Shown: one piece after another, positions 1-9,782 of the stretch
How positions within the stretch are numbered: the stretch's first letter is position 1
Layout of the letters: each line of letters begins with the position of its first letter
IMG/VR virus record: IMGVR_UViG_2582580933_000022
Length of the DNA: 9,782 nucleotides
Origin: a virus
Lineage: Duplodnaviria; Heunggongvirae; Uroviricota; Caudoviricetes
Reading direction: 5' to 3' (one strand)
Program-made: the position numbers and the translations under genes
The notes under the pieces: model-generated
What the model was told of the DNA's origin: nothing
What the model saw: only the letters and a program-made list of their open reading frames with translations
Databases searched by the model: none

Positions 1-282
1 TTACCGCCGCAATCGTTCCGGCTTCTTCCACTGGTAAGTATTTTTCGCGCTCTCCCTCCGTTGTTGAGAACGGCGACGGTATGCCAGCAACTCAAGGACT
101 CTTGTTCGTATGTTGCGCATATCCACGCCGTTAAGCTCAATACCATCACGGCGCATCACCTCAGCAACAACACGCACATAATTTTCAGCGGTCACGCTGT
201 CCGGTTGTGTGGCCTGTTCGTCATGCTGCTGGCTGATTCCGACGACGCGGCGGATTAATCCCAGTAGTTCGGCTTCAGTCAT
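1..282 (-). CDS. hypothetical protein, N-terminal 93 codons only (gene runs off the left edge); first gene downstream of the Nu1-like terS
   Basis: ATG at 282-280 preceded by a GAGGG Shine-Dalgarno with 4-nt spacer; frame open to the window edge; 73-nt gap after the terS stop. No family recognised; it does not resemble the lambda gpA N-terminus as I recall it. Confidence 0.4.
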   Translation of the reverse strand: MTEAELLGLIRRVVGISQQHDEQATQPDSVTAENYVRVVAEVMRRDGIELNGVDMRNIRTRVLELLAYRRRSQQRRESAKNTYQWKKPERLRR

Positions 283-355
283 TGTGCCCTCATCGTTCTG
301 ATAGCCTGGTGTCGTCGGGTCCTTCCTGGAATTATGGCCCGTTACGGGGCGGCGG

Positions 356-883
356 TTACTCGCCTTTGTTCTGTAGCAACTTCTCAGGCACGTTTCCGGT
401 AGTTTCCATCAGGTAATCAGCCAGTATCTGTGGCAGGTTTTCGTCAAGTCTTGCACATGCGTTACATGCTTTGGCTATTTCCCTTTTTAGTTCATCCAGC
501 ATATACGGCCTTATATCGGGAAAGCGCCTTTGCATTGTGAGCGGGAGGCTGTCCATGATTGATGAAATCTGACTCGCTAGTTTTGAAATCGCGTAGATGC
601 AAAACTTTGTATCAATCACCTCGCCGCGTTCGCGTTCGTTTTTAAGTTCCTGCGCTTCCGCCTGGGCCGTCATTAATCTGATTCTTACGCGTAAAAGTTC
701 ATCATCATCAATCTCGCCTTTGTCGTTTGTAAGCTGGTTAATTGCATTGTTAACCCTATTGTCTATCACGCTGGCAACATCATAAAACGCCTCACGGCCT
801 TTACGCTCAACGGGAGTTACTCCCCACTTGTCGAACGCTGTCGCACTTACGCGGCAGCTTTGCGCCATAGTTTTTTTGTTCAT
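356..883 (-). CDS. terminase small subunit, lambda Nu1 family
   Basis: Full-length by-eye alignment to lambda Nu1 (181 aa): N-terminal MNKKTMAQSCRVSATAFDKWGV vs MEVNKKQLADIFGASIRTIQNWQEQGMPV, and a strongly conserved block LMTAQAEAQELKNERERGEVIDTKFC...LPLTMQRRFP vs LTRAQADAQELKNARDSAEVVETAFC...LPLSVQRRFP. Start placed at ATG 883 by homology; in-frame alternatives are ATG 898 and GTG 910. None has a strong SD. Confidence 0.8.
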   Translation of the reverse strand: MNKKTMAQSCRVSATAFDKWGVTPVERKGREAFYDVASVIDNRVNNAINQLTNDKGEIDDDELLRVRIRLMTAQAEAQELKNERERGEVIDTKFCIYAISKLASQISSIMDSLPLTMQRRFPDIRPYMLDELKREIAKACNACARLDENLPQILADYLMETTGNVPEKLLQNKGE

Positions 884-1009
884 CAGGTGCGATTTCATCA
901 ATATCCCCACTTAGTTAAGGTTTCAGGTTGGTGTGTTGGTGTTATCTTTCCCTTTTTATTCATAGAGATAGAGCGAAAAACAAAACCACCACCACCACCC
1001 TGAAAAAGC

Positions 1010-1054
1010 TCATAAATAGCGAAAAATCGCAAGGTCGCCGCCCCGTAGCCTACC
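1010..1054 (-). other. lambda-type cos site: cosN 12-nt cohesive-end core at 1043..1032 (minus strand) with conserved flanks
   Basis: Minus strand reads GGCTACG-GGGCGGCGACCT-TGCGATTTTTCGCTATTTATGA. The 12-mer is identical to the lambda cohesive end, and the next ~22 nt match the lambda left end (CGCGGGTTTTCGCTATTTATGA) at most positions; the upstream flank resembles lambda GGTTACG. It lies 149 nt upstream of the Nu1-like gene in the same orientation, as in lambda. Confidence 0.75.
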
Positions 1055-1099
1055 GGATCGCCGGAAAGGACCCGCCAGCCAGAACGGGCCCTAATTTCA

Positions 1100-1483
1100 T
1101 CAACCAATCAACTTATAGCGACCATCCCGTGCATTGCGACGTACACGCTCAATCTTGAGGCATAGCGCCGCATCTGGCTTTTTTGGGACAGGTACGCGGC
1201 AATATTCAGAAGCTCGAGGAATATTGTTTATCCAGTCGATCACTTCACTTAAATACCAGGCCTTACGCCCTTCCGTAACCTGTACGCGTTCGGGGAACTC
1301 TCCGCGAGCCTCAAGGTTTAGCAATGTGCGACGGCTAAGGGTAGTAAGTTCCATCACCTGATTCATATCAACAAGGCGTTCACTTAAACGCATTTTGTCA
1401 GCAATAGCCTTTAATTCCTCTACTGCTGGATCCGGATACATCATTTCGGCAATTGGCTTAAGGTCATTGTAATGATTCTGCAT
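1100..1483 (-). CDS. AlpA/Xis-type (MerR-like winged HTH) DNA-binding protein, 127 aa, with N- and C-terminal extensions
   Basis: Central segment MELTTLSRRTLLNLEARGEFPERVQVTEGRKAWYLSEVIDWI fits the AlpA/excisionase HTH pattern (L..V.E.TG.SR.T.Y.L...G.FP.P.K.G.R...W...E...W). ATG 1483 preceded by AGGGGGA SD; start lies 11 nt after the stop of the gpD-like gene. Confidence 0.6.
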   Translation of the reverse strand: MQNHYNDLKPIAEMMYPDPAVEELKAIADKMRLSERLVDMNQVMELTTLSRRTLLNLEARGEFPERVQVTEGRKAWYLSEVIDWINNIPRASEYCRVPVPKKPDAALCLKIERVRRNARDGRYKLIG

Positions 1484-1494
1484 TGTATCCCCCT

Positions 1495-1836
1495 TTACAC
1501 ACGAGCCAGCGGCTGAACAGAAATACCTGAGCCAACAAACGCGGCAACCTTTGCCGACAGTTCTTTTACAGACTCAGGCCAGTTCAGAGCATCAACATTT
1601 AAAACACCTGTCTTATAAACCTGTGCCTGTGTTTTTTTCGCTGTGTCGATTTGTACAGCGGAAACATAAACCGCTTTGCCTGCGCTCGTTCCATCCCATA
1701 CCACTAGCGCACCAGTTGCATCTTCCTGCATCAGTGGCGTAAACGCAGGTATTACCCCTTTATTGGCTGAAAATATCCCCAGCGTAGTAACCAGTGCTTC
1801 AGTGCCAGACATGAGTTCAGTGTAATGAGTAGCCAT
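1495..1836 (-). CDS. head decoration protein, lambda gpD family
   Basis: 113 aa vs lambda gpD 110 aa. Shared blocks: TPLM, LVVWDGT (gpD LVAWDGT), YKTG (YKSG), WPE, AFVGSGIS (AFAGTAIS). ATG 1836 preceded by GGGGGAG SD, directly after the capsid gene stop (TAAGGGGGAGCAATG). Confidence 0.75.
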   Translation of the reverse strand: MATHYTELMSGTEALVTTLGIFSANKGVIPAFTPLMQEDATGALVVWDGTSAGKAVYVSAVQIDTAKKTQAQVYKTGVLNVDALNWPESVKELSAKVAAFVGSGISVQPLARV

Positions 1837-1845
1837 TGCTCCCCC

Positions 1846-2892
1846 TTAGCCAATGCGAACGGTAACAAAACGATTGATGCGGGCCGGTATTGGCTGTGGT
1901 GCTGAATGTGTCTGCACATATTCAATAGCCGGATCACCAGGCACAATATAGTTTTTCGGTGCAAGTTCGGCTTTAGTCAGCCCCATTCGGATTAGCTCCG
2001 GATCCTGAATACCGCCATAGGCGACAATCCCCTGAAGAGCCGTATTGCCAAGCACCATCAAATCAGGATCAAGGAAATATTTTTCAGTTCCGTCCTCGTC
2101 GGTATAACGCCCGCTGTAAACAACAATCGCAACATCGCCCATATACCCTTTAAAACTCACCGAATCACCAAGGTCTTTAAGGGCCGTTTCCAGTTCGGAA
2201 TTAGAACCACGACGAGTATCCAGAGCCTCTTTTATCGCCCTGAATGAACGGTATTTCTTCCATACATTACCGCCCATAATGATAATATTAGTGACTCCCT
2301 CACTAAATTCTGCGTAGCTCTCAATATCATCATTTGGATCAAAAGCTTCTTTATCCTTACCTGACCACTCAGTACCGCCAGACTGAGTGATGATATTTTG
2401 TGGTTTAATATTCCAGTCCAGCTCATAACGTTCAATACCATCGCCCTCAATGATATTTTTCCCCGTTGTGATTGCCTGAACGGCAAGCCATTCAATACGT
2501 GCACGAATAGCTTTAGCCTGATTTACAATCGCCTGTTTAACTTTAATATTACGCGCTCCAAAAGCATTGTATTGTTCAGGTGATACACCAGCAGGGCGCA
2601 CAGCTAACTTATTTGGATCAATGCTGCTTTTCGGTTTCATATAGCCAGGGCGAATTGTTTTTGACTCGTATCCCTCATCTCGTGAAACTTTACTGCCCAC
2701 CATAGGAGAGCAAAACGCCGCGATCGGGATATTTGGATCGTCGATCGTATCAAGAATAATGTCTCTCGATTCAAACATTACCGAGCGAGTGAAAAACAAA
2801 CTGGTAAACAACGCATTTAATTTTTTTTGCACATCCTCAGCATTAGCCACCTGCATAAGCTGTGTAGGCGAATATAAATCAACCATACTCAT
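1846..2892 (-). CDS. major capsid protein, lambda gpE family
   Basis: Near-identical blocks to lambda gpE as I recall it: NIITQSGGTEWSGKDKEAFDPNDDIESYA vs NNITQSGGTEWSKRDKSTYDPTDDIEAYA; LDTRRGSNSELETALKDLG vs LDTRRGSNSELETAVKDLG; GDVAIVVYSG; MVLGNT. N-terminus MSMVDLYSPTQL vs gpE MSMYTTAQLL. The ORF track extends to 2973, but homology and the AAGAGG SD place the start at ATG 2892 (or ATG 2886); predicted ~348 aa vs 341 aa for gpE. Confidence 0.85.
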   Translation of the reverse strand: MSMVDLYSPTQLMQVANAEDVQKKLNALFTSLFFTRSVMFESRDIILDTIDDPNIPIAAFCSPMVGSKVSRDEGYESKTIRPGYMKPKSSIDPNKLAVRPAGVSPEQYNAFGARNIKVKQAIVNQAKAIRARIEWLAVQAITTGKNIIEGDGIERYELDWNIKPQNIITQSGGTEWSGKDKEAFDPNDDIESYAEFSEGVTNIIIMGGNVWKKYRSFRAIKEALDTRRGSNSELETALKDLGDSVSFKGYMGDVAIVVYSGRYTDEDGTEKYFLDPDLMVLGNTALQGIVAYGGIQDPELIRMGLTKAELAPKNYIVPGDPAIEYVQTHSAPQPIPARINRFVTVRIG

Positions 2893-3057
2893 CCTCTTTA
2901 CATTCATTACAAATAATTGTGAATATATTCTATTACCGATGTCTGCTATGCGAATACATGCAACCAAGTGCAATGTTGTATAAAATATGCCGTGACAACT
3001 TCGGTGCTGATAATTCGTGTTAATGTATTTACTTCCTTTGGTCGGGATTTATGTAGC

Positions 3058-3097
3058 ATGCCGGAAAATCTATTTTTTTCCGGCATCTTTTTGTTTG
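3058..3097. terminator. GC-cored hairpin (ATGCCGGAAAA / TTTTCCGGCAT) followed by CTTTTTGTTTG, in the AT-rich gap between ssb and the capsid operon
   Basis: Inverted repeat 3058-3068 and 3076-3086 seen directly. A T-run follows on the plus strand, while on the minus strand an A-rich run precedes it, so which strand it terminates is uncertain. It may end the ssb transcript and/or insulate the late operon. Confidence 0.35.
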
Positions 3098-3103
3098 CAG
3101 AAT

Positions 3104-3526
3104 TTAAAACGGTATATTATCGCCGTACGGTTCATCATTCCCTGACTGTTGTTTTGCCCTGTTCAGTGCGTCAGTGGCCTGCCCCTGCTGGCCTTTTTTG
3201 CCGCCCGGTCGCGCCGCTCGCGCACTGATTACGCTGTCTGCGATAACCTGCCAGCCCTGCCGCGTTTCGCCGTTCTGGCCTGTCCACTGGCTTACCTGCA
3301 TGTTACCCGCCACGCTCACCAGTTCGCCTTTGTGGTGTCTGGCCAGTGCGTCGGCCTGTCTGCCAAACGCCAGGACAGATAACCACATCGTCGCCGTTCC
3401 GTCATCTGCCTGGCTGCACGGCAGGGGAACCGCCATACTCGCCATCGCCATTTGTGTCCCTTTGCTGGTGGTCTTTAACTGCGGGTCAGCCACCAGCCGC
3501 CCGTAAGCCGCTATCTGTGCTGTCAT
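3104..3526 (-). CDS. ssb: single-stranded DNA-binding protein (SSB)
   Basis: 140 aa; OB-fold region aligns with E. coli SSB (ATMWLSVLAFGRQADALARHHKGELVSVAGNMQVSQWTGQNGETRQGWQVIAD vs [53 protein letters not shown]). Gly/Gln-rich linker and C-terminal acidic tail ending ...DEPYGDNIPF, the canonical SSB protein-interaction tip. ATG 3526 overlaps the upstream stop (ATGA). Confidence 0.8.
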   Translation of the reverse strand: MTAQIAAYGRLVADPQLKTTSKGTQMAMASMAVPLPCSQADDGTATMWLSVLAFGRQADALARHHKGELVSVAGNMQVSQWTGQNGETRQGWQVIADSVISARAARPGGKKGQQGQATDALNRAKQQSGNDEPYGDNIPF

Positions 3527-3768
3527 GCTGTCTGCTCTCCGGTTTTAACATTGATGGTTGTCACCTGTTCCGCTTCGGCAATCTCCCGTTCTGTCAGTGT
3601 GGCAAAGTTTGCCGCCGCTGTGGTCATGAATGCGCTTATCAGTTCGGGATGTGCTTTCGCGTATCCCTCTCCCGCGTTGCGGTCGATGATTTTTATCGCC
3701 ACCCTCAGCCAGTGTTCTGTCAAATCAAGGGCGTGAGATTGTGGTTTTTTTGCGTGCTTCGTTGTCAC
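3523..3768 (-). CDS. hypothetical protein, 81 aa, translationally coupled to ssb
   Basis: GTG start at 3768 with GAGGT SD 7 nt upstream; stop overlaps the ssb ATG. No family recognised. Confidence 0.45.
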   Translation of the reverse strand: MTTKHAKKPQSHALDLTEHWLRVAIKIIDRNAGEGYAKAHPELISAFMTTAAANFATLTEREIAEAEQVTTINVKTGEQTA

Positions 3769-3810
3769 AGGCTTTACCTCACAGCAATAAAATAAAATTT
3801 TTGCATTTTA

Positions 3811-4045
3811 ACCCTTCACCTGTTCACCTTTTGCGATTTTCCCTTTTTATTCATGGTGTTAAGGGGTGAACAGTTTCACAAAAACTATTCACCAACTGTT
3901 CACCACTGTTCACCCTTAAAGCTCAATAAATAATCAAAAAGGTGAACAGTGAATAGTTTGGTGAACAGTTCACAAATAACTGTTCACCCTGTAATATACT
4001 GATATAAAAGACATTTATGACAGGGTGAACAGTGGTGAACAGTTA
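3811..4045. repeat. replication origin iteron array: 9 perfect copies of GGTGAACAG/CTGTTCACC plus degenerate copies, with AT-rich spacers
   Basis: Perfect 9-mers counted by hand: CTGTTCACC at 3820, 3896, 3906, 3980; GGTGAACAG at 3865, 3941, 3960, 4024, 4034. Degenerate copies near 3814, 3885, 3950. AT-rich stretches at 3921-3940 and 3991-4020. Located immediately 3' of the replication gene. The core TGTTCACC is, to my recollection, the P4 alpha-binding type I iteron of ori/crr. Confidence 0.8.
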
Positions 4046-4055
4046 TTCCATAAGT

Positions 4056-5861
4056 TTAATTTTTTCCATCGTCATTTGTGACCGATGCACATGATGGCAT
4101 CCAGTCTTCTGAATCCTCTGTCAGGGTCACATTTGAACGCAAACCGTGCTTCGTTTTCCGTTTCATATACTCCCTGCCATATTCCGCCATTGCCCCCGGC
4201 ATATCTTTACCGAAGCGCGTCAGTGTTACAGGTTTACCGAATCCGTGTGCCCTCATATATGCCAGATAGGCGTGATAAAGATACCTGCGCGGACTGAACG
4301 GAATAATTTCGGCATTACCCACTAACAGACCATCACACATTACCGACGACATGAGATAGCCGCAGAAGTCCACCAGCGAATCGCCCTCGCGTTTTATCAC
4401 CAGAGCTTCTTCTGATTTCTGCTGCTCATACAGCAGGCGTTTAGCTTCGTCCTGGTCAGAAAAACGAGTAAGCAGGTGGCGAATCACAACCGCCAGCTCT
4501 CCTTCTATTTTTTCTGCCAGCATGGGGTCGCGTTCGTTTTCCGGTACAACCTCCGAAAAATTGAATATCACCCGACGACGTGAGATCCCCCCGCTGCGGT
4601 CACTGAATGACATGGCGTTATTGTTCACCGCCAGCACGACCGCCTGAATGCGTGTTGAGTAGGGGGCTTTATGCTTCGGGTCGATTGCCACCTTGTCACC
4701 GCCTGTAATGGCCTTAATTCCTGCGCCATCACCAGCGTAGCGGGTCATATCCGGCATGATAATCAGCGAAAAGCCAACCACTAACGCGCGTTCCCTGGCA
4801 TCTTCCAGCGCCTTCATGCTTGCCGATACCGTGTTGGCCTTACCCGCCAGCATGGTGCAAATCTCCGCCATTACGCTTTTACCGCTTCCACCCGGCCCCG
4901 TTACCTCAAGAAATAACTGCCAGTCGTACCGGTTCGCCAGCACCATGAATAACGCCGCCAGTACGCGATCCGCTTTACGGTCATTCTCTGCCACCGAACG
5001 GCGCAACCATTTCCAGAAATTCGGCGCATGCGTTGCCAGCGTTTCCCCCTCTGCTGGTGGGCTGAACGGTAATTCACTGGCAATTAACAGCCAGTCGTTT
5101 TTGTCATGCTCCCGAAAATCGCCTGTCCGGGTATCAAAAACACCGTTACTGAATCCAATCAGGTTACGGGCGGTATTCCCCATTACGGGCAAACTTAACT
5201 TCATGGTATCGACCGCCGATTTGATGGCGTTCTGCGAATAACTGATCTCCGCATCAATAAAAATCTGCGCCATAGCCCGCTGTAACTCTTTATCCTGTAC
5301 TGGCTCCCATACAACGCCGTTGTAGTGGTGAACGGTGTCAGAGTCCGCATTAATTGCCAGTTCGCCGCCATAACGTGCCAGGAGAACTTCGCCGCGCTGG
5401 CTTGCTCCCATCTGGTTAAGCGCCAGTGGTGCGGCGCTGTCTTCTGTTTTTTTCTTAACAGGAAGCTGAATAACCAGACCATCAGAAAGATTCTGGCGCT
5501 CACGCTCCAGATATTCGCGCCACTCCTCCCGCTTCTGGCTGTGCATTCCCTCAGGGTAATATCTCGCATCCTGTACACCTGCCGCCGCCAGCTTTTGCCC
5601 GATGGCATTAATATTTGACGGCTTGATGTGGCCTGCCTTGTACAGCCGGACACAATAGCGACCATCGTCGATAATTTTCAGGTCTGCCAGTTCGTCAAGC
5701 TGGCTGTCTCCAAGCCATACAGGTGGCACGTTGTCGCCAGCAAGTCGCCCGTCCTGTTCCTGCCATTGTTTCGCGTGCGCCCAGGCATCGCTACCCGCAA
5801 AAATAATGACTTCGGTCATTTTGTCGTGTGGCTGTTTTTTTAAGTTCGGTGCCAGTTTCAT
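4056..5861 (-). CDS. replication initiator, P4-alpha / PICI Pri-Rep family (D5-like SF3 helicase P-loop domain)
   Basis: 601 aa; Walker A VTGPGGSGKSV, downstream Walker B-like hydrophobic stretch and GGDKVAID...RRRVIFNFSE region typical of phage/plasmid primase C-terminal (P4 family) helicase domains. ATG 5861 with AGGGG SD; ATGA overlap with the upstream ORF stop. Iterons lie immediately downstream. Confidence 0.8.
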   Translation of the reverse strand: MKLAPNLKKQPHDKMTEVIIFAGSDAWAHAKQWQEQDGRLAGDNVPPVWLGDSQLDELADLKIIDDGRYCVRLYKAGHIKPSNINAIGQKLAAAGVQDARYYPEGMHSQKREEWREYLERERQNLSDGLVIQLPVKKKTEDSAAPLALNQMGASQRGEVLLARYGGELAINADSDTVHHYNGVVWEPVQDKELQRAMAQIFIDAEISYSQNAIKSAVDTMKLSLPVMGNTARNLIGFSNGVFDTRTGDFREHDKNDWLLIASELPFSPPAEGETLATHAPNFWKWLRRSVAENDRKADRVLAALFMVLANRYDWQLFLEVTGPGGSGKSVMAEICTMLAGKANTVSASMKALEDARERALVVGFSLIIMPDMTRYAGDGAGIKAITGGDKVAIDPKHKAPYSTRIQAVVLAVNNNAMSFSDRSGGISRRRVIFNFSEVVPENERDPMLAEKIEGELAVVIRHLLTRFSDQDEAKRLLYEQQKSEEALVIKREGDSLVDFCGYLMSSVMCDGLLVGNAEIIPFSPRRYLYHAYLAYMRAHGFGKPVTLTRFGKDMPGAMAEYGREYMKRKTKHGLRSNVTLTEDSEDWMPSCASVTNDDGKN

Positions 5862-6157
5862 TTTTTGCCCCTGAATGCGTTAATCATGTTTTTCATTTTC
5901 TGAATATTTGCCCGTGCCTTTGCGTTGCTGGTGGGCTGTCTGCGTGGTGTGGCCTGTACCAGCGAAAAATCACGCCGGAACTGATAAACAGGCATCACGC
6001 AGTCATAACCGTACCCATCACGGCGGTAAGTAACGCACCGTCCCGCCACGCTTTTAATCGTTACCGTGCCGCCGTAGTTATCCCGGAAAATATCGTCGGG
6101 GCGGATTTCAGGCCGAGCGGGGCCGCTGGCAGTAAAGCCAGAATTTTTCTTTTTCAT
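5858..6157 (-). CDS. hypothetical protein, 99 aa, early operon
   Basis: ATG 6157 with GGAG SD; stop overlaps the replication gene start. Basic, Gly/Tyr-rich. No family recognised. Confidence 0.5.
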   Translation of the reverse strand: MKKKNSGFTASGPARPEIRPDDIFRDNYGGTVTIKSVAGRCVTYRRDGYGYDCVMPVYQFRRDFSLVQATPRRQPTSNAKARANIQKMKNMINAFRGKK

Positions 6158-6163
6158 GTTTTT

Positions 6164-6412
6164 TTACTCCAGAGGCAGCTTTTTAGCGGCGAGCTCAATA
6201 TCAGATGTCAGAGAAACCTGTGTATTTGCCAGGTCTAACAACAAAGAAATAAGAATTTCCTCTCTGCTATCGGATTTATCGGTGCTAAGGCTGTTCATCC
6301 ACATATTGACGACTTCCCTGATCTTTTTCGCAGAGTGCAGGGCTTCAAATGCCAGGTCTTCAATATCACGTTTATTTCGCATAATCGCCCCCGCATAATC
6401 ATGATTATTCAT
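6164..6412 (-). CDS. hypothetical protein, 82 aa, early operon
   Basis: ATG 6412 overlaps the stop of the upstream ORF (ATGAATAA); acidic. No family recognised. Confidence 0.5.
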   Translation of the reverse strand: MNNHDYAGAIMRNKRDIEDLAFEALHSAKKIREVVNMWMNSLSTDKSDSREEILISLLLDLANTQVSLTSDIELAAKKLPLE

Positions 6413-6641
6413 GGCTCACCACCACCATATCAGCCATGATAATTTTGCTGGCCTCATTCAGCGCCATATCAGCACTAAATTGCATAACAGCCAGTGAGTG
6501 AGGAACGAAAGCCCCGGCATATTCTGTTTCGCTGGTGGCGTGCTTATGCGCCTTGTCTGCGATAACAGAAATATCAATCAGCGCGTCCATCAGCGTTCTG
6601 ATAGCCTCGGCGGCTGCGTCCGGACGGGTGTTATTGCACAT
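6405..6641 (-). CDS. hypothetical protein, 78 aa, early operon
   Basis: ATG 6641 with AGGGGG SD 6 nt upstream; overlaps the stop of the candidate upstream ORF. No family recognised. Confidence 0.5.
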   Translation of the reverse strand: MCNNTRPDAAAEAIRTLMDALIDISVIADKAHKHATSETEYAGAFVPHSLAVMQFSADMALNEASKIIMADMVVVSHE

Positions 6642-6837
6642 GGCGCACCCCCTGACGAATACGGGCGGCGAATACCATCACGCAGCCAGCCGGGGATTGC
6701 TGGCGTGCTTCCTGTTCGCTGGTGGCCTCAATGGTAATCACGCGCGGCTGTGCCGTGCTCAGGGCGATAAAACGCCAGATGTATTTACTTAGGTTGTGCG
6801 AGTCCCGCCCTTGCGGGTGTATGGTATGATTTCTCAT
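6631..6837 (-). CDS. hypothetical protein, 68 aa; candidate first gene of the early operon
   Basis: This is the last 68 codons of the 399-aa ORF in the track. ATG 6837 with GAGG SD 5 nt upstream; stop/start overlap with the next gene (ATGTGCAATAA). The rest of the 399-aa frame is judged spurious. Confidence 0.4.
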   Translation of the reverse strand: MRNHTIHPQGRDSHNLSKYIWRFIALSTAQPRVITIEATSEQEARQQSPAGCVMVFAARIRQGVRHVQ

Positions 6838-6933
6838 AGCTGCCTCGATAATCTTGCTATCGTTGGTGGTTAGAAGCCCTGCGAGTGCTAACGACACTTG
6901 TGGGGCTTTGCTTTTTACTGTACCTACTGATAT

Positions 6934-6977
6934 TGTACGTACGTAACAGCAATGATAATAGGAGTTACGTACGTACA
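6934..6977. promoter_or_regulatory. operator: perfect 14-bp inverted repeat TGTACGTACGTAAC (6934-6947) / GTTACGTACGTACA (6964-6977), 16-bp spacer, overlapping the RBS and ATG of the RHH gene
   Basis: Seen directly; each arm contains the self-complementary core GTACGTAC. Candidate sigma70 elements TTGCTT (6908-6913), 17-bp spacer, TATTGT (6931-6936) sit just upstream on the plus strand. The region is also the divergent intergenic for the minus-strand early operon. Confidence 0.6.
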
Positions 6978-7168
6978 TGTCAACATTAAAGCGCGATAAA
7001 TCGCCACGCGGTGAGGGATGGTCTCCAACCTTCCAAATCAGAATCAGTAAAGAGCTACGCCAACAAGTAAATGAGGCGGCAACTTCTGACGGTCTAACCC
7101 TTGGTAACTGGTTTAAAGAATTAGCTAGGGCAGAACTAAAGCGGCGCGGCATTGAACCAAAAGGATAA
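6977..7168 (+). CDS. ribbon-helix-helix (Arc/MetJ/CopG-type) DNA-binding protein, 63 aa
   Basis: Segment FQIRISKELRQQVNEAATSDGLTLGNWFKELARAEL has the beta-strand / helix / GxT-turn / helix layout of RHH proteins. ATG 6977 lies inside the right operator arm. AT-rich coding sequence. Confidence 0.6.
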   Translation: MSTLKRDKSPRGEGWSPTFQIRISKELRQQVNEAATSDGLTLGNWFKELARAELKRRGIEPKG

Positions 7169-7195
7169 AAGCAATTTCGTTTAAGGTAACACGAT

Positions 7196-7549
7196 ATGAA
7201 ATACGAATTCTTTGCAACCAGTAGTTCAGGAATGGATGTATATATAGTGACCGTATCCAATGACACTGGGCCTTTAATTATGAAATGTAACTGCGCTGCT
7301 GGTGAGAAGGGGATTTTATGCAGGCATAGAAAAGCTCTTATTACTCGAAAAATTAAAGGTGTTTTTACACCGCCAAGGCGTAACGACCCAGAAAAACTAA
7401 AGGAAGCAATGGACTTAATTGCTGTGTATGGGATCGAAAGAAAGTTAGAATTATACACTGCAGAGTTAGAACAGGCGGAGCAAACATGGTTGATCGTTCG
7501 TTCTGCTATAAAATCCAAGATCAACTCTCTTGTTGAACCCAAAGGCTGA
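7196..7549 (+). CDS. small SWIM zinc-finger domain protein, 117 aa, function unknown
   Basis: Motif VYIVTVSNDTGPLIMKCNCAAGEKGILCRHRKAL matches the SWIM signature CxCx(n)CxH with the conserved upstream hydrophobic strand. AAGGT SD 9 nt upstream; 27-nt gap after the RHH gene; AT-rich like its partner. Confidence 0.55.
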   Translation: MKYEFFATSSSGMDVYIVTVSNDTGPLIMKCNCAAGEKGILCRHRKALITRKIKGVFTPPRRNDPEKLKEAMDLIAVYGIERKLELYTAELEQAEQTWLIVRSAIKSKINSLVEPKG

Positions 7550-7655
7550 CAGCCCACCAGCAAGCCAGCACACTGATCACATTGCCAACCAGCCGCAAAT
7601 GTGGCATTGTTGGCTATGCTCATGCGTTGGGGATAACGTGTAGCTTGTGTCGAGG

Positions 7656-7684
7656 GGCCACCGTAGCGGGTGGCCTTTGTTTTG
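7656..7684 (+). terminator. Rho-independent terminator ending the RHH-SWIM operon
   Basis: GGCCACC-gtagcg-GGTGGCC perfect 7-bp GC-rich stem followed by TTTGTTTT; about 105 nt downstream of the SWIM gene stop. Confidence 0.65.
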
Positions 7685-7834
7685 CCTGTTATCCGGCAAT
7701 TGTGGCGCTTCGCCACACGGTTGATATAATTCCCCTGCACTGATCCATTTTTTTCGCAGCAGGTTAATTGTTCGCAAGGGCGCTCCGGCAACGGGGCGCT
7801 TTTTGTTATGTTCATCGCGTTACGCCTCACACCA

Positions 7835-8041
7835 TTACGCAGCCGTTCCGCGCGCTTCTTCCTCGCGCTCTTTCAGCCAGGCCAGCACTTCATCTTCATA
7901 CCAGCCAACACGACGCAGACCGATTTTGAAGCCTTTCGGGAATTTTCCGGCGTTGATCATGTCCTGTAGCGAACTGTCTGCCTTGATGCGCAGAATATTT
8001 TTTACTTCCTGACGGGTAAGTATTTTTCTGATTGTTTCCAC
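7835..8041 (-). CDS. alpA: AlpA-family prophage transcriptional regulator / excisionase-like HTH protein, 68 aa
   Basis: ILTRQEVKNILRIKADSSLQDMINAGKFPKGFKIGLRRVGWYEDEVLAWL matches the AlpA pattern (compare E. coli AlpA ...ILRLPAVIQKTGMARATIYDWLNPKSPRYDATFPKKRQLGVKSVGWIEAEIDEWL). GTG start at 8041 with GAGGT SD 8 nt upstream; canonical position next to int. Confidence 0.8.
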   Translation of the reverse strand: METIRKILTRQEVKNILRIKADSSLQDMINAGKFPKGFKIGLRRVGWYEDEVLAWLKEREEEARGTAA

Positions 8042-8106
8042 TATGTTTTACCTCGTTAATCCGGCGTATTCCGGTGATAAATACGGTAAAACAGGGCAGG
8101 GCGGGA

Positions 8107-8146
8107 AAAACAGTACCCACCGTTTTAAAACGGTACCCACTGTTTT
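8107..8146. promoter_or_regulatory. two tandem 20-bp repeats AAAACAGTACCCACCGTTTT / AAAACGGTACCCACTGTTTT with strong internal dyad symmetry, 66-105 bp upstream of alpA
   Basis: Seen directly: 18/20 identity between the repeats; the junction forms the perfect 16-bp palindrome ACCGTTTTAAAACGGT, and the outer ends AAAACAGT/ACTGTTTT are also complementary. Candidate regulator-binding site controlling alpA. Confidence 0.5.
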
Positions 8147-8176
8147 TTATCTCATTGATTACGCTTTTCTTTCTGC

Positions 8177-8206
8177 AAAAAAATAGCGACCGCAAAGGGC
8201 CGCTAT
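8177..8206 (-). terminator. Rho-independent terminator downstream of the int-proximal small ORF
   Basis: On the minus strand: stem ATAGCGGCC / loop CTTTGC / GGTCGCTAT (one mismatch) followed by a run of 6-7 T; begins 6 nt after the stop at 8212. Confidence 0.6.
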
Positions 8207-8211
8207 TGTGA

Positions 8212-8442
8212 TTACCGTTTCCACTTCTTAGGTCGCCCACCGCATTTAAGGCTGGTGGGCCTCAGCACCTTGTCGATGCTTTCAGCCAGATTTTTCGATG
8301 CGCCACGCGAGCGTAAAAAACTGACTACCTCGTGTTTTGTGGGGGCTGTTGATTTGTCTTCCGGATCGTATGTTGACCAGAATTCACGATTTGCCATTAA
8401 CGCCAGTTGCAGCCCTTCGCCGTAGGCGGTGGTATTTTGCAT
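8212..8442 (-). CDS. hypothetical protein, 76 aa, basic C-terminal tail (GGRPKKWKR)
   Basis: ATG 8442 but the only SD-like GGAG is 19 nt upstream. A perfect TATAAT (minus strand, plus coordinates 8493-8488) lies upstream and a terminator follows. Coding status uncertain. Confidence 0.35.
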   Translation of the reverse strand: MQNTTAYGEGLQLALMANREFWSTYDPEDKSTAPTKHEVVSFLRSRGASKNLAESIDKVLRPTSLKCGGRPKKWKR

Positions 8443-8540
8443 AATAGAATTTTCATATACTCCGGCCTTGTCGTTAAATTTGTGGCAATTATACGATGGT
8501 TTGGCATGGTTTGCATCGCTTTTACTGGCTTTTTGTACAG

Positions 8541-9782
8541 TTACACGGCACGGATACCCCTTTTACCACTGGCTATGGTCACTCCGGTAGCTGCGGCCTC
8601 TACAAATTCCCCCCACCAGCGCATAAGCACCACGCGCTTTTCCAGGTAGTTACTTCGGTTATATGCTCGCCTTACCTCGTTCGTGTCCACGTGTGCGAGC
8701 GCGGCCTCGATTACGTCCGGCTCGAATCCTTCCTCGTTCGCTGCTGTGCTGAATATGGCGCGTAATCCGTGAGACACCAGCACACCAGCGTAACCCATCC
8801 GGCGCAATGCGGCGTTAGCGGTCTGGCTGCTCATTGGCAGCATCGGGTTTTTAAGGCTGGGAAAAACGTGTTCCCTATGTGCGCTGATTGGCTTCATGGT
8901 TTCCAGTACAGCCATAGCCTGACCGCAAAGGGGGATCACATGGTCACGGCGCATCTTCATGCGTCCGGCTGGAATCGTCCAGGTTTCGGCATCGAGATCT
9001 ATTTCTTCCCAGCGTGCGGCGGCTGCTTCGGCTGGGCGTGCTACGGTCAGCAGTTGCCACTCAATCAGCAATCTGGTTTGCCGTTCTATGCTGGCGACCG
9101 ATAAATCGTGCATTAGCTGCGGTAGCTGTTCCGGTCGGATGGTTGGCATGTGCTTTTTGGTGGGTGAGGGGAATGCCTTGCGGACGTTCGCGGCGGTGTT
9201 GATGTCAATCAGCCCACTGTTGGCAGCAAAATCCATCACTTCATTGATGCGTTGTAAAACGCGTTTCAGGGTTTCCAGGTTGCCGCGTGCTTTAATGGGT
9301 GTGAGTATCTCAACAAAGCGGCGAGCTGTGAGGGTATCTATTGGCGTGTTTCCGATGTACGGGAATACGTATTTTTCCAGGGATCGCCAGATATCCTTAA
9401 TCGTGTTGTAAGCCAGATTCTGGCCTTTTTTCATCTCGTACCAGTCCGAGGCAACTTTTTCGAACGTGTTGCCCTTTTTCCGACTCTCTGCTTCACGTTT
9501 CCGGCGTTCGTGGTCCTGTGGGTCAACTCCCTTCGCTATGAGTGACCTGTATTCATTCCGTCGTTCTCTGGCATCGGACAGGGAAACATCATTCAGCGAT
9601 CCGAGGCTGATGATAGTCCGTTTTTTATCTGCCGGGCGGTAGTACGTAAAACGCCAGATTTTTGATCCGGAGGGTTTCACCAGAAGAAATAATCCTCCAC
9701 CATCCTGCAGGGTGTATTCCTTTTCCCCAGGTCGTGCGTTTTTGATCTCCGTAATGGTTAGTGGGGTGGTTTTTCGTGCCAT
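8541..9782 (-). CDS. int: site-specific tyrosine recombinase, P4-type integrase
   Basis: 413 aa; N-terminal arm-type domain (TLQDGGGLFLLVKPSGSKIWRFTYY...ISLGS...SLSDARERR) and C-terminal catalytic region (HGLRAIFST...ALAHVDTNEVRRAYNRSNYLEKR) typical of P4 / CP4-57 IntA-like integrases. The ATG is bases 9782-9780, the last three bases of the window, so attachment site and any target tRNA are outside it. Confidence 0.9.
   Translation of the reverse strand: MARKTTPLTITEIKNARPGEKEYTLQDGGGLFLLVKPSGSKIWRFTYYRPADKKRTIISLGSLNDVSLSDARERRNEYRSLIAKGVDPQDHERRKREAESRKKGNTFEKVASDWYEMKKGQNLAYNTIKDIWRSLEKYVFPYIGNTPIDTLTARRFVEILTPIKARGNLETLKRVLQRINEVMDFAANSGLIDINTAANVRKAFPSPTKKHMPTIRPEQLPQLMHDLSVASIERQTRLLIEWQLLTVARPAEAAAARWEEIDLDAETWTIPAGRMKMRRDHVIPLCGQAMAVLETMKPISAHREHVFPSLKNPMLPMSSQTANAALRRMGYAGVLVSHGLRAIFSTAANEEGFEPDVIEAALAHVDTNEVRRAYNRSNYLEKRVVLMRWWGEFVEAAATGVTIASGKRGIRAV

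Follow-up and report, generated by a model that had tools for sequence, protein, structure and literature searches.

Capsid, decoration and small terminase genes in the packaging zone of a probable EcCICFT073-family satellite

Described satellites with capsid and packaging genes

The prototype island EcCICFT073 (Fillol-Salom et al. 2018 ISME J; 2019 Mol Cell) is organized as int, alpA, DUF4222, primase, iteron ori, SSB, capsid (c1499), decoration (c1500), a small variable gene, cos1, a packaging-specificity gene, cos2 and an ORF of 93 aa. Its cosQ and cosN are of the lambda type and its helpers are lambda-like. Helper-dependent induction and high-frequency transfer have been demonstrated for EcCICFT073 only, and the DNA packaged with lambda was all phage-sized, while deletion of c1499 or c1500 changed neither transfer nor interference with lambda (PMC6092414). 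When the genes located after the ori were cloned, only c1503 (rppA) reduced lambda plaque formation (PMC6739421). In turn, small capsids are produced by PmCI172, a Pasteurella PICI that also encodes a capsid homologue, but they have not been traced to a particular gene (PMC6092414).

Capsid genes are common in this type of satellite. The PICI model of SatelliteFinder (Moura de Sousa et al. 2023 NAR) counts as core components the integrase, AlpA regulator, primase-replicase, capsid morphogenesis and small terminase (PMC10085698), and 21 of the 29 reference PICIs have a capsid gene (PMC10111431). Capsid-forming islands (cf-PICIs) such as EcCIEDL933 have an int-alpA-rep backbone and satellite capsid and TerS genes, to which they add protease, portal, head-tail connectors, HNH and TerL. 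Their capsids are small and self-made. The cos-packaged staphylococcal satellite SaPIbov5 encodes Ccm, a homologue of the helper major capsid protein, which has been shown to redirect capsid size and shape (PMC8569155), an effect not seen for the EcCICFT073 homologue.

Layout of the island and its packaging zone

The window, i.e., the whole 9.8-kb stretch of DNA that we analysed, is likely a classical Gram-negative PICI of the EcCICFT073 family, with positions 356-2892 as its late or packaging zone, in which a capsid pair is combined with cos and a Nu1-type TerS, as the sequence-only reading had noted (Table 1). The features listed in that reading (gpE, gpD, an AlpA-like protein, cos, TerS and a satellite backbone) were all found, far beyond chance, and the gene order matches that of EcCICFT073 gene for gene. 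The genes for the integrase, AlpA regulator and primase/replicase share one orientation with the capsid-like gene and terS (ORF list, Pfam, PHROG), and P4-type integrase domains, AlpA, a D5_N/Pox_D5 primase and GGTGAACAG iterons bear out the proposed backbone. By the published SatelliteFinder definition, all five core components are present in their usual order, the size is near the reported median of 9.5 kb, tail, holin, portal and TerL genes are absent, and there is no material difference from a PICI. This type of E. coli satellite is well described already, and its lambda-like capsid and decoration genes were reported in 2018.

Table 1. Annotated features of the window
Feature	Position	Strand	Evidence
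Terminal ORF, 93 aa, conserved, PHROG 1561 (no assigned function)	1..282	-	PHROG
Inverted half cos (cos2 remnant): cosQ and first 9 nt of cosN	316..354	+	inverted repeat; homology to EcCICFT073 cos2
Small terminase, lambda Nu1 / N15 gp1 type, 180 aa, full length	356..898	-	Pfam, BLASTP
cosB-like region of TerS-type PICIs: (GGT)n run, then ATGAATAAAAAGGGAAA at 947-963	911..1029	-	alignment
cos1, lambda type: cosQ and cosN, the latter an exact 12-nt GGGCGGCGACCT at 1032-1043	1030..1075	-	alignment with helper cos and EcCICFT073 cos1
AlpA-like winged-helix protein, 127 aa; variable slot between decoration gene and cos	1100..1483	-	Pfam, PHROG
Head decoration protein homologue, lambda gpD / phage 21 SHP type, 113 aa	1495..1836	-	Pfam, PDB matches
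Major capsid protein homologue, lambda gpE type, HK97 fold, 346 aa, PICI-specific clade	1846..2886	-	Pfam, BLASTP, AlphaFold2
Iteron replication origin, GGTGAACAG repeats, just 3' of the primase gene	about 3800-4060		repeat scan
Primase/replicase (D5_N, DUF5906, Pox_D5)	4056..5861	-	Pfam, PHROG
AlpA regulator	7835..8041	-	PHROG
Tyrosine integrase, P4/CP4-57 type	8541..9782	-	Pfam

The att flanks fall outside the window, which contains no tRNA gene that could mark them, and the att repeats were taken from a relative (L001) instead, where two 28-nt repeats at tRNA-Pro are separated by 10,995 bp. Whole-window relatives occupy the tRNA-Pro site, whereas EcCICFT073 resides next to phoQ, and the complete islands measure about 11 kb between att repeats, in keeping with the 10-15 kb or so that characterize Gram-negative PICIs. 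A nearly identical island is present in strain E2 (NZ_CP104509.1). To the left of the packaging module, where a head gene set might have been expected, complete relatives have att repeats followed by chromosomal genes, and their islands end there without further head genes. Portal, protease and TerL genes are missing between the att repeats of all att-bounded islands examined, and neither the window (ORF list, Pfam and PHROG) nor the complete relatives have tail, lysis, portal or large terminase genes. The same holds for the maturation protease, connectors and HNH that cf-PICIs add, although the int-alpA-rep backbone is the same. The terminal 93-aa ORF occupies an identical position in EcCICFT073 and in the relatives L001 and L003-L006.

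Resemblance to lambda is confined to parts of its head region (cos-Nu1-A-W-B-C-Nu3-D-E). The cosQ/cosN, Nu1, gpD and gpE homologues are present, yet they represent only three of about nine genes, with protein identities of 37-42% and a different cosB; E precedes D, and the order in the window is E-D-HTH-cos-Nu1, without any counterpart of A, W, B or C. With P4 the window shares only the integrase and primase classes, and the scanned ORFs gave no Pfam or PHROG matches to P4-like Sid, Psu or Delta. Helper-embedded PICIs form a further group, of which 11capE (PMC10111431) is an example. In two of them the capsid-decoration-HTH-cos-terS module is 88-90% identical to that of the window at the nucleotide level (98.8% for the capsid protein), although these islands have another integrase and lie inside the E gene (L005) or the portal gene (L006) of the helper rather than at tRNA-Pro. 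As the same module sits within the E and portal genes of lambda-like prophages, the helper type is lambda-like.

The proposal that the module is tightly coupled in one operon holds in part. The gaps between E and D and between D and the HTH gene are only 9 and 11 nt, but a 190-nt gap with cos inside separates the HTH gene from terS, and because this gap splits off terS, one operon is something that we can only infer. Promoter-like sites were no more frequent in the window than in shuffled sequence. One such site, at 2954-2927 on the minus strand, precedes the capsid gene, and there is a strong hairpin at 3058-3086 with its T-tail on the opposite strand.

The presence of cos and of a Nu1-like TerS was confirmed by the exact cosN and by a Pfam Phage_Nu1 match (9.3e-24). 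The stretch of about 75 nt that spans cosQ and cosN is nearly identical to that of a lambda-like helper. Farther along, the cosB-like region is common to the window and to O157 and helper-embedded TerS-type PICIs, and is unlike both the EcCICFT073 (Rpp type) and the lambda cosB. An inverted half cos at 316-354 had been overlooked in the sequence-only reading; it is homologous to EcCICFT073 cos2, which is likewise inverted but complete. TerS shows 37% identity to lambda Nu1 over 179 residues and 48% to N15 gp1. It aligns to the C-terminus of lambda Nu1, the TerL-binding region included, whereas the N-terminal wHTH is divergent, with differences in both the recognition helix and the wing. We also considered whether this protein could be an Rpp, a class defined by about 144-153 aa and a wHTH with a coiled-coil that lacks the TerL-binding tail, and rejected this assignment, since the protein has 180 aa, aligns with lambda Nu1 to the C-terminus, gave no BLASTP alignment to RppA and, when compared with PDB sequences, matched neither RppC nor the N-terminal domain of lambda Nu1.

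In place of RppA and its cosB, the window thus has a full-length Nu1-type TerS with a different cosB, and Nu1-type terS with its own cosB forms a cassette alternative to rppA between two inverted cos sites. The breakpoints of Megablast matches are located no more than about 25 nt from cosN. The terS cassette outnumbers rppA about sevenfold in complete E. coli genomes, while our literature searches found no experiments on PICIs with a Nu1-type TerS; therefore, the rppA-based model system may not represent how most such islands direct packaging.

Conservation of the capsid and decoration genes

Both genes of the capsid pair encode complete homologues, as had been read from the sequence (Pfam, PHROG, AlphaFold2). 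The gpE-like protein matches Pfam Phage_cap_E (5.9e-41) and PHROG 29 (2.3e-91), and lambda gpE, with 41.8% identity over the full length, is the best of 50,697 phage records. Identity is 55% to EcCICFT073 c1499 (PDB 3BQW) and 42% to gpE of the L006 helper, which is lambda-like. According to the AlphaFold2 model (mean pLDDT 79, pTM 0.80; TM 0.89 to 3BQW and 0.84-0.87 to lambda gpE), the protein has a complete gpE-type fold, in line with the proposed homology. Like SaPIbov5, which is unrelated in sequence, the island thus encodes a homologue of a helper major capsid protein with the same fold; it differs in its additional decoration protein and its own TerS. Translation probably starts at ATG 2886, which gives 346 aa and matches RefSeq relatives, and not at ATG 2892, because the latter overlaps the Shine-Dalgarno sequence.

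The gpD-like protein matches Pfam HDPD (2.3e-15) and, among PDB entries, phage 21 SHP (1TD0, 2.8e-16) and lambda gpD (1.3e-12), and is 53% identical to the EcCICFT073 decoration protein. The next gene encodes the AlpA-like protein (PF05930, 1.4e-08; PHROG 2790, 1.8e-48). Homology of this gene to the one in the same slot of EcCICFT073 was considered and rejected, as BLASTP detected no similarity.

The satellite gpE proteins form a clade with members in E. coli, Serratia, Edwardsiella and Lelliottia satellites, 50-99% identical among full-length members, while identity to gpE of phages does not exceed 44%. In each relative examined, from these four genera, the decoration gene comes after the capsid gene without exception, the reverse of lambda. 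Among 5,426 complete E. coli genomes, the window type occurs in 395 and the CFT073 type in 598. The gpE/gpD pair is kept in satellites of roughly a thousand of these genomes, as well as in other Enterobacterales. The dN/dS values were 0.04-0.2 for gpE, 0.06-0.16 for gpD, 0.01-0.12 for the AlpA-like gene and 0.10-0.27 for terS, and the frameshifts or internal stops expected of pseudogenes are absent from the module genes. The gpE/gpD pair is under strong purifying selection, even at dS > 1.

These data, together with the uniform E-then-D order and the islands devoid of portal, protease and TerL, sustain the earlier view of a satellite rather than a prophage remnant. That the capsid and decoration genes are decaying head genes without current function would agree with the lack of a deletion phenotype for c1499 and c1500, yet the dN/dS values, the intact reading frames, the order kept across four genera and the number of carrier genomes effectively refute it. 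The novelty ascribed to the module did not survive comparison with the literature: Gram-negative PICIs with such a gene pair had been published by 2018 and capsid morphogenesis is core to the PICI model, so the finding re-describes standard enterobacterial PICI architecture and no new kind of system. New in detail are the selection on the pair, the satellite-only gpE clade and the terS cassette as an alternative to rppA. Of interest is that the pair is strongly conserved by selection and yet can be deleted from EcCICFT073 without a laboratory phenotype.

Predicted packaging route and candidate roles of the capsid pair

Judging from the sequence features, the island TerS may bind the island-specific cosB through its divergent N-terminal wHTH, while its conserved C-terminal region would recruit the TerL (gpA) of a lambda-like helper to cosN/cosQ; the TerS cassette would thereby take the place that rppA has in EcCICFT073. 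Rpp islands are no longer transferred when terS of phi80 is deleted, and transfer of TerS-type islands would be expected to persist without the helper Nu1. Helper proheads would be filled with island concatemers, where four copies of about 11 kb would give about 44 kb, roughly 91% of the lambda genome. The gpE/gpD pair appears to be old, satellite-specific, co-inherited and retained by purifying selection. Its most likely role would be to be made late and to enter or form expanded lambda-type shells, which would use the portal, scaffold and protease of the helper, with the cognate decoration protein binding lattice sites made by the satellite capsid protein. Since the pair is dispensable for transfer and does not shrink capsids in EcCICFT073, any role would be helper-specific or subtle, and co-assembly with helper gpE is not assured at a sequence identity of 42%. 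Our literature searches found no demonstrated function for a PICI capsid/decoration pair.

The sequence-only reading had expected altered, probably smaller capsids, i.e., co-assembly of the satellite gpE and gpD with helper proteins into shells that exclude the helper genome, in the manner of SaPIbov5 Ccm. We consider this unlikely. EcCICFT073 gave only phage-sized DNA with lambda and was unchanged in transfer and interference upon deletion of c1499 or c1500, four copies of an island of about 11 kb suit a normal lambda head, and no portal, scaffold or size-determining factor was found in the island; on the other side stand the complete HK97-fold capsid protein with its cognate decoration protein under purifying selection, its lineage separate from all phage gpE, and the small capsids of PmCI172 (PMC6092414), which also has a capsid homologue. 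Furthermore, the window capsid is only 55% identical to the tested c1499, so a helper-specific capsid role is conceivable. The identity of 42% to helper gpE makes simple substitution doubtful if the satellite gene were a back-up for a helper E gene interrupted by related islands and a passenger in chromosomal ones. This idea, raised in PMC10111431, is suggested by the module found in PICIs inside the E gene and inside the portal gene. Yet it seems very improbable, as the helper gene is restored on excision, most carriers are not helper-embedded (whole-window relatives being at tRNA-Pro), portal-embedded islands bring a capsid gene and no portal gene, and the linked decoration gene is left unexplained.

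Purifying selection without a transfer phenotype could also point to phages or host defences as the targets, with the homologues acting as poison subunits for competitor lambdoid phages or as decoys for capsid-sensing defence. PICIs often carry interference and defence functions. Nevertheless, we regard this as rather improbable, because the deletions did not relieve interference with lambda, the cloned genes did not cut lambda plaques, and the kept decoration protein argues for real lattice formation; PADLOC defence models gave no matches to the capsid, decoration or 93-aa proteins.

As for shells of the satellite's own, a doubtful but conceivable variant is that the gpE/gpD pair might give rise to satellite-specific shells on helper portal, scaffold and protease when the helper is a natural lambda-like phage and not laboratory lambda or phi80. 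Such shells could be chimeras or consist of satellite protein throughout, and their T number might be lower. If true, TerS-type PICIs would be a functional intermediate between classical and capsid-forming PICIs. In a Lelliottia relative (L010), a gpC-like S49 protease gene is added after the decoration gene, which fits a gradient from classical to capsid-forming PICIs.

Gene content and boundaries of the island

On its gene content, the window is a classical phage-inducible chromosomal island (PICI). It holds exactly the five core components of the SatelliteFinder PICI model, i.e., integrase, regulator, primase-replicase, capsid morphogenesis and small terminase (PMC10085698), and lacks those that the model excludes, on which grounds a capsid-forming PICI (cf-PICI), a P4-like element and a prophage remnant were rejected. 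Its layout is the standard, already published architecture of enterobacterial PICIs. Gene for gene it resembles EcCICFT073, the prototype Gram-negative PICI (primase, ori, SSB, capsid c1499, decoration c1500, small variable gene, cos1, packaging-specificity gene, cos2 and 93-aa ORF), and a capsid gene is found in 21 of the 29 reference Gram-negative PICIs (PMC10111431).

According to the ORF list, all major genes are carried by the minus strand. The gpE-like, gpD-like, AlpA-like, cos and Nu1-like features named in the sequence-only reading are borne out by Pfam and PHROG matches and by an exact cosN. The tight coupling it described holds for the capsid (E), decoration (D) and HTH genes, separated by gaps of 9 and 11 nt, and not beyond these three. 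The capsid gene lies where it had been placed and very probably begins with the ATG at 2886, the start annotated for its RefSeq relatives.

Features of the window (Pfam, PHROG or domain matches in the last column)
Feature	Position	Strand	Match or remark
Integrase	8541-9782	-	Arm-DNA-bind_3, Phage_int_M, Phage_integrase domains
AlpA	7835-8041	-	
DUF4222 protein	5858-6157	-	
Primase-replicase	4056-5861	-	D5_N/DUF5906/Pox_D5
GGTGAACAG iteron array	about 3800-4060		
Small ORF and SSB	3104-3768	-	
Capsid protein	1846-2886	-	Pfam Phage_cap_E 5.9e-41; PHROG 29 2.3e-91
Decoration protein	1495-1836	-	HDPD (lambda gpD family), 2.3e-15
HTH gene	1100-1483	-	Phage_AlpA 1.4e-08
cosN, exact lambda sequence GGGCGGCGACCT	1032-1043	-	Between HTH gene and terS
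terS	356-898	-	Phage_Nu1 9.3e-24

Since the window ends at the stop codon of the conserved 93-aa ORF on the left and at the integrase start codon on the right, its flanks were taken from relatives. The island of strain 06-00048 (96.7% identity, 93% of the window covered) is flanked by 28-nt direct repeats spaced 10,995 bp apart, one overlapping the tRNA-Pro 3' end. To its left, a hypothetical gene and a PerC-family regulator gene are all that separates the 93-aa ORF from chromosomal yejO. Strain GTEN_23 presents the same flanks, while EcCICFT073 and the O157 island end beside phoQ. None of these four islands encodes portal, protease, scaffold, TerL, tail or lysis functions, so the full head gene set to the left, which would have spoken for an ordinary prophage, is absent from the complete relatives.

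The same capsid-decoration-HTH-cos-terS module (capsid protein 98.8% identical) also occurs in PICIs located inside the E gene (L005, 6580-18650) or the portal gene (L006, 7120-19146) of lambda-like prophages; these are helper-embedded PICIs, and they indicate the type of helper. The split E gene of L005 is surrounded by prophage decoration, protease, FI and tail genes, and the L006 prophage retains Nu1, A, W, the split portal gene, C, D, E and FI. The satellite capsid protein and TerS each share 42% identity with their L006 helper counterparts. L005 additionally carries a TIR-domain gene, with an abortive-infection family gene at its edge.

The cos sites and the terS cassette

We found that the cosQ-cosN stretch around cosN aligns nearly base for base with the cos of a lambda-like prophage. 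The sequence-only reading placed a cos between the HTH gene and Nu1 and missed an inverted half cos site just past the terS stop codon (316-354, plus strand), in which cosQ is retained and cosN is cut after its first 9 nt; the homologous cos2 of EcCICFT073 is complete (compared with L002 8298-8312, minus strand). One junction between the terS and rppA cassettes is within the inverted cos2, in its cosN, and megablast matches to window 300-1500 break at about 1010-1047, at cosN of cos1; the inverted cos pair thus seems to delimit a packaging cassette that can be exchanged. In the O157 island, a Nu1-type terS accompanies capsid, decoration and c1501-like genes of the CFT073 type; by such comparisons, terS and rppA are alternative cassettes.

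TerS shares 37% identity with lambda Nu1 over 179 residues, among them the C-terminal part by which Nu1 binds gpA; it lacks 13 residues of the linker, and its N-terminal wHTH has a different recognition helix and wing. The closest phage relative is N15 gp1 (48% identity), and no similarity of TerS to RppA was detected. Islands of the TerS type have a common cosB, in which ATGAATAAAAAGGGAAA comes after a (GGT)n run and which differs from both the EcCICFT073 and the lambda cosB, as would be expected if TerS and cosB formed a cognate pair. The 17-nt ATGAATAAAAAGGGAAA occurs twice on the minus strand, at 947-963 within cosB, where it lines up with the R2 region of lambda, and at 3838-3854, bordering the iteron ori. 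The 06-00048 island, the further relative L004 and L005 have both, the last with the same GGG-to-GAG change in each copy; another relative, L003, and L006, which have other replicons, retain the cosB copy only. The two copies may represent a protein-binding site common to both loci, or may have arisen by gene conversion.

Among 5,426 complete E. coli genomes, with matches required to cover at least 80% of the query, Nu1-type terS was detected in 719 and rppA, including close variants, in 97; thus, the Rpp mechanism studied by experiment represents a minority of the E. coli PICIs that belong to the EcCICFT073 family. The window-type capsid and decoration genes were present in 395 of these genomes and the CFT073-type pair in 598.

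The sequence itself places a lambda-type cos, together with a Nu1-type TerS of full length, in a satellite without TerL or any other head genes. From lambda terminase biology and the work on Rpp (PMC6739421, PMC9026076) we infer that TerS would bind the island cosB via its divergent wHTH, while its conserved C-terminal region would bring helper gpA to cosN. If both steps hold, the island would not need the helper TerS, unlike Rpp islands, and would compete with the helper for TerL. In the papers searched there were no experiments on the common Nu1-type terS cassette, which, together with the strongly selected, still-unexplained capsid/decoration pair, is where the remaining interest lies.

The capsid and decoration pair

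Over its entire length the capsid protein can be aligned with lambda gpE (41.8% identity), all indels relative to lambda and helper gpE being at most four residues, and is 55% identical to the EcCICFT073 protein of known crystal structure (PDB 3BQW). The structure prediction proposed for it supports the assignment: the AlphaFold2 model (mean pLDDT 79, pTM 0.80) superposes on 3BQW with TM 0.89 and, over the full length, on lambda gpE with TM 0.84-0.87. The decoration protein has sequence matches to the phage 21 SHP and lambda gpD structures. In a comparison of six relatives, dN/dS of the capsid gene was 0.04-0.09 within type and 0.14-0.23 between the window and CFT073 types, with 0.06-0.16 for the decoration gene, 0.01-0.12 for the HTH gene and 0.10-0.27 for terS, and none of the four genes had internal stops. 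These genes are maintained and not decaying, which disposes of the concern that the capsid genes might be pseudogenes.

Among 50,697 phage genomes, the best capsid identity was 41.8%. Full-length homologues in a large protein collection form two groups, a satellite-only clade 50-99% identical to the window protein and a lambda-type group of at most 44%. Each sampled member of the former (Serratia 74%, Edwardsiella 59%, Lelliottia 52%) belongs to an int-alpA-primase satellite some 9-11 kb long, where the decoration gene directly follows the capsid gene. This order is the reverse of that in lambda and the helper prophages, in agreement with the earlier view that the module is not a prophage remnant, and suggests a single ancient capture, with vertical inheritance within satellites ever since. 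In the Lelliottia sp. SL45 satellite (L010, 9001-12337), the capsid and decoration genes are followed by a gpC-like S49 peptidase gene and a 142-aa ORF, and a Phage_HCP gene adjoins alpA; its gene content is between that of classical and capsid-forming PICIs.

As for the role of the pair, the sequence-only reading proposed altered, probably smaller capsids, by analogy with SaPIbov5 Ccm. In EcCICFT073, deletion of c1499 or c1500 left transfer by the resident helper unchanged and did not relieve interference with lambda, the island with cat in place of c1499 was transferred at 10^5-10^6 per ml, and the DNA that EcCICFT073 packaged with lambda was entirely phage-sized (PMC6092414). When the post-ori genes were cloned singly, lambda was inhibited by c1503 (rppA) only (PMC6739421). 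Given the deletion results and the phage-sized DNA, the Ccm-like small-capsid model fails in the only tested case, the closest tested relative; for the window variant small capsids are no more than a possibility. Four copies of an island of ~11.0 kb total about 44 kb, roughly 91% of the lambda genome, which fits multimer packaging into normal heads.

Proteins of the gpD family are known only to bind the threefold sites of the expanded gpE lattice. Together with the invariable linkage of the two genes and their similar divergence between the window and CFT073 types (53% identity for decoration, 55% for capsid), this suggests that the satellite capsid protein is incorporated into such lattices or builds them, which it would do using the helper portal, scaffold and protease. 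Co-assembly of some kind seems to us somewhat short of an even chance, and a redirection of capsid size by the pair improbable.

Putative regulatory sites and accessory ORFs

Directly upstream of alpA there is a near-perfect 42-nt palindrome (AAAAACAGTACCCACCGTTTTAA / TTAAAACGGTACCCACTGTTTTT, 8106-8147), which could be an operator of the induction switch. A hairpin with a strong 11-bp stem (3058-3086) lies between the SSB and capsid genes, its T-run being on the plus strand, antisense to all surrounding genes, and a weak sigma-70-like site (2954-2927, minus strand) is located upstream of the capsid gene.

The longest ORF of its region (399 aa, 6631-7830, minus strand) overlaps the plus-strand accessory genes and is probably not a real gene; only its 3' part matches Icd-like (pseudo)genes in relatives. 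The two plus-strand accessory ORFs, of 63 aa (6977-7168) and 117 aa (7196-7549), are situated between the Icd-like region and alpA. The 117-aa one encodes a SWIM zinc-finger protein (Pfam 8.7e-05), with a weak PADLOC match to PDC-S62 (2e-4), and no annotated ORF of the closest relative, in strain 06-00048, matches it. The 63-aa one has a weak HicB match and occupies the place where relatives have a YlcI/YnfO family gene.

Follow-up and report, generated by a model that had tools for sequence, protein, structure and literature searches.

The stretch of DNA analysed here, hereafter the window (9,782 nt), is a PICI-type satellite of about 10 kb from E. coli. Its cos region combines a lambda-type cutting module with a recognition region unlike that of lambda, followed directly by the gene of a complete small terminase subunit (TerS) of the Nu1 family. 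The lambda-like part comprises cosQ, cosN and bp 13-43, that is, the elements which the large terminase (TerL) uses, while the part expected to be read by TerS differs. We consider it probable that the island TerS binds its own cosB and recruits the gpA-type TerL of a helper to the lambda-type cosN. This proposal builds on the observed anatomy of the region, homology, positional equivalence, conservation and the linkage of cosB with terS, and from these we infer that the island TerS binds cosB, contacts TerL and interferes with the helper.

All genes of the window are encoded on the minus strand, and for this reason the cos region is read on the minus strand throughout. Pfam and PHROG scans identified a P4-type integrase (9782-8541), a D5-type primase (5861-4056) followed by an SSB gene, a capsid protein of the lambda gpE family (2973-1846; the RefSeq start in near-identical islands is at 2886), a decoration protein of the gpD family (1836-1495), and an AlpA-family helix-turn-helix (HTH) gene directly upstream of cos (1100-1483; PF05930, phrog_2790). 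The last gene of the island is a conserved 93-aa ORF with no assigned function (1-282, minus strand; phrog_1561, E = 1e-56), which according to the annotation of related loci follows terS or cos2 in TerS-type and Rpp-type islands alike. Pfam families in the window include integrase domains, Phage_AlpA and D5_N/Pox_D5/DUF5906. The two scans showed neither a large terminase gene nor genes for portal, protease, tail or lysis functions in the window, and the full island likewise has no large terminase. A promoter scan of 280-1500 returned no promoter-like site, and terminator-like matches were weak.

A 99% identical copy of the window, ~ 10 kb in size, is inserted at tRNA-Pro between yejM and yejO, the site listed for EcCI11368.1 (PMC6092414). 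The island therefore has the genes, size and site by which Gram-negative PICIs are defined (int, alpA, pri/rep, ~ 10 kb, unidirectional organization, no lysis or tail genes, own attachment site). The initial annotation had proposed a satellite rather than a prophage fragment, and the combination of integrase, AlpA, primase, SSB, gpE- and gpD-like genes, cos and terS with no TerL, portal or tail gene agrees with that proposal; gene content together with distribution rules out a prophage fragment. Assignment to the cf-PICIs was rejected as well, the only head-related genes being the gpE-like and gpD-like ones and terS, with no TerL, portal, protease, head-tail connector or HNH gene. A P4-like satellite was likewise dismissed, as cos is of the lambda and not of the P2 type, and TerL, portal and protease are missing. 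Among E. coli PICIs, the window belongs to the group of TerS-encoding islands of the 2018 catalogue, exemplified by EcCIIHE3034, and not to the Rpp type represented by EcCICFT073.

Positions within cos are counted in bp from the first nucleotide of cosN (bp 1 = position 1043, minus strand). The 12-nt sequence GGGCGGCGACCT at 1032-1043 (bp 1-12) is identical to the lambda cohesive end, and here a helper large terminase of the gpA type is predicted to nick. An exact copy is found once in the window, on the minus strand, against a chance expectation of ~ 0.001 matches in 2 x 9782 nt, confirming the exact lambda cosN reported initially. It is flanked by ACG on one side and by TGCGATTTTTCGCTATTTATGAG on the other, and the minus strand of 850-1160 contains GGGTCCTTTCCGGCGATCCGGTAGGCTACG, GGGCGGCGACCT and TGCGATTTTTCGCTATTTATGAGCTTTTTCAGGGTGGTGGTGGTGGTTTTGTTTTTCGC in direct succession. 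Upstream, cosQ (GGGTCCT, 1067-1073, bp -30 to -24, minus strand) has the sequence and the spacing found at the lambda right end, and it shows little or no variation among 53 distinct relatives; in lambda, cosQ is required for ending packaging. On the opposite side, the spacer that separates cosN from cosB (1001-1031, bp 13-43, minus strand) corresponds to the lambda I2 interval, and its core, CGCTATTTATGAG, is invariant in the 53 relatives.

In ungapped comparison with lambda (J02459), identity amounts to 12/12 positions in cosN, 24/31 in bp 13-43 and 28/40 in the 40 bp upstream, cosQ included, whereas bp 44-60 (7/17) and bp 61-134 (31/74) are at about background level. Because identity drops from bp 44, the flank resembling lambda extends for about 31 nt and is complemented by the upstream sequence through cosQ. 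The likeness of some 20 nt beyond cosN noted initially is therefore real, although its extent was underestimated and cosQ was not mentioned. A blastn search in 50,697 phage records gave 86-89% identity (E ~ 1e-18) between 998-1075 (78 bp) and cos regions of lambdoid phages, and the ~ 100 bp between this segment and terS had no match in the same records. Similarity to phages is thus limited to 998-1075.

The cosN sequence varies among islands that share the same recognition region. While 66 of the 91 related islands have GGGCGGCGACCT, seven other variants are associated with the same cosB and terS, giving eight 12-mers in total. One of them, GGGCGTCAGGCG, also occurs in lambda-like phages carrying Nu1 and A. 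The same variant was found in an island nested within a prophage (L012), the surrounding prophage having GGGCGGCGACCT; the predicted sharing of cosN between the two thus failed, which speaks against the proposed mechanism. No correlation was observed between C-terminal alleles of TerS and cosN variants, one TerS allele being accompanied by three of them. The variety of cosN fits a cutting module which tracks the phage population and a recognition module which tracks the island.

The first element of the recognition module is GGGTGGTGGTGGTGGTTTTGTT (979-1000, bp 44-65, minus strand), a (TGG)n tract at the position occupied by R3 in lambda, in N15 and in the complete lambdoid prophage L007. We propose it as the primary site for the winged-HTH domain of TerS, with the reservation that sequence does not set the register of a protein on a triplet repeat. 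On the plus strand the corresponding CCA repeat, ACCACCACCACCACCC, spans 985-1000, and on the minus strand the TGG tract proper (bp 44-59) continues into TTTGTT; the tract had been correctly recognized in the initial annotation, but was placed at 984-997. R3 is located at bp 53-64 in lambda, at bp 50-58 in N15 (GGTTGTTGT) and at bp 51-59 in L007 (again GGTTGTTGT), and in the window bp 51-59 read GGTGGTGGT. In N15, linker-scanning experiments assigned R3 to bp 48-60 (PMC9026076).

The proposed second TerS site is an inverted R2-equivalent (922-939, bp 105-122, minus strand). Its core, ACACCAACC at 926-934 (bp 110-118), reads GGTTGGTGT on the plus strand. The position is the same in L007 (bp 110-118), and R2 of lambda is found at bp 109-120. 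Segments 921-933 and 993-1005 form an inverted repeat of 13 nt (92% complementary), the best in the region. Between the two sites is an A/T-rich spacer (940-978, minus strand), at the position of the lambda IHF site I1, which is less conserved (9 of 39 columns invariant). A search for the IHF consensus WATCAANNNNTTR with up to one mismatch gave no match anywhere in 899-1031, and this absence of an IHF site in cosB is another point against the mechanism we favour.

Lambda-type R sequences (R3-I1-R2-R1, CGTTTCC-type) were not found in the window cosB, which has two R-like elements only. In L007, GGTTGTTGT-type sites are present as R3 (bp 51-59), inverted R2 (bp 110-118) and R1 (bp 176-184); in the window the third copy, R1, is absent and terS starts at bp 146. 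Since R3 coincides in position with that of N15 and L007, R2 with that of L007, and there is no third copy, the window cosB, 74% identical to L007 cos, can be read from its sequence as a close two-site (R3 + R2) derivative of an N15-type cosB, in which GGTTGTTGT was turned into GGTGGTGGT by T-to-G changes. All island variants carry these changes in R3 and R2 as fixed differences, and so do islands from other genera. The initial annotation described about 150 bp between cosN and the Nu1-like gene as different from lambda cosB; the difference begins at bp 44, and the gap measures 121-148 bp depending on the start codon. It also suggested a recognition region specific for the island's own TerS. 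That region is indeed unlike lambda and travels with the island TerS in every relative examined, but it is an N15-type derivative, with the island TerS as its presumed reader.

Conservation and linkage of the module were assessed in related loci. A scan of IMG/VR by DNA pattern yielded 90 loci, and as a guard against circularity 80 loci were retrieved also by TerS protein, 76 of them being of the E. coli type. The TGG core TGGTGGTGG is present in 75 of these 76, starting at bp 45-51. The R2 core ACACCAACC, which was no part of any search pattern, is found in all 76, at bp 110 in 75 of them and at bp 107 in the remaining one, whose tract is 3 nt shorter. The TGGTGGTGG core is found in islands from other genera too. 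In those of Enterobacter and Citrobacter, whose TerS shares only 55% identity, CTGGTGGTGGTG (CTGGTGGTGGTGTTGTT) is retained at bp ~ 50; near bp 110, ACACCCAC(C/T)TG occurs in three of the four types, the intervening sequence being diverged. Over 53 distinct sequences, the most conserved columns are those of cosQ, the ends of cosN, bp 22-35 (CGCTATTTATGAG), R3 and R2.

The terS frame is intact in 86 of the 91 loci, frameshifts being limited to a few relatives. In codons of the DNA-binding domain, 25 polymorphic positions are synonymous only and six change the amino acid, while in the C-terminal third the corresponding numbers are 13 and 34; the codon pattern indicates strong purifying selection on the DNA-binding domain. 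A TerL-sized ORF after terS was found in none of the 31 loci with enough downstream sequence. Equally, a TGG-type cosB was detected neither in the 50,697 phage records nor in a TerL-linked locus among these 31.

The module is carried by 533 of 5426 complete E. coli genomes (~ 10%), including O157:H7 and O55:H7 backgrounds, and because of this frequency it bears on the spread of the islands and their cargo. Attachment sites include yejM/tRNA-Pro, clpS, phoQ, narP and the inside of gene E of lambdoid prophages, and islands located at the same sites appear in the 2018 catalogue. A search of species-representative genomes with TerS peptides and a 36-nt cosB pattern did not reveal the module, the E. 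coli representative included.

The gene directly downstream of cosB, terS (356-898, minus strand), encodes 180 aa from ATG 898, the start chosen by RefSeq in near-identical islands; GTG 910 and ATG 883 are alternatives. The initial annotation of a Nu1-like gene beside cos is corroborated by a match to PF07471 of 84.3 bits (cut-off 30 bits), by a full-length match to phrog_57 and by 37% identity when the full length is aligned with lambda Nu1. An N-terminal winged HTH and helices in the centre of the protein are predicted, its C-terminal region is lambda-like, and a tail of 12 aa has no equivalent in phage TerS. Its closest phage relative is gp1 of N15 (48% identity by tblastn, 44% in a MAFFT alignment). 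In the DNA-binding domain it is 58% identical to N15 (54-58% for L007 and N15 together) and only 35% to lambda, and its C-terminal region is ~ 41-47% identical to that of lambda (47% over residues 111-168).

The recognition helix reads VSATAFDKW in the islands and ISVQAFDKW in N15 and L007. The T-for-Q change falls on the counterpart of R17 in lambda and R21 in Rpp, both of which have been implicated in recognizing R sites (PMC6739421), and it co-occurs with the T-to-G changes in R3 and R2. A profile of the TerS clade matched residues 1-98 of lambda TerS (6HN7_B, E = 3.7e-6) and 1J9I (E = 0.046), while a PDB search with the single sequence gave no match. An AlphaFold2 model based on 24 homologues had a mean pLDDT of 57.8, falling below 50 in the DNA-binding domain, and its helix order is compatible with the assignment but unreliable; the quality is too low to confirm a winged HTH with a helical oligomerization region, which we count among the points against the mechanism favoured here.

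According to the mechanism we favour, cosQ, cosN and the first ~ 31 bp would have been kept lambda-like for the gpA-type TerL of a lambdoid helper, which would nick cosN, leaving cohesive ends of 12 nt, and would stop packaging once the next cos is reached. The cosB composed of the TGG R3 (bp 44-65) and the inverted R2 (bp 105-122) would be read by the island TerS encoded directly downstream. With its domain resembling N15 gp1 but having T instead of Q, this protein may prefer sites of the GGTGGTGGT type over those of the N15 type (GGTTGTTGT). Its lambda-like C-terminal region would then recruit the helper's large terminase, so that island concatemers would be preferentially packaged in helper-built heads, probably in competition for that enzyme. 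The C-terminal region of lambda Nu1 binds gpA. The identity of only ~ 41-47% to lambda in this region is a point against the mechanism, and between lambda and phage 21 comparable C-terminal divergence already alters specificity for the TerL partner.

Poor transfer of related islands also has to be weighed against the proposal: after induction of resident prophages, the TerS-encoding islands of strains IHE3034 and 18098 gave <1-110 transductants/ml (PMC6092414). The module of capsid, decoration, cos, terS and 93-aa ORF seen in the window is also present in EcCIIHE3034 (NC_017628.1, 920272-930825), whose TerS (WP_000835278.1) is the protein of the relative L004. EcCIIHE3034 differs in its island backbone and in its site, cspD-clpS in place of tRNA-Pro/yejM.

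Compared with lambda itself, the window has identical cosQ and cosN, 24/31 identical positions in bp 13-43, cos followed by a Nu1 homologue, and the same arrangement of a direct R3 at bp ~ 50-60 and an inverted R2 at bp ~ 110-120. In contrast, its R sites are unrelated to CGTTTCC(T/G)TTCT, it lacks an IHF consensus, R1 and the A gene, and its DNA-binding domain is the divergent one described above.

A division of cos into two modules has already been published for EcCICFT073, in which lambda cosQ and cosN are paired with a different cosB (PMC6092414, PMC6739421, PMC9026076). There, RppA, the product of the gene after cos1, binds the helper TerS and redirects it to the island cosB (PMC6739421, PMC9026076). 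An analogous route for the window, in which the island TerS would form a heterodimer with the helper TerS, the hybrid reading cosB and the helper TerS contacting TerL, seems to us unlikely, although several features suggest it. Both islands share int, alpA, primase, gpE-like and gpD-like genes, HTH, cos, the gene of a small DNA-binding protein and the 93-aa ORF, and in syntenic islands terS occupies the position of rpp (capsid, decoration, HTH, cos, rpp or terS, 93-aa ORF). They also have in common a lambda-like cosQ/cosN with a non-lambda cosB, a second cos in many members, and a proposed binding site at bp ~ 48-65 with the same triplet repeat, inverted in the Rpp-type cos1 (CACCACCACCAC at bp 54-65). 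Furthermore, Rpp and TerS have a common winged-HTH fold, heterodimerization through this domain is documented (PMC6739421, PMC9026076), and the C-terminal region of the island TerS is polymorphic as well as diverged from lambda.

Against an Rpp-like redirection stand above all the proteins themselves. Rpp proteins have 135-153 aa without a TerL-binding region (PMC9026076), whereas the window encodes a full-length Nu1-family TerS of 180 aa, which aligns with Nu1 through to the C-terminus and carries a lambda-like C-terminal region. Neither TerS alone nor the clade profile retrieved RppC from PDB at E ≤ 1, while the protein at the same position in another island (L008) matches RppC (6HLK) with E = 2.4e-31; identity of TerS with an Rpp protein was therefore rejected. 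The cos regions differ too: their triplet repeats lie on opposite strands (GGTGGTGG in the window vs CACCACCAC), the window has an inverted R2-like partner, and the gene starts at bp 146 instead of bp 102.

Still less likely, in our estimate, is that the island has simply borrowed the cos of a helper, an N15/L007-type cosB being read by the helper TerS with the island terS captured and redundant. Satellites which simply copy the helper cos exist, P4 and SaPIbov5 among them, and island L006 has a lambda-type cosB with only a truncated Nu1. The window cosB is close to that of L007, as seen in overall identity and in coinciding positions of R3 and R2, and the TerS DNA-binding domains are 54-58% identical to L007 and N15. 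With merely 1-2 differences per 9-mer between the window R sites and those of the N15 type, a helper TerS of the N15 type might also read the window cosB, and this counts against the mechanism we prefer.

What weighs against a borrowed cos is the consistency with which island and phage versions differ. N15 gp1 is the closest phage TerS and GGTTGTTGT occupies the same place as the island R3, but the islands have GGTGGTGGT together with inverted GGTTGGTGT, and SATAF in the helix in place of SVQAF; the fixed T-to-G changes co-occur with the T-for-Q change. R1, present in L007, is absent, there is no large terminase gene, and cosN is that of lambda and not that of N15 (GGGCGGCGTCCG). No TGG-type cosB was found in a phage record or TerL-linked locus, and a redundant terS is difficult to reconcile with intact frames in 86 of 91 loci and with purifying selection on the DNA-binding domain. 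That cos and terS are an inactive relic of a decayed lambdoid prophage, with packaging function lost, is very improbable: the poor transfer seen with the islands from IHE3034 and 18098, the visibly deleted cos2 of the window and the few frameshifted terS genes point in that direction, against a gene set of a PICI and not of a prophage, blockwise conservation in 53 distinct sequences, many attachment sites, presence in ~ 10% of complete E. coli genomes and the selection on the DNA-binding domain.

Recruitment of a helper TerL by the island's own TerS, as we propose, has a counterpart in the pac-type TerS(S) of SaPIs, where a satellite small terminase, its own site and the helper large terminase are combined according to the same logic that we suggest here. 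The SaPI system uses headful (pac) packaging, a TerS of an unrelated family and a separate protein, Ppi, which blocks the helper TerS; the window differs in being of the cos type, with a precise lambda cosN.

A division into two modules is already published for PICI cos regions, and TerS-encoding E. coli PICIs have been catalogued. For the IHE3034 and 18098 islands, the 2018 catalogue states only that they encode TerS and transfer poorly (PMC6092414). Our literature search found no functional study of TerS-encoding E. coli PICIs beyond this catalogue, nor any description of the cosB anatomy, N15-type derivation, helix/repeat covariation or TerS tests for such islands. We tentatively suggest that they follow a third satellite route, which would involve a complete Nu1-type TerS acting without helper TerS, a private two-site cosB derived from the N15 type by T-to-G and Q-to-T changes, direct recruitment of gpA to lambda cosN, a polymorphic C-terminus which tracks helper TerLs, and in many relatives an inverted cos2 of helper type as a second entry.

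Should the TerS of the island be sufficient to redirect a lambdoid TerL, E. coli satellites would have at least three routes, namely copying of cos, reprogramming by Rpp and an own TerS. Pairing of GGTGGTGGT with T and of GGTTGTTGT with Q offers a compact, testable case for the evolution of terminase-DNA specificity, and the islands are a possible source of orthogonal cos/TerS pairs for cosmid-style delivery. Nothing established is overturned by these findings.

In addition to the complete cos, the window includes an inverted remnant of a second one (317-355, plus strand), with cosQ at 317-323 and ACG directly followed by GGGCGGCG at 344-354. Comparison with relatives L004 and L005, which have a full cos2 with phage-type R sites, indicates that the rest of the cos2 cosN and the entire cos2 cosB have been deleted, and for this reason the remnant adjoins the stop codon of terS. 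The truncated form of cos2 is found in 4 of 84 related loci.

The 12-bp cohesive-end site cosN is variable in the IMG/VR relatives (L013-L092 and L107-L186), where eight distinct 12-mers are paired with the same island cosB, the small-terminase recognition region, and the same terS. All of these variants begin with the same five bases, GGGCG. Among 91 loci, GGGCGGCGACCT accounts for 66, GGGCGTCAGGCG for 10 and GGGCGGAAGGCG for 4, while the remaining variants are rarer. The variant GGGCGTCAGGCG is present too in lambda-like phages carrying Nu1 and A, the lambda small and large terminase genes (L191). Two cosN types also meet in L012 (NZ_OZ547086.1 3655000-3690000), where an island with the cosN GGGCGTCAGGCG interrupts a prophage whose own cosN is a different one, GGGCGGCGACCT.

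The island small terminase TerS (window 356-898, minus strand) and its relatives are characterized by an almost invariant DNA-binding domain and a mosaic, highly polymorphic C-terminal third. The island protein also carries a C-terminal tail of 12 aa that phage TerS lacks. The terS gene is frameshifted in three relatives and truncated in two.

Immediately adjoining the terS stop codon is the remnant of an inverted second cos site, cos2 (window 317-355, plus strand), comprised of the upstream element cosQ (317-323) followed by ACG|GGGCGGCG at 344-354. In contrast to the window, islands L004 and L005 retain a complete cos2, with a phage-type cosB of about 190 bp containing lambda-like or 21-like R sites. 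In a set of 84 related loci, a full cos2 was observed in 29, the GGGCGGGAGCAT form in 10 and a truncation like that of the window in 4, while 41 have none.

The triplet repeat of the window recurs on the opposite strand in L008, an island of the type that encodes the redirecting protein Rpp; its cos1 (3660-3842, minus strand) carries CACCACCACCAC at bp 54-65, counted from the first bp of cosN. The cos2 of L008 (3005 onward, plus strand) is a full cos of the type found in N15 and in the complete lambdoid prophage L007, with three GGTTGTTGT sites.

Islands nested in prophages were observed as well. In L012, a TerS-type island lies within gene E of a lambda-like prophage, representing a helper-embedded configuration. 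A sister island (L006, 3001-3451), inside a prophage capsid gene, has a lambda-type cosB and a Nu1-like ORF truncated to 64 aa, followed by HEPN and DUF262 genes; it carries neither Rpp nor a full TerS.

Among the satellite's own genes are those for a capsid protein of the lambda gpE family and a decoration protein of the gpD family (window 1846-2973 and 1495-1836, respectively, both on the minus strand), but it encodes no portal, protease or scaffold. In EcCICFT073, neither transfer nor interference reportedly requires the homologues of these two genes (PMC6092414). The sole sizeable plus-strand ORF of the island (window 7196-7549; 117 aa, with a CxC...CxH motif) is located in a variable region, with the integrase on one side and replication genes on the other.

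Follow-up and report, generated by a model that had tools for sequence, protein, structure and literature searches.

A P4-type iteron array as predicted replication origin of an EcCICFT073-type PICI of Escherichia coli

The window (the whole stretch of 9,782 nucleotides that was analysed) contains a dense array of short repeats directly behind the gene for a 601-aa protein, which raises the question of which function the array serves and whether it belongs to the neighbouring protein. The initial annotation had described nine perfect and several degenerate repeats in both orientations with AT-rich segments in between, had placed them at 3811-4045, 3' of the 601-aa ORF, and had taken their core for the type I iteron of phage P4.

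Composition and layout of the iteron array

The repeats were found as described. Perfect 9-mers GGTGAACAG and CTGTTCACC occur exactly nine times in the 9.8-kb window, all of them inside 3820-4042 (223 bp), and are accompanied by one copy with a single mismatch and by two decayed copies that were seen on reading the sequence. The iterons thus span 3813-4042, in agreement with the limits given before, and the nearest iteron ends 14 bp past the stop codon of the 601-aa ORF (rep; 4056-5861, minus strand).

3813-4042, no strand assigned: whole iteron array, predicted origin, 12 TGTTCACC-type sites
Starts 3865, 3941, 3960, 4024 and 4034, plus-strand reading: GGTGAACAG, five perfect copies
Starts 3820, 3896, 3906 and 3980, plus-strand reading: CTGTTCACC, four perfect copies
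3885-3893: CTATTCACC, one-mismatch iteron (tenth copy)
3813-3820: CCTTCACC, decayed iteron
About 3949-3956: GTGAATAG, decayed iteron

If up to one mismatch is allowed, the whole window contains 15 matches, while 200 dinucleotide-preserving shuffles of the whole 9.8-kb window contained 1.9 +/- 1.3 and none of them reached 15. The remaining five matches lie scattered outside 3820-4042, each with a single mismatch.

Read on the plus strand, the order of the sites is >> 44 < 21 >>> 34 <<< 21 > 43 << (start-to-start distances in bp; > stands for TGTTCACC on the plus strand). The array therefore forms an imperfect palindrome, in which two units of about 105 bp are arranged head to head around an AT-rich centre of 26 bp. 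The two units are 61% identical to each other, and the iterons show a phasing of 10-11 bp, as in P4. The following parts can be distinguished:

3941-4042, plus strand: U1, rep-proximal half-unit, 61% identical to P4 ori1 and in register with it; tandem sites at 3941-3949, about 3949-3956 (decayed) and 3960-3968, an inverted site at 3980-3988, a 35-bp AT-rich spacer, and tandem sites at 4024-4032 and 4034-4042
3813-3914, minus strand: U2, rep-distal half-unit, an inverted copy of the unit, 67% identical to P4 ori1 and likewise in register with it; tandem sites at 3906-3914, 3896-3904 and 3885-3893 (one mismatch), an inverted site at 3865-3873, a 36-bp spacer, and sites at 3820-3828 and 3813-3820 (decayed)
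3915-3940, no strand assigned: central AT-rich spacer at the dyad centre, 81% AT
3989-4023: AT-rich spacer within U1, 74% AT
3829-3864: AT-rich spacer within U2, 67% AT

Compared to an AT content of 51% for the window, all three spacers are enriched in A and T. The central one is a candidate site for the initial melting of the DNA, for which the two spacers within the units would be alternative candidates.

The core octamer is indeed the type I iteron of P4, since TGTTCACC carries the label 'ori type 1 repeat' in the P4 reference genome. Based on the GenBank annotation, secondary citations and general knowledge, we take these iterons to be bound by the alpha protein; a full-text literature search for the octamer yielded unrelated primer sequences only. 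In P4, 11 perfect copies are present, and they are confined to crr (4291-4590, adjoining the 3' end of the alpha gene) and ori (9310-9413). A comparison of the layouts showed that P4 ori1 (L001 9310-9413; <<< 22 > 43 <<) corresponds to exactly one unit of the type found in the window, and the 19-mer GGTGAACAGTGGTGAACAG is common to both origins. The repeats of crr follow the unit more loosely, with 47-59% identity to the window units compared to 61-67% for ori1. An iteron cluster directly 3' of the initiator gene is thus a common feature of P4 (crr) and the window. While in P4 ori and crr are separate, with about 4.7 kb between them, the window has one compact palindromic origin, which occupies the position of crr but is built as two head-to-head copies of ori1. 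Start-to-start spacings of 43-44 bp are common to P4 ori1, the P4 crr units and the corresponding arrays of vB_KppS-Ant (an Escherichia phage) and of an element in Oceanisphaera sediminis. The two-unit layout with matching spacings recurs in these two elements and, with its own iteron word, in EcCICFT073. For the decayed terminal iteron CCTTCACC of U2, the counterpart in vB_KppS-Ant is a perfect copy.

Neither the window nor the island flanks of the near-identical locus L003 contained a second TGTTCACC cluster. A lone perfect TGTTCACC is located at 4622-4629 within the rep coding sequence (AVNNN codons in the helicase core) and also occurs in L003; P4 alpha has no counterpart of it, and it is probably a coding coincidence. 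DnaA boxes were not found in the window origin, while TTATCCACA, a consensus DnaA box, lies at the edge of P4 crr (L001 4281-4290). Known RNA families were not found in the window. No terminator between rep and the iterons, unlike in P4, and no minus-strand promoter for the downstream genes were predicted.

The 601-aa Rep protein

Domain annotation of the 601-aa protein revealed D5_N, an SF3 helicase and a C-terminal winged helix, but no primase domains:

4056-5861, minus strand: rep, 601-aa initiator-helicase (ORF and homology)
5472-5861, minus strand: N-terminal alpha/beta domain, not P4-like (Rep residues 1-130)
4575-5390, minus strand: D5_N and SF3 helicase ATPase core (DUF5906), Rep residues 158-429 (Pfam)
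4095-4385, minus strand: C-terminal winged-helix origin-binding domain (Pfam Pox_D5), Rep residues 493-589

Rep residues 134-591 and P4 alpha residues 313-771 are 50% identical. In the SF3 core the identity to alpha is 66%. Pfam reports D5_N and DUF5906 (SF3 ATPase) for the helicase part, and the helicase core also matches the cryo-EM structure of SaPI5 PriRep (7OLA, E=3e-10). The winged-helix binding domain, for which Pfam reports Pox_D5, is 48% identical to that of alpha and matches its structure (origin-binding winged-helix domain of P4 alpha, PDB 1KA8, E=2.4e-24). For the N-terminal part no such relation was observed. In P4 alpha, Pfam finds a primase zinc ribbon (Zn_Ribbon_Prim, residues 30-66) and a Toprim domain (residues 210-299), whereas neither was found in Rep, so that the missing primase signature noted before stands. 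Judged by its sequence, the protein would be fairly described as the trimmed or domain-swapped initiator with P4-like origin recognition that had been suggested for it.

Since Rep has no recognisable primase, priming is probably supplied from elsewhere, for example by the host or by read-through transcription. The identical rep gene in L003 carries the RefSeq name 'DNA primase family protein'. This name, as well as the 'pri' in 'pri-rep' as used for Gram-negative elements, may be a misnomer, as Gram-negative 'pri-rep' proteins of the type found in the window are likely not primases.

The first 120-130 residues or so of Rep matched no Pfam or NCBIfam family, and in a profile comparison this domain did not align to the Toprim domain of P4 alpha. 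At the end of strand 1, where Toprim has the catalytic Glu followed by Gly, an invariant Ala22 is present (motif TEVIIFAGSDAW), and a conserved DxD after strand 3 was not found. Tentatively, the domain can be regarded as a Toprim-like fold that, because of these two features, is probably not catalytic. It is rare, with 92 representatives among 1.84 billion proteins, and in all proteins long enough to judge it is N-terminal. The ATPase bodies to which it is fused are of four kinds, namely P4-alpha-like SF3, RepA/AAA_25, DUF927 and VapE-like ones.

The identities along Rep differ between its relatives. The N-terminal domain of the window protein shows 71% identity to EcCICFT073 and 43% to vB_KppS-Ant, while the reverse relation holds true for the helicase and the binding domain. 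Accordingly, the phylogeny of the N-terminal domain is decoupled from that of the rest of Rep. Several E. coli proteins of 144-233 aa (P0011, P0014, P0075, P0079 and P0100) join the Rep N-terminal domain directly to SSB (PF00436), which suggests deletion derivatives without helicase, origin and 81-aa ORF.

The island, its relatives and the exchange of the replicon

The window is an EcCICFT073-type PICI of E. coli of about 10 kb. On the minus strand, it comprises a P4-type int, AlpA, small ORFs, DUF4222, rep, the iterons, an 81-aa ORF, SSB, capsid, decoration, an AlpA-like protein and a Nu1-like TerS. As is characteristic of PICIs, int, alpA and pri-rep point in one direction, a specific chromosomal site is occupied, and tail and lysis genes are not present. 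In L003, the integrase gene adjoins tRNA-Pro, and the island is located between tRNA-Pro/yejM and yejO. The genes outside rep that are of importance here are as follows:

8541-9782, minus strand: P4-type tyrosine integrase
7835-8041, minus strand: AlpA regulator
3523-3768, minus strand: 81-aa ORF of unknown function (phrog_1231)
3104-3526, minus strand: SSB gene
1100-1483, minus strand: second AlpA-like protein, amid lambda-type morphogenesis homologs

The 81-aa ORF and ssb are located downstream of the origin, are codirectional and travel with rep and the origin in six of six relatives (L006-L011); they may have a role in replication. Homologs of lambda-type morphogenesis proteins, comprising major capsid E, decoration D and a Nu1-like small terminase, are encoded at 356-2973. 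Judged by this lambda-type set, a lambda-like phage and not P2 is probably the helper. The P4 genes psu, sid, delta and epsilon were neither among the Pfam and PHROG hits nor in the RefSeq annotation of L003. Between alpA and the upstream 76-aa ORF, the 20-bp unit AAAACAGTACCCACCGTTTT occurs twice in tandem (8107-8146) and may be the binding site of a regulator. A 399-aa ORF on the minus strand (6631-7830) is very likely spurious. Over this segment, RefSeq annotates small genes in relatives, one Icd-like and others on the plus strand, including a SWIM zinc-finger protein (7196-7549, plus strand); the GC skew switches its sign there, and the segment varies among otherwise near-identical islands.

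EcCICFT073 itself is syntenic with the window (int, alpA, Icd-like, DUF4222, rep, ori, small ORF, ssb, lambda-E-like capsid and decoration). The Rep proteins are 49% identical over the full length, with 71% in the N-terminal domain as mentioned above and 33% in the origin-binding domain. The origin of EcCICFT073 is located immediately 3' of rep and shows the same iteron layout with AT-rich spacers, while its iteron word is TGTCTACC instead of TGTTCACC. Further differences concern the attachment site, which for the window island is tRNA-Pro, next to yejM, and the small terminase: the window island encodes the Nu1-like TerS, whereas EcCICFT073 has been reported without a TerS homolog, though it has capsid and decoration genes.

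In vB_KppS-Ant (LR881103, a 16.5-kb induced element), Rep is 76% identical to that of the window, and its gene is followed directly on the 3' side by eight perfect and three near-perfect TGTTCACC sites. In contrast to the window island, this element encodes a terminase, a portal, an HK97-type capsid and a connector of its own and therefore belongs to the capsid-forming PICI type. Outside the Enterobacterales, a genome-wide scan with the 19-mer mostly yielded chance matches or unrelated tandem repeats; apart from P4-like loci within the Enterobacterales, only the locus from Oceanisphaera sediminis (Aeromonadales) was informative. At L036 6885-7102, 12 TGTTCACC-type sites in palindromic layout directly follow the gene for a PICI-type Rep without the P4 primase domain, which is 71% identical to the window Rep in the matched SF3 part and 58% in the binding domain. 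The design of this origin thus extends beyond the Enterobacterales. Classic P4-like elements of other Enterobacterales retain the full alpha with primase and the split ori and crr. In the full-size temperate phage Scapp of Serratia, a cluster of TTGCACTTTTC in both orientations was observed 3' of the gene for an 839-aa alpha-like primase-helicase (L012 3046-3362). In the P4-alpha family, it may be a general rule that the origin lies 3' of the gene.

The question of whether the iterons belong to Rep can be addressed by a comparison with L004 (E. coli E2), which has the same island, located at the same site and bordered by flanks of 90-100% identity. In L004, a RepA/AAA_25 helicase replaces Rep residues ~118-601. 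The resulting protein has 471 aa, of which the first ~117 residues are as in the window Rep. Behind the helicase gene, at L004 6785-6976, CTCCTCACTTT iterons are present in both orientations, while TGTTCACC is missing. A 52-aa ORF annotated across these iterons is probably spurious. From the comparison of the two islands, the exchanged segment can be delimited:

3740-5510, no strand assigned: exchangeable replicon cassette (helicase, origin-binding domain, iterons), with a boundary that is sharp at ~5500-5515 and gradual over 3660-3780

Hence, helicase, binding domain and iterons are co-inherited and are exchanged as a block behind a constant N-terminal domain. The same connection is reflected in the iteron words of the relatives, all of which have their iterons 3' of the initiator gene:

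vB_KppS-Ant: binding domain 82% identical to the window, iteron TGTTCACC
P4: binding domain 48% identical to the window, iteron TGTTCACC
EcCICFT073: binding domain 33% identical to the window, iteron TGTCTACC
Serratia phage Scapp: binding domain 21% identical to the window, iteron TTGCACTTTTC

As far as sequences can tell, iteron specificity tracks the binding domain.

In seven closely related E. coli variants of the origin, 4 of 90 iteron columns were variable compared to 33 of 197 spacer columns (Fisher p=0.004), and in one of the seven, two whole iterons were cleanly lost. A 271-bp origin sequence with 88-100% identity was found in 594 of 5,426 complete E. coli genomes (~11%), and among the matches listed it adjoins a 'DNA primase family protein' (rep) gene. 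The module of rep, origin, 81-aa ORF and ssb occurs together with several capsid modules, including those of capsid-forming PICI types, in line with published gene flow between PICIs and cfPICIs that involves primase-replicase genes (PMC10085698).

Assignment of the origin and alternative explanations

Taken together, 3813-4042 is very probably the vegetative replication origin of this EcCICFT073-type PICI. For EcCICFT073, the region immediately 3' of the initiator gene has been described as the origin, in which an AT-rich region lies between two sets of iterons (PMC6092414); the window likewise has its array immediately 3' of rep and two iteron units around an AT-rich centre. The cloned rep and ori of EcCICFT073 maintained a temperature-sensitive plasmid, and deletion of ori lowered the maintenance (Fillol-Salom et al. 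2018, ISME J, PMC6092414). One deletion primer in the supplements of that paper covers two of the EcCICFT073 iterons (PMC6092414). Amplification of the island upon induction of a helper phage has likewise been shown for EcCICFT073 (PMC6092414).

A second comparison is provided by the SaPIs (Ubeda 2007; Qiao 2022, PMC9371898). Their SF3 helicase Rep is self-loading and recognises, by means of its C-terminal winged helix, iterons situated shortly downstream of rep; two hexamers are thought to load, one on either side of an AT-rich centre (PMC9371898). The corresponding features were found in the window, with an SF3 helicase and a C-terminal winged helix in Rep, iterons directly downstream, and at least two opposed iterons per side around the AT-rich centre (compare PMC9371898). 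Differences are that SaPI iterons are penta- or hexanucleotides while the iteron word of the window is an octamer, that SaPIs encode their primase in a gene of its own or have a true primase as a fusion, and that the SaPIs, whose hosts are Gram-positive, show only distant sequence similarity to the window Rep.

Based on these systems, the following course can be proposed. The adjacent gene would provide an SF3 helicase that acts as initiator and loads itself, with helicase and DNA-binding parts homologous to those of P4 alpha. Its C-terminal winged helix would bind the helically phased TGTTCACC iterons in the two head-to-head units, and Rep bound on both sides of the AT-rich spacers would melt the DNA. 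Finally, one hexamer per arm could start bidirectional replication after induction and excision of the island. Binding, melting and initiation are extrapolated in this proposal from P4, SaPI and EcCICFT073, and the loading of a double hexamer as well as the source of priming remain likewise presumptive for the window Rep.

One alternative follows from P4 itself. The P4 cluster immediately 3' of alpha is crr, which is annotated apart from the origin, so that the position of an array alone is no proof of an initiation site. According to the P4 reference annotation, crr is required in cis for replication. The window array, which lies in the position of crr, could accordingly be a cis enhancer of this kind, from which bound Rep loops to a separate initiation origin, in P4 about 4.7 kb off. 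For such a second site, only the lone octamer inside rep was found in the window and the flanks of L003. In addition, the window units are closer to ori1 than to the crr units, and in EcCICFT073 rep together with the iteron region next to it was sufficient on a plasmid (PMC6092414). A crr-like enhancer is therefore considered improbable.

Another explanation would be that the array serves mainly as operator or for copy control, with Rep regulating the read-through to the 81-aa ORF, ssb and the capsid genes or handcuffing copies, and with the origin role being secondary. As neither a terminator nor a minus-strand promoter was predicted in the stretch from rep to the downstream genes, the array must be transcribed through, and plasmid iteron arrays are well known for both origin and regulatory or copy-control functions. 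On the other hand, features of origins are present, namely the AT-rich spacers, the arrangement as a dyad and the array's homology to P4 ori1. A putative regulation would be compatible with the function as origin, and a mainly regulatory role has an even smaller chance than that of an enhancer.

It is highly improbable that the repeats are sites for another protein of the island, although the Nu1-like TerS, the P4-type integrase and the two AlpA-like proteins belong to kinds of proteins that bind repeats, which would make the array a packaging site, integrase arm sites or AlpA sites. The integrase and AlpA-type accessions of L004 are those of L003 and the TerS is closely related, yet the iterons change with the helicase cassette. 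Moreover, TGTTCACC is the site annotated for P4 replication, and about 4.5 kb separate the array from int and the att end. An explanation by chance repeats or by low-complexity sequence without function is refuted by the shuffles, by the conservation of the array in 594 genomes, by the lower variation of the iterons compared to the spacers and by the layout kept in a different bacterial order (Oceanisphaera, Aeromonadales).

With the assignment as origin, the novelty of the locus is lower than the first reading implied, since the replicons of Gram-negative PICIs normally have their iteron origin directly 3' of pri-rep, a layout published and tested for EcCICFT073 (PMC6092414). An origin of the TGTTCACC type may even be drawn already in Fig. 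2a of the 2018 paper (PMC6092414). Modestly new are the identity of iteron word and unit layout with P4 ori1, the exchange of helicase, binding domain and origin en bloc behind a constant N-terminal domain, the probable lack of primase function in 'pri-rep' proteins of this kind and a possible cross-talk with the replication of P4-like satellites. Furthermore, a cognate pair of initiator and origin is assigned for a very common satellite replicon of E. coli, present in the ~11% of complete genomes given above.

Replicases of different satellite families may be analogs rather than homologs, as suggested in a 2023 survey (PMC10085698). Since the PICI and P4 replicons compared here share the helicase, the binding domain, the iteron word and the unit layout, they provide a useful counter-example to this suggestion. 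The two satellite families have different hijacking genes and probably different helpers, and P4-like satellites occur in more than 30% of Enterobacterales genomes (PMC8628076).

A more far-reaching reading is put forward tentatively and is rather doubtful as a whole. It would regard the origin as a dimer of ori1 units that is read by an alpha-orthologous domain and allows cross-talk between P4 and PICIs, and the pseudo-Toprim domain, which occurs on four helicase families, as a priming adaptor used across helicases. If this were true, P4 alpha and the PICI Rep might fire, titrate or block each other's origins, causing coupled replication or incompatibility between two satellite families that share an E. 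coli cell, and the N-terminal domain might supply or recruit priming independently of the helicase. Replication cross-talk between P4-like satellites and PICIs is thereby a testable question, while the current understanding is not overturned.

Some genomes contain several copies of the origin (e.g. NZ_CP148493.1), in up to six places, and four copies were observed in a strain with an island 99% identical to the window. Islands of the same specificity evidently coexist in one chromosome.

Follow-up and report, generated by a model that had tools for sequence, protein, structure and literature searches.

A 14-bp inverted repeat at positions 6934-6977 of the window, i.e. the whole 9782-bp stretch of DNA analysed here, is probably the bipartite operator of the adjacent Arc-like ribbon-helix-helix (RHH) repressor, and would control both the repressor gene, rhh, and the replication operon of the phage satellite that carries it. 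Computed here are (i) the repeat and its non-randomness, (ii) the RHH fold of the protein, (iii) a covariation between protein and DNA, (iv) the constraint on a -35 hexamer as DNA, and (v) a scaffold common to the alleles.

In the mechanism that we infer for binding, start sites, repression and the lifting of repression, each arm of the repeat would consist of a core of the form GT-N4-AC, which is GTACGTAC here, and 2-4 inner bases, with one RHH dimer per core reading the DNA by a two-stranded β-ribbon through residues T18, Q20 and R22. The left and right arms, O_L and O_R, would bracket the -10 region of a strong leftward promoter, P_L, and O_L would in addition overlap the extended -10 and the start of the rhh promoter, P_rhh. 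Occupancy of the operator would silence P_L, and so the Icd-like/primase/SSB replication operon, and would place rhh under autoregulation along with the passenger gene behind it, here a SWIM gene. The operator, both promoters and rhh (~6917-7170) may form one exchangeable, immunity-like cassette, filling the slot of YlcI/YnfO genes with other palindromes in EcCICFT073-type PICIs; AlpA-driven convergent transcription and a helper-encoded anti-repressor are both possible routes to the relief of repression.

Satellite context, inverted repeat and RHH protein

The window represents a PICI-like E. coli phage satellite of the capsid-forming type. Its - strand carries (i) the integrase (8541-9782), (ii) AlpA (7835-8041), (iii) the Icd-like gene (6631-6837; NCBIfam phage_ICD_like, 69.8 bits, and RefSeq annotation of the homologue in L001), first in the leftward replication operon, (iv) a D5-type primase (4056-5861), and (v) two small ORFs and the genes of a DUF4222 protein, an SSB, the major capsid protein and a small-terminase-like protein. 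The + strand carries rhh (6977-7168), followed by the gene of a 117-aa SWIM zinc-finger protein (7196-7549; Pfam SWIM, 22.4 bits, above cut-off; phrog_13130, of unknown function) and by two terminator-like hairpins (7653-7678 and 7776-7803), which would end the rhh-SWIM transcript before the convergent alpA. The - strand between alpA and rhh comprises weak terminator-like sites only, which would, speculatively, permit alpA read-through across rhh. On the opposite side, a conserved + strand hairpin followed by a T-run (6873-6909; -26 kcal/mol, z = -3.7) is terminator-like and forms the left border of the exchangeable module, its 3' flank overlapping the -35 of P_rhh; in other alleles the structure is kept with differing sequences.

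The distribution of these segments among complete E. coli genomes delimits the module. The Icd region is common to ~1350 of 5426 genomes, and homology with most E. coli PICIs ends at 6879-6916, just right of the hairpin; the segment 6917-7170, comprising the palindrome and the RHH gene, is present in 24 E. coli genomes, with SWIM linked in 7. Ecol_224 (CP018948) is one strain in which the island occurs. The SWIM gene is missing from the other module copies L074-L076, where a tiny ORF (41-58 aa) or nothing follows rhh, and from all non-E. coli loci; the Pectobacterium cargo comprises an AAA ATPase and a methyl-directed restriction-like pair. In every E. coli copy examined, the RHH gene has alpA/int on one side and the Icd-like gene on the other, lies on the opposite strand and is the sole gene divergent from the main operon, with or without a gene downstream. 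SWIM is thus an optional passenger, the exchangeable unit being the operator, both promoters and rhh (~6917-7170).

A DNA search of the phage collection with positions 6600-7600 returned zero matches. A P4/P1-type immunity RNA is unsupported, since an Rfam scan of the whole window (E <=1) disclosed neither C4/CI nor isrK nor any real family, and returned spurious miRNA-like matches on iterons only. RHH-SWIM as a fixed defence cassette was likewise rejected: PADLOC gives nothing solid, the SWIM protein matching PDC-S62 (E = 2e-4) over only a fraction of the model, and SWIM is missing from most copies.

O_L (TGTACGTACGTAAC, 6934-6947) and O_R (GTTACGTACGTACA, 6964-6977) are 100% complementary over 14 bp and separated by a 16-nt spacer (6948-6963), by direct reading and by repeat search, exactly as the earlier note had claimed for a perfect 14-bp inverted repeat with self-complementary cores. 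Extension is blocked inward by A6948/A6963 and outward by T6933/T6978. Each arm contains one copy of the self-complementary 8-mer GTACGTAC, at 6935-6942 and 6969-6976, with core centres 34 bp apart; these two are the only copies in the window, a degenerate core-like GTACCTAC lying at 6920-6927, and the 14-mer has no other occurrence in the window with up to 3 mismatches allowed. The final base of O_R is the A of the rhh ATG, and the Shine-Dalgarno sequence AGGAG occupies 6960-6964. A perfect inverted repeat of at least 14 bp with a spacer of at most 40 arose in 0 of 300 dinucleotide-preserving shuffles of the 9782-bp window, the longest, 13 bp, appearing once. The one other 14-bp inverted repeat of the window lies within the iteron cluster of the replication origin (3979-4033; iterons at 3820-4033).

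That the palindrome arose by chance, or serves a non-regulatory purpose as a cruciform, a recombination site or an oriT-like site, is highly improbable. GTAC repeats are of low complexity and self-complementary, so that two copies automatically form an inverted repeat; against this, none of the shuffles gave one of this length, the palindrome recurs in several genera with its placement relative to the ATG unchanged, and its inner flanks covary symmetrically beyond the self-complementary core. The window also contains no relaxase. The conservation of the feature effectively refutes this explanation.

The 63-aa product of rhh, a presumed repressor, displays the RHH layout, with (i) a basic N-terminal arm (residues 1-15), disordered in the AF2 model, (ii) a β-strand, SPTFQIRI (16-23), and (iii) two α-helices (25-37 and 42-56). 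The model, fed with an alignment of 22 homologues (63-98% identity), shows a core pLDDT of ~85 and an extended stretch at 16-23 preceding the two helices, the β-strand-helix-helix topology of the RHH superfamily. RHH proteins are obligate dimers with an intermolecular β-ribbon; DSSP gives no β-strand assignment for the monomer model, as expected if the strand needs a partner. Foldseek against the PDB places the Arc repressor first (1myl/1par, TMt 0.85), followed by PutA, AmrZ, CopG and MazE, the top matches all being RHH proteins, and a profile search against PDB sequences also gives Arc as the best, marginal match (E = 0.11, 16 bits); the PHROG 'Arc-like repressor' matches with E = 1.9e-4. 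The Arc alignment equates P17-T18-F19-Q20-I21-R22 with Arc P8-Q9-F10-N11-L12-R13, placing the predicted reading residues on Gln9, Asn11 and Arg13, the base-contacting residues of Arc.

Many homologues are named 'HicB family antitoxin' by NCBI. HicB carries an RHH DNA-binding motif at its C-terminus, and it is this motif that both proteins have in common. The RHH protein scores 18.2 bits against Pfam HicB, under the cut-off of 21, comprises the RHH motif only, with no N-terminal HicB domain, and has no toxin partner: the adjacent gene in the window shows no HicA-family match, the neighbour being SWIM, a 41-58-aa ORF or nothing in the copies examined. A toxin-antitoxin assignment was rejected on these grounds, and the antitoxin label is probably a misnomer for the family. 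Against the YlcI_YnfO_N model (NF041551) the protein scores 20.7 bits with a cut-off of 30, and Pfam DUF3950 does not match. The RHH protein is thus not demonstrably a member of the curated YlcI/YnfO family, being under the cut-off, and is not a HicB antitoxin.

Conservation of the paired cores and covariation with the RHH protein

Protein homology alone served to choose the loci for comparison: a protein-alignment scan with one genome per species recovered 71, in Enterobacterales and one Advenella MAG, and ~50 of them display two GTACGTAC cores upstream of the RHH gene. The right core adjoins the ATG in nearly all homologous loci (GTACGTAC-ATGTCA), and the placement of the right arm over the RBS and ATG of the RHH gene, proposed in the earlier note, therefore recurs always or nearly always in homologues. 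The left core lies 31-35 bp from the right core, centre to centre (mode 34, 49 loci); this spacing departs from the adjacent sub-sites of characterised RHH operators (~11 bp for Arc, 8 bp for MetJ), and cooperative tetramer binding is doubtful, because these distances are not integral helical turns. The core is symmetric to 94-100% in a set of 34 distinct arm pairs, and at the first inner flanking position (+1) symmetry is found in 85% of pairs versus 51% with partners permuted; the outer flanks are asymmetric, which suggests a functional arm of the 8-bp core plus 2-4 inner bases and outer flanks that probably correspond to promoter elements outside the symmetry. The 14-bp arm of the window is at the long end of the range among loci.

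The cores follow the identity of two β-strand residues. Of the distinct loci with T18/Q20, 48 of 51 carry at least one GTACGTAC upstream and 34 carry two; it is found in 0 of 16 loci with other residues (Fisher 9e-13, loci counted without phylogenetic correction). One canonical core only is present in 14 T18/Q20 loci; loci such as L038 and L041 keep the left site alone, at the -10 of P_rhh, and L050 and L056 display a hybrid pair, with GTACGTAC on the left and a GTCCATAC-like core on the right. Where residues 18/20 change, both cores change together, in ~5 independent switches (again without phylogenetic correction), comprising (i) I18/S20 in L006, with left TGTATGGACC and right GGTCCATACA; (ii) P18/H20 in L034 and L035, with left GTGTACACCTA and right TAGGTGTGCAC; (iii) M18/N20 in L043, with left AGTGTATAGACC and right GGTCTATACACT; (iv) Q18/Q20 in Pasteurella phage Pmp8 (a 15-kb PICI-like record), with left ATGGTAATTACCAT and right GGTATATACC; and (v) A18/Q20 in Klebsiella phage P12620-1, with left AGGTGTGTACCTAT and right ATAGGTACGCAC. 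R22 is kept in all switched lineages. The outer GT..AC is kept as well, except in Pasteurella Pmp8, where the core reads GGTA-NN-TACC. The covariation of residues 18/20 with both cores suggests that it is the RHH protein that binds here; if this β-strand reading is true, a T18I/Q20S RHH would shift its preference to GTATGGAC sites.

A different binder on the palindrome (AlpA, a regulator from a helper phage, or a host factor, for example), with RHH acting elsewhere, is very unlikely. Satellite induction is known to be under helper-phage control (PMC6092414), which would favour a regulator of that origin; the site, in contrast, changes along with RHH residues and stays with the RHH gene where AlpA, Icd and primase are missing, as in Pectobacterium L017. 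Unrelated small RHH genes are also found directly behind paired GTACGTAC cores. Moreover, GTACGTAC has no further occurrence in the window and none in the 49 kb surrounding another copy, of which ~24 kb is embedding prophage: the extra copies of the motif that the earlier note had suggested looking for were not found there, leaving a regulon-wide or helper-targeting role unsupported. A scan of viral contigs for the paired core yielded at least 120 loci, 37 of those listed carrying this RHH. Among the remaining loci, some carry other RHH families and others are probably chance occurrences; the raw count is for this reason left out as evidence. The attribution of the palindrome to the RHH protein, as the earlier note had it, is thus borne out at the level of comparison, the paired cores travelling with the gene across genera and both arms covarying with the β-strand residues, which argues for a true operator.

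Predicted nested promoters and the counterparts in other alleles

P_L occupies 6955-6983 on the - strand and comprises the -35 TTGACA (6983-6978), a 17-nt spacer and the -10 TATTAT (6960-6955), with a predicted start at ~6948. It is a near-consensus σ70 match (11/12) and the sole match of at least 10/12 in the window; a match of at least 11/12 anywhere in 9.8 kb is found in 21 of 200 shuffled windows. The promoter is nested in the palindrome and points towards the primase operon, whose first gene, the Icd-like one, would be reached through a leader of ~110 nt. O_R fills the P_L spacer between -35 and -10, against the -35, and O_L lies at ~+2..+15 of P_L. The predicted P_rhh occupies 6908-6936 on the + strand, with a -35-like TTGCTT (6908-6913), a 17-nt spacer, TG at 6928-6929 and TATTGT at 6931-6936; it is a consensus-level prediction, and TGnTAnnGT is seen in the same register in most loci. 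The extended -10 ends inside the left core, implying a predicted rhh start at ~6943, within the left arm, so that O_L would lie at ~-9..+5 of P_rhh. The overlap of the left arm with the -10/+1 of the RHH promoter, also proposed earlier, accordingly agrees with a conserved extended -10 that appears to end within the left core.

The position of the predicted start bears on a further explanation, in which the arms would form a 14-bp stem in the rhh mRNA, leaving the SD in its loop and the AUG at its foot, and would throttle translation or stabilise the transcript, the symmetry of the DNA being secondary. An RNA from 6934 folds at -21.1 kcal/mol (z = -5.9), and the compensatory two-arm changes also fit an RNA stem. 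A start at ~6943, in contrast, predicted because the conserved -10 ends in the left core, leaves a 5-bp stem only (-4.5 kcal/mol, z = +1.3). In addition, single arm mismatches divide into 4 G·U versus 4 A·C or C·U, with no wobble preference, several loci display 8-bp cores 27 nt apart or a single core, and an RNA stem would leave unexplained why the cores vary together with β-strand residues 18 and 20. An RNA hairpin has therefore little probability as the function of the repeat.

The -35 of P_L is the reverse complement of TGTCAA in rhh codons 1-3 (ATG-TCA-Axx), and TTGACA is perfect in most motif-bearing loci. Among 51 distinct homologous coding sequences, Ser2 is encoded by TCA in 46/46 and codon 3 begins with A in 48/48; the invariant β-strand residues use mixed codons, Ser16 being TCT in 22, TCA in 15, TCG in 7 and TCC in 4. 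In L043 the ATG is 16 nt further off, yet TTGAAG still adjoins the right core. Taken together, the invariant codons 1-3 and L043 indicate that the hexamer is constrained as DNA and not as coding sequence. The -10 of P_L matches 4-5 of 6 positions in many homologous loci, in AT-rich surroundings.

These observations weigh on the most serious alternative, an unlikely one by our estimate, in which RHH controls rhh and SWIM only, P_L is a by-product of the start-codon context and an AT-rich spacer, and AlpA-dependent transcription arriving from the right is all that drives the icd-primase operon. The published model, with AlpA as activator and most genes unidirectional (PMC6092414, PMC10111431), speaks for autoregulation only, as do the weak P_L -10 in many homologues and loci such as L038 and L041 that keep just the left site at the P_rhh -10. 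P_L is, on the other hand, the best σ70 match of the whole window, TGTCAA is invariant at synonymous positions, the -35 stays beside the right core in L043 despite the moved ATG, and a -35 abutting the operator recurs in the YlcI alleles and the L077-type family; the conservation of the -35 at the level of DNA, in particular, weakens the alternative. If the action of RHH is confined to autoregulation, this is an RHH operator of the ordinary kind. As to control of both directions by the bipartite operator, the earlier note had suggested that one repressor could gate both the cassette and the replication operon: the nesting of P_L in the palindrome and the conservation of its -35 as DNA lend this support, but the 'cassette' is not a fixed unit, SWIM being optional.

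A comparable arrangement is displayed by the alleles that occupy the slot elsewhere. In all four sampled PICIs without the RHH module, the slot is filled by a YlcI/YnfO-family gene, and the allele repeats comprise (i) GTGTGTTTCATG-N9-CATGAAACACAC, (ii) GTGTAAGACAC-N14-GTGTCTTACAC, and (iii) three copies of GGTGTTGAACAC. In each YlcI/YnfO allele a - strand TTGACG adjoins the right arm and a - strand -10 lies within the repeat; the L199 and L200/L002 alleles display a further half-site after the + strand -10 of the gene. L082, a close relative of the window satellite (capsid protein 95% and primase 85% identical), encodes a DUF3950/YlcI-type protein of 59 aa with two TGGTACGTACCA cores. For an unrelated 58-aa RHH protein (L077 type), encoded on other viral contigs, the gene's own promoter has TTGACA-TT-GTACGTAC in its spacer, with a second site past the start, and other unrelated small RHH genes lie directly behind paired GTACGTAC cores. 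The YlcI/YnfO alleles and the L077 type together suggest a recurring RHH-promoter design, with one site in the spacer against the -35 and one past +1; in the window, that two-site design belongs to the leftward promoter P_L. The literature searched yielded no published function for YlcI/YnfO.

Relation to known repressors and significance for Gram-negative PICIs

The closest parallel is Arc with the immI region of P22. Arc and the RHH protein are both small (~53-63 aa), with a basic N-terminal arm, and Arc is the best match in fold and in sequence. At P22 immI, a strong promoter belonging to a divergent, overlapping pair holds the operator between its -35 and -10, and the repressor is autoregulated; the arrangement proposed here would likewise combine autoregulation with an operator in the spacer of a strong member of a divergent promoter pair. 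On its single operator of 21 bp, Arc sits as a dimer of dimers, the sub-sites being ~11 bp apart. The window, unlike Arc, does not show a single 21-bp operator and displays two separate sites 34 bp apart that bracket the -10; furthermore, the repressor gene is on the strand opposite to the main repressed promoter, and its first codons carry the -35 of that promoter. With a marginal similarity (E = 0.11) and a different operator geometry, membership of the Arc family is not demonstrable from the sequences compared.

MetJ binds with one RHH dimer per 8-bp self-complementary met-box, AGACGTCT, the boxes being tandem and contiguous (8 bp), and needs a corepressor. The 8-bp self-complementary box, GTACGTAC here, is common to both systems, whereas the cores here are 34 bp apart and not tandem or contiguous; no sequence relationship between the RHH protein and MetJ was detected. 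The YlcI/YnfO genes (NF041551, DUF3950) of EcCICFT073-type E. coli PICIs are like rhh in occupying the + strand slot between alpA/int and Icd, divergent from the replication operon, and in having an allele-specific palindrome adjoining a - strand TTGACG -35. They differ in that their gene promoter and start are ~40-60 bp further from P_L, the window being compacted into 50 bp.

The comparison extends to Stl/Rpr of SaPIs and Gram-positive PICIs, a repressor encoded by a divergent gene that acts at the divergent promoter region and keeps the island quiescent (PMC6092414). Likewise, rhh is divergent from the main operon, with predicted sites in the divergent promoter region (P_L/P_rhh). The RHH protein is, however, far smaller (63 aa), with int and alpA co-oriented with the main operon and convergent with rhh, and no homology to Stl/Rpr was detected.

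The induction of Gram-negative PICIs has been credited to the activator AlpA, with no repressor described and the matter called unclear (PMC6092414), and in later surveys the regulators named for satellites are limited to AlpA, MerR or Stl (PMC10085698, PMC10111431). The literature searched contained nothing relevant on an RHH, YlcI or other repressor in Gram-negative PICIs, and no description of the RHH/YlcI slot. The RHH protein is accordingly a candidate for the repressor missing from these descriptions, proposed on comparative grounds, and with its allelic versions it would offer a natural set of orthogonal repressor/operator pairs. As an RHH repressor with its operator, the system would be of a known type, and it is the satellite context that raises its interest. 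The 'HicB antitoxin' annotation of the family is suggested to be wrong.

A wider reading, to which we give somewhat less than even chances as a whole, is that the RHH protein and its YlcI/YnfO counterparts are unrecognised master repressors of Gram-negative PICIs and cf-PICIs, with swappable cassettes that define satellite 'immunity' groups, as the imm regions do in lambdoid phages. Induction would then proceed by removal of the repressor, via AlpA-driven convergent transcription over rhh or a helper anti-repressor. If this is true, the cassette would be a portable regulated promoter for cargo, e.g. SWIM here and the AAA ATPase with the restriction-like pair in Pectobacterium.

Leftward flank of the probable operator

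A conserved hairpin (6873-6909), followed by a T-run to 6916, separates the start of the Icd-like gene from the paired-core operator. Its stem contains three G·U pairs when read as plus-strand RNA, and any role at the RNA level is assigned to that strand because the same pairs become A·C on the minus strand. Upstream of the hairpin, the window carries neither a plus-strand gene nor a plus-strand promoter. The hairpin structure, with a differing sequence, is also present in E. coli PICIs bearing a YlcI/YnfO-family gene in the slot of rhh, in Pasteurella Pmp8 and in Klebsiella phage P12620-1; the element may represent an insulator terminator or the end of an icd-antisense RNA. Between this hairpin and the operator, a degenerate third core, GTACCTAC (6920-6927, one mismatch), lies 15 bp to the left of the left core, in the spacer of the promoter predicted for rhh. 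The E. coli allele L076, 85% identical, does not conserve this third core.

The Icd-like protein (6631-6837) matches PHROG families annotated as 'transcriptional repressor' (phrog_6196, E = 7e-45), and the first leftward gene of Pmp8 encodes a 187-aa 'transcriptional repressor'. The protein made first from the leftward operon may be a regulator in its own right.

Similar sites ahead of other putative regulators

Among the matches listed, paired GTACGTAC cores also directly precede other small RHH genes, the products of which show no detectable relatedness to the RHH protein of the window. The viral contigs concerned are (i) those encoding a 58-aa RHH protein, with the operator located within the promoter spacer (TTGACATTGTACGTACA; L077, L140, L149, L187, L196 and L176), and (ii) those of near relatives of the satellite, encoding a 59-aa DUF3950/YlcI-type protein, with two copies of TGGTACGTACCA (L082, L119, L192 and L095). 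In addition, GGTGTACGTACACC occurs three times in GC-rich viral contigs (L079, L083, L089, L174, L129, L135, L163 and L185), and TTTTTTGTACGTACAATAATTC repeats spaced by 89 bp occur in others (L078, L146, L150, L161 and L190); both may be binding sites of further regulators.

A Pantoea/Erwinia clade of RHH homologues (L059-L073), with the β-strand SAAFQLRI, lacks paired cores upstream of its RHH genes, displaying instead a conserved hairpin with the loop GTGTTGGTAGCGC, followed by a T-run ca. 30 nt 5' of the start codon. The regulation of this clade looks different.

Iterons and integration setting

Clustered GGTGAACAGT iterons, facing both ways, occupy 3820-4033, immediately downstream of the primase gene. 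The cluster includes a second perfect 14-bp inverted repeat (3979-3992/4020-4033) and is presumably the replication origin of the satellite. Rfam miRNA matches in the window are spurious and arise from this cluster. Two E. coli copies of the satellite, in L001 (10334-11861) and L074 (8092-9617), are integrated beside a DUF1441 gene and a truncated gene for the large subunit of a phage terminase, surroundings that fit the helper-embedded PICI configuration (PMC10111431).

Cargo behind the RHH module

The gene for a 117-aa SWIM zinc-finger protein (7196-7549; phrog_13130) is linked to the RHH module in only a few E. coli genomes and looks like a passenger expressed from the RHH-controlled promoter. 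Behind the same RHH/operator module, Pectobacterium sp. PL152 (L017, 4482-6182) carries a different cargo, comprising a 392-aa AAA-type ATPase and a protein matching the PADLOC model of a methyl-directed type II restriction enzyme (E = 5.5e-41). In several Pectobacterium genomes the module is present two to three times, its cores being the same in each copy; cross-regulation among the copies is therefore possible.

Follow-up and report, generated by a model that had tools for sequence, protein, structure and literature searches.

A putative two-dyad operator upstream of alpA in one E. coli PICI lineage, with the product of orf76 as its candidate binding protein

Gram-negative PICIs have been described as islands for which no repressor is known and which AlpA switches on (PMC6092414); AlpA activates the alpA promoter, PalpA, in EcCICFT073 and in EcCIMP1 (PMC6092414; PMC11773190). 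The helper phages lambda, phi80 and Kapi1 raise alpA transcription independently of SOS, and the phage inducer was stated to be under study (PMC6092414). With an alpA reporter of EcCIMP1, the helper-dependent induction survived the deletion of alpA, with a lower maximum (PMC11773190). Since a helper-dependent input that does not need AlpA exists besides the input of AlpA itself, PalpA has at least two inputs (PMC6092414; PMC11773190), and from the AlpA-independent helper input a site for something other than AlpA is expected there. In the literature that we searched, no paper defined the cis-elements of PalpA or the phage inducer.

The window analyzed here, a stretch of 9,782 nucleotides, is an E. 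coli PICI-type phage satellite inserted beside tRNA-Pro/yejM, with its core genes all on the minus strand. A 40-bp repeated element lies in it between the terminator of the int-orf76 unit, 35 bp upstream of the element, and the leader of alpA. We regard it as likely that this element is a protein operator controlling alpA. More specifically, we propose, with a probability of roughly 45%, that it would be a cis-regulatory operator of PalpA formed by two dyads 20 bp apart and bound by the product of orf76, in one E. coli PICI lineage.

Setting, sequence and conservation of the element

The coordinates of the features are collected in Table 1. The second AlpA-family gene lies directly upstream of the TerS-like gene, an arrangement that recalls the second alpA copy of EcCIMP1. 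A 399-aa minus-strand ORF (6631-7830) is probably no gene, and in homologous loci the annotation at this place is of Icd-like or ash-like pseudogene fragments. Two plus-strand genes converge on alpA, an RHH-like ylcI/ynfO gene (6977-7168) and a SWIM zinc finger gene (7196-7549); the hairpin at 7776-7803 that ends them has its T-run on the plus strand only and therefore should not stop alpA transcripts. In front of the first of these genes, a perfect 14-bp inverted repeat (TGTACGTACGTAAC ... GTTACGTACGTACA, 6936-6975) brackets the Shine-Dalgarno and the ATG. Apart from the element, it is the sole 40-mer of the window with a self-complementarity of at least 16/20, and it is probably an autoregulatory operator or a hairpin occluding the ribosome-binding site.

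Table 1. Features of the satellite and of the alpA control region, in minus-strand order
Feature	Position	Strand	Remarks
P4-type tyrosine integrase	8541-9782	minus	First gene of the co-inherited int-orf76-operator-alpA block
orf76, 76 aa	8212-8442	minus	Candidate cognate DNA-binding protein
Intrinsic terminator, 10-bp stem then T-run	8182-8207	minus	Closes the int-orf76 transcription unit
alpA-distal unit	8127-8146	minus	In alpA direction: AAAACAGT-GGGT-ACCGTTTT
alpA-proximal unit	8107-8126	minus	In alpA direction: AAAACGGT-GGGT-ACTGTTTT
8-bp arms of the element	8107-8114, 8119-8126, 8127-8134, 8139-8146
4-bp spacers of the element	8115-8118, 8135-8138		ACCC in both units
Invariant block TTTACCGTATTT	8079-8090	minus	Likely PalpA -10 region (putative placement); invariant in 36 sequences
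Leader inverted repeat, 9-bp stem	8085-8093 / 8044-8052	minus	Would pair part of the alpA Shine-Dalgarno (GAGG, 8051-8054)
10-bp tandem direct repeat CACCGGAATA / CGCCGGATTA	8057-8076	minus	Candidate AlpA (RDF-type) autoregulatory site
alpA, 68 aa, GTG start	7835-8041	minus	Pfam PF05930 Phage_AlpA, 4.5e-08; PHROG excisionase/transcriptional regulator
Icd/ash-like zone			After alpA in minus-strand gene order
DUF4222 gene and D5-type primase	primase 4056-5861	minus
SSB gene; major capsid and decoration genes		minus	After the primase in gene order
Second AlpA-family gene, 127 aa	1100-1483	minus	PHROG 2790, Pfam Phage_AlpA
TerS-like gene	356-910	minus

The element is made of two abutting 20-bp units, AAAACAGTACCCACCGTTTT (8107-8126) and AAAACGGTACCCACTGTTTT (8127-8146), which are identical at 18 of 20 positions the two differing positions being 6 and 15 of the unit. 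In each unit, 8-bp inverted arms (AAAACNGT / ACNGTTTT) flank a 4-bp spacer. A perfect palindrome of 16 bp, ACCGTTTTAAAACGGT, spans the junction, and the arms at the two ends (AAAACAGT...ACTGTTTT) are mutually complementary. Of the 20 pairs that the 40-mer can form with itself, 16 are complementary, and the four mismatched ones all fall in the spacers. A4/T4 tracts end each unit, with T4A4 at the junction. A repeat search returned the element both as a direct repeat at 90% and as an overlapping palindrome (arms 8106-8127 and 8126-8147, 82% complementary). The reading of the sequence and this search confirmed the original prediction of two 20-bp repeats with two differing positions and found the nested palindromes that it had placed at the junction and at the ends; because alpA starts with the GTG at 8041 on the minus strand, its distance of 66-105 bp upstream of alpA was also correct. 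When windows were simulated with a first-order Markov model, a 20-bp tandem repeat with at least 18/20 identities was not obtained in 1000 windows (best 17), and any 40-mer with a self-complementarity of at least 16/20 was obtained in 1 of 200. Within the window, the pattern AAAACNGTNNNNACNGTTTT had no second match with 3 mismatches allowed.

We then drew on E. coli genomes and IMG/VR contigs for 59 copies of the spacer between orf76 and alpA, which reduced to 36 distinct sequences forming two main haplotype groups. Between these groups, synonymous divergence reaches about 1.0 in alpA and more than 2 in orf76, and the stretch from the terminator to the element, as well as the 16 bp downstream of the element, is largely different. 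At the place of the terminator, the second group carries a hairpin and T-run of different sequence. Across the 36 distinct sequences, all 16 arm positions of the proximal unit (8107-8126) were invariant. The spacer of this unit, read in alpA direction, was GGGT, GAGT, GGGA or TGGT, i.e., G-R-G-W except for the single TGGT. The distal unit (8127-8146) was degenerate among the relatives (AAAACGAT.., AAAACGTT.., AAAACTGT.., ..ACAGTTTA), with the spacer variants GGGT, GAGT, GGAT, GTAT, TATA and TCTA, and it was deleted as an exact 20-bp unit in two sequence backgrounds (L006; L106/L131). Between the proximal unit and the invariant block at 8079-8090, no indel altered the spacing in the 36 sequences. 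One relative, L071, carries a 10-bp duplication downstream of the element. The 20-bp deletion and this 10-bp duplication therefore exclude a coding constraint on the element, including one from the overlapping small ORFs (8043-8186 on the plus strand; 7896-8240 on the minus strand). Taken together, the inverted arms are conserved and the centre is variable, beyond neutral expectation, as in a dyad operator.

Pairing was counted in the 12 distinct two-unit variants with two schemes, within the units and across the junction. No pair was altered on both sides in either scheme, and three pairs of the distal unit were broken in 7, 7 and 2 of the 12 variants. Together with the conserved arms, this shows that the element is under purifying selection as a duplex sequence and not as a hairpin. 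Arms that are near invariant, spacers that are free and the lack of compensatory change fit a protein operator rather than a hairpin, and the pattern is the one expected for a symmetric protein with a strong proximal site and a weaker auxiliary site two helical turns away. The original prediction that the geometry suits a dimeric activator or repressor was thus strengthened as far as a site for a symmetric regulator is concerned, by these three traits and by the position between terminator and leader; the choice between activator and repressor is taken up below.

A near-identical alpA region is present in about 100 of 5,426 complete E. coli genomes, and a recognizable orf76-alpA spacer in about 370 of them. 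When the loci L041-L091 were compared with the window, the int-orf76-element-alpA block was co-inherited (int 82-100%, orf76 65-100% and AlpA 66-100% identity) and the primase/replication module was exchanged between islands (36-99% identity). On these identities, the comparison shows modular mosaicism inside one attachment-site family. In IMG/VR pattern scans, the double site was confined to PICI-sized contigs of the lineage of the window.

The alpA promoter region and the candidate sites of AlpA

A consensus scan of 7700-8700 gave no sigma-70 promoter, and a manual reading gave no convincing -35/-10 pair, so that we rejected a canonical promoter within the dyads or ahead of them. The invariant block downstream of the element, the likely -10 region, resembles one degenerate arm (ACCGTATT). 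Two -10 candidates were considered, both weak and without a -35. With TATTTA (8078-8083), transcription would start near 8071 and the dyad centres would stand at -45.5 and -65.5; with TACCGT (8083-8088), the start would be near 8075/8076 and the centres at about -41 and -61. At the corresponding place, related lineages have CCYACC joined to TATATT or TATTTT (CCYACC-TATATT in L220-L223), which by analogy would favour TATTTA as the -10. This putative layout fits an activator-dependent promoter, or one for which the A/T tracts of the element form an UP-like region that a protein can cover. Further downstream, the stem of the leader inverted repeat shows one compensatory change, U-A to A-U, between the haplotype groups, and Shine-Dalgarno-covering repeats of other sequence are also present in L220, L222, L223 and L215. 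The leader repeat may act only in transcripts starting upstream of 8093 and in this way insulate the translation of alpA from int-orf76 read-through.

The 10-bp direct repeat at 8057-8076 separates the putative -10 from the ribosome-binding site and is present in three copies in L071. Recombination directionality factors typically bind direct repeats one helical turn apart (PMC7498355). For a comparison on the side of AlpA, a profile-guided scan with one genome per species yielded 15 loci from other genera and species (Pantoea, Citrobacter, Edwardsiella, Pectobacterium, Brenneria, Erwinia and other Escherichia). Overall, the AlpA proteins of these loci are 62-72% identical, and the helix and wing are nearly identical (EVK.ILR..SDS.FQ.MINAGEFP.GFRIGLRRVGW). 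None of the 15 loci has the 40-bp element beside this near-identical helix and wing, and each has upstream repeats or palindromes of its own. A YCGG direct repeat with a 10-bp period, at a fixed distance from the start codon, is present in 11 of the 15 and in both haplotype groups of the window family. With the pattern YCG[GA]-N6-YCG[GA] at -46 to -33 from the start codon, 13 of 17 alpA loci match, compared to 1.1% of random 50-nt windows.

The element itself differs from AlpA/Xis-type sites, being inverted, with a 20-bp period and no co-variation with the AlpA allele; a related motif core was found alongside a different allele. Since the element is absent beside the same AlpA residues, and since repeats like those of recombination directionality factors occur at 8057-8076, we infer that the CCGG repeats, and not the element, belong to AlpA. 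The binder of the element is therefore probably not AlpA, as judged from these alignments. The island EcCICFT073 (L093, E. coli CFT073) has a different AlpA allele and an int-alpA spacer without ORF or dyads; it carries about six ACAAC repeats with an exact 10-bp period at 9188-9245, and GACACAA repeats over the likely alpA -35 region at 9449-9480.

The orf76 family and the competing explanations

With a dN/dS of 0.05-0.13, orf76 is a real gene under strong purifying selection. Neither orf76 nor its full-length relatives belong to a Pfam, PHROGs or NCBIfam family. The AF2 model of orf76 (pLDDT 79.5) is a bundle of three helices followed by a disordered basic tail, and a Foldseek search of this model against the PDB gave nothing significant. 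Both the third helix and the tail, GGRPKKW, are invariant in the orf76 family. A profile search with the orf76 domain among 1.84 billion representatives gave 623 clusters, matched by no Pfam or NCBIfam model. In these, the domain of about 60 aa forms the extreme C-terminus of uncharacterized proteins of 170-400 aa; orf76 is a stand-alone copy of this domain. The domain consensus is GLE..AI.QFWSTYDP.D..TAPTK.EVI.YL..RG.SKNMAEAVD.ILRP..L..GRPKK, and many full-length members share the N-terminal motif W(K/R).VQEF(T/S)I.QAALLLAGIDP.

Distant loci of the family were recovered from IMG/VR (13 loci, ten of them analyzed), with a domain identity of 37-58%. In the sampled loci (L214-L227, L012), the order is int - X - alpA, X being the orf76-family gene, located 160-255 bp upstream of an AlpA-like gene. 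Four of five tested downstream genes match Pfam Phage_AlpA (L227 has no match), six loci (L215-L223) carry an AlpA allele unlike that of the window, and wherever this was checked a tyrosine integrase precedes the orf76-family gene. The X-alpA spacers contain inverted repeats of an A/T-rich 5' flank plus GGTRGG, a motif that the left arm and spacer of the proximal unit (aaaacGGTGGGtac, 8113-8126) also fit. The hexamer GGTRGG, which was picked after inspection, occurs 14 times in 2,014 nt of X-alpA spacers compared to 1.5 expected (about 9-fold, P ~1e-9), in a count that takes in the proximal unit of the window (ttaaaacGGTGGGtact), L214 (attaaacGGTGGGggga) and L221 (tagaaacGGTAGGcccc) and in which several loci are interrelated. 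In 16 loci that have no clear X gene, its density in front of alpA is at background (0.85 per kb), and 15 of these 16 have an AlpA closely related to that of the window. In L220, two sites of A/T flank plus GGTRGG overlap the -35 and the -10 of the sole predicted promoter. The locus L021 has the same integrase family and lacks both orf76 and the dyads. The enrichment beside X genes, the background level elsewhere and L021 indicate that the motif follows the orf76 domain, and neither AlpA nor the integrase.

These associations make orf76 our candidate for the binder of the element, at somewhat less than even odds. Its very conserved helix, read here as a recognition helix, could equally serve a protein-protein contact. 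The YlcI/YnfO RHH-like protein (6977-7168) was also considered as a binder and rejected, being absent from the element-bearing L003 and present in identical form in the element-free EcCICFT073.

Among the explanations that compete with binding by orf76, the main one is a direct activator from the helper: a dimeric helper-encoded protein would bind both dyads and recruit RNA polymerase to an otherwise dead promoter. PalpA has neither a -35 nor a consensus promoter, the dyad centres stand near classical activator positions, and the induction of alpA by helpers is independent of AlpA and of SOS, all of which agree with such an activator. There is also a precedent, the action of P2 Cox and Ogr on the PLL promoter of P4. 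However, an activator of this kind is expected to have sites in its own genome, and none was found in searches limited to exact arms or long blastn matches. The original prediction had proposed to look for the same motif upstream of helper late genes, and no such copy turned up: a blastn search with the element in 50,697 phage records, where long matches were required, gave chance matches only, and lambda has three matches with 3 mismatches compared to 2.7 expected. In IMG/VR scans with exact arms, no E. coli-like phage contig carried the site, single-site patterns being scattered over metagenomic contigs at about the chance rate. The missing phage-borne copies weaken the case for a helper activator with operators of its own, and the motif core tracks a satellite gene. 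On balance, direct activation by a helper protein appears unlikely to us. Lower still we place AlpA itself binding the dyads and activating its own promoter, an improbable reading even though AlpA activates PalpA in EcCICFT073 and EcCIMP1 and alpA and the element are inherited together. Upstream of homologues that hardly differ from it in the helix and wing, the element is missing, the excisionase-type direct repeats occur separately at 8057-8076, and the GGTRGG-type motif is common to lineages with different AlpA alleles.

A host factor would dispense with any satellite-specific protein, the A/T tracts serving as an UP element or being recognized by a nucleoid protein or a regulator of the host. 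Under one of the two promoter placements, in-phase A/T tracts would indeed fall in the -40 to -60 region. A/T content alone, however, does not explain the invariant C.GT / AC.G positions of the arms, the pattern was found solely in this satellite lineage among the scanned collections, and by eye no match to a LexA, CRP, IHF, PhoP or PurR-type consensus was seen; we consider a host factor about as improbable as AlpA. Least probable of all, and in our opinion very much so, is that the element works as a hairpin or cruciform of the DNA or the transcript, i.e., as a terminator, a processing site or an attenuator. The 40 nt can fold as a long hairpin if transcribed, and the consensus scan gave a weak terminator-like match at 8135-8118. 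Against this, the stems are mismatched and A-U rich, which is not the G+C-rich stem of a terminator, compensatory change is zero, the distal pairing is broken, the loss of a single unit is tolerated and a strong terminator already stands 35 bp upstream. An Rfam scan of the window gave no family that reached its gathering score.

Proposed mechanism and comparison with known systems

Returning to orf76 as the binder, we propose the following mechanism. Dimers of orf76 would fill the proximal dyad, which would be essential, and then cooperatively the distal dyad, which would be auxiliary and dispensable. The HTH-like helices of orf76 would read the CNGT(GGG) of each arm, and its GGRPKK tail would enter the minor groove of the flanking A-tracts. 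AT-hooks and Hin-type arms read the minor groove of A-tracts in this way. With dyad centres at about -41/-61 or -46/-66, the bound protein would cover the -35/UP-element region of a promoter without a -35. Because orf76 belongs to the transcription unit of int, and this unit is presumably expressed while the island rests, orf76 would most likely keep PalpA shut, the terminator insulating orf76 from alpA. The leader repeat (8085-8093 / 8044-8052) may silence the int-orf76 read-through. A helper-dependent event would then remove or override this repression, and a small initial amount of AlpA would amplify its own synthesis via the CCGG repeats near the ribosome-binding site. We infer which protein binds, whether it represses or activates, where the promoter lies and how the helper is linked to it, and the full scheme of a repressor relieved by the helper is tentative, with the balance of probability against it.

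A wider and similarly speculative extension is that many lineages of Gram-negative PICIs and related int-alpA islands may encode a master repressor family that has gone unrecognized, the orf76 domain, located between int and alpA and binding A/T-flanked GGTRGG. The variable N-terminal domains would then sense particular helpers, and a minimal version without sensor would have the 40-bp element as its operator.

The element is lineage-specific, real and under selection, and as a type of feature it would be an ordinary promoter operator. It appears to be undescribed, the literature search for its sequence having returned solely unrelated DNA-physics oligonucleotides. For the helper switch-on of Gram-negative PICIs, it offers a defined 20-40 bp target for the missing input, and the orf76 domain family, an unstudied protein family, is a concrete candidate partner. 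If the reading with orf76 is true, it could help to explain how the satellite is switched on; even as a common autoregulatory site or a site of the host, the element would mark where alpA, the master switch of the satellite, is controlled.

Several known types of site were considered and set aside. Replication iterons do not suit two copies only, one of which is enough in L006, L106 and L131, nor a distance of 2.2 kb from the primase gene; the ori of PICIs was reported downstream of pri (PMC10111431). The LexA (SOS) box CTGT-N8-ACAG is absent from both strands of the element, and alpA induction was reported to be SOS-independent (PMC6092414). The AlpA antiterminator of P. aeruginosa is a larger, Q-like protein of unrelated fold that binds an element between -35 and -10, and it was not retained as a model. 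Integrase arm sites were rejected as well, since more than 1.6 kb of the island separate the element from the att end near int.

Compared to the sites of recombination directionality factors (Xis, Apl, Cox, Vis, AlpA), the likeness lies in the direct repeats of 10-bp period at 8057-8076 beside the element, whereas the 40-bp element is built of inverted arms with a period of 20 bp and shows no co-variation with AlpA. The PLL promoter of P4, upstream of vis and under the control of P2 Ogr/P4 Delta, P2 Cox and Vis, is similar in that a promoter with helper and satellite inputs precedes an AlpA-family gene. However, Cox boxes are absent from the alpA upstream region of the window, and since ACAGT precedes ACTGT on both strands, there is no TGT-N12-ACA (Ogr/Delta element) in 8041-8211. 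In P4, moreover, int is not upstream of vis and no orf76-like gene is present in the genome. With Stl (Rpr) of SaPIs, the proposed logic is shared, that of a lineage-specific satellite regulator beside int that would silence the island until a helper protein acts; orf76 has no sequence relation to Stl and is not divergently transcribed, and its role as a repressor is putative. The last comparison is with the tandem dyad operators of temperate phages, for instance OR1-OR2 of lambda, to which repressor dimers bind cooperatively. Here, units of 20 bp directly follow one another, each with arms of 8 bp, a spacer of 4 bp and A-tracts at its ends, no core promoter is recognizable that they would overlap, and the candidate binder orf76 is not of the Cro/CI type (no Pfam match) and is co-directional with alpA, with a terminator in between. 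In spite of these differences, the element resembles OR1-OR2 in its adjacent dyads with conserved arms and free centres, in the combination of a strong and a weaker site, and in its presumed place at a switch promoter adjoining the gene of a small, here putative, DNA-binding protein.
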